A program made the translations under genes and the position numbers. DNA of 64,000 nucleotides from Acidobacteriota bacterium (GTDB lineage: Bacteria > Acidobacteriota > UBA6911 > RPQK01 > JAPXNP01): contig CAXXHN010000002.1 in the NCBI GenBank assembly GCA_963663735.2, forward strand, positions 205,073 to 269,072, in the 5' to 3' direction. The notes beneath the pieces were generated by a model. It was given only the letters and a program-made list of their open reading frames with translations. It searched no databases and was not told where the DNA came from. Position 1 is the first letter of the stretch; each line of letters opens with the position of its first letter. Below, piece by piece: positions 1-64,000 of the stretch.

Positions 1-2
1 CA

Positions 3-599
3 CTGACTGAGGAAAATTTACAGGCCAGGATCAGGGGAAGCCTGATGATGGCTGAAGCCAATGACACCGGACAGCTGCTCCTCACCAACGGCAATGAAAG
101 TGAAATGGCCCTTGGTTATGCGACTCTCTACGGGGATATGGTAGGAGGAATTGCCGTGATCGGAGACCTCTCCAAGCCGGATGTGTACCGTGTTTCCCGT
201 TACGTGAACCGGCGTCATGGCCGGGAAATAATTCCTGAAGTCATTTTTGAGATTCCCGCTTCCGCAGAATTGAAGGATAACCAGGTCGACCCCTTTGATT
301 ATGAAATAATCGGCCCGCTGGTTAATGATTACATTGAAAGGGGAGAAAGTCCCGGAGATCTCCTGGAGCGGTTTGTTTCCCGCAGCTTGAAATTCGGGGC
401 TTATCCGGAGGATATGTATGAAAGATATGACGAGAAGAAATTCCGTAGCCTGGTTGAAGAAATTTACGGGATGATCGGCCGTGCTGTTTACAAGAGAGTG
501 CAGTCCGCGCCAATCGTTGTTGTTTCAGAAAGAGCCTTTGGCTTTGATCTGCGGGAGTCAATAATCAACGGCTGGGACGCGAAAAGGGCTAGTAGATAA
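3..599 (+). CDS. nadE: NAD+ synthetase, C-terminal part (5'-truncated by the window edge)
   Basis: Frame is open from base 3: EENLQARIRG...NGNESEMALGYATLYGDMVGG...GDLSKPDVY...PASAELKDNQVD...YKRVQ, all NadE synthetase-domain motifs. Confidence 0.92.
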   Translation: MTEENLQARIRGSLMMAEANDTGQLLLTNGNESEMALGYATLYGDMVGGIAVIGDLSKPDVYRVSRYVNRRHGREIIPEVIFEIPASAELKDNQVDPFDYEIIGPLVNDYIERGESPGDLLERFVSRSLKFGAYPEDMYERYDEKKFRSLVEEIYGMIGRAVYKRVQSAPIVVVSERAFGFDLRESIINGWDAKRASR

Positions 600-888
600 T
601 TTCCGGGTAGGAGCCCAGTACTTCTCCGCAGTTTTCACACTTGATGACTTCAGGTATTTCAGCAAAGCGGGGAATCGATTTCCACATATTCAGGATTTCC
701 TGATTGCCGTTATCAGCGGGAGCCTCAGGGTTTCTTCTGATCTGCTTGGTATTGAAGCGGTAGATTGCTGTGTGTTCGCAGTTGTAACAGGTGATCTGGC
801 GGAAATTAACGGAAGGCTCCACGGTTTTGTATTCGTCCTGGATTACCTGATTATCGGGAGAGTTTTCTGAATCACTTGGTTTGTACAT
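589..888 (-). CDS. Small hypothetical protein with two CxxC motifs (possible Zn ribbon)
   Basis: 99 aa, with CYNC and CENC; convergent with nadE, 11-bp overlap. Confidence 0.6.
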   Translation of the reverse strand: MYKPSDSENSPDNQVIQDEYKTVEPSVNFRQITCYNCEHTAIYRFNTKQIRRNPEAPADNGNQEILNMWKSIPRFAEIPEVIKCENCGEVLGSYPEIIY

Positions 889-1109
889 GAATATTGTTTA
901 AGTATAGCAAAAGACAGGAGAGTGATTCTTTCATTCCCTCACCTGTCAGGGTTCCAGTCATTAAATTGACTATATTATATCTATAAAAACCGTGACTGCA
1001 ATTGATGTTTTTTATTCAGCCGGTTTACAGTCTGGAAAATATTAAGGCGGAATAAAATTGTTAATTTTTGTGGCCAGTTAGAGAAGACTTCGTGCTGACA
1101 TCCTTTATT

Positions 1110-1188
1110 TGCTATAATTTAAACAGAAAATAGACGAATATGAATTCTTGTGTTTGCACTTGAATATCGGAGTGGAAAGACGTATCAT
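1110..1188 (+). promoter_or_regulatory. Putative tandem sigma70 rRNA promoters
   Basis: Extended -10 TGcTATAAT at 1110-1118; TTGAAT (1160-1165), 17-bp spacer, TATCAT (1183-1188); AT-rich upstream region. Confidence 0.6.
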
Positions 1189-1252
1189 ATGCAAGTCGTC
1201 ACAAACCAGTGACGTGTTTTAACGACAAAGGCTGCGAAAGCCGGGGTTCGTT

Positions 1253-1273
1253 AGAGATCTTTGACAGGAAGAG
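1253..1273 (+). promoter_or_regulatory. 16S precursor processing stem, 5' arm, containing a boxA-like GATCTTTGACA
   Basis: AGAGATCTTTGACAGGAAGAG is complementary (one mismatch) to 2896-2916 CTCTTCCTGTCAAAAATCTCT. A similar GATCTTTTACA lies at 3057-3067, and ACTGGAGAATA (3069-3079) pairs with 6141-6151 around the 23S. Confidence 0.75.
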
Positions 1274-1310
1274 TAAGGAACGAAACAGCGGAGCGAGGAA
1301 CCCGAATACA

Positions 1311-2827
<1,517 letters not shown>

Positions 2828-3139
2828 CAGGTGAAATATTACCTGAAATAATTGTTTCTTAGTTAATTAATTCCTTGTTTCTCTGTTCTTACCTGCTCTT
2901 CCTGTCAAAAATCTCTGGGGTTTTACAACCTTGGAACTGAATAACCTGATTTTTAACCAAGTGCCTTAAATTGAAGGAATTGGTGTCGGTTAGGGAATTC
3001 TTGCAGGTTTCCGGTGGAAATGCCGGTCAGTGATCCGCGGCTGAGAGTGCGGTGAAGATCTTTTACAGACTGGAGAATATAGGGCAAATAATACAAACCA
3101 CAGTAAGAGGCGTGGAATTTTGCGAATGCGTAAATTTCA

Positions 3140-6091
<2,952 letters not shown>

Positions 6092-6174
6092 GAAATTTAC
6101 CCATTTGCAAAATATCTCAATGTGGATAATGTTGTTTCCCTATTCTCCAGTTTCTAAAAAAAGTATTTAAGTTT

Positions 6175-6291
6175 ACCGGCGGTTTTAGCGAAGGGGTAAC
6201 ACCTGTTCCCATCCCGAACACAGAAGTAAAGACCTTCAGCGCCGATGATACTGCACCGGAGGCGGTGTGGGAAAGTAGGTCATCGCCGGTT
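6175..6291 (+). rRNA. rrf: 5S ribosomal RNA
   Basis: ACCGGCGG...CACCTGTTCCCATCCCGAACACAGAAGTAAAG...GCCGATGATACT...GGGAAAGTAGGTCATCGCCGGT; terminal helix pairs. Confidence 0.98.
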
Positions 6292-6303
6292 TTATTCATA
6301 AAC

Positions 6304-6338
6304 AAAAAAGGGCTCCCCAAAAAGGAGCCCTTTTTTTT
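6304..6338 (+). terminator. Intrinsic terminator of the rRNA operon (possibly bidirectional)
   Basis: AAAAAAGGGCTCC-ccaaaaa-GGAGCCCTTTTTTTT. Confidence 0.9.
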
Positions 6339-6568
6339 CGTGCAGAAGCCCGTGTCCAGCCTGAATTCTCAAGTTTCTTTAGAGCAATCAACCTGTCTTT
6401 AACTGTCTGGTAAAACCTTGATTTGGATGCTATATTGAATTGGTTTACTGAAAAACTGTCAGTAACCTGATAAATTGTTATGGAGCGGGCTTGCCGGGAA
6501 CTGGAGTGTTCTTAAGCTTACCAATCCACTCATTTTCTTAATGGTTTTTAGTACGGATACCCAGGAAT

Positions 6569-7129
6569 ATGTCGTCACAAATATCTGTTGCAGGACGTGA
6601 GGAATGGCGTTCCTGGCTGATGGAAAATCACTCTAAAACAAAAGAAGTTTGGCTTGTCTATTACAAAAAACATACCGGCAAGCCTACGATCACTTATAGA
6701 GATTCAGTGGAAGAAGCCCTCTGTTTCGGCTGGATTGACGGCATCCTGAGACGTATTGATGATGAAAGATACACTCATAGATTCACACCTCGCAATGCGG
6801 GAAGCAAGTGGTCCAAGTTAAACATTAAACTAGCCCGGAAAATGATAGACGAGGGGCAGATGACTGAGGCAGGTCTGGTCGCGTTTAACAATAGAGAGAT
6901 TGCAGTACGAATGGGCGAGAATCTTGAGGAAATAACTTTAACTCCAGAACTGGAAAAGTCCCTTCAGATTGATGAACAGGCATGGGCCAATTTTCAGAAT
7001 CTGGCCCCCAGTTACCGAAAGCACTATATATTATGGCTGCTAAACGCAAAGAAACCTGAAACAATTGCAAAACGATTAAAAGAAGCAATAGGACTTCTCA
7101 GGGAGAATAGAAAACTGGGCATGAAATAG
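6569..7129 (+). CDS. YdeI/OmpD-associated family protein
   Basis: WRSWL.ENH...EVWLVYYKK...EEALCFGWIDG...RFTPR...WSKLN and C-terminal APSYRKHYILWL..AKKPET. Confidence 0.88.
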   Translation: MSSQISVAGREEWRSWLMENHSKTKEVWLVYYKKHTGKPTITYRDSVEEALCFGWIDGILRRIDDERYTHRFTPRNAGSKWSKLNIKLARKMIDEGQMTEAGLVAFNNREIAVRMGENLEEITLTPELEKSLQIDEQAWANFQNLAPSYRKHYILWLLNAKKPETIAKRLKEAIGLLRENRKLGMK

Positions 7130-7224
7130 TTGATTTAACGGCATTGCCGCGGTGACAGGGATCTTTTGTATTCTGTAACATGTTGCAGTATTTCAGTAGA
7201 TGAATAAGCAGGGAGGCTGGATCG

Positions 7225-8301
7225 ATGGGGAAGAGAGTAATTGTTTTATCGACGTTTTTATTAGCACTGATTCAGATTGCCGGATGTATGCAATCAGTCA
7301 ATGATCCCGACAGCGGTGATTCAGAACGATGGATGGAAATCAGCGCGGTGAAAAATCGTGTCAGCCATTTGGTACCGGCAACCTGGACTCTGGATAAATA
7401 TCCTGATGCTAAAACCCTGACGCCAAATTCAAAGATTGTCCTCTTTGATCAGGAAGGTCCTGGAGTAATTACCCAGTTCCACTCATCAGACTATGGACGG
7501 GGGGATTCGAGCAAGATGATCCTTCGGGTATGGTATGACGGAGAAGCTGATCCTTCAATCGATATGCCGCTTATGGATTTCCTGGGAGACATTGGTTCCT
7601 CTACACCGCCCTATTCTGTTCTTCATTTTTCACGGGTCCGCAAATCCCATAACTTCCGACTCCCCTTGCCGTTTCGTAAACATATTAGAATCGAGGTCGA
7701 GAATCCTACCCCTGACCACCTCTTCGGGTATATGGATGTGCAGTGGGACCAGGTTGAGAGTATTCCTGAAAATACCGGCTATTTAAAAGTCGCCTATCAG
7801 AGCGGAAGTTTTCAGTTCCCACATGAGGAATTGACTCTTTGTGATATTAATTCTCCCGGATCCATCGTCGCCCACTGGCTACAGCTGGTTGGTGACCACC
7901 CTGCCTGTGCCCATGGCCAGGCCACCTGCGAAGGAAACCATGAAATCTATCTGGATGGCGATACTGAGCCTACCTATGAATGCCTGGGTATCGAGGATTT
8001 CTATGGCCATTCCTGGGGCTTTTCCGGCCTTTCTTCGGATTTTTACTCTGCCATAGTTCTACTGGAAGAAACTCCTAAAGGAGGAACTAATGTGGCCATG
8101 GTCCGGGCCAGGGATACTGACAGGATAAATTTCACCAAATCTTGCAGGATTCTTCTCACCTATCGGCATGATCTGGGTGAACCTTTCAGCTACGAAACCA
8201 GGAAAGGCAAGGCTCCTGCCCTGCAGCCGTTTGTTGACGGCACCAGCCTGGAGGTCCCGTATCGCAGCTGTATCTATTATTATGAGGGAATCGGCGACTG
8301 A
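7225..8301 (+). CDS. DUF2961 (GH172-like) domain protein, predicted lipoprotein
   Basis: Signal peptide ending IAGC; GPGVITQF, LRVWYDGE..PSIDMPLMDFLG, LPFRKHIRIEVEN, EGNHEIYLDG, GIEDFYG.SWGF. Confidence 0.75.
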   Translation: MGKRVIVLSTFLLALIQIAGCMQSVNDPDSGDSERWMEISAVKNRVSHLVPATWTLDKYPDAKTLTPNSKIVLFDQEGPGVITQFHSSDYGRGDSSKMILRVWYDGEADPSIDMPLMDFLGDIGSSTPPYSVLHFSRVRKSHNFRLPLPFRKHIRIEVENPTPDHLFGYMDVQWDQVESIPENTGYLKVAYQSGSFQFPHEELTLCDINSPGSIVAHWLQLVGDHPACAHGQATCEGNHEIYLDGDTEPTYECLGIEDFYGHSWGFSGLSSDFYSAIVLLEETPKGGTNVAMVRARDTDRINFTKSCRILLTYRHDLGEPFSYETRKGKAPALQPFVDGTSLEVPYRSCIYYYEGIGD

Positions 8302-8327
8302 GAATGCCAGGATTTTTGCATCGCTGA

Positions 8328-8735
8328 TTAAAAACCCGCAGCTACAACAAAACATGCGGCACAGAGCAGCAGCGAAACCGGGATCATAATCGATTTTTCC
8401 AGTTTGCTTTCCGATAAAAGGTTGCCCAAAAAACTCAGTCCAAAAATCCCGACCAGGATCCAGGTGAATACCTCGGACAGTACAGGTTTATTGAAGGTGA
8501 TTAATAATCCGGCCTTCTCCAAAACGCAAAACGAGCCGAAAATATAGATATCAACCGCAACTAAACTTGCCAGGCGCAGTGATGCCGGGAGCTTTCGGTA
8601 ATGACCACCCCACGCCGCCTTACCCATCGGGGCTCCCAGTGCTAATAAGCTCTGAAAGATTATCATTCCGAAAAATCCAGCTATGGCAATCCAGGCTGCT
8701 ATCTGAGTAATCAAGAGGTTCATCTCCCTGTCCAT
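8328..8735 (-). CDS. Hypothetical 4-TM membrane protein
   Basis: Four hydrophobic segments; LALGAPMGKAAWGG and LSFLGNL.S.SK.EK. Confidence 0.75.
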   Translation of the reverse strand: MDREMNLLITQIAAWIAIAGFFGMIIFQSLLALGAPMGKAAWGGHYRKLPASLRLASLVAVDIYIFGSFCVLEKAGLLITFNKPVLSEVFTWILVGIFGLSFLGNLLSESKLEKSIMIPVSLLLCAACFVVAAGF

Positions 8736-8864
8736 TTACATATTTCTGATTATGTTAAAAGGATATTACATTTAAAAGACAAAAAAACAGGAGGCACTTC
8801 AACTGGTCCGGCTGGAGGAGCAAATCAGTCCCCTGAGCGGCTGGACTTCACGATATTCATTCTT

Positions 8865-9935
8865 TCACTTTTTTTTGTTGTTTTTCATAACTGACTTGAT
8901 CATCTGCCCGAATTTTTTATCTTTTTTGCGCTTTTCAATATAAGACATCTGATAATGTTTAGATTCTTTGAGCAGCTTGAAATAGTTATTGTAACGTTCC
9001 TGGGTCACTTCTCCGTTTTCAATTGCTTCCAGGATGGCGCATCCGGTTTCATTGGTGTGGGTACAATTGTTGAAACGGCAATTCTGCGAAAGTTTTTTAA
9101 TATCTGAGAAGCTCCCATCCATGCCGCCGCTGACCTCAATGCTGCCAAGTTCCCGCATACCGGGTGTGTCAATCAGCATTGATCCCTGATCAAGAATGAT
9201 CAACTGGCGACGGGTAGTGGTGTGCCTGCCTTTTCCGTCCTGGGCGCGTACAGTGTTTGTGTCCAGCAGGTCCCGGCCGATAAGGTGGTTCAGAAGCGTG
9301 GTCTTGCCTACTCCCGATGAGCCGATCAGGCAATACGTTTTTCCCGGCTCAAGCATCCGGCTGAACTGATCCTGCCCGAAGCCGGTTTTATTACTGAGGG
9401 TTATGATTGTGCTGGTGATGTTCGAGTTCCTGATCTCTGATATCCTTTTGGCCATCATTTCAGGACTGACTAAATCACTTTTAGTCAGGAGGATCACCGG
9501 CTCTATCCCCCCTTCATTTATCATTACGAGGTAGCGCTCCAGCCTTCGCACGTTAAAATCAAAATCACAGGCCTGTACAATACAGGCAACATCAATGTTG
9601 GATGCTATTAACTGATAATCAATTTTTTTGCCAGGAGTTTTTCGGCGCAGGAAAGATTTTCTGGGGAATACTTCATGGATGACGGCAAACGTGTTTTCAT
9701 TATGGTACTTTACAGAGACCCAGTCCCCCACGGAGGGTAGGTCCATGCTCGACTCCGCTGAGAACAGAAGGCTTCCCGTTAGTTCAGCAATAACTTCACT
9801 ATTTTCATTTCTTACAATATAGCTGTCCCTGTTGACTCCAGTTATTCGGGCAGCTCTGCAGCCAGGTATCTGCAAAGCCATGTTTTTATCTTGAAACCAC
9901 TCATTAAAACCAAGATTCTTCAGTTCAGTATGCAT
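8865..9935 (-). CDS. rsgA: Ribosome small subunit-dependent GTPase A
   Basis: Circularly permuted GTPase order TKSD, GSSGVGKTT, GRHTTT, DTPG, then Zn finger CRFNNCTH..E.GC. Start set at ATG 9935 (ORF track 9995). Confidence 0.95.
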   Translation of the reverse strand: MHTELKNLGFNEWFQDKNMALQIPGCRAARITGVNRDSYIVRNENSEVIAELTGSLLFSAESSMDLPSVGDWVSVKYHNENTFAVIHEVFPRKSFLRRKTPGKKIDYQLIASNIDVACIVQACDFDFNVRRLERYLVMINEGGIEPVILLTKSDLVSPEMMAKRISEIRNSNITSTIITLSNKTGFGQDQFSRMLEPGKTYCLIGSSGVGKTTLLNHLIGRDLLDTNTVRAQDGKGRHTTTRRQLIILDQGSMLIDTPGMRELGSIEVSGGMDGSFSDIKKLSQNCRFNNCTHTNETGCAILEAIENGEVTQERYNNYFKLLKESKHYQMSYIEKRKKDKKFGQMIKSVMKNNKKK

Positions 9936-10072
9936 ATCTTCACATTCTTTAGTACAGGCGTTAAACCTTCCGCAAAACTGGTAATTTCGATACAATCAGA
10001 TAACTTCCTTATCCTACAGGATCACCGACTGTCAGTGTTTATAGTTTTATCCGACCGGTATTGGGGCAGTTT

Positions 10073-11272
10073 TTAGCTCTGCTCAATAATGCTTCCGGTT
10101 TTTTTATCCCGCAAGATGAGTTTTTGCCGTCCGTCCGCCATCGTTTCCTTTTTTACGAGGTCGTATTTATCATCCATGAAGATGTTACCGACCGGGCTCG
10201 TCTCCCTTAGATCCTGTCCTCTCCAGTCATCCAACTGAATCGGCTCCCACTGCCTGGTCCGGGACGATTTGTAACAGGCATCCAGGATGGCGTTAACTAC
10301 GTATCCGTCATAAAATGTCTCCATCGGTGTGCGGCCTTGGTCCAGGGCGGCGAAAGCATCCAGGAACATATGGGTATAACCCAGTTCATTTACTTCGTCA
10401 CCGACCGGGAAGAGCCATCCCTTGTCAGTTTCGGCCTTTTCAGCGACATAACCTCCCTGGCCGACATTGGTGAACATCTGGAATCCTGTTCCGAGAAAAT
10501 GGTCAAGCCAGATGGTGCCTTCAGTTCCAGCTACTTCATCGCGCAGGTCCATTCCGCCGCGAAACGCCCAACTCACTTCGATCTGCCCCATGGAACCATT
10601 CTGGAATTTAATCAGGGCGATGGCATGGTCCTCTGCGGCAATGTTATGAACCAGGGTGTCAGCCCAGCACATGACCTCCACCGGCCTGATATCTTTGCCG
10701 ATAAAGCAGCGGACAATCTCGGCACAATGGCAGCCCATGTCTATCAGTGCCCCTCCTCCCGCCTTTTCCATATCCCAGAACCAGGCGCTGTGCGGGCCGG
10801 GATGTGTTTCTCTGGAGCGCACCCACAGCACTTTCCCTAAAGCACCGTTTTTAACAGATTCCAGTGATTTGAGTGTTTTAGGTGTGTAGACCAGGTCTTC
10901 AAGATAAGCAGCGAAAACACCTTTTTTTTCAACGTAGTCGAGCATCTCCTTAGCTTCCTGGGCATTACGCCCCAGTGGCTTGGTGCAGAGGATATTTTTA
11001 CCGGCGTCAGCACACATTTTGATGGCCTCAAGGTGTTTGTTGTTGGGAATTCCGACAATCACGGTGTCGGTATCTGGATCGTTTATAACAGATTTCATAT
11101 CAGTCGAATACCTGGGAATGTTCCAGTCTGCGGCAAACCTGCAGGCACGTTCCTCACTACGCGAAAAAACATTCATGATGCTGTGTTTGCTCTGGAATTG
11201 ATGAAGGGTTTTGGTGTAGAACATTCCGATGAGGCCGGAGCCTAATAGTGAGATCCTGTGCCCATTAATCAT
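10073..11272 (-). CDS. Gfo/Idh/MocA family oxidoreductase
   Basis: Rossmann [17 protein letters not shown] (EKP variant), [11 protein letters not shown]. Confidence 0.92.
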
Positions 11273-11403
11273 GTTTTCCTCCCAGGTACATTTATTGAAT
11301 CAGTTCATTTTACAATCTGGATAATTCAAGTTGTTTCTGTCCTTTGCCCCCGAAATAGTTGCGGGGTATGGGCAGCTGGTTGCAGGTGAATAAATAAATT
11401 GTT

Positions 11404-13341
11404 CTAAGGTTTAATCGTCACCAGCCCCTCACACCATTCCCGCAGGTCCAGGTCATCTCCGCTGATATCAGCCGTGAGGACATGAACCGCGCGATCACTA
11501 CTACCACTACCGGCAGAAGAAATTGTAAAGGAGGATGATTTCTCCTGGTGAGAAGCAACCAAAACCTCCCGCTGGCCAGGAGTGACTTGTACCCCTTCAG
11601 GCGCGTTGATCCTGATCCTGAAGGTACGCGGGGCAGGGGAATGGTTGAAAATCCGGATAGAGACCTCTCCTGAACCCCCTCTTTTAATTTCAATGTTGTA
11701 GGGTTGGAAGCGGACCCATTGTTCATCTATGCCGTAATTTGGGTCATCCCACGGAAAAAGTTGAGACAGGACTTCGCGTCGTTTTTCAAGAGTATTGATC
11801 ATCAGGTCAAGCTGGTAAGGTGAGAAGGCAAAAGGCTGAACTATATGCTCGTTGATCAGCAGGGTTCCCGTCGGAAGTTTCTTCAGGAAATCCAGGCAAT
11901 AGAAATATCCCATTCCCTCCTGCAGCAGGTTCCGGTTCAGCAGGCAGTAGTCATCAATTCCGGAAGGGGAAAATGAGTCTCCAATAAAGAAGATTTTTTC
12001 ACCGCCGTCCCTGGTTACCAGCATGGCGTCATGATAAATGGCCTGGCCGGGAAAATAAAAGAATTCGAAAATGAATTCCTTCCACTGCATCTTATAACTG
12101 TCCGGCACACTCTGAATACCAGGGATTGGGTTGGGAGTCAGAGCCGGCATCCGGTACGCACGCGGATCAGCCAGAATATCGGAGGACCACTTCGTGGCGT
12201 AAACCGGGCAGTCAAATTTTTCAGCCGCCCTGGCGGCAAAATCAGTGTGATCATCATGATAGTGGGTAATGAACAGGCCGTCTACCGTGGTGACGGTCCC
12301 CTCTTCCTGGAGTTTCTTCACTTCCCCGAATACTCCCTCCGATCCGCAGTCCACCAGGAAGGCCGAGTTATCCCTGGAGACGATCAGCCTTGAATTACTG
12401 ATCACTTTGATCCAGCCAGGGGGCTGGTCCTGGATTGTTTCAGCCCAGGGCATCCAGTCGACCTGGTCCGCTGAGCCCAGCGCCCGCTGAGCCAGGATGT
12501 CGTAGTCCTCCTTGAAGTACCAGCGACCGGCATTGACTGCCAGGTAATTGGCGTATGCCTCCTGAAGACGGTTGATCAGCTTGTTAATGGCCTCTGCCGG
12601 ATTCTGGATAACCGGTCCGCGTGCCGGCACCAGGAAATCGCACTGCTGATCCCTTACTTTTCGCAAGCTTTCCAGCAGGGCAGAGATCCTGCCGGCATAA
12701 CCGTGGTATCCCCTGATCCTGGTTCCCGAAATAGAGTCTTGTAGGCTGTACAGGTCTAACAACTGTCCGTCACCGTAAATAAGGTCACCAGTGAAACCGA
12801 TTTTATTTCCGCTTAGGTTTACAAAATAGGAAACAGCGCCGCGAGTATATCCCGGAGTGTCTAAAACGGTGAACGATAAATCCTGCCAGGTCAGGATGTC
12901 ACCTTCTTTAACGGCCTGATTGACTGCCAGCGGCTCAGTGATCATTTTTGTTGTCTGCTGCTCATAATCGTGGAACTGACCGGTTCCTGTTGTGCCCACT
13001 TTCTCCCAGTATTCTTTTACCCCGGTGAATTTTTCCAGTTCAGCGGCAGGGGCGGTGATGGAAACACCTGATGCCGCAAGATTCCGGGCCGCCCAAACCA
13101 GATCCCGCCGGAAATCGGTAAGCAGGACCTTGTCCGGGGGTGTTTCGAATTCCTCGGAAGAGCCATAAATGACCAGGTTATGGTGGTTCCTTTGGATAGT
13201 GGCGCTATTGATAGCTCCCGTTGTTACGGTAAGGTCCGGACTCAGGTTCAATGGAGCTGATGGAAGCACCGGGCCCGTCAGGGTAAAAAGAATGAGCAGT
13301 GAGTTAAGCAATATTTTAATCAAATTATTATTGTTTTTCAT
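11404..13341 (-). CDS. Secreted tandem metallo-beta-lactamase-fold hydrolase with C-terminal Ig-like domain
   Basis: Signal peptide after MKNNN; first MBL domain LLTDFRRD/TPGYTRG/FTGD/VPARG (degenerate); second THYHDDH/PGQAIYH/FIGDS/INEH. Start at ATG 13341 (ORF track 13395). Confidence 0.8.
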   Translation of the reverse strand: MKNNNNLIKILLNSLLILFTLTGPVLPSAPLNLSPDLTVTTGAINSATIQRNHHNLVIYGSSEEFETPPDKVLLTDFRRDLVWAARNLAASGVSITAPAAELEKFTGVKEYWEKVGTTGTGQFHDYEQQTTKMITEPLAVNQAVKEGDILTWQDLSFTVLDTPGYTRGAVSYFVNLSGNKIGFTGDLIYGDGQLLDLYSLQDSISGTRIRGYHGYAGRISALLESLRKVRDQQCDFLVPARGPVIQNPAEAINKLINRLQEAYANYLAVNAGRWYFKEDYDILAQRALGSADQVDWMPWAETIQDQPPGWIKVISNSRLIVSRDNSAFLVDCGSEGVFGEVKKLQEEGTVTTVDGLFITHYHDDHTDFAARAAEKFDCPVYATKWSSDILADPRAYRMPALTPNPIPGIQSVPDSYKMQWKEFIFEFFYFPGQAIYHDAMLVTRDGGEKIFFIGDSFSPSGIDDYCLLNRNLLQEGMGYFYCLDFLKKLPTGTLLINEHIVQPFAFSPYQLDLMINTLEKRREVLSQLFPWDDPNYGIDEQWVRFQPYNIEIKRGGSGEVSIRIFNHSPAPRTFRIRINAPEGVQVTPGQREVLVASHQEKSSSFTISSAGSGSSDRAVHVLTADISGDDLDLREWCEGLVTIKP

Positions 13342-13387
13342 GAAGCGTTCCGCGGTTTTAGATTCCTGGCAGAAAAAACGGACAGCA

Positions 13388-14329
13388 TCAAGCACTCACC
13401 CAGCGATAGCCGCATCCCTGGCTGAAATGTTCAACCGGATAGGCAGGGAAGGCCTGGTTGAGTTGATCCCGTAATGACCTCATGCCGAACTCCTCACTGG
13501 TTCCATGATTGATGACAATTAAGGGTTTTCCCGTATCTTCGGCAAAGGTGGACTGGGTCCAGGTGCGAATTGTATCGTCGATAGCCACATACAGATCGGC
13601 ATTCATATCCATGAAATCAAGGGGATCACAGGCGCATCCGGTTCCCAGGCCCAGCGCTGAAACCGGATAATTCGGGTCACCATAAAAGGCCACACCGGCC
13701 TGGTCAGCTGATTTTAGTTTCTCGGCAATACGTTTTGCGACGGTTATGGCTGGAGTGGAATCCATCTGGTACACATTAAAATATTTTTTTGAGCGAATGA
13801 TATCGTTATTGGTAAAACCAAGAGCCTGGCCGAAGGCATATGGAACCCCGAATTCCGGGACAATGTCCAGGACATCGTGACAGCGGATAATGACCAGTCC
13901 CTGTTCATTGATCCACCGCTTTTTCTGATCAATCGCCTTGAGGTAGGCGGTTTTTCCCTCTTCTGTTTTCTGGGTGTATTCCGCCTCTTTTGCTTCCAGG
14001 TCCCAGTGGGAGTAAAACGTAGGTTCGTGAACAACCATGGTGTTTACTCCCCGTTTCACAGCCTGGCGCAATGTTTTCCAATAGGGCATCCAGGCTGTCC
14101 CGATTCTGGTCACTCGAGTTTCAGGATCACCAATGATTACCCGGTCCACGGAAGGCTCTTTTACTTCGCAAAGGGAGCGGAGGTAGCTGTTGACCGCGGC
14201 CGCCGTCAGGATGTTTTTACCGGAAGTGCCGGCTGTTCCTGTAATTGATGAATCAGCATTGGCGGTTACAGCTACGGCGGTAACGGCAGCGGCCAGGCTT
14301 GATGATTTGATAAATGTTCTGCGTTTCAT
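13388..14329 (-). CDS. Nif3-like dinuclear metal centre protein with Tat signal
   Basis: MKRRTFIK twin-arginine signal; VVHEPTFYSH, IIRCHD, INHGTSEEFGM. Confidence 0.85.
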   Translation of the reverse strand: MKRRTFIKSSSLAAAVTAVAVTANADSSITGTAGTSGKNILTAAAVNSYLRSLCEVKEPSVDRVIIGDPETRVTRIGTAWMPYWKTLRQAVKRGVNTMVVHEPTFYSHWDLEAKEAEYTQKTEEGKTAYLKAIDQKKRWINEQGLVIIRCHDVLDIVPEFGVPYAFGQALGFTNNDIIRSKKYFNVYQMDSTPAITVAKRIAEKLKSADQAGVAFYGDPNYPVSALGLGTGCACDPLDFMDMNADLYVAIDDTIRTWTQSTFAEDTGKPLIVINHGTSEEFGMRSLRDQLNQAFPAYPVEHFSQGCGYRWVSA

Positions 14330-14411
14330 GGTAGCTTGATATTATATTCTGGTCGCTCAACATTCAACAGCTTTTACAGTCTTCAGACTGTGTCAGGCCG
14401 GGGGTAGTCAA

Positions 14412-15944
14412 ATGACAGATGTGCGATATCAGGGGGGGAGGGTCCTGGCGGGAGTTTTTCTGGTTACATTGATGTTTTCCTGCAATTACCGGTGTCAGGA
14501 CCTGGTTATTCCGGATAGAAGGCTTGCCCTTTGGATTCTGCCTTATCCTCCGGGCAGGTCTTTCGAGCTTTTTCTTGGTTACTGTTCGCCATCTGGGCAC
14601 ACTAACCGGATAGCCTATGATTTCCGGATGCCGTTTGGGGAAGCGATTACCTGTGCTCGCCCGGGCAGGGTAATCGAAATCTTTGATAGCTACAGGGATG
14701 ATGACAACTTGGCCGGACACAATAATCGGGTACTGATCCAGCACTGCGACGGTTCCATTGCCTGGTATGCCCACCTGCAGTACTTTAGTGTTGATCTGGC
14801 AGTCGGAGATTCAGAGGAATATGGAGAAAGGATCGGGTTGTGCGGTACTTCGGGACGCTCCGGAAAGGTTCCGCACCTGCATTTTGAGGTATTCAGGGAA
14901 AACAAATACGACTACAGCGATGCGATCCCGGTGAGCTTTCGTAACCTGAAAGGGCAGCTAGACAACAGGGGTGCCCTGGTACCCGGTCGGTATTATGAAG
15001 CCCTTGGATATAGAGCTGTTGAACTTGAAAACAGCATTTCCGGTGGAGAGATTGCAACACAGGTTCCTCCCTATTACAGGCTTAATCTGGAACCTCCCGG
15101 AGTTGATCCTGCAGTTTTTGCTCCAGGAGTAGTTTCAACCTGGCACCATGAACACAGCGCTCCGGCAATTTCTCCGGATGGGACGGAGATCTACTGGTCA
15201 GTATGGGAGAAACCGGCTCCCCCCGATCCAATACAGCAGATCTGGTTTATCAAGTTTCACAAGTCTGGATGGAGTAACCCGGAAACCGCTCCTTTTTCCG
15301 GCGTTTATTCAGACGGAGGCCCGTTCTTCTCAGCCGACGGAGAGAAGATTTTCTTCTATTCTCTCAGGCCCCTGGAGAGGGAAGAGCCAGCTGCGGATAA
15401 TAACAATATTTGGTATGTAAGGAGAGATGAATCCGGCTGGACAGAGCCGGAAAGTATTGGCCCGGAGATCAATAATGAAAGACTTCAGGCCATGCCGGCC
15501 CTTTCGCGTAATGGGAGCCTGTATTTTTTAAATCATCTTGAGAATGTGGAAAATGGTTATGGGATTTTCAGATCAATCCCCGAGGATGGGGAGTACAGTG
15601 AACCCGAGGTGCTGCCTCGCCAAGTAAACTCAACCTACAGGGAGTGGTGTCCATATGTTGCACCTGATGAGGATTATGTTATTTTCTCCTCGCATCGTCC
15701 TGGAGGTTACGGTTCCGGCGACCTGTACATTTGTTTCCAGTATGAGGACGGAAAATGGAGTGAAGCGATCAACCTGGGAAAGAAAGTTAATTCAGCCTCA
15801 CAGGAACGCTTTCCAATGATCTCTCCAGATGGGAAGGTGTTCTTCTTTGGCCGGGCCACAACAGAAGCTTACGGGGACATTTTTTGGATGAAAGCTGATT
15901 TTATTGAGGAACTGGAAGAGGAGTTTTCTTCCAGGGCCAGATAG
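14412..15944 (+). CDS. M23 peptidase domain fused to PD40 (WD40-like) repeats
   Basis: N-terminal AYDFRMP.G, YAHL, GTSG, PHLHFEV; C-terminal FAPGVVST, SPDG, PFFSADG, PYVAPDE, GGYGSGDLYI, PMISPDG. Confidence 0.8.
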   Translation: MTDVRYQGGRVLAGVFLVTLMFSCNYRCQDLVIPDRRLALWILPYPPGRSFELFLGYCSPSGHTNRIAYDFRMPFGEAITCARPGRVIEIFDSYRDDDNLAGHNNRVLIQHCDGSIAWYAHLQYFSVDLAVGDSEEYGERIGLCGTSGRSGKVPHLHFEVFRENKYDYSDAIPVSFRNLKGQLDNRGALVPGRYYEALGYRAVELENSISGGEIATQVPPYYRLNLEPPGVDPAVFAPGVVSTWHHEHSAPAISPDGTEIYWSVWEKPAPPDPIQQIWFIKFHKSGWSNPETAPFSGVYSDGGPFFSADGEKIFFYSLRPLEREEPAADNNNIWYVRRDESGWTEPESIGPEINNERLQAMPALSRNGSLYFLNHLENVENGYGIFRSIPEDGEYSEPEVLPRQVNSTYREWCPYVAPDEDYVIFSSHRPGGYGSGDLYICFQYEDGKWSEAINLGKKVNSASQERFPMISPDGKVFFFGRATTEAYGDIFWMKADFIEELEEEFSSRAR

Positions 15945-15993
15945 GTTTTTGAACCGATTCCAGAAAATTCGACAACTGATAAGGTGGACGCCA

Positions 15994-16253
15994 GGGAATG
16001 CAGGTCTTCAGACCTGCAGATGTGGCTGGCTGCACCCAATGGAGCTTTAATATGGAACGTCAGCCTCCTGATTGACATTTGAATCAACGACGCTGAAAGT
16101 GGGACGAATTCCCCTTCCGAAATTCCATGTAGGGAGGATTCTCGAATCGTCCAAGGGGAGGAGTGGCAGGTATGCTTCCGGCCACAATTCGTGACGATTA
16201 CGGATAGGACAGCGACAACGAAAATGATAGCCGCTTTGCTGACAATGACAACG
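15994..16253. repeat. Intergenic mosaic of REP-like palindromes and a GACAAC-type motif
   Basis: TGCAGGTCT-tc-AGACCTGCA (15999-16018); GGAACGTCAGCCTCCTGATTGAC (16054-16076); GTAG+GGAGGATTC-tc-GAATCGTCC (16129-16152); GTGGCAGG...CCGGCCAC (16163-16185); GATAGCCGCTTTGCTGACAATGACAACG (16226-16253). Confidence 0.7.
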
Positions 16254-16333
16254 AATTTTCCATTTACACTATTCCCCTTCCGGTGCACAATGGATTCCAT
16301 CAGATGAATCAATAACCTGGAGGGGTAATCATA

Positions 16334-17722
16334 ATGCGCGCTAGATGCCTGCTTGTTTTTTTCATTCTGCTTCTGCTCCCATCCACACTGCTGGCAGAAA
16401 AGGAATATGAGGCCTATGAACCGTGGCTAGCCCAGCGGATATCAGACTGGCAGGACCTGAAGTTCGGATTCTTCGTGCACTGGGGGATCTACAGCCAGTG
16501 GGGATGCATTGAGTCCTGGCCGTTGGTGGAAGCGGATGAATGGGCCCGGCCCGATGACCTGCCGGCATGGGTGGAGCGCGGAAAGGATATTGAGCGGTTC
16601 AAACAGGATTACTGGAAGTTGAATACTACCTTCAGTCCGACCGATTTTCATCCGGAATCATGGGTAGAAACCGCGAAGGCCGCGGGAATGAAATATTTTG
16701 TTTTCACCACCAAGCACCATGACGGCTTCTGCATGTTTGATACCAGGTATACGGATTTCAAATCCACCTCACTGGATTGTCCTTTTCATCAGGATCCCAA
16801 CTCTAATTCGGCAAAGGTTCTTTTTGACGCCTTTCGGGCTGCTGATTTCAAAATCGGCGCCTATTTTTCCAAGGCTGACTGGCACAGCCCTTACTACTGG
16901 AGCCCGGAAACCCAGGCACGGACCCGCAATCCTAACTACGACACCCAGGCTGATCCGGAAAAATGGTCAAAGTTTGTGGAGTTCGTGCACGATCAGGTGG
17001 AGGAGTTGATGACCGGGTACGGACCGATTGACATCCTCTGGCTCGATGCGGGTCAGGTTAGGCCTCCGGAGCAGGATATCGACATGGATCGCCTGGTTAA
17101 AATGGCGCGCGGCCACCAGCCGGAACTGATTGTTGTGGACCGGGCGGTAGGCGGAAAATACGAGAACTACCTTACCCCGGAACAGAAAGTTCCCGATGTG
17201 CCTCCCGATTATCCCTGGGAGACCTGCATGACCCTGGGCGACCAGTGGTCCTATAAACCCAATGATAATTATAAATCGACCCGTGAACTGGTCCACCTGC
17301 TCGCCAACATTGTATCCAAGGGCGGAAATTTATTACTGAATGTCGGACCTGACTCTGAAGGGCGGCTTCCGGAAACAGCAGTCTCCAGAATGAAGGAGAT
17401 AGGGAACTGGCTGGATATTAACGGGGAAGCGATCTATGGCACCCGCCCTATTGCCCCCTATCGCGAAGGCCGGATCTGCCTGACTCAAAAAGGGAATTCT
17501 GTCTATGCCATCTGCCTGGCGGAAGAAGGGAAGGATACACCGCCGGCGGAGATCAGGCTGTCTTATATCACGCCAAAACCTGGTTCAGAGGTCCGGATGC
17601 TGGGCTGTAATAGGGGGATTGAGTGGAGGAAGGAAGGTGGTGGAGTAGTGATTAAGTTCCCGGCGGATGCCGGTTTGATTTGCAGGGACGCGTGGGTAGT
17701 GAAGGTGGAAGCGGGGGAGTAG
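16334..17722 (+). CDS. Alpha-L-fucosidase (GH29), secreted
   Basis: KFGFFVHWGIYS, TTKHHDGFCMF, DILWLD nucleophile region, WETCMT, VSKGGNLLLNVGP, NGEAIYGTRP; signal peptide; RBS GGAGGGG. Confidence 0.95.
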   Translation: MRARCLLVFFILLLLPSTLLAEKEYEAYEPWLAQRISDWQDLKFGFFVHWGIYSQWGCIESWPLVEADEWARPDDLPAWVERGKDIERFKQDYWKLNTTFSPTDFHPESWVETAKAAGMKYFVFTTKHHDGFCMFDTRYTDFKSTSLDCPFHQDPNSNSAKVLFDAFRAADFKIGAYFSKADWHSPYYWSPETQARTRNPNYDTQADPEKWSKFVEFVHDQVEELMTGYGPIDILWLDAGQVRPPEQDIDMDRLVKMARGHQPELIVVDRAVGGKYENYLTPEQKVPDVPPDYPWETCMTLGDQWSYKPNDNYKSTRELVHLLANIVSKGGNLLLNVGPDSEGRLPETAVSRMKEIGNWLDINGEAIYGTRPIAPYREGRICLTQKGNSVYAICLAEEGKDTPPAEIRLSYITPKPGSEVRMLGCNRGIEWRKEGGGVVIKFPADAGLICRDAWVVKVEAGE

Positions 17723-17851
17723 GGGAGAGATTGAGGAATATTATCTGTTTCAGATTTCTTGAAGTCGAGTTTAGCGAATTTATCGAAATAAGCTGAAGCC
17801 TCGGTAAGTGCTTGATACGACTAATTGATTAACTTAGAATGTCGGAATCTT

Positions 17852-18619
17852 ATGGTTTTTAACATCATCACCTCCCTCCTCACCCGTTCCTCCACCCCCA
17901 AAGCCAACTTCCCGCCAACAGAGCTGTACAACGAAGGGTGGATGCTGCGGTTGCTGCTGGACTGGCTGGCATCGAATCCTGGATTGGGGCATGACCTTGA
18001 TCTCGTTGCTTCCGATAAATGGTATTCCGAAGCGCTTCTTCCTTCGCCCTTCGCCCCTCGGTTCAGGGGAGACAGACTTGGAGAATCTCGAACTCATGCT
18101 GATGGGGTTATCGGCGATTTTATTATTGGCACTGACAGTAAAGCTGATTTGTCCCTACTGCCTGGAGCGTCCCGGTTCATAGTGGTTGAGGCCAAGATGT
18201 TTAGCAAATTGTCCTCAGGTGTGAAAAATTCTTCATTTTTCAACCAGGCAGCTCGTAACGTGGCCTGCATAACCGAGGTAATTAAACGGGCCGGGATCGA
18301 GCCTGCATCCATGGAAAATATTGGATTCTTCCTGGTCGCGCCGGACGCCCAGATTAAGGCCGGAGTTTTTGCGGAACATATGAACCCGCGACAAATAAGG
18401 AATACGGTAAGCCTGCGGGTTTCCCAGTACCAGGATGCTGGAATGGACCTCTGGTTCGTGGATCGGTTCCTTCCAACCTTGGAAAAGATACGCATTCGTG
18501 AGATTTCCTGGGAAGAGCTGATCAATCTGATCGGCAAGACTGATCCTGATTTCGGTGTCCAGATAGACATGTTTTATGACAAATGCCTGGAGTACAATCA
18601 GAAAGGCAAGGCAGAATAG
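17852..18619 (+). CDS. Hypothetical protein, PD-(D/E)xK nuclease-like
   Basis: E...THADGVIG...VVEAKMFSKL...NQAARN matches the D...ExK...Q arrangement (inference). Start at ATG 17852 (ORF track 17825, TTG). Confidence 0.55.
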   Translation: MVFNIITSLLTRSSTPKANFPPTELYNEGWMLRLLLDWLASNPGLGHDLDLVASDKWYSEALLPSPFAPRFRGDRLGESRTHADGVIGDFIIGTDSKADLSLLPGASRFIVVEAKMFSKLSSGVKNSSFFNQAARNVACITEVIKRAGIEPASMENIGFFLVAPDAQIKAGVFAEHMNPRQIRNTVSLRVSQYQDAGMDLWFVDRFLPTLEKIRIREISWEELINLIGKTDPDFGVQIDMFYDKCLEYNQKGKAE

Positions 18620-18678
18620 AATTTCAGCCATTCCGCCTGCCTGCCTGCCGGAAAATCCTCCAGCTCGCCATTTAAATT

Positions 18679-18873
18679 TTCCCGTCCGGCAACCTCAGCT
18701 TTCAGATTTCAGTTTCCTCTGTCGCACTTTCAGCGCTCAAATATTATTTTTTGAGGTTCCTTTTCCCGGGGTTCCCTTCGGCTCGTCGGGGCTTTGCCCC
18801 GGACGCAGCCTCCGGTCACCCCGGGCTAAATCATGCCAGGCCTCCGGCCTTTTTTATTGGTGTCGCCTGGCGG
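18679..18873. repeat. Composite REP-like element, copy A
   Basis: Leader TTCCCGTCCGGCAA..TCAGATTTCAG..TGTCGC, then CAGCGCTC, stem CCCGGGGT (18765-18772)/ACCCCGGG (18818-18825), GGCTAA, hairpin AGGCC-tcc-GGCCT plus T-tract, TGTCGCCTGGCGG. Homologous to 20182-20390. Confidence 0.8.
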
Positions 18874-18914
18874 GAAATCCGTCGGTCCGCTGTTCGACAT
18901 TCGTTTTTATAATA

Positions 18915-18960
18915 TTCCCGTCCGGCAATCTCACTTCTCAGATCTCAGTTCCTCTGTCGC
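18915..18960. repeat. Truncated direct-repeat copy of the element leader, overlapping a stop codon
   Basis: 41 of 47 aligned positions identical to 18679-18725; 34 of 39 identical to 20182-20220; contains the TGA (18945-18947, minus strand) of the next gene. Confidence 0.85.
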
Positions 18961-19979
18961 CCCTCTGTTTTGTCGAAATCGAGGGTCAATTCGACTTTAA
19001 GCCACCAGCGGGGTTTGTCGGCTATCCTGATCGGGATGCCCCGGTAGTCTCCCGTGGTGGGAATCCAAAGTGAAAAATTGTGTTTCCTGTCCAGGTCATG
19101 CCTTAGGGTTTTAAAATCGAGTTGGAGAACATTCCGAAAGCCGCGGTTGTTGAGTTCATACTCCTTGTGCACTTTCAGGTTTGTTATTTCCAGGGTATAA
19201 AGATGAGCGCTGTTGACATATCTTTGTTTAGTTTTCTGGAAAACAGAAATAGATGAACCGGAATCGATTTTTTCAAGAATGGGGTCCAGCAGCAATCGAA
19301 TTGCTGTAAAAAAACCTGCCGGTTGATCGAATTGAGGAGGTTTGTTTTCGAGGACTCTTTCAATATCCGGTGCATTGAGTCGGGCAGCTTCCAGGTATCT
19401 GTCAGCTACAGTTTCAGGGTTTTTATATGTTGCCTGATCAGTAGCGTTGAAGCGCCAGAGATGCATGTAGGCCTTTATGGGAGTGACTTCACCGATTGAT
19501 CCCTCGAAAAGGGTAAGTTCTGGCTCCCCTGATTTTTTCTCGACCCGGCGAATCTCAGACATCGACTCTTCGGAAGATTTGCTCATGAATCCTTCGAACA
19601 CTGTTTTTGAAAGCTGTTTCGAGCTGTTCTCCTGATTCCACCAGGCCAGTTCTCTGGCATATCCCCAACGGTTGTGCTTTCCAGGCACAGCGTTGGGGTC
19701 AGAACCGAACAGGACCGAGTATCCGTCAATCAGTTCACCTGAAGTGCCGGGCTGACCGGTTATGCGGGAAATGGTGCCCCCTCCCACATTATCTCTGCCA
19801 ATCCAGACGAACAGGAGCATTACTGAGCCCCTCATACGATAGTTGAAATCTTCGATTGAGAAGGAATTCGAACCGTCCTGATTGGGCAGGCCTTTCCAAT
19901 GTGATGGTTCGGCGGCGACAGGTATCGCAGTGAGGATAACCAGGTACAGGGTGAGAACCCATAATATGCAGGATTTCAA
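18945..19979 (-). CDS. Exported hypothetical protein
   Basis: 344 aa; TTG start after AGGAGGA RBS; signal peptide ending VAA; no family recognised. Confidence 0.8.
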   Translation of the reverse strand: MKSCILWVLTLYLVILTAIPVAAEPSHWKGLPNQDGSNSFSIEDFNYRMRGSVMLLFVWIGRDNVGGGTISRITGQPGTSGELIDGYSVLFGSDPNAVPGKHNRWGYARELAWWNQENSSKQLSKTVFEGFMSKSSEESMSEIRRVEKKSGEPELTLFEGSIGEVTPIKAYMHLWRFNATDQATYKNPETVADRYLEAARLNAPDIERVLENKPPQFDQPAGFFTAIRLLLDPILEKIDSGSSISVFQKTKQRYVNSAHLYTLEITNLKVHKEYELNNRGFRNVLQLDFKTLRHDLDRKHNFSLWIPTTGDYRGIPIRIADKPRWWLKVELTLDFDKTEGRQRN

Positions 19980-20181
19980 ATCAGTCCTCCTACAGCGTTT
20001 TTGTTGAGCAGCTGAGCCAGATTGATTTCTGGATCAACACGTTTGTCCAATTGAAAGACTTGATGCAGAAAATCATTATTTATCTCAATTTTACAACAAA
20101 AACTCAAGTATGTGATCGGAAACGAAGATTAGGGTTAGATTTATCCTTATTAGGAGTAATAGTTGCACCCTGAAACTCTTA

Positions 20182-20390
20182 CGGCAATCTCACATCACAG
20201 ATTTCAGTTCCTGATGTCGCGCCTACAGCGCTCCAATATCGGCCGGGTCATCCTTTCCTGGGGTTCCGCCGACTTCGCGCAACGGCATCGCTCTTGCTCG
20301 TCTTAGCTCCACCCCAGGCTAAGACCGTCATCCCTTCGGGCCTCCGGTTATCCCGACCTGTGGCCGGGACTGTAGGTTGCCGCCTGGCGG
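20182..20390. repeat. Composite REP-like element, copy B
   Basis: CGGCAATCTCAC..TGTCGC, CAGCGCTC.AATAT, stem CCTGGGGT (20257-20264)/ACCCCAGG (20311-20318), GGCTAA, CCC-ttc-GGG, TGCCGCCTGGCGG. Confidence 0.8.
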
Positions 20391-20423
20391 CGGCGTTATT
20401 TTCCCGGGTACGTTGGTCCCTCC

Positions 20424-20613
20424 CGTTGTCGTTGTCAGCGAAGCGGCTATCGTTGTCGTAATCGTTAGCGATCAAAGCCGATACCGATTCCGATACTGAC
20501 CCCGATGTTTCTGGCTGCGGAGTTATTCAAGGATAATCTGCGCCCCTGCGTCACTGCGCCCTTGCGTCAATTGGAGCTCTGATCTCCTGATTGGCGGCAG
20601 GGCGAAGCTCTGC
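20424..20613. repeat. Second intergenic mosaic of short repeat motifs
   Basis: CGTTGT hexamers around AGCGAAGCGGCT (20424-20463); CGATAC/CGATTC hexamers (20479-20506); 16-mer tandem CTGCGCCC(C/T)TGCGTCA x2 (20538-20569); GGAGC..CTCCTGATTGGC (20573-20595); GCAGGGC-gaa-GCTCTGC (20597-20613). Confidence 0.75.
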
Positions 20614-20668
20614 AACCTCATAATCTAAGTTGTTTATTAAATAGAGACCTCGATTTTTATTAGATTGA

Positions 20669-20697
20669 GTAAACTTTCACAACCCGGCATCCGTCTT
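20669..20697 (+). promoter_or_regulatory. Possible ECF-sigma promoter
   Basis: GTAAAC, 17 bp, CGTCTT, about 45 bp upstream of ATG 20740; fits the AAC...CGT ECF pattern. Confidence 0.35.
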
Positions 20698-20739
20698 AAT
20701 CTATATGTAACAAAAAAGCTAAACCAGGAGGGGTTTAAT

Positions 20740-21810
20740 ATGCCGGTCAGACAATCGAAGACGCATTTTGTTTTTATGTCCGTTATTCTTTTTTTCCTGC
20801 TGCCGGGATTCCTAATGGCCGAGGGTGAAACTACTAATCTGCAGTTTGAGTTTCCTCCTTCAGCTGGATCAAATGCGGAAAGAACCTTACAGAGCCTGGT
20901 GAAAATCCAGGGTACCGGGCAGTTTCGTGAAGACGGCCTATATCTGATGACCCATTTTGGAGACCGCGAGAAGATCTTTCAGAAAGAAAATCAATCAATG
21001 ATTGATAATCCCTTGCTGAACCAGACCTGGCGTTTCTGCAGCCTGTTCTCCGCCTCAAGTGAAGGCTCTGTAATTATGGGACGAAACTGGGACAATCAGA
21101 ATGTAGGCTCCATAATTATCAGTCTTTACAATCCTGAGGAGGGATATTCATCGGTTTCGTTTACCAGGTCGATAAGCCTGGGTTTCGGGCACAAGGACCT
21201 GGAGCCGTTCACATCAGGTGATTATGGAAAGAAGCTGTTGGCGGCTCCGTTTTACGCCTTTGACGGCATCAACGATCAAGGCCTTGCCGTTGGTGTGGCC
21301 GGAGTTAACCAGGTGACCCTGCAACCGAATCCGGATAAAGAACTGGTATACGTCCCGTTCCTGGTGCGCAAGATTCTTGATCAAGCCAGGAATGTTGAGG
21401 AAGCCGTGGCCCTGGTAGAAAAGTATATTCCTTTTGACCTGGATGCAAGCTCCCTGAATGCTCACTATTTTGTCGTTGATGCTTCCGGAAAGTCTGTTGT
21501 CCTTGAATATACAGGTGACAGGTGGGAAAGGACCTTCGGGGGGAAAAACTGGCAAGTCATGACTACCAGGCCGGTGTTTAATGTCCAGGATGAAATTCTG
21601 CGGAGCAAATGCTGGCGCTATCGCAGCCTTTGTGAGAACCTGGAGGGAAGCAAAGGGGTGGTGGATTGGCAATCGGGTTTGAGATTCCTGCAGGACGCGG
21701 CGCAAACAGGCACAACCTGGTCAGTTGTCTATTCTCCCAGTGAAAGAGACCTGTTTTTCTCTGTTTATCAGGAATGGGACAAGGTTTACTATTTCAGGAT
21801 GCGCAGATAA
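20740..21810 (+). CDS. Secreted Ntn-hydrolase (linear amide C-N hydrolase / C45-like)
   Basis: Signal peptide; WRF-CSLF (putative N-terminal Cys nucleophile after processing), GRNWD, DGINDQGL, HYFVVDASG, TTWSVVY. Start ATG 20740 with CAGGAGG RBS (ORF track 20665). Confidence 0.8.
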   Translation: MPVRQSKTHFVFMSVILFFLLPGFLMAEGETTNLQFEFPPSAGSNAERTLQSLVKIQGTGQFREDGLYLMTHFGDREKIFQKENQSMIDNPLLNQTWRFCSLFSASSEGSVIMGRNWDNQNVGSIIISLYNPEEGYSSVSFTRSISLGFGHKDLEPFTSGDYGKKLLAAPFYAFDGINDQGLAVGVAGVNQVTLQPNPDKELVYVPFLVRKILDQARNVEEAVALVEKYIPFDLDASSLNAHYFVVDASGKSVVLEYTGDRWERTFGGKNWQVMTTRPVFNVQDEILRSKCWRYRSLCENLEGSKGVVDWQSGLRFLQDAAQTGTTWSVVYSPSERDLFFSVYQEWDKVYYFRMRR

Positions 21811-22047
21811 TCGCGTGTTTTTTACGTGAAGTATTGCGCGGCACTAGGATGATTTTCGACAGTATATGTGGCTGCAGAGGATGTGAGCCTTTTCGGAGAA
21901 AGCTTCGCATCCGTCATGCCAATTGAGGATTATCCCGGGATGACCGCGGATTCCCCGGTCTTGACCTGAATGCGATCAGGCTCTATATTCGCTCCTGCAG
22001 GGAATCAACGGAGGAGCATAAACAATACTTCAAGGGAATTCACTCGA

Positions 22048-22812
22048 ATGTTTTCGCACGCGATTGTCCGGAAGCCAGGCAGAAGTTTAATCAGGGGATT
22101 AACCAGGGCGGGTTACCTGGGAATTCCCGACTATTACCAAGCGGTCGAACAGTTTGAATCTTATGTTTCTGCTTTGCAAGCTTGCGGGCTGAAGGTGAGG
22201 GAACTGGACGCGGAGGAAAGGTTTCCGGATTCCACTTTTGTTGAAGACACGGCTTTATTAACTCCCCTATGCGCGATTATCACTAATCCCGGGGCATTAA
22301 CCAGGAAAGGGGAGGAACTGGAAATCAGGAAGGTTGTCCGGGAATATTATTTTGATGTTGAAGAAATTCTGTCACCAGGCACGGTGGAAGCAGGTGACAT
22401 CATGATGGTTGGGGATCACTATTACATAGGCTTATCTGAACGGACTAACCTGGATGGGGCGGAACAGGTCATACGAATTTTGACCAGTCATGGTATGAGT
22501 GGATCAGTGGTCAAGCTGGAAAAAGTACTTCATTTAAAAACCGGATTATCCTACCTGGAGAATAATAACCTGCTGGCCTGCGGCGAATTTTTATCAAATC
22601 CGGAATTCGGGAAGTTCAATATTATTGAAGTTCCCGAAGAGGAGAGTTACGCGGCCAATTGTGTCTGGATTAATGATAAGGTGCTGGTACCAAAAGGTTA
22701 TCCGGATACTAAAGCGAAGATAGAAGATGCCGGGTACCAGGTAATTGAACTTGATACTTCTGAATTCCGCAAGCTGGACGGCGGACTGAGCTGTCTCTCG
22801 CTTCGGTGGTAG
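22048..22812 (+). CDS. N(G),N(G)-dimethylarginine dimethylaminohydrolase (amidinotransferase superfamily)
   Basis: FPDSTFVEDTA, R.GE, EAGD, LHLKTG, YAANC, FRKLDGGLSCLSLR (catalytic Cys). Start ATG 22048. Confidence 0.9.
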   Translation: MFSHAIVRKPGRSLIRGLTRAGYLGIPDYYQAVEQFESYVSALQACGLKVRELDAEERFPDSTFVEDTALLTPLCAIITNPGALTRKGEELEIRKVVREYYFDVEEILSPGTVEAGDIMMVGDHYYIGLSERTNLDGAEQVIRILTSHGMSGSVVKLEKVLHLKTGLSYLENNNLLACGEFLSNPEFGKFNIIEVPEEESYAANCVWINDKVLVPKGYPDTKAKIEDAGYQVIELDTSEFRKLDGGLSCLSLRW

Positions 22813-22951
22813 CAGGACTGCCCGGAATCTTCCGGTTCATGAATGACAGCCTGCTGGCCTGTTTTGTTGCCCTGTCCCGCAGGCAGGGGAGATATGCGTC
22901 TTTACCTAATTGCTGCTTTCTTCTTTCCCGGCAGTTTATTAGAATTCAGTC

Positions 22952-25900
22952 ATGGGAAAAAAATCTATCCTTTGGATTCTTTTTGTTCTTTTATCCGCAG
23001 GATCGCTTGTTTTTACCTTCATCTACTTTTCCAATGCTTTTCCGCTGGTGAACCTGGACTTGCAGATGGACAGGTCTGGTGCCTTCAATTCTTCCCGGAT
23101 TCTGGCTGAGGAAAATAACTGGGGACCGGATGGTTATAAGCAGGCAGCTTCTTTTGGCGTGGACAGCACTGTCCAGACCTACGTTGAACTGGAAGCAGGG
23201 GGAGCTGAAGCCTTCAGCGAAATGATCGAAGGAAACCTGTATTCACCATACACCTGGCAGGTGAGGCATTTCCGGGAAAAAGAAGCCAGGGAAACGATAG
23301 TCTTGTTTACCCCGGCAGGAAAGGCTTACGGTTTCAGTGAGAAGCTTCCGGAAGAGGATCCTGGACCAGCACTGGAGAGGCCTGTCGCCCTGGAAATTGC
23401 CGAAGATACAGCCAGGAAACAATGGGGCATCAATTTTGACGGTTATAAACTGATCGAAACATCTGATGAGGTCCGCACCGGAGGCAGGATCGACCACTCA
23501 TTTGTTTATGAGAGGGAGGATGTCAAACTCGGACAGGCTTATTACAGGCTGAGGCTGGTTGTCGGAGGCGACCGGCTGACAGAGCTTCGTCATTACGTCA
23601 AGGTTCCAGAGGAATTCATAAGGTCCTACGAGGAGATGCGTTCAGCAAATGACACTATCGCGCTCTTGTCGAATATTGCTTTCTTTTTTCTCTATATCCT
23701 GGGTGGATGTGTGATAGGGCTGTTTTTCCTGCTGCGCCAGAAATGGGTGATCTGGAAAACTCCGCTCATGTGGGGAGGATTGATTGGATTGCTCCAGTTC
23801 ATCGCCGGAATAAATTATTTTCCGATTATGTGGATGCAGTACGATACAGCCATATCCTCGACCAGTTTCGTTCTGCAGCAGACAGGAGGAGTCCTGGCGT
23901 CTTCACTATTAATGGCCCTGCTTCTGGTACTGTCTTTCATGGCAGCAGAAAGCCTGACAAGAAAAGCATTTCCCGGACATGTGCAGTTGTGGCGAATATG
24001 GTCCAGGGATGTTGCCTCTTCACCACAGGTAGCCGGATATACTTCAGCCGGCTACCTGTTAGTGGGTGTCTTTTTTGCCTTTGAAGTATTGCTCTACTTG
24101 ATGAATTCCAGGTGGTTCGGGTGGTGGTCTCCTTCTGATGCCCTTTTTGATCCTGACCTGCTTGCAACCTACTTCCCATGGATGGGTTCAATAGCCAATT
24201 CCGCCCAGGCAGGCTTCTGGGAGGAGTGCCTGTTCAGGGCCGTACCCCTGGCCTGTGCCGCGCTGCTCGGGAAAAAATTTGGGAAAAAGGCATGGTGGAT
24301 AGGCGGAGCCCTGATTCTGCAGGCTGTTATTTTTGGTGCCGGACATGCCAATTACCCAGCACAGCCTGCCTATGCCAGGGTAGTGGAACTGATCATCCCG
24401 GCTATTGGGTTTGGCCTGATATATCTTTATTTCGGCCTGCTTCCGGCTATTGTCCTGCACTACGCCTATGACGCGGTCTGGATGTCGCTTCCCCTTTTCG
24501 TGTCAACGGCTCCAGGGATCTGGATTGATCGGACCATGGTGATACTCCTGACCCTGGTTCCCATGGGAGTTGTTCTCCTGGCCCGGCTGAGGTCCGGGCA
24601 ATGGAAAGCTGTTTCAGTCGATGACCTGAATGCTTCATGGCAGCCTGAGCCGGATCTTCCGGAAGCGGCGGGAGTTCCCGAAGAGCTCTCGTTTGAACAC
24701 GACAGCAACCCGGACGAGGTTGAAAGGAAACCGGGGAAGATTCTATGGATAGCCCTGGCTGTGGCTGGAGTCATGTCATGGGTGCTTTTGTCTGATTTTT
24801 CTATTGATGCCCCTCCTGTCTCGGTGGGACGGAAAACAGTAGAAGCTCATGCTGTATCAGAGCTCGAAGCAGAGGGAGTGATGCTGGACAGGAGTTGGAA
24901 GACTATCAGCACCATCGTGAATCCCATGGGGATTGACGACAGCTTCACCTGGAGGGAAGGAGGTCCAGATAAATATCATGAATTGATGGGTAAATATCTG
25001 TCTCCTCCCCAGTGGATAGTGAATTTCGTTACCTTTGAAGGGGATGTTGCGGCCAGGGCTGAAGAATACCGGCTGCATTTTAACGGTGCCGGAGAAAGGA
25101 TCCGTTACACTCACGTATTTCCGGAAAAGTCAGCAGGGGCGGTAATTGAAGAAGATGAAGCCCGAAAACTGGCTGATAAGGCAGTGCTTACTATTTATCA
25201 GCTTGATCCGGCCGAGCTGACGCTGGTGTCCTCAGAGCCGGTTAAGCGGGATAACCGGCGCGACTGGACATTCGTATATTCCGACCCGGTTCATTACGGG
25301 CTGGAACAGGGTGAGGCCAGGATTGAAGTGAACATTGCGGGAGACAGGATCAGCGACAGCAGGAGGTTTGTCTTTGTGCCTGAAGAATGGCAAAGGGATG
25401 AACGCAGCCGGATGATTGTTACCGATATCCTGCATTACGGGAGTTACGGCGTCCTGGGGGTGATTTTTCTCTGTGGAATGATCTGGGGTATTGTTTTCTG
25501 GAGCAAGAGGAAATTTTCTGCAAGGATTTTTCTGTATGGAACCGGGGGGATGTTTATCCTCAACGCCCTTGGTATAGTCAATAACTGGCAGCAGGTTCTG
25601 TCAGGGTTCAGTACGGCTCAACCCTTCCGGAACCAGGTATTGATCGTATTCCTTGGCAGTCTCCTGGTTACAGTTTTTCTCTCAGGGGCCGTCGGGTTGC
25701 TTCTTGGCCTGGCTTATTATCTTTCGAATGAAAGAAAAAGTTCGGGAAACCTGTTTGCCAGAGGAATGGCGATGGGTTTTTTTGCTGCCGGAGTGCTGGC
25801 CTTGATAGGACTTGTTTCACCTGACATGGAACCATTCTGGCCTGGTTCCGGAGCATTGAATGGAATGTTTCCCCTGCTTTACTATTTTGTCTCACCATTA

Positions 25901-26302
25901 AAGAGTCTGGTTTTGACCTCTGCCCTGCTTCTGTTTATCTTTTCAGCGGTTTCCTTCCTTACTCATGGATGGCATTGCAGAAGAGGGCAATTCAGTGTAC
26001 TTTTAGTCCTTTTAGGGGTACTGATTTCTGGCTCTCAAGGTGCATCTGACCTGACATCCTGGGTCATATCAGGCCTTCTGACCGGACTGGCTATTCTGGC
26101 GGCATATATTTTCCTGATCCGATACAGCCCGGCTGTGATCCCTCCGGCAATTGCCGCCGTGATGATCCTGGGTCAGGCAAAGGAAGTCTTTATCCAGCCT
26201 GGAGTACTTTCGATATCCGGCTTTATTATTACCGCGACTATGCTGGCAGCCGTGTCATATTGGTGGGTAAGTCACAGATATTCCGGGGTTGGAGAAGAGT
26301 GA
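22952..26302 (+). CDS. Large CPBP-family (Abi/CAAX) intramembrane glutamic endopeptidase-like protein
   Basis: EECLFR, FGAGH, H.AYD motifs; many TM helices; duplicated extracytoplasmic domain ending VKVPEEF / VFVPEEW. Confidence 0.82.
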   Translation: MGKKSILWILFVLLSAGSLVFTFIYFSNAFPLVNLDLQMDRSGAFNSSRILAEENNWGPDGYKQAASFGVDSTVQTYVELEAGGAEAFSEMIEGNLYSPYTWQVRHFREKEARETIVLFTPAGKAYGFSEKLPEEDPGPALERPVALEIAEDTARKQWGINFDGYKLIETSDEVRTGGRIDHSFVYEREDVKLGQAYYRLRLVVGGDRLTELRHYVKVPEEFIRSYEEMRSANDTIALLSNIAFFFLYILGGCVIGLFFLLRQKWVIWKTPLMWGGLIGLLQFIAGINYFPIMWMQYDTAISSTSFVLQQTGGVLASSLLMALLLVLSFMAAESLTRKAFPGHVQLWRIWSRDVASSPQVAGYTSAGYLLVGVFFAFEVLLYLMNSRWFGWWSPSDALFDPDLLATYFPWMGSIANSAQAGFWEECLFRAVPLACAALLGKKFGKKAWWIGGALILQAVIFGAGHANYPAQPAYARVVELIIPAIGFGLIYLYFGLLPAIVLHYAYDAVWMSLPLFVSTAPGIWIDRTMVILLTLVPMGVVLLARLRSGQWKAVSVDDLNASWQPEPDLPEAAGVPEELSFEHDSNPDEVERKPGKILWIALAVAGVMSWVLLSDFSIDAPPVSVGRKTVEAHAVSELEAEGVMLDRSWKTISTIVNPMGIDDSFTWREGGPDKYHELMGKYLSPPQWIVNFVTFEGDVAARAEEYRLHFNGAGERIRYTHVFPEKSAGAVIEEDEARKLADKAVLTIYQLDPAELTLVSSEPVKRDNRRDWTFVYSDPVHYGLEQGEARIEVNIAGDRISDSRRFVFVPEEWQRDERSRMIVTDILHYGSYGVLGVIFLCGMIWGIVFWSKRKFSARIFLYGTGGMFILNALGIVNNWQQVLSGFSTAQPFRNQVLIVFLGSLLVTVFLSGAVGLLLGLAYYLSNERKSSGNLFARGMAMGFFAAGVLALIGLVSPDMEPFWPGSGALNGMFPLLYYFVSPLKSLVLTSALLLFIFSAVSFLTHGWHCRRGQFSVLLVLLGVLISGSQGASDLTSWVISGLLTGLAILAAYIFLIRYSPAVIPPAIAAVMILGQAKEVFIQPGVLSISGFIITATMLAAVSYWWVSHRYSGVGEE

Positions 26303-26419
26303 AAAGGGAAGGGGGGAGTGCAGCGCCGCTAAATCGGGGAGGAGGGTAAGAGACGCTGCACTTTCAGATAAAAAGGTTTCTTTAAAGATTACTTTTTATC
26401 AGCGATTTTGTTTCGCTGT
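26301..26419 (-). ncRNA. Candidate small RNA with three hairpins and an anti-SD loop
   Basis: Stems at 26400-26405/26413-26418, 26367-26375/26392-26400 and 26317-26325/26354-26362; minus-strand loop CCCUCCUCCCC; pyrimidine tail; ECF-like promoter directly upstream. Not assigned to a known family. Confidence 0.55.
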
Positions 26420-26423
26420 TTAT

Positions 26424-26451
26424 TTAGACAGCATTTTCCCGGCTTAGTTCA
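26424..26451 (-). promoter_or_regulatory. ECF/sigmaE-like promoter
   Basis: Minus strand TGAACTA-agccgggaaaatgctg-TCTAA (16-bp spacer), preceded by A/T tracts; resembles the GAACTT-N16-TCTRA consensus. Confidence 0.6.
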
Positions 26452-26773
26452 AAATTTTTTTAAAAAAATAACTAAATAGTTGGAAAATAAGAAAATTTAA
26501 TTCTTATGATGTTCGATAAAAGGCTGGCTTGCCGCCACTCCTCCTTCTCAGACACCGGATTCCAGGCAGTGTGCCGCCTGTTTTCAATACACATTCAGTC
26601 GATTCAACAAATACTGCTATGATGAGGAAAGGCTCCTGAGGTTTGCATCGAAAATTTGCCTTGTACGGTTGACGGTAGAGGCTGGAAGATCGACAATTGG
26701 ATATCAGGAATTAAACCTGGAGTCTGGGGCAAATCTTGAATCCCGGATTATTATAAAGGCCAGGAAGAATATT

Positions 26774-27673
26774 ATGAAAAAAAACAGTGCGATAAAATCT
26801 TTAATTCTGATTGTCCTCCTTTTCCTGTCATCATCCGTCTTGTTTGGCGCAGATAAGATTACGGCCTTGATTATTGATGGGCAGAACAACCATGACTGGA
26901 AGCTGACAACTCCCTATCTCCAGGGTATCCTTGAAAACAGCGGAATTTTTTCGGTTAAGGTAAAAACCTCACCTGCCTCGGGAGATGACCTTTCATCTTT
27001 TTGTCCGGAATTTGCGGCGTTTGATGTTGTGGTTTTGAATTACAATGGGGACCCCTGGCCGGCCTCCACCATGGCGGCTTTCGAAAAATATGTGAAAAAC
27101 GGGGGAGGAGTTGTGGTTTATCATGCCGCTGATAATTCTTTCCCGGAATGGAAGGAATTTAACAGGATGATCGGACTTGGCGGATGGGGAGACCGGACTG
27201 AGAAGGACGGGCCTTACCTGAGATGGGAGGACGGAAAACCTGTGAAAGACAGTACTCCCGGCAAAGCCGGAAGCCATGGTAAAAGACATGAGTTCATTGT
27301 TGATAACCGGATTCCAGATCACCCTATATTGAGAGGCACCAGTCCCCGGTGGAAACATACCCTGGATGAGCTTTATGACAGCCTCCGGGGACCAGCCGAA
27401 AACATAACCCTCCTGGCTACGGCATATTCCGATCCGGAGACCGGTGGAACCGGTAAGAATGAGCCGATACTCTTCACGGTGGATTACGGTAAGGGGCGGA
27501 TTTTTCATACCGTGCTCGGCCATGACGATGTCTCCTGCTCGGGTGTCGGGTTCATGACTACTTTCGCCAGGGGCACTGAATGGGCAGCAACGGGAAAAGT
27601 TACAATTCCTGTACCGTCCGATTTTCCCGACGATAAGGTTGCTTCAAGCAGGAATCCCCTGGCAGAAAAGTAA
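26774..27673 (+). CDS. ThuA-like (trehalose utilisation) domain protein, secreted
   Basis: Signal peptide; IDGQNNHDW, GGGVVVYHAA, DELY, YGKGRIFHTVLGH, RGTEWAATG. Start ATG 26774 (ORF track 26669). Confidence 0.88.
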   Translation: MKKNSAIKSLILIVLLFLSSSVLFGADKITALIIDGQNNHDWKLTTPYLQGILENSGIFSVKVKTSPASGDDLSSFCPEFAAFDVVVLNYNGDPWPASTMAAFEKYVKNGGGVVVYHAADNSFPEWKEFNRMIGLGGWGDRTEKDGPYLRWEDGKPVKDSTPGKAGSHGKRHEFIVDNRIPDHPILRGTSPRWKHTLDELYDSLRGPAENITLLATAYSDPETGGTGKNEPILFTVDYGKGRIFHTVLGHDDVSCSGVGFMTTFARGTEWAATGKVTIPVPSDFPDDKVASSRNPLAEK

Positions 27674-27679
27674 AGCTAA

Positions 27680-29038
27680 ATGGAAAAACTACCAAGCCTG
27701 AAGATAGGGGTTCCGAGCGTAAGGGGTATTGTGGGGGAATCATTCACACCCCAGCTGGCAGCGGAGTTTGCCGCAGCCTTTGGATCCTGCTGCGGTCCTA
27801 ATGAGGTAGTGGTTGGTACAGATACACGCTCTTCACGGACCATGATCACCCATGCGGTTGTTTCAGGACTGCTGGGGGTTGGCTGTACGCCAATAGACGT
27901 TGGAATTGTCCCTTCGCCATCTCTTCAGCATCGTATCAGGACCGGAAACGCGGCCGGGGGTATCTGTATCACAGCCAGTCATAATCCTGTTCAATGGAAT
28001 GCTCTCAAATTTTTCGGATCTGAAGGGATTTCCCTGAGTCCGAATCAGTTTGCAGAACTGACCGGCCTTTATCACCAAGGTGCTTACGCGCGGGTGTCTT
28101 CCAGCAGGATAGGACGGCTGAAAACGGACGATTCGGTCATAAGCAGTCACTCCAGGATGATTGTTGATGCCCTGGATTCTGAACTTATCAGGAGTAGAAA
28201 ATTCAAGGTGGCTGTCGACTGCTGCAATGGCGCGGCGAGCATCGCCGCTCCCGAGTTTTTAAAAAAAATGGGCTGTCTGGTGTATAAGCTTAACTGTGAC
28301 ATTGGGAAACCGTTTCCTCGTAATCCTGAACCAATCAGGCAGAACATTGAAGAGTTTTGTTCTTTTGTCCGTGAATCAGATGCCGAGATTGGCTTTGCCC
28401 TGGATGCCGATGCTGACAGGCTGGCCCTGGTCGATGGCCAGGGTAACGCACTGGGAGAGGATTACACCCTCGCTCTGGTGGCTGCTTATTACCTGGAATC
28501 CGACATTTCTCCGATGGTGGTTAATGTTTCAACCAGCCAGATTATGGAGGATCTCGCCGAGCAATTCGGCACCAATGTTTTCCGGACCAAAGTGGGAGAA
28601 ACCCACGTGGTGGAGAAGATGTTCCAGACCGGAGCCAGGATTGGGGGAGAAGGCAATGGCGGAGTAATCGTTCCAGCGCTGAACCCCTGCCGTGACAGTT
28701 TTGTGGGCATGGGATACATCCTCGAGTACATGGCAAACAGGAAGCTTTCCATCGCTGAGTTGAAACAGCAGTTGCCTTCCTATGAGATGATCAAGTCGGT
28801 TGTTACCTGTCGGCCCAGGGATATCCTGCATTTCACAACAATGCTCAAGCATCTTTACCAGGATTTCAGGCTGGAAGCGTTGGACGGGTTGAAGATTTAT
28901 AAAGGCAGCGGGTGGATTCATGTCAGGGGATCAAAAACAGAACCGGTTGTCAGGATTATTGTTGAAGCTGAAAGCATGAAAGAAGCTGATTCCCTTCTTT
29001 CTGAAATACTTGATTACCTGAGGCCCCTGGTTCGCTGA
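27680..29038 (+). CDS. Alpha-D-phosphohexomutase (phosphoglucosamine/phosphomannomutase-like)
   Basis: ITASHNP phosphoserine motif, DADADR metal loop, GEGNGG, R.SKTEP. Confidence 0.92.
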   Translation: MEKLPSLKIGVPSVRGIVGESFTPQLAAEFAAAFGSCCGPNEVVVGTDTRSSRTMITHAVVSGLLGVGCTPIDVGIVPSPSLQHRIRTGNAAGGICITASHNPVQWNALKFFGSEGISLSPNQFAELTGLYHQGAYARVSSSRIGRLKTDDSVISSHSRMIVDALDSELIRSRKFKVAVDCCNGAASIAAPEFLKKMGCLVYKLNCDIGKPFPRNPEPIRQNIEEFCSFVRESDAEIGFALDADADRLALVDGQGNALGEDYTLALVAAYYLESDISPMVVNVSTSQIMEDLAEQFGTNVFRTKVGETHVVEKMFQTGARIGGEGNGGVIVPALNPCRDSFVGMGYILEYMANRKLSIAELKQQLPSYEMIKSVVTCRPRDILHFTTMLKHLYQDFRLEALDGLKIYKGSGWIHVRGSKTEPVVRIIVEAESMKEADSLLSEILDYLRPLVR

Positions 29039-29102
29039 CATGCCCCATGAAATCGAGTGATTAAGTTCTCCTGCGAAAGATACGGTGTGAGAAGATATTG
29101 AT

Positions 29103-29876
29103 ATGAAAACCAGAGCTGCTTTTGTTTTCTCGGTTACCGCCCTCCTGATATTCTGTTCAGGCGCCGCCCCGGATTATTCTGTATCTGAAAAGGTTTATAT
29201 GATCGGGGACAGAGAGGTCAGGGTACTGGAGCATATCTATGGGGAGTCCGGAATTACCATATTTAATATGCATGATGACGAGAACACCGCTGTTGAGGCT
29301 TCCCTGGAAGTAATCAGGAGGTTTGGAGGGAGGCTGGTTGAATTGCGACATTCCGGCGAACGGCTGATCTCCTTCAGGCTTGGGACTGAATCCTACCAGT
29401 TTGACCCGAACCGGATATTTACAAGCAGAGGCCTTGAAAATACCCTGGAAAAGTACAGCTCCTATTCCCCTCCCGCTTTCGAGGCTGTTTCTACATTTGC
29501 CTCAAAACTTCTGGAAGATTATAGGCTGGTTGATGCGGGCTTGATGATTACGGCCCACAATAACGGCAAGGGGGAATATTCGGCGGAAAGTTACCTGGCG
29601 GGAGCTGTTTATGAAACCGACGCAGCCGAAGTTATTTTGAATGAAGGATCTGACCCTGATGATTTCTTTTTTGTGACTACAAGGCCTGTTTTTGAGAAGC
29701 TGAAGACAGCCGGATTCAATGTGGTCTTACAGAATAACCAGACTGTAACCGACGACGGATCTCTTTCAGTACTGGCCGGGAGAAAAGGAATACCCTACAT
29801 TAATTGTGAAGCTGCAAAAGGTCACCTGAAAGAGCAAATCCGGATGCTGGAAGTTATCTGTTCCATGAACGATTAA
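29103..29876 (+). CDS. Exported hypothetical protein with M14-like Zn carboxypeptidase/deacylase motifs
   Basis: Signal peptide; HDDE (HxxE), DPNRIF, AHNN, YINCEA. Fold assignment is inference. Confidence 0.5.
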   Translation: MKTRAAFVFSVTALLIFCSGAAPDYSVSEKVYMIGDREVRVLEHIYGESGITIFNMHDDENTAVEASLEVIRRFGGRLVELRHSGERLISFRLGTESYQFDPNRIFTSRGLENTLEKYSSYSPPAFEAVSTFASKLLEDYRLVDAGLMITAHNNGKGEYSAESYLAGAVYETDAAEVILNEGSDPDDFFFVTTRPVFEKLKTAGFNVVLQNNQTVTDDGSLSVLAGRKGIPYINCEAAKGHLKEQIRMLEVICSMND

Positions 29877-30197
29877 CATGGTTTTGCATCCATCGGAGAT
29901 TTGGAAAACCTGCAAGAAAATTCAGCAGTTGGCCGAGCCGGATTATTCAGAGTGGAAACCTGTCAGATTCCATGTTTTTTTCGGTCTGATGATCCTTTCC
30001 CAAGCGATTTTCATTAGAATCCGACTCCCTGATTCGCCTCCCTGGCCCAACTCGTTCATTTCAAGCAGCGATTGAAGGGAACACTGTCAATCCTGTCCCG
30101 GATTTTCAATTTGTGTCCGGGTTGAAGTTTCCGGAATCATTTTTTCAAACAATTGTCTCCTTCTGCCAAAGGACATGACCTGGTCATTCAGTCAATA

Positions 30198-33100
30198 TCA
30201 ATCCTCAAACATTGGTTCAATCCGGGTGGTTGGTGGTATCGCCGCCATGTACCTCAGGTCTATATCCCCGAACAACTGCTGCCCGACAATAGGCTGGGTT
30301 GACTGGATTTTTATGTAACCACCTGACTGTGGTTCCAGGTCCGGCCACATTTCATCGTCCGTCAGGGTACGGGATATTCTTTGCCCTGGTCCCAACTGGA
30401 TATTTTTTGTCGCGACCTGGCTTCCTTCCAGGCCATAAACAATCAGGTCGATATCAGCGGTTGTCTCTCCGGGATTAAAGAGGGCGATCCCCGTGAATAC
30501 TCCGGGGAAGTCTCCCGATTTGGGGAAGCTGGCTACATGGTTGAATATGGCTTCTGTGAATAACCTTGTCTGCAGGGGCAGGGCAAGAGCATATTTGAGG
30601 TTATCGCCATCGGCAAATATTACATCTCCGATGATTCCCCCTCCGTCAGTTTCAACTGCCAGGGACCCAACCGTCATGCCTGTCGCAGGCAGTGAGAAAA
30701 TCTGACGGAAGTTTTTTTCCATAGAGCATTGTCCGCAGAGTTCAATCTCAGCGTCCGGAGCGATTAGTGACCCGTCCGGTGCGATGGCGGACAGTCGCAA
30801 CTGCCTGGTTTCCGTTGAAGTATTAACCAGCTTGACGCTGGTGACGATATCAGCGCTGCTTGCCATCTGGGCAGAATAAAGCAATCGTTCCTGGGAAGCT
30901 TCCACTGCGTTAAGTCCCATTGCGGTGCGTATCCCAGGAATCTCTATCCGGGAGAAACCTACAATTCCCGGTCCGTCGGAGGTTTCGACAGACATGTAGG
31001 TGTTTTCCAGGCCATGCCCGGAACCAAAAAGTTCATTCGCGGTTTTGGTAATGAAACCCTTTCCAGGGATTGTGACCGGATTTGAGCTGAGGCTGGAGCC
31101 CTCTCCCACCAGGACGAAACTGACAGAAAGCGGTTCGTCAAATGGATTCACGACACTATACTGGATATCAGGGTTGAAGCCAGCCAGAAGGCCTTCTTCC
31201 AACGGACGAGTAAAGTAGAGCTTTTTGGCATACCTGGTCTGTGTCTCGGCTCCATCCAGCATACTGGTATCGGTAACTCCGAAGAGAAAAAGACTTCCCA
31301 TTTTGTTCGTATTTTCGGCAGCCACCTCAATCCAGGAAACAGTATGCGGAGAGGAGACTTTACCGAAGAATTCAACTCCAAGCAGGGATAATTGCTTATT
31401 GGGTAAAATCTGGTGTACAGAAGGATTTTGTGGAGCATTCTCCAGGTTTCCGGCCTCACCATAGGTCGAGAGTGTCACATTAAAAGCAGTATCTCCAAAG
31501 TTTGAGATAACTATGCCTGTGAACCTGTCCAGAGCTCTTTTCCATACCGGGATAAAGGCCCTGCTCAGGTTTCCGGTAGTTACCGGGGCTGTCTCTATTT
31601 CGGGGCTGGTGAGGGTGTTGCTGTTACCCTGGTGCTTCCAGGTGACCGCCCTGAGCTTGAAAGCATAGTCAGTACCTGGTTCAAGGTCTGGGATGGTGTA
31701 GGAGTCCACGTTTTTATCAGACGTGATTCCGACTTTTTGAAAATTCCCGATCCCTGCCTTTTTAAAGAATATTTCGTATCCTCCGTCATTTTCGGTGTAG
31801 GCAATTGGGTCCCAGGTGAGGTCGACGCGATTTTCCTGCAGTGAGTTCCCAGCCTGTGCGGACAGGTTTCCGGGTGCCAGAGTCTGGGTGTTTGTGAATC
31901 TGTTTCCGTGTTTAGCCTCCACTGGGGCTAGGATATTATGGTTGGATGACTGCAGCTGGTTCCAGCGGAGATCTATTGATTCAGGAGGATTGGTAAGGAA
32001 ACCGGGAAGATCCCCGGACATGAGGTTTCCTGAAGCCCACAAACCCCGAAGGTTGTTGAGATTTCCGAAAGAGTTGGGGACCGTTCCTTCCAACTGGTTA
32101 TTGGAGAGGCCAAGCCTGCGCAAGCTGCCCAAATACCCGAGGTTGACCGGAATTTCCCCGGTAAGGTTATTGTTACTCAGGTATAGGGCCAACAGGGAGG
32201 GAAGATTGCCCAGCTCCGGGGGAATGGTCCCTTCCAGTTCATTGCTGTACAAAGACAGGTAGTTGAGGTATGGCAAGTTAGCCAGCTGGGATGGAATCGT
32301 TCCTGTCAGCTGATTTTCCTGCAGAAATAGCTCCTGCAGGAAAAATAGATTTCCCAGGCTGACGGGGATTTCCCCGGTAAGGTTGTTTCCGTTCAGTTTA
32401 AGTGAATCAAGATATCCCAGGTTTCCCAGGGATGACGGGATGGAACCGGTCAACAGGTTCCCAGACAAGTCCAGTGTGGAGAGGTTGGCAAGAAGGGATA
32501 TGTCGGGGTCTATTTCTCCTGTAAGCAGGTTATTTTTCAGGGAAAGTGTTGTGAGGTTAACCAGTCCGTTAAGAGAAGAGGGAATTGTCCCGGTGAGTCT
32601 GTTATCACCTGCTGTGAGTTGGGTAAGGTTTGTAAGGCTGCCGACTCCGGCAGGGATGGGTCCGGACAGGAAATTTCCATCAAGAAGGAGAGCCAACAGC
32701 TCTGAGAGGTTTTCAATCCCGGCCGGTATTCCGCCTTCCAGCTGGTTGGTATATAAAGACAGTACCCGCAGGTAGTTCAGATTCGAAACAGAGACCGGTA
32801 TTTCTCCGGTCAACAGGTTGTCTTCCAGCCACAGCTGGTCCAGGTTTACGAGATTTCCGATGTTTTCAGGAATATTGCCTGAAAGGTAGTTTGAGGAGAG
32901 GTCAAGATACCAGAGATTGCTCATCCCGGTCAGCCCAGCGGGAATCTCCCCCCAAAGCTGGTTGTCCCAGAAACTAAGGTACTGAAGCTGAGCCAGGGAC
33001 GTGATCTCAACTGGAATTTCACCCCACAGATAGTTACCGGTAAAGTCGAGTTCTTCTAAATAAGGCAGGTTTCCTATTTCTTCGGGTATTTCTCCGGAAA

Positions 33101-33410
33101 GCAGGTTATAGGACAGGTCCAGTTTCACGACGTGGCTGTTATCAACTGTTACTCCCCACCACTGTCCGGTCGGTATTGTTGTTGACTTCCATCCATAATT
33201 ATTAGACCAGCCGCGTCCCCCGGTTGAATGGTAGATGGCATAAAGCGCCGTGCATTCTGAATCCGGGATGCCGGAACACTGGGCTAACAACGGTTGCAGC
33301 GATGGAGCCGTCACTGAGATCAGCAGCAGGGAAAATTTTAAATAGGTTTTTAAAGCCTGATTGCGAAGGTATTGAGGAAATCTTTTTTTAGTCATGGCTG
33401 ATAACATCAT
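30198..33410 (-). CDS. Secreted leucine-rich-repeat protein with FN3 and four repeated beta-rich C-terminal modules
   Basis: Signal-like segment; cap ALYAIY.STGG..W...W...WWGVTV; 16 x 24-aa LxxLxLxxNxLxGxIP repeats; FN3 VDLTW...LEPGTDYAFKLRA; repeated 'TG(I/V)...N...' modules. Confidence 0.88.
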   Translation of the reverse strand: MMLSAMTKKRFPQYLRNQALKTYLKFSLLLISVTAPSLQPLLAQCSGIPDSECTALYAIYHSTGGRGWSNNYGWKSTTIPTGQWWGVTVDNSHVVKLDLSYNLLSGEIPEEIGNLPYLEELDFTGNYLWGEIPVEITSLAQLQYLSFWDNQLWGEIPAGLTGMSNLWYLDLSSNYLSGNIPENIGNLVNLDQLWLEDNLLTGEIPVSVSNLNYLRVLSLYTNQLEGGIPAGIENLSELLALLLDGNFLSGPIPAGVGSLTNLTQLTAGDNRLTGTIPSSLNGLVNLTTLSLKNNLLTGEIDPDISLLANLSTLDLSGNLLTGSIPSSLGNLGYLDSLKLNGNNLTGEIPVSLGNLFFLQELFLQENQLTGTIPSQLANLPYLNYLSLYSNELEGTIPPELGNLPSLLALYLSNNNLTGEIPVNLGYLGSLRRLGLSNNQLEGTVPNSFGNLNNLRGLWASGNLMSGDLPGFLTNPPESIDLRWNQLQSSNHNILAPVEAKHGNRFTNTQTLAPGNLSAQAGNSLQENRVDLTWDPIAYTENDGGYEIFFKKAGIGNFQKVGITSDKNVDSYTIPDLEPGTDYAFKLRAVTWKHQGNSNTLTSPEIETAPVTTGNLSRAFIPVWKRALDRFTGIVISNFGDTAFNVTLSTYGEAGNLENAPQNPSVHQILPNKQLSLLGVEFFGKVSSPHTVSWIEVAAENTNKMGSLFLFGVTDTSMLDGAETQTRYAKKLYFTRPLEEGLLAGFNPDIQYSVVNPFDEPLSVSFVLVGEGSSLSSNPVTIPGKGFITKTANELFGSGHGLENTYMSVETSDGPGIVGFSRIEIPGIRTAMGLNAVEASQERLLYSAQMASSADIVTSVKLVNTSTETRQLRLSAIAPDGSLIAPDAEIELCGQCSMEKNFRQIFSLPATGMTVGSLAVETDGGGIIGDVIFADGDNLKYALALPLQTRLFTEAIFNHVASFPKSGDFPGVFTGIALFNPGETTADIDLIVYGLEGSQVATKNIQLGPGQRISRTLTDDEMWPDLEPQSGGYIKIQSTQPIVGQQLFGDIDLRYMAAIPPTTRIEPMFED
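31980..33131 (-). repeat. Coding tandem array of 16 plant-type 24-aa LRR units (72-bp period)
   Basis: From VVKLDLSYNLLSGEIP to LRGLWASGNLMSGDLP; 16 x 72 bp = 1152 bp. Confidence 0.92.
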
Positions 33411-34225
33411 TCGGTGGGTGAATTATTGGTCATACAATCCTGAATCCAGTCAGAGACAGAAGAAACCCGGGCATAGACACCATAGTAAACTCCGCTTCCC
33501 CAGCTGGTAAGCCCGGTAGTCCTCCATGAGTCTCCATCAGGTACGATTAAAGGTCCGCCGCTGTCGCCGTTGGATGTGTCTTTGAATCCATTGGTATACC
33601 CGGCGCAGATCTCATATTCAGTTATCCACCCGGGATAGTATCCACTGGGAGAGCCGCATACTTCATTGGATACTATAGGCAGTTCTACTTTCTGGAGAGT
33701 TACCGCGTAAAGCTCCTGACTCTGGTTTATTCGACCCCAGCCCGAAGCTGTTGCAATGGTACCCGGGTCTGCAAGGTGAGAATCCTCTTCAGTCAGGATA
33801 GGGATAGGGGTATATTTTGAAGCTGTTCCCAGATGTAGAAGTGCTACGTCAGGAACGGAGTCGTAGATGTAACCAGGATGGACAAATATTTCGGTGACAG
33901 GGAGACGTTCACCCCGGCCCGGCTCTACGTGATGGCTCCCAAGCTGTACTTCTATGGAGTGAGGAGTCCTTTTAATCGCGCAATGGGCGGCGGTCAATAC
34001 CCATTCTGAATCTATCAGGACACCACTGCAGAAAAAACCTTCATACTGGGGGTCTCCGGCAGGTATTATGGCCGCAACAGCCTGGAGTTCATCAGGGCTG
34101 ACATCATCTCCTCCGACCACCGAAGACACATCCCCGCCACTATTTCCGGAACTGTCAGCAGCAGCAAGAGGCATGTAGCTAAACGCGCACAGCATTAATG
34201 CCGCGCACAAAAATCCATTTTTCAT
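33407..34225 (-). CDS. Secreted trypsin-like serine protease (S1A)
   Basis: Signal peptide, VVGG mature N-terminus, LTAAHC, DVALL, GDSGGPL, SWG, GVYARV. Start ATG 34225 (ORF track 34273). Confidence 0.93.
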   Translation of the reverse strand: MKNGFLCAALMLCAFSYMPLAAADSSGNSGGDVSSVVGGDDVSPDELQAVAAIIPAGDPQYEGFFCSGVLIDSEWVLTAAHCAIKRTPHSIEVQLGSHHVEPGRGERLPVTEIFVHPGYIYDSVPDVALLHLGTASKYTPIPILTEEDSHLADPGTIATASGWGRINQSQELYAVTLQKVELPIVSNEVCGSPSGYYPGWITEYEICAGYTNGFKDTSNGDSGGPLIVPDGDSWRTTGLTSWGSGVYYGVYARVSSVSDWIQDCMTNNSPTE

Positions 34226-34428
34226 CTTTTTATATCCTCGAATCAGAAAACGGTCCATTGGCAGGGATCCCAAAAGAACTAATATATTCTATTCATAAAT
34301 GATAGTACCTTATACCTTTTGGTTCAGGAATAATCAGGGATCACGATCACATTTTTCAATTTTAGTTGGGCATATTGATGGTTTATCGTGCGATTCCTGA
34401 ACAACCGCAGGAAAGCAGGGTTGAACGG

Positions 34429-34833
34429 TTAATCTTTAAACCTGCTCCGCCAGTCTTGCAGGCCACCCATATTTGTAACCCGGGTATAACCTTCCTGGAG
34501 CAGTACCTTTTTTACTATCCCGGCACGCCTTCCGGTCCTGCAGTAAACTATGACCGGTCGATTTTTATCCCCGTTGGTCAGCTCTTCGATTTTGAGCAGG
34601 TAGCTGGAAAAATCAAGGAAAGGGATGAAGGTTGCTCCTTCGATATGGTCGAGCTGGAATTCAGCTTCAGTCCTGATATCCAGTAGCAGCGCGTTCTCCT
34701 CATTGAGGAGACGGTAAGCCAGGTCCAGGTCAAAATCAGGCAGGGGTGAGGCTGGATTGCTTTCCTCTGCGAAACTCCGGAAGCTGAAAAGGGAGAAGAT
34801 GGCAAGAATCAGTACAATTTTTAGCTTTGGCAA
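34429..34833 (-). CDS. Exported rhodanese-like domain protein
   Basis: LLDIRT..EF...HIEGA..IP, VYCRTGRRA, GG...W; signal peptide. Confidence 0.9.
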   Translation of the reverse strand: MPKLKIVLILAIFSLFSFRSFAEESNPASPLPDFDLDLAYRLLNEENALLLDIRTEAEFQLDHIEGATFIPFLDFSSYLLKIEELTNGDKNRPVIVYCRTGRRAGIVKKVLLQEGYTRVTNMGGLQDWRSRFKD

Positions 34834-35058
34834 TGTTAAAACTCCGGTCGGTGATTAGATCCGCAACTATCCCAGGGGCAACTGGAAATCATGAAAGGTA
34901 TGTGGTTTCATTCGAACAATATATCAGTATGAAGTTCTGTATGCAAAAATCTGCAACTGGTGTTTCTTGCCATGTCCATGCTGTCGTTTCTCCTCTTTTG
35001 ACAGGTTCCGGACTGCTGCCATCAAGTCCTTTAAAGCTTCAGGGGAAGGGATTAGTAT

Positions 35059-36438
35059 ATGGTTATCATGGATAAAAACAGCATTGACCGGAGGTGTTTT
35101 CTGGAACAGGCAGGTTGTGGGGTTTTGGTGGGAATGATGGCAGGAGCCAGGTTGAATGCAGCGGACCGGAGACCCAATATTCTGCTGATCCTGGTCGATG
35201 ACCTTGGATATGGAGACCTTTCTTCATATGGTTCCAGGGACATGAGAACCCCGAACATTGACCAGCTGATCGGATCCGGCATGAGGCTGGATAATTTTTA
35301 TGCCAACTGTCCGGTCTGCTCACCTACCAGGGCGGCCCTGCTTACTGGACGCTACCCGGACCTGGTTGGTGTTCCGGGTGTCATTCGTACCCATGAAGAT
35401 GATAATTTTGGATACCTTTCTGAAAAGGCTGAACTCCTGCCGGAAGTGTTGGGCGGGGCCGGATATCATACGGCACTGGTAGGCAAGTGGCACCTGGGAC
35501 TGGACGCCCCGAACACTCCGCTGGACCGGGGCTTTGATTTTTTTCATGGTTTCCTGGGTGATATGATGGATGACTACTATACCCACCTTCGTCATGGAAT
35601 CAACTACATGCGGGAAGACAGGGAGGTAATTGAGCCTGAGGGACATGCCACCGACCTGTTTTCAGACTGGAGCATAAATTACATCAACCGCAGATCGGCT
35701 GAAGATAATCCCTTTTTCCTTTACCTTGCCTACAACGCCCCCCATAACCCAGTGCAGCCCCCGGATGAGTGGCTGGAAAAAGTCAGGCTTCGTGAGCCCG
35801 GGATAGGAGAAAACCGGGCGAAGCTGGTGGCACTGATAGAGCACCTGGACCATGGAATTGGGCGGGTCCTCGATTCCCTGGTAAACAACGGAATCGAGAG
35901 AGACACTCTGGTTGTGTTCACTTCTGACAACGGGGGGCTCCTGAATGCCGGAGCCAATAATGGATCGTTGCGGGGTGGTAAGCAGGAAATGTTCGAGGGG
36001 GGAATCCGGGTCCCGGCCTGTGTGTCCTGGCCTGGAACCATCGTTCCCGGTCAAAAAAACAACAGTGTAGGCCTGACCATGGACTTGTTTCCGACCTTAT
36101 GCGAAATAGCAGGTGTCACCGGGGTGGCTGCGAACATTAACGGAGTTTCCCTGGCGCCTGTTTTTTTGGAAAGCCGCCGGCTGGATAATGACAGGTTCCT
36201 GTTCTGGATGAGAAGGGAGGGGAACAGGTATGGGGCCAGGGCCTACTATGCAGCCAGGTATGGGGAATTTAAGCTCCTGCACAATTCTCCATTTGAACCA
36301 ATGCAGCTGTATAACCTGGTCGAGGACCCGGGAGAAGACCATCCACTCGGCATGGAACACGCGATGTATGGAAAACTTTTCAGGGCCCTGCATAAACACA
36401 TACAGGAGTCCGGAGCTGTGCCATGGCAGGGGAATTGA
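35059..36438 (+). CDS. Sulfatase (Cys-type, formylglycine-dependent) with Tat-like signal
   Basis: DRRCFL signal; PNILLILVDDLG, CSPTRAALLTGR, GKWHLG, YNAPH, SDNG, EGGIRVP. Confidence 0.95.
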   Translation: MVIMDKNSIDRRCFLEQAGCGVLVGMMAGARLNAADRRPNILLILVDDLGYGDLSSYGSRDMRTPNIDQLIGSGMRLDNFYANCPVCSPTRAALLTGRYPDLVGVPGVIRTHEDDNFGYLSEKAELLPEVLGGAGYHTALVGKWHLGLDAPNTPLDRGFDFFHGFLGDMMDDYYTHLRHGINYMREDREVIEPEGHATDLFSDWSINYINRRSAEDNPFFLYLAYNAPHNPVQPPDEWLEKVRLREPGIGENRAKLVALIEHLDHGIGRVLDSLVNNGIERDTLVVFTSDNGGLLNAGANNGSLRGGKQEMFEGGIRVPACVSWPGTIVPGQKNNSVGLTMDLFPTLCEIAGVTGVAANINGVSLAPVFLESRRLDNDRFLFWMRREGNRYGARAYYAARYGEFKLLHNSPFEPMQLYNLVEDPGEDHPLGMEHAMYGKLFRALHKHIQESGAVPWQGN

Positions 36439-36649
36439 CGGTTGATGTTTGAGGGGCCCGATACCAACCCAGGCAACACATTTTTAATCATTGACCAAAC
36501 AACAAAAAAATCCTTGCGAAATTCTCAGCAGGGAAATATTCTGGGAGGGTTACACGGGATAATCAAACCTGCCCCGGGTAATCTTGGCGGAACAACATAC
36601 AAATAACCGGGTTTCATGCAGAAACCTGCTTTTTTATGAGGAGACAAGA

Positions 36650-37588
36650 ATGTTTTCAGAAGACAACAGGAATTCGTTTAGTCCGGACCTTGCAAAATTC
36701 ATACCTTTCCGTGACAAGGAAGCCTGCGCAAAGGTAAGGGCAATTAAGAAAGCTGATATTTGCAAACACCCAAACCCTGAATTCAAGATCAGGGTAATCG
36801 AAGACCCGGCAGACCTCTCCTTTGAATTTGCCATGGATATTGTGAACCGGATTAAATCTGCCCGGGATGAAGGCCGGAAGTTTGTAGGGATTTTTCCGGT
36901 CGGGCCCATGCCCCAGTATAAATTTGCAGCCCGTATGATCAATGATATGAAACTGTCCTGTGACCATGTTTATACTTTTAACATGGACGAGTATGCCGAT
37001 GAGAACGGAAATCCAGCTCCCCCGGATTGGGAAGGGTCGTTTCAGACCGCAATGATGGAAAATTTTTTCCTCAGGATTGATGCGGATTTGAGGCCCCCTC
37101 TTGATCAGATAAATTTTCCCAGCAAGAAAAACATAGACAGTTATGGAAAGTTGATCGAGGACCTGGGAGGGGCTGATGTCGTGTACGGCGGAATCGGCTG
37201 GTGCGGACACATAGCTTTCTGGGAAACCCACCTTGGGTACGAGTATGAAGGGGATCTGGAAGCATTTAAGAAAGCCAAAGCCAGGGTAGTGGAACTGCAT
37301 CCCATGACTATAATGCAGAACGCGCTTCACTCCTTCAGCGGGGACTGGTCCTGGGTTCCTCCCAAGGCTTTTACTATAGGCCCTGACGAGATCCTTTCAG
37401 CCAGGCATCGCAGTTTCTGGCTGGACGGATACATTGGCGGGGGAATTGCATGGCAGTCTTTTATTGCCAGGCTGGCTGCCCATGGTCCGGTTAATCCCTT
37501 TGTTCCGGGATCCATCCTGCAAACAGCGCCTGGAGACTATACCATCCTGGGCGGAGTCGCCAATGATGTAGTTATTAACATGCGCTGA
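36650..37588 (+). CDS. Glucosamine-6-phosphate isomerase/deaminase (NagB)-like protein
   Basis: PVGP.PQY, FNMDEY, GGIG.CGHIAFWE, A.TIG. Start ATG 36650 with GAGGAG RBS. Confidence 0.75.
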   Translation: MFSEDNRNSFSPDLAKFIPFRDKEACAKVRAIKKADICKHPNPEFKIRVIEDPADLSFEFAMDIVNRIKSARDEGRKFVGIFPVGPMPQYKFAARMINDMKLSCDHVYTFNMDEYADENGNPAPPDWEGSFQTAMMENFFLRIDADLRPPLDQINFPSKKNIDSYGKLIEDLGGADVVYGGIGWCGHIAFWETHLGYEYEGDLEAFKKAKARVVELHPMTIMQNALHSFSGDWSWVPPKAFTIGPDEILSARHRSFWLDGYIGGGIAWQSFIARLAAHGPVNPFVPGSILQTAPGDYTILGGVANDVVINMR

Positions 37589-37816
37589 TTGATTGAACAA
37601 GCCTGATGCATGTGGGGAAGTGTCCGAGAGGATCTGAAGTGTTTTAAGCCAAGATGTATGCCAATGGTTCCCTCTCCCTGGAAAAGATCCTGGATTCTTT
37701 CAGCCAGGGATAAACACGAATGGATTTAATGAGACATCCTCCTCGCCTGACTGGCGAAGAAATGCCGAGGTCCGGAGGGTGTCGAGGTCATATACAGAGG
37801 AAGGTTATTAGAATAA

Positions 37817-38605
37817 ATGGATCAAAGAAAGAGAAGGGTTCTCGCAGTGGGAGCCCATCCTGATGATGTGGAGTTTATGTGTTCCGGTACCATGCAGCTC
37901 CTGAAGGATAAGGGGATGGAACTGCACCTGGCAACGCTTACCGGAGGGGACCTGGGGACAGAGGACCGGACCCGTGACGAAATCCGGGAAATACGGCTGG
38001 CTGAAGCCAGAGCATCCTGTTCACAAATGGGTGCTTCCTGTTATTACCTGGGATTTGATGATTTTGAAATATTTTATACTTCAGACGCTCATCGGAAAGT
38101 GACCGCGCTGCTCAGGGATGTGGATCCAGATATCGTGATTACTCACCCTCCCCAGGATTATATGTCTGATCACGAGATTACCAGCCGCCTGGTCCGGAGT
38201 TCCTGCTTTTCTGCTCCGGTTCCTGCATACAGCCTGGATGGCCTGTCTGACTCGGGTCCAACCAGCCATATAACCACTCTTTATTATGCCCAGCCCATGG
38301 AGGGAAAGGATCTTTACGGAGCTCCCATTACTCCGGGAATGTTTGTTGACATATCCGGGGTAATGGATCGGAAAGAGGCTTACCTGGCCTGCCATGCCAG
38401 CCAGAGGGACTGGCTGCGGAAACATCACGGAATTGACGAATACCTGGAAAGCCTGCGCAGGTGGAGCCGGGAACTGGGAAGGCAGGCCTCTGCGAAATAT
38501 TCACGACAGGTGGAGTATGCGGAGGCCTTCAGGCAGCACCGCGGACACGCCTATCCTTCCGCTAATATCCTTGCTGCAATTTTGGGTGATAAGGTTATGG
38601 AGTAG
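37817..38605 (+). CDS. PIG-L family deacetylase
   Basis: AHPDD.E, R..EA, ITH...DY.SDH, CHASQ, YAEAF. Confidence 0.92.
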   Translation: MDQRKRRVLAVGAHPDDVEFMCSGTMQLLKDKGMELHLATLTGGDLGTEDRTRDEIREIRLAEARASCSQMGASCYYLGFDDFEIFYTSDAHRKVTALLRDVDPDIVITHPPQDYMSDHEITSRLVRSSCFSAPVPAYSLDGLSDSGPTSHITTLYYAQPMEGKDLYGAPITPGMFVDISGVMDRKEAYLACHASQRDWLRKHHGIDEYLESLRRWSRELGRQASAKYSRQVEYAEAFRQHRGHAYPSANILAAILGDKVME

Positions 38606-38870
38606 TCAGCCGGGGAGTGCCAGAGATGTCCTGACCGCATCAGCTGTAAGCAGGGTCAAGTCCTGAAATAAAGCAGGGTCAGTTATTCGAAAATCGACAT
38701 TCGAACTCTGGCATTCCCGGGATTATGCATTCCCGTGCTGTCCCGGCTATTGGGATTCCTTTTTGAAAAAGACCATTCAATAATAATCGATTCCGATCCC
38801 AAGAGCTCCCACGGTTACCCGCTGCCCGTTATTGTCCTTAAGATGGAAGCTAAAACCACGACCGGGATCA

Positions 38871-40472
38871 TCAACCGCTGATCAGGTTAGCTCTCCTCCC
38901 GATGCCACCTCGGCCCTCCCACTTCATCAGATCCATTTTCCGTTTGCCCCCTTCGGCAGTGATCCTGGTATATATGAATTCCTTTTCCTCCCTGACGGCG
39001 CTTGACTCGTAACTGAATATCCTGGTCCAGGTCCCGGTATTTATGTAGTGGCAGCCCGAAGGATATCTCACCAGGTCCGGTTCATGGCAGTGGCCCATGA
39101 CAATGTATTCCGGGTGCAGTATTTCATCTATGGCAGCACCTTTTTCCCTTAAAATCCTGGAGCAGTCTTTTTTCTTCATGTACCTCATCATCCTGAAGTA
39201 AAGGAAGCTGCCCGCTGCAAACTGGGCCAGGATGATGATCAAGGGAATCTGAGAATTCCTGTTCCAGTCGACAATTCCCTGGATAATCGGAAGTCCCGGT
39301 AATTGAGCAGGCAGCGACAGTGACCAGAAGGGCGAAAAAAGGAGTATGGCAACGGCCAGGTTGAGCAGTATCAATCCCATCAGAAGGGGAATGACACACC
39401 CCGGAACCAGCATGAAAAGCAATATCCTGGCCAAAGGCTTAATTGCGGATGAAAGCAGCGGTTCGGCCTGGATTTTTTTGAGGAGCCTGACCCTTAGGTT
39501 CCATTCTGGATTCATCCCCGGCGGCGGTGATACCTCATCTGAAAACTTTTCGAACCCGGAACCAGGAGCGGCCCATTTCAGGCAATAGTCAGCAGGATTT
39601 ACTGGATCAGGGGCCGTAACCATCGTTTCTACCTGACTGCATGCATCCCTCCAGCTCTCCCTGATCTTGCAGAGCATCTTTTTCCCATCCGTGAACAGGA
39701 AGATAATAGCGCGGAAAGGGTGGTTCCGGATGAACCAGCCAATGAACCTTGTTTCAGGTTTAATGTTGTCAGCAAAAGGGGAGGAAGTCTCCACCCGGTT
39801 GAAAAGATAGCGGACAAAAATGGATCCCAGGGGGAGATACATTTTTTCTGAAGAATTTCCCGAGATTTCTGCGGCTGGAGTTTTTAAGGGAGTCAGGGCG
39901 GAAGGGAAGGAATTCGTTGGGTCGTACTGATGTCCATGTTCAATGTAAACGGTGCCATCAAAAAAGAACCAGGGTAAAAAGCTCAGGCGCTCTCCTGGAC
40001 CCGGATTGTCAAGAGGCGGGGTCCTTAGTTTCATCAGGCCGTTGATCAATTCCTCCCTGACTTCGGGATAGAAAAATTCAGCGTCATGATTTCCTGAAAT
40101 AACTATGATCCGGTGATTCAGGCAGAATTTTGCCAGCGCACTGAAAAGGACATGGTGTCCAAGCATGATCCTGCGGATTTTCCAGGCTGATTCCGCTGGT
40201 CCTGCCACCAGCCCGTAGTCACCTTCCCGCTCCAGTCCGACCAGGTTCGAAGGCAGTTCGGTTACCTGCAGGAAATCAACAAAATCACCGGCGATTACCA
40301 GAGTCCATTCAGTGTCGGCCCATTCCTGGGAAGAGGTGTGGAATTCAAGGAAATCAGCGAAGTCATCATCAAACAGGAAATCTTCCCGGGGATCAATCCA
40401 GCCGGTGTCCGGGTTCCGCCCCTCGCTCAGATGCAGGTCAGATACAACCAGAAATCCCTGTTTGTCAGCCAT
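38871..40472 (-). CDS. Calcineurin-like metallophosphoesterase with inserted TM segments
   Basis: SDLH, GDFVD, GNHD, EHGH, GHCH, YINTGTW; two hydrophobic helices between motifs IV and V. Confidence 0.82.
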   Translation of the reverse strand: MADKQGFLVVSDLHLSEGRNPDTGWIDPREDFLFDDDFADFLEFHTSSQEWADTEWTLVIAGDFVDFLQVTELPSNLVGLEREGDYGLVAGPAESAWKIRRIMLGHHVLFSALAKFCLNHRIIVISGNHDAEFFYPEVREELINGLMKLRTPPLDNPGPGERLSFLPWFFFDGTVYIEHGHQYDPTNSFPSALTPLKTPAAEISGNSSEKMYLPLGSIFVRYLFNRVETSSPFADNIKPETRFIGWFIRNHPFRAIIFLFTDGKKMLCKIRESWRDACSQVETMVTAPDPVNPADYCLKWAAPGSGFEKFSDEVSPPPGMNPEWNLRVRLLKKIQAEPLLSSAIKPLARILLFMLVPGCVIPLLMGLILLNLAVAILLFSPFWSLSLPAQLPGLPIIQGIVDWNRNSQIPLIIILAQFAAGSFLYFRMMRYMKKKDCSRILREKGAAIDEILHPEYIVMGHCHEPDLVRYPSGCHYINTGTWTRIFSYESSAVREEKEFIYTRITAEGGKRKMDLMKWEGRGGIGRRANLISG

Positions 40473-40701
40473 GACAACTGATTATAAGTTCGTTTTATCC
40501 AGGTATCAACCAGGAAAACTTTGTTTTCATAATAAGTTAGCATGGTTTTTGTAATGGTGTGGATTTACAGGATGCCGTTACCGCATTGGAAAAGGAGAGA
40601 TGTTTGACCCTGCCCCGGCAATTAACCTGGGAAAGCTTCATTTTGGCCCAAATTTTTTACAGGGACTTGCTTATTCAGAGTTCTCTGTTTAATGTAACGG
40701 T

Positions 40702-41349
40702 ATGGATAACGCTGATTTGATTATTGAGTGCAGGGCAGAGGGGCCGTTTATGAAAAACGGTTATGTGGTCGCCTGTTCTGCTGACAGGAAGGCCGTATAT
40801 ATTGATCCTGGCGATGAAGCCGTTCAGATGATAGGTTTTGTTAAGCAAAATGATCTGCAGTTGCAGGCCGTGATCGCCACCCATGCCCACATGGATCATA
40901 TTTGCGGTATAGGTACTGTGAAAAAAGAATGGGATGTTCCGACATATCTGCACCCTGATGACGAATTCCTTTACGCAGGACTGCAGGAACAGAGCAGGTA
41001 CTTCGGGACGGATTACGGACCCGCCCCTCCAGTTGATTTTTACCTGGAAGACGGGCAGTTGCTGCGATTCGGGGACCTTGAAATCAAGGTCCTGCATTCA
41101 CCCGGGCATTCGCCGGGAGGCGTGTGCCTGGAGGCCGGAGATAATCTCTTTACCGGAGACCTTATATTCGCCGGATCAGTTGGCCGGACTGATTTGCCTG
41201 GGGGAGATCTTAATGTGCTGATGAATTCCATACGGAGAATAATCGTACCCTTAGCTGAGGAGACTTCTTTATGGCCGGGGCACGGACCCCGCACAACAGC
41301 AGGACGTGAAATCAGGAGCAATCCTTTTAGAAATAGTTTTTTGACCTGA
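40702..41349 (+). CDS. MBL-fold hydrolase (glyoxalase II/YcbL-like)
   Basis: THAHMDH, PGHSPG, FTGD..F.GSVGRTD, PGHG, E..SNPF. Confidence 0.92.
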   Translation: MDNADLIIECRAEGPFMKNGYVVACSADRKAVYIDPGDEAVQMIGFVKQNDLQLQAVIATHAHMDHICGIGTVKKEWDVPTYLHPDDEFLYAGLQEQSRYFGTDYGPAPPVDFYLEDGQLLRFGDLEIKVLHSPGHSPGGVCLEAGDNLFTGDLIFAGSVGRTDLPGGDLNVLMNSIRRIIVPLAEETSLWPGHGPRTTAGREIRSNPFRNSFLT

Positions 41350-41393
41350 GTAAATTCCGGTGTTTTACCGGTACAATTTGGATAATTACTTTT

Positions 41394-42266
41394 ATGTCGA
41401 GTGAACGCCTGTATTCAACCAGGGAATTGGCCCAGCTTTGGAATGTCAGTGAAACTACTATCAAGCGGTGGTCATTGTCCAAGGGACTCAACTGCCTGAA
41501 AACTCCCGGAGGACACAGGCGTTTCAGCCTGAATGACATTATCCAGTTCCAGGGCAGGAGGGGATTTGAGGCCAGCGGGCTGCTGCAGGGAGTAAATTCA
41601 GATTTTTCTGACCTGGAAATCTGGATCAATTCCAAAAACTTCCAGGAGATCCGTAAGTTCATCATCACCCTCGCTTTGTACAACCAGGTTGATGAAATTA
41701 CAGAGTTCCTGAACCGGCTTTATTTGCGCGGGGTATCACTTGCTGATTTTTATGATGAAATCCTGATTGAATTGTCTGAGACAGATACACCGGAAGATCC
41801 TGATATGGATCTTCGAGGCTACAGGCTTAACCTGGTCCGTTCCAATCTGAGGACAGCTTTTCATTTTTTTTCCCTGAGTCTTGAACCGGGTAAGAAAAAT
41901 GGAAGAACAGCCCTCTGCGTTTCTCCAGTCCCTAACGCGGGTATTCCGCTGCAACTCATGTCCTGTGTTTTCAGGGAGCAGGGCTGGGAATGTCTGACTC
42001 TTCGGGAACCATGTGACCTGAAGATGATGCATGAGTGCGTGAAAACGGAACCGGTTAATCTTTTATCTATCTGGGTTCCGCTTGATTATGAGGTGGAACC
42101 TGGGATGAAACACAGAGAAAAACTTATCAAGTTCCTGGATAAGTACAGGATACCGGTTATTGTAATCCAGAAAAAACCCCATTCCCTGGTACTCCAAAAG
42201 TATTATTCAGAGCGGAGTATCGGGAGTTTTAGACAATTCCAGCAATACGTTAAATCAATATCCTGA
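41394..42266 (+). CDS. MerR/excisionase-type HTH regulator with degenerate B12-binding-like C-terminal domain
   Basis: YSTRELAQLWNVSETTIKRW...KTPGGHRRF; the C-terminal helical and Rossmann-like region ends ..FREQGWECLTL. Confidence 0.7.
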   Translation: MSSERLYSTRELAQLWNVSETTIKRWSLSKGLNCLKTPGGHRRFSLNDIIQFQGRRGFEASGLLQGVNSDFSDLEIWINSKNFQEIRKFIITLALYNQVDEITEFLNRLYLRGVSLADFYDEILIELSETDTPEDPDMDLRGYRLNLVRSNLRTAFHFFSLSLEPGKKNGRTALCVSPVPNAGIPLQLMSCVFREQGWECLTLREPCDLKMMHECVKTEPVNLLSIWVPLDYEVEPGMKHREKLIKFLDKYRIPVIVIQKKPHSLVLQKYYSERSIGSFRQFQQYVKSIS

Positions 42267-42291
42267 AACACCTGACAGGTTTATTCTGGGA

Positions 42292-43086
42292 TTATGCCCT
42301 TTTTTTCCTTTGCAGGATTATAAATAAAATCAGGGCAGCCGGAACTACCATGAGACTGATGGCCTGTGAGGTTGAGATCATCCCGTTGAAATAGATTCCC
42401 CTTTCCGTATCACCTCTGAAGAATTCCAGGATAAACCTGATAATTCCGAAGGAAATAAGGTAAACAGAGAAAAGCTGCCCTGAAACAGGGAAGATTTTTT
42501 TTCTCAATGCCATCCAAAGGATAAAAAAGAGCAGAAGCCAGGAAAGGGATTCATAGAGCTGTACCGGATGGAGCGAATTGTGCAAGGGCACTCCAATCAG
42601 GTTGTGGGCGTATGTGCTGGAAAACGTAACTGCCCATGGCAGCTCAGAATGGCTTCCCCAGCAGCATCCGGCGGAGAAGCACCCAATTCGACCGATTGCC
42701 TGCCCCAGGGGAATCGCGGGAGCCGCGATATCGGCAAACCTGAGAAATGAAACAGAAGGGTTTTTCCTGGAAAAAATAAAACAGCCTGCTATTGCTCCCA
42801 GGAGCCCTCCGTAAAAGACTCCTCCGGCCCGGAGGAAATCAATACTGAAAAGCCGCGACAGGTCATCCAGGTAATAGTTCAGGGATGTCAGGACCAGAAG
42901 GAGCTTGGACCCGATGATTGCTGATATTATGACAATAAATCCGAGATCCCAGACATATTTTTTCTGGATTCCTTCTTTTTGTCCCAGGTAGACCGCCATA
43001 TAGATAGCAGCGAGGATGGCAAGCGTCAGCATTACCCCGTAGGTATGGAGTGTGAATGGGCCGATTTCCAATAGTCTGGGGCACAT
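42292..43086 (-). CDS. lgt: Prolipoprotein diacylglyceryl transferase
   Basis: YGVM, G.VFYGG, GQAIGRIGCF..GCC.G, HPVQLYES, RFILEFFR, SQ. Start ATG 43086. Confidence 0.93.
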   Translation of the reverse strand: MCPRLLEIGPFTLHTYGVMLTLAILAAIYMAVYLGQKEGIQKKYVWDLGFIVIISAIIGSKLLLVLTSLNYYLDDLSRLFSIDFLRAGGVFYGGLLGAIAGCFIFSRKNPSVSFLRFADIAAPAIPLGQAIGRIGCFSAGCCWGSHSELPWAVTFSSTYAHNLIGVPLHNSLHPVQLYESLSWLLLFFILWMALRKKIFPVSGQLFSVYLISFGIIRFILEFFRGDTERGIYFNGMISTSQAISLMVVPAALILFIILQRKKRA

Positions 43087-43216
43087 GATAATCCTGCTGG
43101 AACTTGTTGCCGGAGACACCGTTAAGCGCATTTAGCCCGGTGCCTCCGGTTGTTGCCGGTCTGAAAACTTTACTGCCGGGTTCTATTATACCCGGCAGGT
43201 CAGTTCCGGACCTGTT

Positions 43217-45307
43217 TTATTTGGATTCCTCTTCAGCTTCCTGCTTGGCCTTTTCAATGATCTTTTCGGTCAGGTGGGCGGGAACTATGTCGTAATGGGA
43301 AAGCTCCATCTGGAAACTCCCCCTGCCACCAGTCATGGAAGTCAGGCTTGAATCGTAATTGAGCATTTCTGCCATCGGAACCTGGGCCCGTACAACCTGG
43401 GTGTTCCCCTTGACATCCATTCCCTGGATTCTTCCCCGGCGGCTGTTGAGGTCGCCCATAATATCACCGGCGTTTTCTTCCGGCGCGTAAATCTCTACGT
43501 TCATGGTCGGCTCCAGCAGAACAGGTTTAGCCTGTTCCATGCCTTTTTTAAAAGCTACACCTCCGGCAATCTTAAAAGCCATTTCAGAGGAATCCACATC
43601 GTGGTAGCTTCCATCATAGAGGGTTACCTTAAAGTCAACCACAGGGAAACCGGCCAGATAGCCCCTCTCCGCTGTTTCGATTATTCCCTTTTCAACAGCT
43701 GGGATGTACTGTCTGGGAATTGCTCCGCCGAAGATTTCATCCACAAACTGGAAGCCCGCGCTTCTCTCAGCTGGTTCCATCCTGATGCGGCAGTCACCAA
43801 ACTGTCCGTGTCCACCTGACTGTTTTTTATGACGTCCCTGTACATCGGCAACTCCGGTGATTGTTTCCCGGTAAGGGACCTTGGGTGGTTTGAGCAGGAC
43901 TTCTACACCATATTTTCTTTTCAGCTTGCCAACGGAGACTTCAATATGAAGCTGTCCGCTTCCGGCCAGGATGAATTCCTTGGTTTGGGGATCCCGCCTG
44001 AACTGCAGCGAAGGATCTTCTTCCATTATTCTGGTAACTGACTGGCCTATCTTATCTTCGTCTCCCCTGGTGGCAGGTTCAATGGCAAAGCTGATAGAGG
44101 GGACCGGGTATTCAACAGGTTTGAACAGAGTGCCCTCTTTTTCATCAGACAGGGTGTCACCGGTTACTGTCTCCTTGAGCTTAAGCACTCCGCAGATATC
44201 GCCGGTATTAATTTCTGAAAGGGCTTCATGGCTTTTGCCCTGGAATGCCTGGAGTGAACCGAGTCTTTCATCGGCGCGTTTTCCCAGATTCCTGAGTGTT
44301 GAGTCAGATTTGATAGTGCCTGCCAGGGATTTAATCAGGCTGATGCGCCCGGCGAATGGGTCAGCCAGGGTTTTGAAAACAAAAGCCAGGGGTTTTCCGT
44401 TCGGAACAACATTGATTTCTGTATCTTCACCGGAAGCGTTGACTCCAGTCACGGCAACTCTTTCCAGCGGGTTTGGGCAGAGGGAGGTGATTGCGTTCAG
44501 CAGGGTTGCTATTCCGGCGTTCCTGGATGCGGCGGTACAAAAAGCAGGGTAGAACGTTCCGGCCTTGATCGATTTTGCCATGCCTGCGAGCAGGTCTTCA
44601 TCGGAAAGGGTTCCTTCTTCAAAGAATTTTTCCATGAGGGAGTCGTCGCTTTCCGCGATCATCTCAATCAGGTCCTCGCGGCGGGCCGCAACTTCATCCT
44701 GCATATCTGCGGGAATATCCTTTTCCTTGGGAATTCCTTTTCCATCCAGTTCATAGTAGAGAGCCTTGTTGGTTATAAGGTCAATTATTCCCTGGAATTC
44801 TTTTTCCTCACCGATAGGCAGTTGGACCGGCACTATTTCCCGGGCCAGTGTTCCCTGCAGTGAATCAACGGTGCGTTTAAAACTGGCATTGTCCCTGTCC
44901 AGTTTGTTAATAACTACTATCCGGGGGACATTGAATTCTTCCGCAAAAGACCAGACTAATTCTGTCTGTACTTCAACACCTGATACGGCGTCAACCACCA
45001 CCAGGGCTGTTTCGACGGCAGGCATCGAAGATTTTGCGTCGAATATAAATGCCCGGTATCCCGGGGTATCCAGCAGGTTAATCTTATAGTCTTTCCACTG
45101 ACAATAGGCCAGTGAAGTATTAATAGTTATTTTGCGTTCAATTTCGTCTTCGTCGTAATCAGTAACGGTTGTACCATCTTCTACTTTTCCTAACCGGTTA
45201 ACCTCTCCTGATGTGTAGAGGAAAGCGCTGACAAGTGTTGTTTTGCCAGTGTCTCCATGTCCTACAACCGCAATGTTGCGGATTTTTTCGCTGTCGAATA
45301 CCTTCAA
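43217..45307 (-). CDS. fusA: Elongation factor G paralog (EF-G2/fusA2-like)
   Basis: Five-domain EF-G with GHGDTGKTT, ERKITI, DTPGY, NKLD, KKQSGGHGQ, DGSYHDVDSS, T.GRG; not in the str operon. Confidence 0.88.
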   Translation of the reverse strand: MKVFDSEKIRNIAVVGHGDTGKTTLVSAFLYTSGEVNRLGKVEDGTTVTDYDEDEIERKITINTSLAYCQWKDYKINLLDTPGYRAFIFDAKSSMPAVETALVVVDAVSGVEVQTELVWSFAEEFNVPRIVVINKLDRDNASFKRTVDSLQGTLAREIVPVQLPIGEEKEFQGIIDLITNKALYYELDGKGIPKEKDIPADMQDEVAARREDLIEMIAESDDSLMEKFFEEGTLSDEDLLAGMAKSIKAGTFYPAFCTAASRNAGIATLLNAITSLCPNPLERVAVTGVNASGEDTEINVVPNGKPLAFVFKTLADPFAGRISLIKSLAGTIKSDSTLRNLGKRADERLGSLQAFQGKSHEALSEINTGDICGVLKLKETVTGDTLSDEKEGTLFKPVEYPVPSISFAIEPATRGDEDKIGQSVTRIMEEDPSLQFRRDPQTKEFILAGSGQLHIEVSVGKLKRKYGVEVLLKPPKVPYRETITGVADVQGRHKKQSGGHGQFGDCRIRMEPAERSAGFQFVDEIFGGAIPRQYIPAVEKGIIETAERGYLAGFPVVDFKVTLYDGSYHDVDSSEMAFKIAGGVAFKKGMEQAKPVLLEPTMNVEIYAPEENAGDIMGDLNSRRGRIQGMDVKGNTQVVRAQVPMAEMLNYDSSLTSMTGGRGSFQMELSHYDIVPAHLTEKIIEKAKQEAEEESK

Positions 45308-45588
45308 ATCGAACTCCTTTCTGGGGTATAGTGAGGTTGGAAAAATTTAGCACAGCTGGAGAAGTAATTCAATCGCAACATTAAGTTTATTAAAACTGAT
45401 GCTGGAATTCATGAGAAAAAAGGAAATGGGGACTTCCCCGGTTTTCCCCTGGAATGATGCTGCCGGGTTTTTTTAGAAAACTATTCATTGATGCCGTATG
45501 CCTTAATCCTGGTATGAGTCTCTAAGACAGCCGACTGCTGAATGGGATAGAATTAGCGGAGATGCAAGCTTAAACCCGGCAGAATATT

Positions 45589-46527
45589 ATGGAAAATAAG
45601 ATCCTCAGACTGATCCGTTTTACTTCAGCTGCTGCCCACATTGCAGGCCTGGCGGCATTGTTTATGGGTAGCGAACCCCTTTACTCGCTGCCCCTTTTGG
45701 CATGGAGCTTCCTATTTTTTCTTTCTTCAGATAACCAGATCAGGGAATCAAATTCCATCATTCTCGGTGACTTGAAGAGAGCGGCCTCCCTTGTGGCGGC
45801 ATCGCTGCTTTTTGGTTCATTGCTGGAAGCTGCCAATTTTTTACTGCTGCATCATTATTTCATGGGAGTGCCGGAGGAAATCTGGCTCAGGTGGCCCTTC
45901 CATATCTGCTCGTTAGCTGTGGTAATTCCGTTGATCCTGGAGATTGAGAGGAAGCTTGAGAACCTGGGTGTGGCCGAGATACTGCTCTGGAGAAAGGTAG
46001 TAATCAGCCGGGGGACGCAGTTTGTCCTCCTGGCAACAGGGATGCTCCTTCTCATTATCCTGGTCTTTAACCCGCTGTCCCTTTATCCGCTTCTCTGGAT
46101 TATTCTGCTCCTGCTGACCGATCCGCTGCTGCAACTGCTTGGCCATGACCAGCGGAGCATTTCAGGCCAGTTTGAAGAAGGTTATTACGGGCAGGTTTTC
46201 CGTTTAATACTGTCCGGGGTCCTTTTCGGATTTCTTTGGGAATTATGGAATTTTTGGGCCGGAGCCAAATGGTTCTACGCTCCATCCGGTTTTGACCATG
46301 GTTACCTTTTCGAACTGCCACTCCTGGAGTTTTGGGGGTATGCCTTTACGGCCCTCGCGGCTTACGCTTTCTTCCAGCTGTCCCTCGTGTTGAATGAGAG
46401 GTTACTTCGGGTGGTGAACCTTAAGCTGGTTTTGATCGTTGAAATCCTGGCCTTGATCCTGATTCTGGCTGCCGTATTGGCTGGAATGGACGCCATGACT
46501 ACTGTTTCCTTCAGGCAGGTCATTTAA
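45589..46527 (+). CDS. Hypothetical multi-pass membrane protein
   Basis: About 9 TM segments; GFLWELWNFWAGAKW.Y...LFELPLL motif. Confidence 0.75.
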   Translation: MENKILRLIRFTSAAAHIAGLAALFMGSEPLYSLPLLAWSFLFFLSSDNQIRESNSIILGDLKRAASLVAASLLFGSLLEAANFLLLHHYFMGVPEEIWLRWPFHICSLAVVIPLILEIERKLENLGVAEILLWRKVVISRGTQFVLLATGMLLLIILVFNPLSLYPLLWIILLLLTDPLLQLLGHDQRSISGQFEEGYYGQVFRLILSGVLFGFLWELWNFWAGAKWFYAPSGFDHGYLFELPLLEFWGYAFTALAAYAFFQLSLVLNERLLRVVNLKLVLIVEILALILILAAVLAGMDAMTTVSFRQVI

Positions 46528-46589
46528 CGTGAATAGTTGCAGGTAGCAAGGCTCAGGTTGCAGGGAGTAAAGTCCTCAATTGTTAATCG

Positions 46590-47609
46590 TCAATCGTCGT
46601 TTGGTTGATGATTCAGTCTCTGACCGCAGCAGGCTGCCCCGAGGAGCGCCGCCTTGGGATCCAACGCTACCCTGACCGGCATTGATTCCAGCAATTTTCT
46701 CATCCTCCCTTTGGCCAGGAACGCAGACATGAACAGGTCCTTTTTCAGAAAGGGCAGTATCTTGGGGGCAATTCCTCCTCCAATAAAAACCCCGGCCGTG
46801 GATGTAGCCTTCAGTGCCAGGTTGGCTGCCTCTGAACCATAAATTGAGACAAAGATTTCCAGGGATCTGACTGCTATGGGAATCTCCCCCTCCAGGGCCT
46901 TGCCTGATATAAAGGCGCTTGGATCTTCGGCTTTTTCCAGGGATTCATACAGTCCCGGGGGTTCGGTTTCAATTCCGGTATCCTTCAAAAACCGGTAAAT
47001 ATTGTAGAGTCCGGGACCGGAAAGGATCCTTTCAGTGCTGACGTGATCATATCTGTCGAGAAGGTATTCCAGGAGATCTATCTCCAGACTGCTGCAGGGG
47101 GAGAATGAAGAATGCCCACCCTCGGAGGGCAGGGGATAAAGCTGTCCGTCCCGGCGGGCAAAAATAGTTTCACCAAGCCCGGTTCCGGCCGCGATCAGGG
47201 CTGCCTGCCCCGAGTTGTCAGCCTTTCCCCGGTTCAGGTCAACAAAATTTGAATCATCCAGATTTAAAACACCATACCCGGTCGCTTCCAGGTCATTGAT
47301 AAGAAGTACCTGGCTGATGCCCAGGACATCCCGTAACCCGTCCGCGGTGATGACCCATGGCAGGTTTGTCGTATCAACTTTCTGGTCAACTATTGGTCCG
47401 GCTATTCCGATGCAGGCAGCGGTGATTGCCTTGCTTTTGTGTGGGAAAATTTTTTTGATTTCATCCAGGAAAGATGAGATAACATCCTCCAGTCCTGGAA
47501 AATCCTCGCTGGGATAGCTGTTTTCAAAACAAGGTTCTGGCTTTCCCCCCGAAAAGGAATAAAGCGCCAAGTTGCACTTGGTGCCCCCTACATCTCCTGC
47601 TAATATCAT
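46590..47609 (-). CDS. glk: Glucokinase
   Basis: LAGDVGGT, GIAGP, TNLPW, INDLEA, GTGLG, SEGGH, ERILSGPG, GGGIAPK. Confidence 0.95.
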   Translation of the reverse strand: MILAGDVGGTKCNLALYSFSGGKPEPCFENSYPSEDFPGLEDVISSFLDEIKKIFPHKSKAITAACIGIAGPIVDQKVDTTNLPWVITADGLRDVLGISQVLLINDLEATGYGVLNLDDSNFVDLNRGKADNSGQAALIAAGTGLGETIFARRDGQLYPLPSEGGHSSFSPCSSLEIDLLEYLLDRYDHVSTERILSGPGLYNIYRFLKDTGIETEPPGLYESLEKAEDPSAFISGKALEGEIPIAVRSLEIFVSIYGSEAANLALKATSTAGVFIGGGIAPKILPFLKKDLFMSAFLAKGRMRKLLESMPVRVALDPKAALLGAACCGQRLNHQPNDD

Positions 47610-47720
47610 TAATCTAACTTCTCCATATCGGCCTGATCAGAAATAACGGTTTCGCCCTGCCTATTTCTGCGGGCCCCTGTTGCTTTTATGCTGGTCGCCA
47701 TGTTTTTTCAACATGGAATT

Positions 47721-48881
47721 TTACTGAGCCTTCCGGTTGCGGAGAAATGTCGGGGCATCAAGCCATTCCAGATCTTCTTTTGTCGCAGCGACGGTATCTT
47801 TTTCATTCTGGAAGAAAAGGTCTTCCTTGACCCGGAATGACTCCGGAAAATCCAGGGGCTGACGGCTTGTATGACTGGGCAGCTGGGAGACTGGGGTTTC
47901 ATCTTCAAACCCTGTAGCTATAACCGTGATTTTGATACTTTCATCCATGGCATCGTCCAGGACCCTGCCAATAATGATCAGGGCATCTTCATGAGCGGAA
48001 TCTTCAATAATTTCGCAGGCATCGCTCATTTCAGCCAGGGTAAGACTGCTAGGCCCGGTAATATTGATAAGAACACCCCTGGCTCCATCTATACTGCAGT
48101 TCTCCAGGAGCGGGCTGGAAATGGCAGCCTTGGCGGCGGTGACCGCCCGGTCTTCTCCACTGGCAATCCCGGTTCCCATCAGCGCCATTCCGGTATAGGA
48201 CATTACTGTCCTTACATCAGAAAAGTCCACGTTCATCTGTCCATACATGGTGATGGCATCGCTTATCCCCTGGACCGCCTGTCTCAGTACGTCATCTGCC
48301 GCTTCGAATGCCGCTTCAACGGTAGTGTCCCTGCCCACTGTCTCCAGAAGACGCTGATTGGGTATGGCAATGACAGTATCACAGTTTTCCTTCAGTTCCA
48401 GGAGGCCTTCTTCTGCTGACTTGAGTTTCCTTCTTCCTTCAAATTTGAAGGGAAGCGTTACAACGCCGACAGTCAGAGCGTTCAGGTTAATGGAAAGATT
48501 GGCTATGATTGGGGCAGCGCCGGTTCCGGTACCTCCCCCCAGTCCGGCTGTGATGAAAACCATGTCAGCTCCCTCAAGCAGCTGAATGATCCTCTCCGTA
48601 TCCTCCAGGGCGGCTTCCTTTCCTTTTTCAGGCCTGGCTCCAACCCCCAGTCCACGGGCTGCTTTTTCGCCGATCTGCAGCCTTGTTGGAGCCTTGGATT
48701 TGTCCAGGTCCTGGACATCTGTATTGATCGCGATGAATTCCACCCCTTCTATGCCAGCTTCAATCATGCGGTTTACGGCGTTGCAACCGCCCCCGCCTAC
48801 TCCCACAACTTTAATAGTGGCGCCGGGTGTAGAAGTGTCGTCCATCGCAAAAAGGGCGCTACTTTCTTTTTTTTCAATCAT
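47721..48881 (-). CDS. ftsZ: Cell division protein FtsZ
   Basis: [18 protein letters not shown] tubulin motif, PF.FEG, NVDF.DV, C-terminal LDAPTFLR. Confidence 0.98.
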
Positions 48882-48949
48882 CGCTATCTCCTCCTATATG
48901 TTTTCCCATACTAAAGAATAATTTCTTTTAATTTGTGGAGACAGAACAG

Positions 48950-50206
48950 TTAATTTCTGCTGTCTCCCAGCATCCAGTCCCGAAATCGTTCAAATCCTGA
49001 TTTTTTTCTCTCATCGGGTTTATTCTGGTTTATTCGAAAATATTTTTGCTCCTGGCGTTCCCTGGCACAAATAAGCAGGCCGGCCGCGGTTGAATGCATA
49101 ACTCCAAGATTTTCTCCCCTGGCTGTGGTCACCATGTCCGGTATGCCAATACGTACCGGCATCCGGAGTTTATGCTCAGTCATTTCAGCTATGCCATGGA
49201 GCAGGGCTCCTCCTCCTGTAAGGACTATTCCGGTAAAAAGCTCTCGCCTCAGTTCAATCCTCTTGAGTTCCCTGGCAATCGCGTCCAGAATTTCTGAACT
49301 CCTGTCACTAATAACATCACAGACTGTAAATCTGGATACTTTTTGGTTCTGATTAGTGCCGATGAGGCTTATTTCTACAACTTCTTCCTGCGAAACGTTA
49401 TTCAGGTCAACTGATCCCAAACGCAGTTTCAGGTTTTCGGCCTCATTTAAGGGAGTCCTTAAAGTTATGGCCAGGTCCTTGGTTACCTGGCAGGCGCCAA
49501 TTGGGAGGACAGTTGTGTGGAGCAGGCGGTTCCGGTAGATAATCGAAAGGCTGGTTGTTCCACCTCCCATGTTGATGTGAACAACGCCCAGTTCCATTTC
49601 ATCGGGGCTCAATACCCCGAAGCCTGAAGCAACCTGCTGCAGTTCCATACCTTCGATAGACCGAATATCAGCGTTTGCCAGGGCATTGCGCACATTTGAT
49701 ATTACTGCCGAAGGAGTCAGGATCAGGTAGAGACTGGCGGACATATTATCAGCTGTCATACCCTGGGGATCCGATACTTCATTTTCGCCGTCCAGTAGAA
49801 AATACTGGAGTTTTTCATGGAGGATTTCAAAATCTTCAGGAATAGTTATTTTATTTTTGGCATCCAGACAAAGATGTTCAACATCCTCCCTGGTTATCAG
49901 GCGGTTTCTGGCAGTGATCGCTCTGGAAGTTGATATTTTGATTCCAGCGGAACGGTAACCTCCGATACCGACCCAAACCGCGCTGAAATCAACATCCGCT
50001 TTCTGGACAGCTTCATCCACTGATTCCTTTACAGCTCGTGACGTTTCGGTCAGATGGTTGATGTGCCCCTGGCTGACACCTCTTTCCAGTTTGACTATAC
50101 TGCTTCCCAGGACCTTTACTTCGTCACTGCGCACCTCGCCTATGCACGTACACACTTTTGTGGTGCCAATATCAATCCCGGCAATTACTCGTCTTTTTAT
50201 AGCCAT
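48950..50206 (-). CDS. ftsA: Cell division protein FtsA
   Basis: IDIGTTK, DP.GM, MGGGTT, AE.LK, LTGGGA, C-terminal amphipathic helix FERFRDWM. Confidence 0.96.
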   Translation of the reverse strand: MAIKRRVIAGIDIGTTKVCTCIGEVRSDEVKVLGSSIVKLERGVSQGHINHLTETSRAVKESVDEAVQKADVDFSAVWVGIGGYRSAGIKISTSRAITARNRLITREDVEHLCLDAKNKITIPEDFEILHEKLQYFLLDGENEVSDPQGMTADNMSASLYLILTPSAVISNVRNALANADIRSIEGMELQQVASGFGVLSPDEMELGVVHINMGGGTTSLSIIYRNRLLHTTVLPIGACQVTKDLAITLRTPLNEAENLKLRLGSVDLNNVSQEEVVEISLIGTNQNQKVSRFTVCDVISDRSSEILDAIARELKRIELRRELFTGIVLTGGGALLHGIAEMTEHKLRMPVRIGIPDMVTTARGENLGVMHSTAAGLLICARERQEQKYFRINQNKPDERKKSGFERFRDWMLGDSRN

Positions 50207-50242
50207 TCTGAAATATTTTTCTCAATTACTATTGGTTGTTGA

Positions 50243-51052
50243 TCAGCCCGGAATGTTCTCGTTTTCAGTCCGGAAAATTATCTGTTTGTCAAAGCTGATA
50301 TCTATGTATTGTAATGTCCCATACTGCTTTTTAATCTGGTAATAGAGCTGTTTCCTGCTCAAAAACGATTCGTATCTTTCCCTGAATGATTTTTCTCCCA
50401 GGTAAATTACTATCGGGTCTTCCCGGGGGATTATTGATACGTGTCCAGGGTCAGTAACATCAATTTCAGAAACCGTTTCTGAATAATCCTCGCCTCCGTT
50501 TTGGAATTCGGACAGTACCGCCAGATATGCCTTCATCCTGACATTGTTAAAATGATCCGTATTCTCGCTCAACTGGTGTTTCAGGCCCCTGACAATGGGT
50601 TTCTGCAGAAGTTCATGCTGGTCAGTGAACGGATCGAGAATGATTCCCTGGCTGTCAACGATATGCAGCTTGTTATCCACTCCGGCTACGGCAACAGCCT
50701 CTCTTTCAGTGACCTCGATAATCAGGGTATCCGGGAGCTTTCTCCTGACAATCACTTCAGATATCCATGGGAGAGTTTCAACCGATTCCTTGATTTTTTC
50801 CAGGTCGGCCAGCAATATGCACTCCGGAGAACAGGCCCGTACGATGCCCTGGATATCAGCGGGACTGGCCTGGCGGGTACCTTTGACAATAACTTCTGAC
50901 AGCTGTATCTCCGGCATTTTAACAACATAGCGGTAACCTGAGGAAGCCGCGAGCATCAGTGCCCCCAGAAACACAACCCCGGCCAGCACTTTAATGCCGG
51001 TTAGCAGATGACGGGCGGTATTCCTTTTTTTTCTAGCAGTTGTTTTTTTCAA
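50243..51052 (-). CDS. ftsQ: Cell division protein FtsQ
   Basis: One TM, POTRA LPWI....VRRKLPDTL.I.V.ER, YIDISF; position in cluster. TTG start at 51052 follows CAGGAGAGG (ORF track 51082). Confidence 0.92.
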   Translation of the reverse strand: MKKTTARKKRNTARHLLTGIKVLAGVVFLGALMLAASSGYRYVVKMPEIQLSEVIVKGTRQASPADIQGIVRACSPECILLADLEKIKESVETLPWISEVIVRRKLPDTLIIEVTEREAVAVAGVDNKLHIVDSQGIILDPFTDQHELLQKPIVRGLKHQLSENTDHFNNVRMKAYLAVLSEFQNGGEDYSETVSEIDVTDPGHVSIIPREDPIVIYLGEKSFRERYESFLSRKQLYYQIKKQYGTLQYIDISFDKQIIFRTENENIPG

Positions 51053-52424
51053 GGAATGCCTCTCCTGTTTTCCAGACGTCACCAGCCCCCATTGTTATTA
51101 TAAGATCCTCCGGTCTGGCGGTCTTTGTGAGGTGTTCCACAACGGAATCACCTGAGGTGAAATATGTTACCGGTCTCTTTTTTTTAATCTCCAGGGCCAA
51201 CCTCTCAGAGAGGTTTTCTTTTGCAGGAAGCTCTCCGGCCGCATAGATTGGCAGGAGTAGCAGTTCGTCCGGGCCTGTGAAAGAATCAGCCAGTTCATAG
51301 AGAAGATGTTCGGTACGGCTGTGGCGGTGTGGCTGGAAAATAAGAATCGTCCTCCTGCCTATTGTCTGAAATGCTTTCAGGGCAGCTTTTATTTCGGTAG
51401 GATGGTGAGCATAATCATCCATGACCCAGATACCTCTGGACTCACCCTTGAATTCCATTCTCCTTGACAGTCCTGTGAAAGAGTTAAGTGCTGACTGGAT
51501 TGTGTTAAAGCTGACTCCCAGGAACAGGCTGATAGCTATGGCAGCCAGGGAGTTTAGTACATTTACTTCTCCGGGAACCCGAAGATCAATTTTCCCAAGC
51601 CGTCGGGATTCATTAAGAAGACAGAAAGAGGATCTGAGTCCATTGGTTTCGATTTCGACTGCTGAATAAAAGGCTCCTGGATTCAGTCCATAGGTTATCA
51701 CCCTGGTCCTGACTTGAGGCAGGACCATTTGCAGACCGGGATCATCCAGGCAGCATACCGCGGCTCCTTCCGCGTTTATTGAGTTCAAGTGCCTGAGGAA
51801 AGCGTCTTTAATATCGTCAATGTCCCGGTAGGTATTGAGGTGGTCTGAATCTATATTAGTAACGATACCGGCAAAAGGTTCATATTTAAGGAAACTGCGG
51901 TCACTTTCATCCGCTTCGGCAATGAAAAAGCGGCCTTTGCCAGCCAGGAAGCTTCCTCCCAGTCCAGGGATTTCAGCCCCGGCAACCAGGTAGGGAGATT
52001 CTCCCGCGGCTTCCATGATAGTGGCCAGCATTGCGGTTACAGTTGATTTGCCATGGGTGCCTGCTACTGTTATTCCGGTCCGGGACTGCATCATCAGGTT
52101 AAGTAGGTCTGATCGATGCAGCAGTGGAATTCCCCTGCTGGCGGCCTCCAGTAATTCTGGATTATCAGGACTGACGGCCGAGGAATACACCACGGCTTCA
52201 GCATTTCCCAGATTGGTTCCTGAATGTCCTATGTGCACAATTATCCCTTTTCCGGCAAGCCGCCTGGTAACGCGGCTTGCGGAGATATCAGATCCAGACA
52301 CTGACATGCCCTGGCCTAAAGCCATTTCAGCCAGGGAACTCATGCCTGAACCGCCGATTCCAACAAAATGAATGATTCCAATTTCTTTATCAGGTATTTT
52401 ACCTGCCGGCACTGTCAGTCCCAC
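51033..52424 (-). CDS. murC: UDP-N-acetylmuramate--L-alanine ligase
   Basis: HFVGIGGSGMS, GTHGKSTVT, EADESD, DDYAHHPTE, FQPHR.SRT, MGAGD. Confidence 0.97.
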   Translation of the reverse strand: MGLTVPAGKIPDKEIGIIHFVGIGGSGMSSLAEMALGQGMSVSGSDISASRVTRRLAGKGIIVHIGHSGTNLGNAEAVVYSSAVSPDNPELLEAASRGIPLLHRSDLLNLMMQSRTGITVAGTHGKSTVTAMLATIMEAAGESPYLVAGAEIPGLGGSFLAGKGRFFIAEADESDRSFLKYEPFAGIVTNIDSDHLNTYRDIDDIKDAFLRHLNSINAEGAAVCCLDDPGLQMVLPQVRTRVITYGLNPGAFYSAVEIETNGLRSSFCLLNESRRLGKIDLRVPGEVNVLNSLAAIAISLFLGVSFNTIQSALNSFTGLSRRMEFKGESRGIWVMDDYAHHPTEIKAALKAFQTIGRRTILIFQPHRHSRTEHLLYELADSFTGPDELLLLPIYAAGELPAKENLSERLALEIKKKRPVTYFTSGDSVVEHLTKTARPEDLIITMGAGDVWKTGEAFLEKNNC

Positions 52425-53560
52425 TATTCTGTTGCCTCCCGGCTTACTATCCCTTGTTCTGTTTCATTGCCGCCGGGGGACACTACTCCCAGCAATTCGT
52501 TGATGAATTCAATTATCTTTTGGCAGCTGTCCGGCCTGGCCAGTTCTCTGGCTTTCAGAGCCATGTCCCTTAGTTGGTTTCTTCTCCTGGCCAGGGTATT
52601 CAGCTGTTCTGCCAGTTTTTCTCCGTTAAGTTCTTGTTGCCTAAGACAAATAGAAGCATGTCGGCGGGCAATGGCCATTGCATTTTTTTCCTGGTGATTG
52701 TCCGCAGCCTGGGGAAAGGGAATCAATATTGAGGCTCTTCCAGCTGCAGCTACCTCGGCGACTGTACATGCTCCAGCCCGGGACAGTATAAGGTCACACC
52801 ACCTGAATTTTTCAGGCATATCATTTATATATTCCGTAATCACTGCTCCCGTCCATTTATTGCTTTTGTATCCCTCCCGCACTTCGTACAGGTCCAGGGG
52901 CCCTGTCTGGTGGATAATGGAAAACTGGCCCGGAGTTAGAAAGGGAAGGGCTTCAACAACCAGCCTGTTAATGGGCCGGCTTCCCTGGCTGCCTCCGAAA
53001 ATGAGAAGCCGCAATGGCCTGATTTCATTGTCGCTGTCAACTGGAGCGGGAACCTGGTGGAATTCAGGGCGGACCGGTATTCCGGTGATTCTTTTTATTC
53101 CCCTGAGAAAGATTCCGCAATCATCCCACGCCAAAGCGGTACCCTGGGCAAGGCGGGAAAGAAGCCTGTTTGTAAATCCGGGATAGGCATTAGGTTCAAT
53201 CAGCATCACCGGTATTCGGAGAATCCTGCCAGCCAGGGCGAGGGGACCAGCCGAATAACCACCGACACTTACAATTATTGACGGGGAGAAACCGCGGACT
53301 ATACGGAATGACCTGATAAGAGCCAGAGGAAGTTGGAGCAGGGTCATCGCGGTCCGAACCGGTCCCACATTTTTGAGACCCCCGATCCTGATGGTTTCCA
53401 GGCGGTATCCCAGTGCGGGGATAATCCGGTTTTCTATTCCTTTTTCACTGCCCGCAAAGCACACCTCTGTCGCGCTGTTTTGCCGCAGCAGCTCAGTTGC
53501 GACCGCAATTCCCATATAAACATGCCCACCGGTGCCGCCGCCGGCAAAAAGCACCTTCAT
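52424..53560 (-). CDS. murG: Undecaprenyldiphospho-muramoylpentapeptide beta-N-acetylglucosaminyltransferase
   Basis: GGGTGGH, GGY, FGGSQG, SRAGA.T.AE, HQ..NA. Confidence 0.97.
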   Translation of the reverse strand: MKVLFAGGGTGGHVYMGIAVATELLRQNSATEVCFAGSEKGIENRIIPALGYRLETIRIGGLKNVGPVRTAMTLLQLPLALIRSFRIVRGFSPSIIVSVGGYSAGPLALAGRILRIPVMLIEPNAYPGFTNRLLSRLAQGTALAWDDCGIFLRGIKRITGIPVRPEFHQVPAPVDSDNEIRPLRLLIFGGSQGSRPINRLVVEALPFLTPGQFSIIHQTGPLDLYEVREGYKSNKWTGAVITEYINDMPEKFRWCDLILSRAGACTVAEVAAAGRASILIPFPQAADNHQEKNAMAIARRHASICLRQQELNGEKLAEQLNTLARRRNQLRDMALKARELARPDSCQKIIEFINELLGVVSPGGNETEQGIVSREATE

Positions 53561-54774
53561 CTTGAATTTTCCTCCCAGGGGAGATCAGGCTGGCGGTAGG
53601 TCGGCTTGCTGAATCCGGTTGAATTTATAATGACATCCGGGGAGTTGGAAGATACCTGGAAGTCTTTCGTTTTCTGGCAGTTGTTTCTGCTGACACGGAC
53701 CTCCCTGGGAAAGCTGGAGATATTCAGAAGAATACCGGTTGCCAATAGCATCATAAGGATGGAGGAACCTCCGTAGGATATGAAGGGAAGGGGTAGGCCA
53801 GTAGTTGGGCAGAGGCTCAGGGCGACGCTCATGTTGAGGAAAGCCTGGAGCCCGATTATGGATGCCAGGCCGAGGCCCAGAAAAGTACCGAATACTGAAT
53901 CAGAGTGATATCCGGCTCTCAGGCCCCTGAAAACAAAAATTATAAAGAAGGTCAGGACGATCAGGCATCCGACCAGCCCGGTTTCGTGTCCAATTGCTGA
54001 AAAAATGAAGTCAGTGTGGGCTTCAGGCAGGAACGCCAGTTTCTGGGCGCCTGAGGAAAAACCTTCCCCGGACAGTCCCCCGGAACCGATGGAAGTCAGG
54101 CTCTGGAATATGTGGTATCCGGCCCCTTGAGGATCAGCATCAGGGTCAAGGAAGGCCTTGATTCTCCTGGCCCTGTAGCCTTCACTTAAGGCCAGAAAAA
54201 AAATAGCTGAAGAGCCTGCTGCTATAGTGCCCAGAATCACCGGCATTCTGAGCCCGCCCAGGAAAACCATAACCAGGACAATCATCGCCATCAGGACTGC
54301 AGTGCTCAGGTCATTGCCAAGCAGGACCAGAATCGTCATTGCCGAAGCAAAGAAAAGGTAAACATAAACCAGGTACTTGCCTGTCTTTACCCTCTGTCCT
54401 GGCTTGTGGTAACTGGCCAGGAAATGAGCTGTCAGGATTATCAGTACTATTTTGGCAAATTCTGATGGCTGGAAAGTGTAACCCTTGATGTTAATCCACC
54501 TTCGCGCCCCGTTAACCGGGTCTGACAGGAGCAGAGGAAGCAGCAGCAGAACCACGCACAGGGAGGCCAGTAAAAAGACAACCACATCACGGTTGAATAT
54601 GCGGTAATTGATCTTCATCGTTATACATAACAAGGTTATGCCCAGGATGGCGGCAACCAGCTGCTTTACCAGGTAATCAATCGACGAAGCGTTGTAAACC
54701 ACTACCAGGCCCATACCCAGGAGTACGGTGAGGCTAAGGATAATCCAGTGATCAAAAGGGATTCGTTTGTTCAT
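53557..54774 (-). CDS. ftsW: Peptidoglycan polymerase FtsW (SEDS)
   Basis: NGARRW, FQPSEFAK, LPEAHTDFIF, G.PLPFISYGGSS. Confidence 0.96.
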   Translation of the reverse strand: MNKRIPFDHWIILSLTVLLGMGLVVVYNASSIDYLVKQLVAAILGITLLCITMKINYRIFNRDVVVFLLASLCVVLLLLPLLLSDPVNGARRWINIKGYTFQPSEFAKIVLIILTAHFLASYHKPGQRVKTGKYLVYVYLFFASAMTILVLLGNDLSTAVLMAMIVLVMVFLGGLRMPVILGTIAAGSSAIFFLALSEGYRARRIKAFLDPDADPQGAGYHIFQSLTSIGSGGLSGEGFSSGAQKLAFLPEAHTDFIFSAIGHETGLVGCLIVLTFFIIFVFRGLRAGYHSDSVFGTFLGLGLASIIGLQAFLNMSVALSLCPTTGLPLPFISYGGSSILMMLLATGILLNISSFPREVRVSRNNCQKTKDFQVSSNSPDVIINSTGFSKPTYRQPDLPWEENSR

Positions 54775-56180
54775 GCTGAAGCTTCCTCCGAAATTTTCTG
54801 CTGCCCGGGAGATTGCAGGGATAAAACCAGGGCTTTGAATATTTTCCCCCTGTGTTCAAAATTTTTAAACATGTCAAAGCTGGCACAGCCAGGAGACAGG
54901 AGAACCGTGTCACCGGATTCGGATAATCCGGCAGCGGCAGTCACAGCCTGCTCCAGACTGTTCACAGGGAGGATTGGGGCATAACCTTCCAGCTGGTTCC
55001 TGATTTTACCGGCTGTCACTCCCAGCAGGATCAGCCGCTTGACCCTTTCCTTGATTAATGGTCGCAGCCTTGCATAATCATCGCCTTTGTCAGATCCGCC
55101 CATTATGAGAATGATATTTCCAGGAATGGACTGAAGCGCCCTGGCTGTTGAATGAACTGTGGTCGACTTTGAGTCGTTGAAATAGTCCACCCCATCCAGC
55201 TTTTTTACGAATTCCAGCCGATGTTCAACTCCCTTGAAATCCTTTACCGCTTCAGTCATTTTCCCGGTGTCGGCTCCTGCCAGGAATGAAGCAGCCAGGG
55301 CGGCAGCCGTGTTTTCCAGGCTATGCTCTCCCCTGAGACTGACGTCACTGGTTTTAAGAAGCTTTTTTTCAAAACCTTTCCACCTGACCCAGATAAAGCC
55401 CTGGTTTAGGAAAACCCCCTGTTCCAGGATCCTGGAAATGCTGAAAGGAAACAGCTGTGACCGCAGCTGTCCGGCCTCCTGCATCAGTGACTCATCGTCA
55501 GCATTTATAACGGCAAATTCATTTTCAGACTGGTTGAGGAAAATCCTGAATTTTGTTTTCCTGTAGTCTGCAAAATCAGGGTATCGGTCCAGGTGGTCGG
55601 GGGCGCAGTTAAGGAGCAGGGCAATATTACAGGTGAAGTCCCTGGTTTTTTCCAATTGGAAAGAAGACAGTTCGGTGACAAAGATGGGGCTGCGCCCTTC
55701 CTGTGTCGCCTTCAGAACTGACTCGGACAAAGCCGTTCCTATATTGCCGGTCACCTCGATATCAATTCCTGAAGCAGCCAGGAGAGCTCCGGTCAGCAGG
55801 GTCGTGGTGGTTTTGCCGTTTGTTCCGGTTATGCCCAGGATTTTTCCCTCCATAAGCAGGTAAGCCAGCTCAACTTCACCGATAACCTTAATCCCGGACG
55901 AAACCGCTTCTTCTATCCACTCCTGTTGTGGAGGTATTCCGGGGCTCAAAACTACCAGATCTGAATCAAGATAGTCAGTTTTGGCTGGTTTTCCCAGGCT
56001 GATTTTGACCTGACTGCTTATCCTGGCAAGATTTTCCCGTAAATCTTCCTCTGCCCTGGTGTCAGTAACGGTAACAATGGCCCCATGTGCTTCAGCCAGC
56101 CGTGCTGCCGCCACTCCGCTTCTGGCCAGGCCGGCGACCAGGACTCTTTTTCCGTTAAGTTTACGCTTCATCAGTTGCAA
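54771..56180 (-). CDS. murD: UDP-N-acetylmuramoyl-L-alanine--D-glutamate ligase
   Basis: GLARSG, GTNGKTTTT, ELSSFQL, DHLDRY, EHRLE, NDSKST, LSPGCASFD. Start may be ATG 56171. Confidence 0.97.
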   Translation of the reverse strand: MQLMKRKLNGKRVLVAGLARSGVAAARLAEAHGAIVTVTDTRAEEDLRENLARISSQVKISLGKPAKTDYLDSDLVVLSPGIPPQQEWIEEAVSSGIKVIGEVELAYLLMEGKILGITGTNGKTTTTLLTGALLAASGIDIEVTGNIGTALSESVLKATQEGRSPIFVTELSSFQLEKTRDFTCNIALLLNCAPDHLDRYPDFADYRKTKFRIFLNQSENEFAVINADDESLMQEAGQLRSQLFPFSISRILEQGVFLNQGFIWVRWKGFEKKLLKTSDVSLRGEHSLENTAAALAASFLAGADTGKMTEAVKDFKGVEHRLEFVKKLDGVDYFNDSKSTTVHSTARALQSIPGNIILIMGGSDKGDDYARLRPLIKERVKRLILLGVTAGKIRNQLEGYAPILPVNSLEQAVTAAAGLSESGDTVLLSPGCASFDMFKNFEHRGKIFKALVLSLQSPGQQKISEEASA

Positions 56181-56208
56181 GAGAATAACCTTTATTAACC
56201 TGAATAAA

Positions 56209-57321
56209 TCAACGCAGTTTAAGTGTGGTCAGGCTGAAGAGCGCCGCAATAATTGCGGCAATCCAGAGCCTAATCACTACCTTGGATTCATCCCATCCAG
56301 ACAGTTCAAAATGATGGTGCATGGGAGCCATCTTGAAAATACGCTTTCCCCTCAGCTTGAATGAGCCAACCTGCAGGATTACTGAAAGGGCTTCCATAAC
56401 AAAAATACTGCCAATGAAGAAAAGCATGAATTCCTGCTTGATCAGGATTGCTACTGTTCCGATCGCGCCTCCCAGCGACATTGATCCCACATCACCCATG
56501 AAAACTTCGGCCGGATGGCAGTTATACCAGAGAAAACCCAGGGCGGCCCCGGCCATTGAACCGCAAAAAATTGCCAGTTCACTGGCGTAGACATTTTTGA
56601 TAAGTCCGAGGTATTCGGCAAAGGTCGCATGTCCGGTTACATAGGTCAGGGCCGTCAGGGCAGTGGCTGCTATGACCACGAGTCCTGCTGCCAGGCCGTC
56701 CAGGCCATCCGACAGGTTTACAGCGTTGCTGCTGCTGACAAGGATTATGATCACGAAGATGATTAACGGGATGAATGTAGACACCCCGATGAAGACCAGG
56801 TCCAGATCAGGAGTAAAATTTTTGAAGAAGGGGACACTGAGCCTGGTGCTGAAAAGCCCAACTTTGCTCAGCCAGATGAGTCCCAGGGCAACTCCCAGGG
56901 AGAATACGGCCTGTATGGCAATCTTCTGCCCGGCAGTCAGGCCCAGGGAGCGCTTTTTAGCCACCTTGAAATAATCATCTATGAAGCCGATGGCCCCAAA
57001 AAAGAGGAGAGAGAGAAGGGCAATCCAGATATACCAGTTTGTCAGGTCTGCCCAAAGCAGGGTAGGGATGACAATACTCACCAGTATCAGGATTCCTCCC
57101 ATGGTCGGTGTTCCTGATTTTTTCTGGTGCCCGGAAGGCCCATCTTCCCTGATCTGCTGTCCTATCTGGAATTTTTTGAGCCAGGCGATGAGAGGCGGCC
57201 CCAGCAGAAGGCAGAGCAGCAGTGCTGTTATGGAAGCATAAGCTGTTCGAAATGTAATGTAACGTACTACGTTAAATACCGAAAAGTGCCCATGAAATGA
57301 ATATAAAAGGTAATAAAGCAT
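56209..57321 (-). CDS. mraY: Phospho-N-acetylmuramoyl-pentapeptide transferase
   Basis: KSGTPTMGG, DD, NAVNL.DGLDGL, FMGDVGS, MAP.HHHFE. Confidence 0.98.
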   Translation of the reverse strand: MLYYLLYSFHGHFSVFNVVRYITFRTAYASITALLLCLLLGPPLIAWLKKFQIGQQIREDGPSGHQKKSGTPTMGGILILVSIVIPTLLWADLTNWYIWIALLSLLFFGAIGFIDDYFKVAKKRSLGLTAGQKIAIQAVFSLGVALGLIWLSKVGLFSTRLSVPFFKNFTPDLDLVFIGVSTFIPLIIFVIIILVSSSNAVNLSDGLDGLAAGLVVIAATALTALTYVTGHATFAEYLGLIKNVYASELAIFCGSMAGAALGFLWYNCHPAEVFMGDVGSMSLGGAIGTVAILIKQEFMLFFIGSIFVMEALSVILQVGSFKLRGKRIFKMAPMHHHFELSGWDESKVVIRLWIAAIIAALFSLTTLKLR

Positions 57322-58775
57322 TACTTTTCTTCCCTCAGGCGTGAAATTATTTTTTCCATTTTGACGCCTCTTGAGCCTTTGACAATAACCAGGTCGCCTT
57401 TCCGGATATATTGCCTGACCGGTTCTGATGCTTCTGCGGAACTGGCGAATGAGAAAATATTATCAGTCGGCATACCTTGGCTGGAGGCTCCACGGCTGAT
57501 CATCAGGGCTTCCTCTCCCACGGTAAACAAAGCGTCAGCGCCTGACTCAGCTGCTTTCAGGCCGCAGGATTCATGCAGTTCAGCAGACTGGCTTCCCAAT
57601 TCCAGCATATCTCCAAGGACCAGGACTATCCTGGTGAAACTACCGAGGCCCTTGATGGATTCAAGCAGAGAATTAAGGGCCGCCGGGTTGGAATTGTATG
57701 AATCATCCCAGATGGTAAATCCCCCGGTTTTAAAAATCTGTCCTCTTTTGCCGGGAACCTCCAAGCGGGAGGAAACAGAGGCAAGAACCGCGGCGGTCAA
57801 ACCATGTTCCAGTGTAGCCGCAACGGCAGCGGCAAGATTCAGGGCTCCTGCCTTTCCGGTTGATCTGAGGATGATCGGGACTGTTTTCTTCCAGGCGGCA
57901 ATGGTCAGGTTGAAACTGGTCGAGTTAATATCCCTGATTTCAAGGCCGCTGATTTTCACATCAGCAGAGTCGGAAAATCCGAACGATCTTTTTCGTCCCT
58001 TGAATCCCCCGGCCAGTCTGGACAAGAGCTCATCATCACGGTTGTAAACAAACAGTCCCTGGGGATGCAGGTTTTCCAGGATTTCGGCTTTCGCTTCCGC
58101 AATTTTATTAAGGCTCGCAAAAAACTCCAGGTGGACAGGAGCAATGTTGGTTATAACCGCCGTGTCAGGCAGACAAATCCCTGCCAGGAGCCTGATCTCA
58201 CCGGGGTGGTTCATTCCGAGTTCCACGACTGAAACCCTGTGATTATTTTCCAGGCTCATCAGGCAAAGCGGAAGGCCTATGTGATTGTTGAAGTTGCCGC
58301 TGGTAGAGTGCACAGGCCCTACTTCTTCAAGCAGGCTGGCTGCATAATGCCGGGTAGTGGTTTTTCCCATGCTTCCGGTTATGCCAATGAGATGGCCGCC
58401 CCATTGGCATCGAATCTCCCGGGCCAGGTCCTGCAGCGCCCTGGTTGTGTCAGTGACTTGCAGGAAAGGGATTGTGGCATTTCCATCGAACAGGTTTTTA
58501 TTCCAGATTCTGTCAGTGCGCAGGGTTGTGAATTTGCCGGAAGCCAGAGATGCGATATCAGAAAGAATCACTGCTCCGGGCGCTCCAGTAATGACTTCGG
58601 GCAGAAAACGATGCCCGTTCTGTTTCTCTCCGACAATAGCGAAGAATGCCTGTCCCGGAGTCGTTGTCCTGGAATCAATGGATACAGACGGCATCTGTTT
58701 GTTTGTGTCAGCCCCGGGATTGAGGAGCCTGGCCTTCATACACAGCATTGCCTGCCTGACTGTCATTGGGAGCAT
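57321..58775 (-). CDS. murF: UDP-N-acetylmuramoyl-tripeptide--D-alanyl-D-alanine ligase
   Basis: IDSR, TGS.GKTTT, GNFNNHIGLP, ELGMNHPGEI, DSYN.NP, GDMLELG, KGSRG. Confidence 0.97.
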   Translation of the reverse strand: MLPMTVRQAMLCMKARLLNPGADTNKQMPSVSIDSRTTTPGQAFFAIVGEKQNGHRFLPEVITGAPGAVILSDIASLASGKFTTLRTDRIWNKNLFDGNATIPFLQVTDTTRALQDLAREIRCQWGGHLIGITGSMGKTTTRHYAASLLEEVGPVHSTSGNFNNHIGLPLCLMSLENNHRVSVVELGMNHPGEIRLLAGICLPDTAVITNIAPVHLEFFASLNKIAEAKAEILENLHPQGLFVYNRDDELLSRLAGGFKGRKRSFGFSDSADVKISGLEIRDINSTSFNLTIAAWKKTVPIILRSTGKAGALNLAAAVAATLEHGLTAAVLASVSSRLEVPGKRGQIFKTGGFTIWDDSYNSNPAALNSLLESIKGLGSFTRIVLVLGDMLELGSQSAELHESCGLKAAESGADALFTVGEEALMISRGASSQGMPTDNIFSFASSAEASEPVRQYIRKGDLVIVKGSRGVKMEKIISRLREEK

Positions 58776-60232
58776 AATATCTCCTTTACAATCAGCTCTT
58801 CATTAAAAGGAATTTTCCCTGTTCCCAGTATCTGGTAATCCTCGTGGCCTTTTCCGGCCAGCAAAACCAGATCTCCGGCTTCCGCGATTTCCAAAGCCCT
58901 GGTTATGGCAGATCTCCGGTCAGTTATTACCTCCCATTCCCGGTCGCTGATATAATCAGTGATGCCCCTTGTCATATCTTCTATGATTTTTTCAGGATCT
59001 TCTGTCCTGGGATTGTCAGAAGTAATGATTGCTATGTCGGAGTTGGATACCCCGATCCTGGCCATCTCGGGCCGTTTGGATTTATCCCGGTCGCCTCCAC
59101 ATCCGAATACGCAGATGACCCGGCGGTCACAAACGCTTCGGGCCAGTTTCAATACATTCTTCAGTGCATCCGGGGTGTGGGCATAATCAAGGACAACTGA
59201 CCAGGGCAGGTCCAGGTCAAGCCGCTGGAATCTACCCGGAACGGTTTGCAGGGACTTTATTCCATACAGGGCCTGCTCCGGAGAAATATCCTGAGCCAGG
59301 GCGGCCCCGAAAGCGGCCATGATATTGTAAATGTTGTGTTTGCCGCAGAGTGTGCTCTCAACTGCGTGCCGCCCCCAAGGCGTTTCCAACTGCATTGAAA
59401 TGCCTTTAATACCTGAATCAATGGAAGACGGGAAGATGTCAGCACTGGAAGTCAGACCGTAAGTGAACACACTGACCGGGATTATTCCGGCCAGGCGTTC
59501 GCCGAAGGGATCGTCCCGGTTCACTACCGCGTTTTGCAGCCCCTGGTTATATGAAGGTTCAAAGAGCAGGCTCTTTACCGAAAAGTATTCCTCCATGGTT
59601 TTGTGGAAATCCAGGTGATCAGTTGTAAGGTTGGTGAATACAGCTGTTGGGAAAAGCATGCCGTAAACCCGGTCAAATGCCAGGGCGTGGGAAGATACTT
59701 CCATTACCCCGTGCTGTATGCCCATTTTTATTGCCCGCTCCAGGAGCAGGTGAAGGTCTATTGATTCGGGGGTGGTAAGGCCGGCTTCCTCCCGCAGGGA
59801 GCCGAGTGATGTTTTCACTGTTCCCAGAAGCAGGGAAGGACTCTTCCTGGAAAAAATATTGTCCAGGATATGGGCGACGGTTGTTTTTCCATTGGTGCCG
59901 GTTATTCCGGTGAGCCTGATCCTGCGGGAAGGGTATCCCAACAGGTGGTCAGAACAGGATGCCATCACCTTTCGGATTGATTTTACCTGGATCCATGGTA
60001 TCGGGATTTTGCTTGGCTCCGGCTCTTCGGACACTACAGCTGAAGCGCCTTTTCTGATTGCTTCTGGAATAAATATAGAGCCGTCTGAAACCAGGCCCTT
60101 TATGGCAAAAAAAAGTGCACCTTCTGAGACTTTTCGAGAATCACAGGCCACAGAAGTGATATCAGGGTCCCCTGAAGCAGAATGGATTATCCATTCCTTG
60201 GGCAAAGGTTGCAAAAGCTGTGTCAGGTTCAT
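58763..60232 (-). CDS. murE: UDP-N-acetylmuramoyl-dipeptide--meso-diaminopimelate ligase
   Basis: TGTNGKTT, LTTP, MEVSSH, DHLDFH, DYAHTPD, DNPR (DAP-type), AGKGHE.YQ. Confidence 0.97.
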   Translation of the reverse strand: MNLTQLLQPLPKEWIIHSASGDPDITSVACDSRKVSEGALFFAIKGLVSDGSIFIPEAIRKGASAVVSEEPEPSKIPIPWIQVKSIRKVMASCSDHLLGYPSRRIRLTGITGTNGKTTVAHILDNIFSRKSPSLLLGTVKTSLGSLREEAGLTTPESIDLHLLLERAIKMGIQHGVMEVSSHALAFDRVYGMLFPTAVFTNLTTDHLDFHKTMEEYFSVKSLLFEPSYNQGLQNAVVNRDDPFGERLAGIIPVSVFTYGLTSSADIFPSSIDSGIKGISMQLETPWGRHAVESTLCGKHNIYNIMAAFGAALAQDISPEQALYGIKSLQTVPGRFQRLDLDLPWSVVLDYAHTPDALKNVLKLARSVCDRRVICVFGCGGDRDKSKRPEMARIGVSNSDIAIITSDNPRTEDPEKIIEDMTRGITDYISDREWEVITDRRSAITRALEIAEAGDLVLLAGKGHEDYQILGTGKIPFNEELIVKEILCSQ

Positions 60233-60278
60233 AATCTATTCCAGGGCTTCTTCCAGTAATATTCATTTCGGCTATGGG

Positions 60279-62300
60279 TTAAGACGTAGTGAAAAAAACT
60301 TCACATACCATGTCTTTGTGAAGCCTGGTGCCGGGTTCAGGCCTCTGTGCCACTATCTTTCCACTGCCCTTGAAACTAAGCTTCAGGTCCATGCTGGAGC
60401 AGGTGACTGCTGCCTCCCGCAGGGAGAGGCCAATCAGATTGGGAACAGTCTGGCCTGAGTACGGCTGGAGTGCCGAATCTGTACCTCCTCCGGCCATCGC
60501 GACTGTTTCTTCAACTGGAGCCGATGGCTCTTCAAAAATTTCAGGATCGGTTTCAGCAGCGGCCATCTCCAGGTTCCGGTTCATGCCGGGCAGTATATCT
60601 TTGGGTACATCAAGGAATAACAGGGAGTTTTCCATGATTTCCTTAAAAGCCGGAGCCGCTACAAGTCCTCCGTAAATATGGCCTTTGGGTTCATTGATGA
60701 CCACCAGGGTAATCAGGCGCGGGTTGTCCACAGGGGCAAAACCAATGAATGAAGCGTAGTATTTTCTGTTTGAATAAGAGCCATCGACAAATTTTTGTGC
60801 TGTTCCGGTTTTCCCTCCGGCTGACCATCCATTGAGCTGGGCTTTGGTCCCGGTACCATCAAGGACTACGTTTTCCAGCGCTTTCCGCATTGACCGGCTG
60901 GTTTCCGGCTTAAGGATACTTATCCTCTCGATTTCCGTTTCCTCTTCCAGGTTGCCCTGGGGTGTGAATATTCTTTTGATAATGTGGGGTTTCACCAGGT
61001 AGCCATTATTGATTACCGATGCTACAGCCCTGACCAGCTGCAGGGGAGTCACTGAAAGTTCCTGCCCGATAGAAATGGCACAGGGAGAAAGAAGTGACCA
61101 CTGGGTATCAGGCCTGACCAGGCCCACGGCTTCTCCGGGCAGTTCTATTCCGCTCTTTTCACCGAACCCGAAGGATTTCACATAATTGTAAAGAGTTTTT
61201 TCGCTCAGCCTTTTCCCCATTTTCACACTGCCGATGTTACTGGATTTAATCAGCACTCCGGAAAAGGTTAGAGTTCCGTAATCATGATAAGTAGCCTCCC
61301 TGTATACTTTTCTGCCGCACACAGCCTGGCCGATTGAACAGTCAATTTCTTCATCCAGGGTCGACTTTCCTTCATTAAGAACTGCTGCCAGGGTAAGGAT
61401 TTTAAAAGTGCTTCCCGGCTCATAGGCATCGATAATGGCACGGTTTCGCTGGGCCAGCAGATCAGCTTTTCCAGGCTCGTTTGGATCAAAGGACGGGTAG
61501 GAGGCCATTGCCAGGATTTCTCCGGTGTTAGGGTCCATGACTATGGCGGAACCGTCCAGGGCATTGTTTTCTTCGATGGCTTTCTTAAGCGCCTTTTCAG
61601 CATAATACTGGATGGTGCGGTCAATAGTCAGGACCAGGCTGTGCCCCGCGATATTGTCCGGTTCCGGCTCTCTCCAGACACTTCTCCTTCGGCGGTCGAC
61701 CTTTAACGCCAACTTGGCGCTGTTGCCCTTCAGCATAGAATCAAATCTGTATTCCACTCCTCCCTGTCCGTTTTCATCAATGTCTACCAGGCCCAGTAAC
61801 TGGCAGGCCAGGTTTCCGAAGGGATAGATCCTGGATTTTTCGGGAACGGAGATTATCCCGGGAATTTTGGATTCCCTGATGAGCCCGGATTCGGCTGGGG
61901 ACAGGTCTCTCTTAATGAAGACAAAAGGTTTTTCAATGGACAGCCGCTCCATGACAACAGATTCGGGAAGATCGGTGATGGCGGAGATTTTTTCAGAAAC
62001 CTCAGCAATGTTCTCAACCTTGTCCCGCTGCGCTGCCAGTGACTCGACATCTATGGTTGCGGCAAGAGGCTCCAGATTGCGGTCCAGGATTTCTCCTCTC
62101 CTCGCATGCATCAGAGCATATCCGGTCTGCTGGTAGGATGCCCTAGCGCTGTACTCCTCCCCTTTGAATCCCTGGATATAAATGAGCCTAAGACAGATAC
62201 AGGTACTCCAAAGAAAAAAGAACGCTATCAGCAATAACAGTCTATTCTTGAAGTTGCCCTTTCTGTCAAAGATTCTGTCCAGGTCTATCATTCCATCCAT
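60279..62300 (-). CDS. ftsI: Class B penicillin-binding protein FtsI with C-terminal PASTA-like domain
   Basis: RGEILDRN, RIYP, STFK, SSN, KTGTAQ; tail VPNLIGLSLREA...AQRPEPG. Start may be ATG 62291 (ATGA overlap with ftsL). Confidence 0.95.
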   Translation of the reverse strand: MDGMIDLDRIFDRKGNFKNRLLLLIAFFFLWSTCICLRLIYIQGFKGEEYSARASYQQTGYALMHARRGEILDRNLEPLAATIDVESLAAQRDKVENIAEVSEKISAITDLPESVVMERLSIEKPFVFIKRDLSPAESGLIRESKIPGIISVPEKSRIYPFGNLACQLLGLVDIDENGQGGVEYRFDSMLKGNSAKLALKVDRRRRSVWREPEPDNIAGHSLVLTIDRTIQYYAEKALKKAIEENNALDGSAIVMDPNTGEILAMASYPSFDPNEPGKADLLAQRNRAIIDAYEPGSTFKILTLAAVLNEGKSTLDEEIDCSIGQAVCGRKVYREATYHDYGTLTFSGVLIKSSNIGSVKMGKRLSEKTLYNYVKSFGFGEKSGIELPGEAVGLVRPDTQWSLLSPCAISIGQELSVTPLQLVRAVASVINNGYLVKPHIIKRIFTPQGNLEEETEIERISILKPETSRSMRKALENVVLDGTGTKAQLNGWSAGGKTGTAQKFVDGSYSNRKYYASFIGFAPVDNPRLITLVVINEPKGHIYGGLVAAPAFKEIMENSLLFLDVPKDILPGMNRNLEMAAAETDPEIFEEPSAPVEETVAMAGGGTDSALQPYSGQTVPNLIGLSLREAAVTCSSMDLKLSFKGSGKIVAQRPEPGTRLHKDMVCEVFFTTS

Positions 62301-62674
62301 TCTCCGTTGCTCTTAATGAGATCAGCGTACAGGTTGGACGATCTATATGCGGTGGAATCATCGATCACCAGAATGCCTTCAGTATTTGCACTGGTAAAAC
62401 CCATCGCTAAAGCGGTGGCCTCAATTTCCTGGGGAGACAGTAGCTGGCTGTATTCCACCTGGAGGTTGGTTGTATTCTCTCTCAGTTCAGAAATCTCTTT
62501 TTGAATCTCGCAGATTTCCTTTTCCATGTCGAATATCAGGTTATTTATATAAGAATAGAAGAGGAAGGGAAGAATCAGCAGCGACACCAGCACGATAAGC
62601 CTGAAAAGCTGATGGGCAGTAAGTTTTTGTTTGGGACTGTTCAGAAAATCCTGGGTATGAAGATCCATCATCAT
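62288..62674 (-). CDS. ftsL: Cell division protein FtsL-like
   Basis: One TM, coiled coil, L.SPQEIE..A..MG; between rsmH and ftsI. Confidence 0.82.
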   Translation of the reverse strand: MMMDLHTQDFLNSPKQKLTAHQLFRLIVLVSLLILPFLFYSYINNLIFDMEKEICEIQKEISELRENTTNLQVEYSQLLSPQEIEATALAMGFTSANTEGILVIDDSTAYRSSNLYADLIKSNGEWME

Positions 62675-63636
62675 CTGACTTCTCCTCCGGTTCCGGATTG
62701 AATGAGACGTTTGGCAGCGCGCAGCTTGGCACTTCGTGCCGCCGGGTTGCTTCTGACTTCATCTTCATCCGGAATAATCGGTTTCTTGGTTAGAATCTCT
62801 ATTCGCTTGATCCTGTGACACGTACACATGTCAGCCGGCTTAAAGCAGATGCATCTTCCTGCCTCAAGCTGGAATCGTTTTTTAATAATCCTGTCTTCCA
62901 GGCTGTGGAAAGTTATAAACAGCAGTCTTCCACCATCAGCCAGCCGGTCAATGGCGGTTGAACAGAATGTCTCCAGGCCTTCCAACTCACGATTGACTGC
63001 TATCCTCAGGGCCTGGAATGTCTGGGTCGCGGGATGAATCCTCTGCTTGTAGGCCGGAAGTTTTGGTTTTGCCCGTTCTACCAGCTGTGCCAGTTCAGAG
63101 GTTGAACTGATTTTTTTGCTTCGGCGATGTTCAACTATCGCTTCTGAAATACGCCGGGCAAAACGCTCCTCACCGTATTCCTTGAGTATGGATTCCAGTT
63201 CCTTTACTGAAAGCCCGTTGACAAGATCAGCTGCTGAAAGGGGTTCGCTTTGGTCCATGCGCATGTCCAGCGGTCCATCATTCATAATGCTGAAGCCCCG
63301 GTCAGCTGTGGTTAACTGGTATCTTGAAATTCCCAGATCAACAAGGATACCGTCCAGGATTTCAATCTTCCATTGGTCCAGGATTGAGGGAAGATTTTTA
63401 AAATTGGATTGGACAAACTTAATCCTGTCTCCAAAAGCGGACAGACGGGTTTGGGCCCTTTGCAGCGCGGAAGTGTCCCGGTCGCAGGCTATAAGCAGTC
63501 CGCCTTTTAAGCGTTCGGCAATTTCTGCTGTGTGTCCGCCGTCTCCCGCGGTAAGGTCCGCATAGGAGCATCCAGGACGGATATCAAGAAGCTCCATCAC
63601 AGGGTCCATCAATACAGGTATATGCATGTTCTCCAC
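62671..63636 (-). CDS. rsmH: 16S rRNA (C1402-N4)-methyltransferase
   Basis: HIPVL, D.TAG.GGH, DLGIS, RGFS, PLDMRMD, HPAT..FQALRIAVN.EL, FHSLEDR, NP.ARSAKLR. Confidence 0.97.
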   Translation of the reverse strand: MENMHIPVLMDPVMELLDIRPGCSYADLTAGDGGHTAEIAERLKGGLLIACDRDTSALQRAQTRLSAFGDRIKFVQSNFKNLPSILDQWKIEILDGILVDLGISRYQLTTADRGFSIMNDGPLDMRMDQSEPLSAADLVNGLSVKELESILKEYGEERFARRISEAIVEHRRSKKISSTSELAQLVERAKPKLPAYKQRIHPATQTFQALRIAVNRELEGLETFCSTAIDRLADGGRLLFITFHSLEDRIIKKRFQLEAGRCICFKPADMCTCHRIKRIEILTKKPIIPDEDEVRSNPAARSAKLRAAKRLIQSGTGGEVR

Positions 63637-63656
63637 TGTGAAGACCCTCTCAGTAA

Positions 63657-64000
63657 TTAGATTCCGTACGCTGCCAGTATTGAGGAATCATCCTCAGTAA
63701 TCGGGATAGCTTCCAGCTTCCTGGTTATATCAGTCTCTTTCCATACTTCCAAGTAGGTAGGCCGCCCGATTACGGTCACTTCACAGTCAGCCTCTCCATC
63801 TGGAAACATACTGTTTTTCAGCCGCGCGGAAATTGAGACCCTCCCCTGTTTATCCAGGTTTGTTTCCAGCCCGAAAACAGAGGTGAATGTCTGAAACTTT
63901 GTTATCGCAGTTGATGTCCTGGTATGGACATCCTGCTTCTCAGGAGAAATTACGGAGGATGAGTTGGTCATCTCAAGAAGCTTTTCTTCAACTTTGATCC
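63657..64000 (-). CDS. mraZ: Division/cell wall cluster regulator MraZ, C-terminal part (5' end beyond the window)
   Basis: Frame open to the window edge (IKVEEKLLEM...); LDKQGRVSI and G...YLEVW motifs; directly upstream of rsmH. Confidence 0.85.
   Translation of the reverse strand, partial: IKVEEKLLEMTNSSSVISPEKQDVHTRTSTAITKFQTFTSVFGLETNLDKQGRVSISARLKNSMFPDGEADCEVTVIGRPTYLEVWKETDITRKLEAIPITEDDSSILAAYGI

Follow-up and report, generated by a model that had tools for sequence, protein, structure and literature searches.

The window analysed here is a stretch of 64,000 nucleotides from the 3.98 Mb genome of a bacterium (G000 below) that belongs to an uncultured lineage of Acidobacteriota. Between the end of a large gene for a CPBP-like membrane protein and the start of a ThuA-family gene, its minus strand carries a compact intergenic unit, in which an A/T-rich tract and an ECF-type promoter are followed by adjacent hairpins, an exposed C-rich loop and a C-rich tail (Table 1). 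Among sequencing runs, only two, both of DNA and from one study, contain the region 25900-27100, as contigs.

Table 1. Features of the unit and its neighbouring genes, in window coordinates.
Feature	Position	Strand	Remarks
Convergent membrane protein gene, CPBP-like, 1116 aa	22952-26302	+	Stop codon 26300-26302
Tail CCCCCCTTCCCTTTT, C/U-rich, G-free	26316-26302	-	3' of hairpin 3
Hairpin 3, AGTGCAGCG 26362-26354 / CGCTGCACT 26325-26317	26317-26362	-	Conserved core
Anti-Shine-Dalgarno motif CCCUCCUCCCC (loop letters CCCTCCTCCCC)	26346-26336	-	Within the 24-nt apical region
Hairpin 2, GATAAAAAG 26400-26392 / CTTTTTATC 26375-26367	26367-26400	-	Genus-specific
Hairpin 1, CAGCGA 26418-26413 / TCGCTG 26405-26400	26400-26418	-	Genus-specific; in 4/4 genus sequences, in none of the units of other genera
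-10 element GTCTAA (TCTAA 26428-26424, preceded by G)	26429-26424	-	GTCT in 10/10 units
-35 element GAACTA	26450-26445	-	AAC invariant in 10/10 homologous units from 5 genera with diverged spacers
A/T-rich, UP-like tract	26451-26470	-	5' of the -35 element; A-run in 4/4 genus sequences
Divergent ThuA-family gene	26669-27673	+	Start probably ATG at 26774

The name CPBP, which the convergent gene had received in a sequence-only reading of this DNA, can be kept in a weakened form. The 1116-aa protein itself has no Pfam or NCBIfam match, and its orthologue in G012 reaches 22.3 bits against the Rce1-like/CPBP family PF02517, just below the cut-off of 22.4 bits. Its translation also contains WEECLFR and FGAGH, seen by eye, which we take to be CPBP motifs. 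A 'GCGTCTTT' sequence 5' of this gene in G000 was discarded as a candidate element, not being conserved in G001. On the other side of the unit, no comparable element was found upstream of the five best ThuA orthologues from outside the genus.

The two promoter elements are separated by 16 nt (GAACTA-N16-TCTAA, 26450-26424), and all the elements proposed in the sequence-only reading, including the A/T tracts and the three hairpins, lie where it had placed them. It had also described a unit that holds no ORF and stops at the end of the convergent gene. This description stands, as the C-run reaches the stop codon at 26300-26302 and no minus-strand ORF of at least 40 aa lies downstream, save frames antisense to the large gene. 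A mini-ORF of 10 codons in hairpin 3 (GUG-CAG-...-UAG) was rejected, having no Shine-Dalgarno (SD) sequence, a start codon buried in the stem and one non-synonymous change in the metagenome contig L031. The unit is single-copy, with a BLAST search of the genome matching this locus alone. The promoter pattern is not enriched across the genome: GAAC-N18-TCTAA has 10 sites (6 non-coding) against 13 (7 non-coding) for an N13 control, and [AG]AC-N17/18-GTCTAA is not commoner than the same elements at other spacings.

A minus-strand RNA of 127 nt folds into exactly these three hairpins at -32.9 kcal/mol, compared with a shuffle mean of -14.3 (z -6.6; 0/200 shuffles equal it). The core stem of hairpin 3 is 10 bp long (26361-26352 with 26327-26318), and the anti-SD motif in its loop has a mean unpaired probability of 0.90, with values for the loop of 0.75-1.00 over the nine full-length units folded. 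The motif is borne by hairpin 3 only; hairpins 1 and 2 have A/U-rich loops. Among 64 CCTCCTCCC sites in the genome, the motif is mostly unpaired in the 80-nt fold of nine, and when these nine folds were compared by eye this locus alone presented it in an apical loop on a stem of at least 10 pairs. The loop has the features that mark the class of C-rich, anti-SD small RNAs (sRNAs): it is conserved, unpaired, G-free and complementary to GGAGG-type ribosome-binding sites. The stem is followed by 5-7 C in 4/4 genus sequences and by CCCUUC-type tails in other genera; a conserved U-tract 3' of hairpin 3 is absent across the compared units, so that the sequence marks no definite 3' end of the RNA. 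Read-through past hairpin 3 would run antisense into the CPBP-like gene.

The unit and its promoter are conserved in 3/3 genomes of the genus (g1: G000, G001 and G002) and in L031. From promoter to tail, identity within the genus is 82-94%, against a mean column identity of 45% in the remaining intergenic region and 74-75% for the adjoining ThuA protein. The spacing between GAAC and GTCTA is fixed although the spacer diverges, and the loop is identical in 4/4 sequences save one G/A position. Hairpin 2 pairs in all four with differing stem letters: G001 and L031 share AAAUGAUC/GAUCAUUU, which differs from the stem of G000 and from that of G002, where one A.C mismatch occurs.

Beyond the genus, 76 genomes of the order were sampled. 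A model of hairpin 3 (R3) gives one match in G000 and finds the hairpin in 9/16 genomes of the family, extending it to four further genera (g1 3/3, g3 3/3, g5 1/1, g8 1/1, g2 1/1). Every R3 copy lies 26-58 nt downstream of the transcription start site (TSS) predicted from an AAC-N17/18-GTCT promoter, and every loop is C-rich and G-free; in the other genera a single hairpin carries a CUCCCC-type loop. Over the 10 units the -10 element reads GTCTAA in five, GTCTTT in three, GTCTAT in one and GTCTAC in one. The sequence-only reading would have been abandoned had promoter and loop not been conserved in relatives; both are real and conserved across five genera. Its hairpins fared unequally, with hairpin 3 and its loop kept beyond the genus together with the promoter, and hairpins 1 and 2 confined to g1. 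Models R1 and R2, built from near-identical genus sequences, gave no match beyond the genus; R3 alone did. In the core stem, 98% of cells pair over 10 sequences and 5/10 pairs have changes on both sides. The covariation score is reached by 0/500 shuffles, a significance that such controls overstate because the sequences are related. The three wobble cells are all U.G on the C-rich strand and would be C.A or A.C on the plus strand; together with the covariation they favour the minus strand as the one that folds.

Weaker matches and pattern hits were inspected and set aside. The G008 match (E 8e-4), located some 475 nt upstream of sigC at the end of a polA-like gene, lacks a C-rich loop, those in G043 and G031 look coding, and the one in G050 has a similar loop without a matching promoter. 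One exact-pattern scan of metagenome contigs returned 5 loci, 4 of them chance matches or tandem repeats; one of genome contigs returned 12, namely 2 sister MAGs, 3 true cuckoo RNAs of Rhodobacterales and 7 unrelated loci.

The earlier claim of an ECF-type promoter is borne out within this genome, where a sigmaE-like operon has a closely matching and conserved promoter of its own. This sigC operon (G000:C1:1704520) encodes an ECF sigma factor, a 176-aa protein with HxxxCxxC that is a putative anti-sigma factor, and a PDZ protein. This make-up is what may tie the unit to envelope stress, as the sequence-only reading proposed. The sigC orthologues of the family have GGAAC or GAAAC followed 15-18 nt on by CGT in 15/15 cases, with a -10 of CGT(T/C)T in 14/15. 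In G000 the sigC operon promoter reads gaaaaaaattGAAACTAAG-N15-CGTCTAA vs. aaaaaaattttGAACTAAG-N14-TGTCTAA at the unit; the match expected of an ECF-dependent sRNA is likewise seen between GAACTAAG...TGTCTAA of the unit and GAAACTAAG...CGTCTAA of sigC. A 'gaaaaaaatt' tract before the -35 of the sigC operon in three genus genomes resembles the A/T tract of the unit. These likenesses suggest sigC as the best candidate sigma for the unit, an assignment that is not unique because sigA, another ECF operon, has GTCTAA as its -10 element as well. The TCTAA upstream of sigB (G000:C1:2081476) was dismissed as incidental; the conserved promoter of sigB is GAAC-N17-CGTT in 3/3 genomes.

We lean, with modest confidence, toward reading the unit as a single-copy, minus-strand gene for a non-coding small RNA of about 95-115 nt that is driven by an ECF sigma factor and represses via its loop. 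Judged from its sequence, the stretch probably specifies an undescribed translation-silencing RNA. It would belong to a known kind of sRNA but represent a new family, with a function suggested by the loop. In the mechanism that we infer, an ECF sigma factor, with sigC the best candidate, would start transcription about 6-8 nt past GTCTAA, and the RNA would fold into a conserved hairpin on its 3' side, preceded by the two 5' hairpins that only this genus has. The G-free loop of hairpin 3 would mimic the anti-SD core of 16S rRNA, whose 3' end in this genome is CACCUCCUUUCU, a canonical anti-SD tail; the C-run past the stem would be unpaired too. Acting in trans, the exposed loop would pair with G-rich ribosome-binding sites of mRNAs and block initiation, and the sRNA would give the regulon of that sigma its non-coding, repressing arm. 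It would probably work without Hfq, because no Hfq gene was found in the genome. The 3' end would be non-canonical, formed by the hairpin and C-rich tail (through Rho, which the genome encodes) or by trimming back to the hairpin.

Target predictions for the putative sRNA are weak. In G000, two start regions match the loop perfectly over 11 nt, those of the genes for a peptidase S9 and a ParA-like protein; a small OMP-like gene has a match of 10 nt. Loop-complementary 11-mers occur 1-5 times, the locus itself included, against about 2 expected, with no clear enrichment. For peptidase S9, the best candidate, the relatives in G001 and G002 are only 25-27% identical and no orthologue was found there.

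Other explanations start from the genes around the unit, whose identity and orientation vary between genera. The unit stands without a same-strand ORF behind it in g1 and g8. A co-oriented gene begins 34-155 nt past the unit in g2, g3 and g5, an arrangement that makes a cis-acting role as a 5' leader, with ECF promoter and anti-SD hairpin controlling the gene behind, possible for the family. The hairpin lies 45-155 nt 5' of the CPBP-like orthologue (54-57% identity) in g3 (3/3) and g5 (1/1), and 34 nt 5' of a sulfotransferase ORF in g2. These downstream genes have GGAGG-type ribosome-binding sites, with which the C-rich loop or an upstream ACUCCUC stretch could pair, and the CPBP-like gene of G000 lacks both a leader of this kind and a visible SD. 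In g1 a rearrangement would have separated the leader from its gene, and any remaining effect would be on the neighbouring CPBP-like gene, either by convergent transcription or by antisense pairing with the 3' end of that gene. Hairpin 1 read on the plus strand is a terminator-like hairpin followed by TTTATTTAGA, and the CPBP-like mRNA may therefore cross the whole unit, fully complementary to it. A mere relic, however, would not be expected to form the best-conserved intergenic part in g1 with a nearly invariant 24-nt loop. The g8 unit likewise has no gene behind it, the downstream gene varies by genus (CPBP-like or sulfotransferase), and the unit is oriented one way relative to the sulfotransferase in g2 and the opposite way in g3/g8, which fits an autonomous gene. 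We entertain the leader as a tentative possibility. It could also be merged with the sRNA. In some genera the unit would serve as the anti-SD leader of a membrane-protease-like gene under ECF control; in g1 a local rearrangement would have freed it, two 5' hairpins would have been added and its anti-SD loop lengthened, and it would now be a trans-acting sRNA that still faces its former gene, maybe with antisense control. Such a riboregulator in two evolutionary states strikes us as unlikely; if true, it would document a route by which a 5' leader within an ECF regulon turns into an sRNA.

The convergent gene also allows the ECF promoter to be viewed mainly as the start of a long antisense RNA, which would act by transcriptional interference or mRNA destabilization, with the hairpins stabilizing its 5' end and the loop having no pairing role. 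No intrinsic terminator lies past hairpin 3, and the CPBP-like stop codon is 14 nt past the stem in G000 and about 50 nt in G001. The loop, however, is conserved far beyond the needs of a stabilizer and the hairpins of g2, g3 and g5 have no close convergent gene, making this account improbable. Very improbable, in our view, is that the hairpins are only the plus-strand terminator region of the CPBP-like gene and the promoter a chance match, although the plus strand folds too (-37.9 kcal/mol, z -2.9), a consensus scan calls hairpin 1 with TTTATTTAGA terminator-like there, G-run/U pairing makes the plus-strand hairpin 3 longer and the mismatched A.C of hairpin 2 in G002 would become a G.U pair on this strand. 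The stability relative to shuffles is much stronger on the minus strand, AAC-N17/18-GTCT is kept in all 10 units despite diverged spacers, and the wobble cells, which pair only on the C-rich strand, argue against a plus-strand terminator. The sequence-only reading had itself named a purely plus-strand terminator as a way to fail. This does not hold, as a GC-rich hairpin with a T-run is not present in all homologues: hairpin 1 alone looks terminator-like, no T-run follows the plus-strand hairpin 3, and no convergent gene ends at the hairpin in g2, g3 or g5.

Returning to the ECF-driven sRNA that we prefer, its novelty in Acidobacteriota, suggested by the sequence-only reading, agrees with our searches: no model of Rfam 15 reaches threshold at the unit and no Rfam family covers it, and a literature search on Acidobacteria sRNA and ECF sigma gave only a genome paper. 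RNA regulation in this phylum would therefore seem to have received hardly any experimental study. Acidobacteriota apparently lack Hfq and are not known to have a characterized sRNA. If transcribed as predicted, the unit would be the phylum's first family-level sRNA with a defined promoter, seed and candidate sigma, and would carry the 'ECF sigma plus repressing sRNA' design beyond enterobacteria and Vibrio, where the sigmaE response exemplifies it, into a distant and apparently Hfq-less phylum. Because the unit is placed as a leader in some genera and is free-standing in others, it would, if transcribed, also offer a natural test of leader/sRNA interconversion.

Among known systems, the cuckoo RNAs of Alphaproteobacteria (CcsR1-4/RSs0680a-d, ar14/NfeR1) are described in PMC4615179 as stress-sigma-controlled small RNAs of Rhizobiales and Rhodobacterales with 2-4 adjacent hairpins, each loop bearing CCUCCUCCC, which is read as an anti-SD sequence; CcsR is co-transcribed with an upstream small gene from an RpoHI/HII promoter. 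The unit resembles them in its putative stress-sigma control and its anti-SD-type hairpin loop. However, it has the motif in one hairpin of three in g1 and a single hairpin in other genera, belongs to Acidobacteriota and has its own ECF-type promoter without an upstream co-oriented small gene. The only weak Rfam matches were to RF02791 (17.4 bits in the window and 20.3 in G012; gathering threshold 65.3) and RF02344 (24.6 bits in G006; threshold 58.8). Membership in the cuckoo/CcsR group was rejected on hairpin number, Rfam scores, taxon and co-transcription.

The sigmaE promoter consensus is GGAACTT-N16-TCTAA, a layout that the promoter of the unit resembles. The sigmaE-dependent sRNAs of Gammaproteobacteria pair through seeds in their 5' regions and depend on Hfq, whereas the unit would use an apical loop as its seed, in a genome that yielded no Hfq gene. 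These sRNAs, MicA, RybB and MicL in E. coli and VrrA and MicV in Vibrio, are transcribed from ECF promoters and form the repressing arm of their regulon (PMC4102768, PMC6694218). The unit is homologous to them neither in sequence nor in structure, and none of the five had an Rfam match at E up to 10 in 26000-27000. Gram-positive C-rich-loop sRNAs (6C/B11 of Actinobacteria; RsaE/RoxS and RNAIII of Firmicutes) pair through unpaired C-rich loops with G-rich ribosome-binding regions, 6C doing so without RNA chaperones (PMC6486639). They have no homology to the unit and no Rfam match, and share with it the unpaired C-rich loop. The unit differs from them in combining one C-rich loop, rather than several, with a C-rich tail and an ECF-type promoter within one family of Acidobacteriota.

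The sequence-only reading had placed an ECF-type promoter, three hairpins and a C-rich loop on the minus strand, and all are present in the window: GAACTA-N16-TCTAA is followed five bases on by hairpin 1, and CCCCCCUUCCCUUUU, directly after hairpin 3, forms a tail at the stop codon of the convergent gene. The predicted fold of the 127-nt minus-strand RNA reproduces all three hairpins at -32.9 kcal/mol (z -6.6, matched by 0 of 200 shuffles), and the plus strand folds to -37.9 kcal/mol but with a z of just -2.9. The 3.98-Mb genome (G000) contains 64 CCTCCTCCC sites, of which only the one in this unit, as judged by reading the folds, caps a long stem as its apical loop; neither BLAST nor covariance models found a second copy there.

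Coordinates of the promoter-hairpin unit and of annotated features in the window
Feature	Position	Strand	Remarks
A/T tract	26470-26451	minus	sequence reading
GAACTA	26450-26445	minus	then 16-nt spacer
TCTAA, G just before	26428-26424	minus	-10 side of promoter
Hairpin 1	26418-26400	minus	hairpins 1-3 back to back
Hairpin 2	26400-26367	minus	
Hairpin 3	26362-26317	minus	
CCCUCCUCCCC	26346-26336	minus	within 24-nt apical region of hairpin 3
Stop codon of convergent ORF 22952-26302	26300-26302	plus	
Complete rRNA operon	1309-6291	plus	16S 1309-2823, 23S 3140-6092, 5S 6175-6291

For the product of the convergent gene, a polytopic membrane protein of 1116 aa, the earlier label, CPBP, holds only in part. 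No Pfam or NCBIfam family matches the protein. Its orthologue in G012 (genus g3) scores 22.3 bits, narrowly below the cut-off of 22.4 for Rce1-like/CPBP, and WEECLFR and FGAGH, which we take to be CPBP motifs, are visible in the translation. On its other side the unit is flanked by a divergent ThuA-family gene, with a phosphoglucomutase-family gene beyond it. In window 26669-26776, TTG 26669 opens the longest ThuA ORF, and the likely start is 26774, at a conserved GGAAGAATATT-ATG-AAAAAA that lines up with the start regions of three relatives. A second terminator-like hairpin on the plus strand (26563-26580 and 26520-26560; CAGGCAGTGTGCCGCCTG then TTTTCAATAC) sits between the promoter and ThuA and is not kept in relatives.

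Among 61 related genomes, BLAST gave credible matches only in the other two species of the window's genus, g1: one of 82% across 117 nt in G001, and one of 94% across 54 nt in G002, where a contig start truncates it. The G002 unit is divided between the starts of contigs C285 and C305, with both parts present, and the 18 nt common to both contig ends indicate that the locus is contiguous in reality. An exact-pattern scan of metagenome contigs yielded one full homologue, L031, and four chance matches; when genome contigs were scanned by pattern, both sister genomes came up again, the further matches being true cuckoo RNAs of Rhodobacterales or unrelated. Promoter and loop are conserved in G001, G002 and L031. 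The spacing of GAAC and GTCTA(A/T) is constant in g1 while the spacer sequence diverges, hairpin 1 is retained, hairpin 2 pairs in every sequence with a stem that differs among G000, G001/L031 and G002, and hairpin 3 with its loop is nearly invariant. The gene order ThuA-unit-CPBP-like is kept in all four sequences wherever flanks are visible, and conservation is far higher in the unit than in the remaining intergenic region (mean column identity 45%). Within g1 alone the covariation of hairpin 3 is not significant (2/13 pairs change on both sides; 197/500 shuffles equal it).

Models built from g1 sequences found nothing strong outside the genus. A weak match in G012 (E 0.15) proved to be a hairpin kept in all three g3 genomes and in G006 (genus g5), with the stem core UGCAGCGCC / GGCGCUGCA of g1 and a CUCCCC-type loop. 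R3, a covariance model built from eight hairpins (g1, g3 and G006), finds the hairpin in 9/16 genomes of the family: 3/3 in g1, 3/3 in g3, and the single genomes of g5, g8 (E 3e-6) and g2 (E 1.7e-4). The remaining 60 genomes of the order gave weak matches only (E > 0.01). A match in G008 (E 8e-4) was rejected, because the loop there lacks C-richness and the site falls within or next to the end of a polA-like coding region. Locus L085 in G050, a genome from a different family of the order, carries a hairpin (GUGCGGCGC / GCGCCGCGC) with a loop, AGCCCUCCUCCCCCUUGAUUUU, closely like that of the window; no matching promoter was seen, and either distant kinship or convergence may account for the likeness. 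Across ten sequences, 98% of stem cells are paired, 5/10 core pairs show changes on both sides, and the covariation score of hairpin 3 was reached by 0/500 shuffles, a control that overstates significance because the sequences are related. When the partner columns are shifted against each other, pairing collapses to 15-59% of cells. All three wobble cells of the core stem are U.G on the C-rich strand and hence mismatches on the opposite strand.

An ECF-type promoter lies upstream of the hairpin in 10/10 units, with 26-58 nt from predicted TSS to hairpin start in the nine units folded. It reads tGAACyN-N15-GTCTA(A/T) in g1, cGAACTA-N16-GTCTAA in g2, GGAACTT-N16-GTCTAA in g5, tCAACCTT-N16-GTCTTT in g3 and gCAACCCT-N15-GTCTAC in g8. 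AAC and GTCT are invariant amid unrelated spacers; nothing else argues as strongly for a genuine promoter directed at the C-rich hairpin. In simple genome-wide counts of the promoter pattern, a check proposed with the sequence-only reading, promoter-type motifs are not enriched at the right spacing in G000, so the evidence for a regulon rests on cross-genome conservation rather than on single-genome statistics.

G000 has 15 sigma-70 region-2 matches, and three ECF operons were examined. sigB was ruled out as the sigma of the sRNA, since its own promoter is GAAC-N17-CGTT. The sigA operon (C1:1513480; L067, 1513388-1515600) encodes the sigma and a zf-HC2-like protein. Its self-promoters have an invariant GTCTAA at N15 spacing in 10/10 orthologues examined and a GAC-type -35 in 9/10 (cGACT(A/T)T; GACCAT in G003), with AACTAT in G000 alone; these counts omit lower-scoring paralogue matches as well as G013 and G005, where the match sits at a contig end. 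The sigC operon (C1:1704520; L146, C1:1704400-1706700) consists of genes for the sigma, an HxxxCxxC protein of 176 aa and a PDZ-domain protein, a layout similar to that of sigmaE/RseA/DegP-type envelope systems; it directly follows the end of a polA-like gene. Its self-promoter, summarised as GGAACtt-N15/16-CGT(T/C)TAA, is kept in all 15 genomes of the family with the gene: GGAAC or GAAAC, then CGT 15-18 nt on, occurs in 15/15 orthologues (L148-L162), the -10 being CGT(T/C)T in 14/15. In G000 the sigC promoter (gaaaaaaattGAAACTAAG...CGTCTAA) almost equals that of the sRNA (aaaaaaattttGAACTAAG...TGTCTAA). From these motifs we infer that sigC is the favoured candidate, because AAC is kept in 10/10 sRNA promoters as against 1/10 sigA promoters. 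GGAACC-N16/17-(G/A)TCTAA also occurs upstream of a DUF5916 signal-peptide protein gene in both G000 (C2:330179, L069) and G001 (L073); the DUF5916 family is expanded, with at least 10 matches in G001.

The surroundings of the unit vary by genus. In g1 it is oriented toward the 3' end of the CPBP-like gene; in g3 and g5 it lies 45-155 nt upstream of the CPBP-like orthologue (54-57% identity), on the same strand; in g2 it follows an MFS transporter gene and precedes a sulfotransferase ORF by 34 nt; and in g8 it is divergent from a sulfotransferase gene and convergent with a homocysteine S-methyltransferase gene, with no credible ORF behind it. In G012 a sulfotransferase gene is likewise divergent from the unit. 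It could equally be a leader in three genera, where a gene follows on the same strand; the g1 CPBP-like gene lacks both a hairpin leader and a visible SD. With no fixed orientation to its neighbours, the unit behaves like a self-contained cassette, which fits an sRNA gene. That it recurs next to the CPBP-like gene in g1, g3 and g5 suggests that the two are linked, by function or by history. Three g3 loci (L086, L091, L092) share UUCCACGUUAAGAUGRCCGAC between the C-rich hairpin and the CPBP-like gene SD, and G004 may have a short upstream ORF in the interval from hairpin to start codon, its frame not conserved.

Overall, the unit is a real, conserved and strand-specific promoter and hairpin, and it is probably a functional minus-strand RNA element with an ECF promoter. 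The favoured sRNA reading further proposes that the RNA would be made while the ECF sigma is active, would mask ribosome-binding sites independently of an RNA chaperone, and would owe its 3' end to the hairpin together with the C-rich tail. The G-free loop of hairpin 3 has a predicted unpaired probability of 0.75-1.00 in nine units and includes the 16S anti-SD core, CCUCC; the 16S 3' end of the window's rRNA operon, CACCUCCUUUCU (GGATCACCTCCTTTCT), shows a canonical anti-Shine-Dalgarno tail in this organism, which the loop imitates. No Hfq gene was found in the 98%-complete genome, Rho is present, and a U-tract after hairpin 3 is absent from every homologue. We rate the full trans-acting anti-SD reading only slightly above an even chance. 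Candidate targets in G000, to be taken as leads only, are a peptidase S9 gene (C1:1419283; L147, 1419112-1419290) whose SD region, UCGGGGAGGAG, could pair with the loop over 11 contiguous nt without a mismatch, a ParA-like gene with a likewise 11-nt match, and a small OMP-like gene with the ribosome-binding site GGGGGAGGAGGAGGAG. The peptidase gene also has a sigA-type promoter (GACTTT-N15-GGTCTAA) 144 nt upstream, a combination that could form a feed-forward loop; neither sister genome has an orthologue of it, and loop-complementary sites are not clearly enriched in G000.

The absence of a known family was borne out for Rfam 15, where nothing reaches the gathering thresholds (sole weak matches: CcsR1, 17.4 and 20.3 bits against 65.3; ar14, 24.6 against 58.8). 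A full-text search of the literature on Acidobacteria sRNAs and ECF sigma factors, in one wording, returned just an unrelated genome paper. Cuckoo RNAs have two to four adjacent hairpins with CCUCCUCCC in each and occur in Rhizobiales and Rhodobacterales (PMC4615179); this defining multi-hairpin CCUCCUCCC feature is lacking in the unit. The unit is best described as a new predicted sRNA family of a known functional kind within one Acidobacteriota family: its pairing would resemble that of the 6C and RsaE-type C-rich-loop sRNAs (PMC6486639), and its regulatory logic would be like that of MicA, RybB, MicL and MicV (PMC4102768, PMC6694218).
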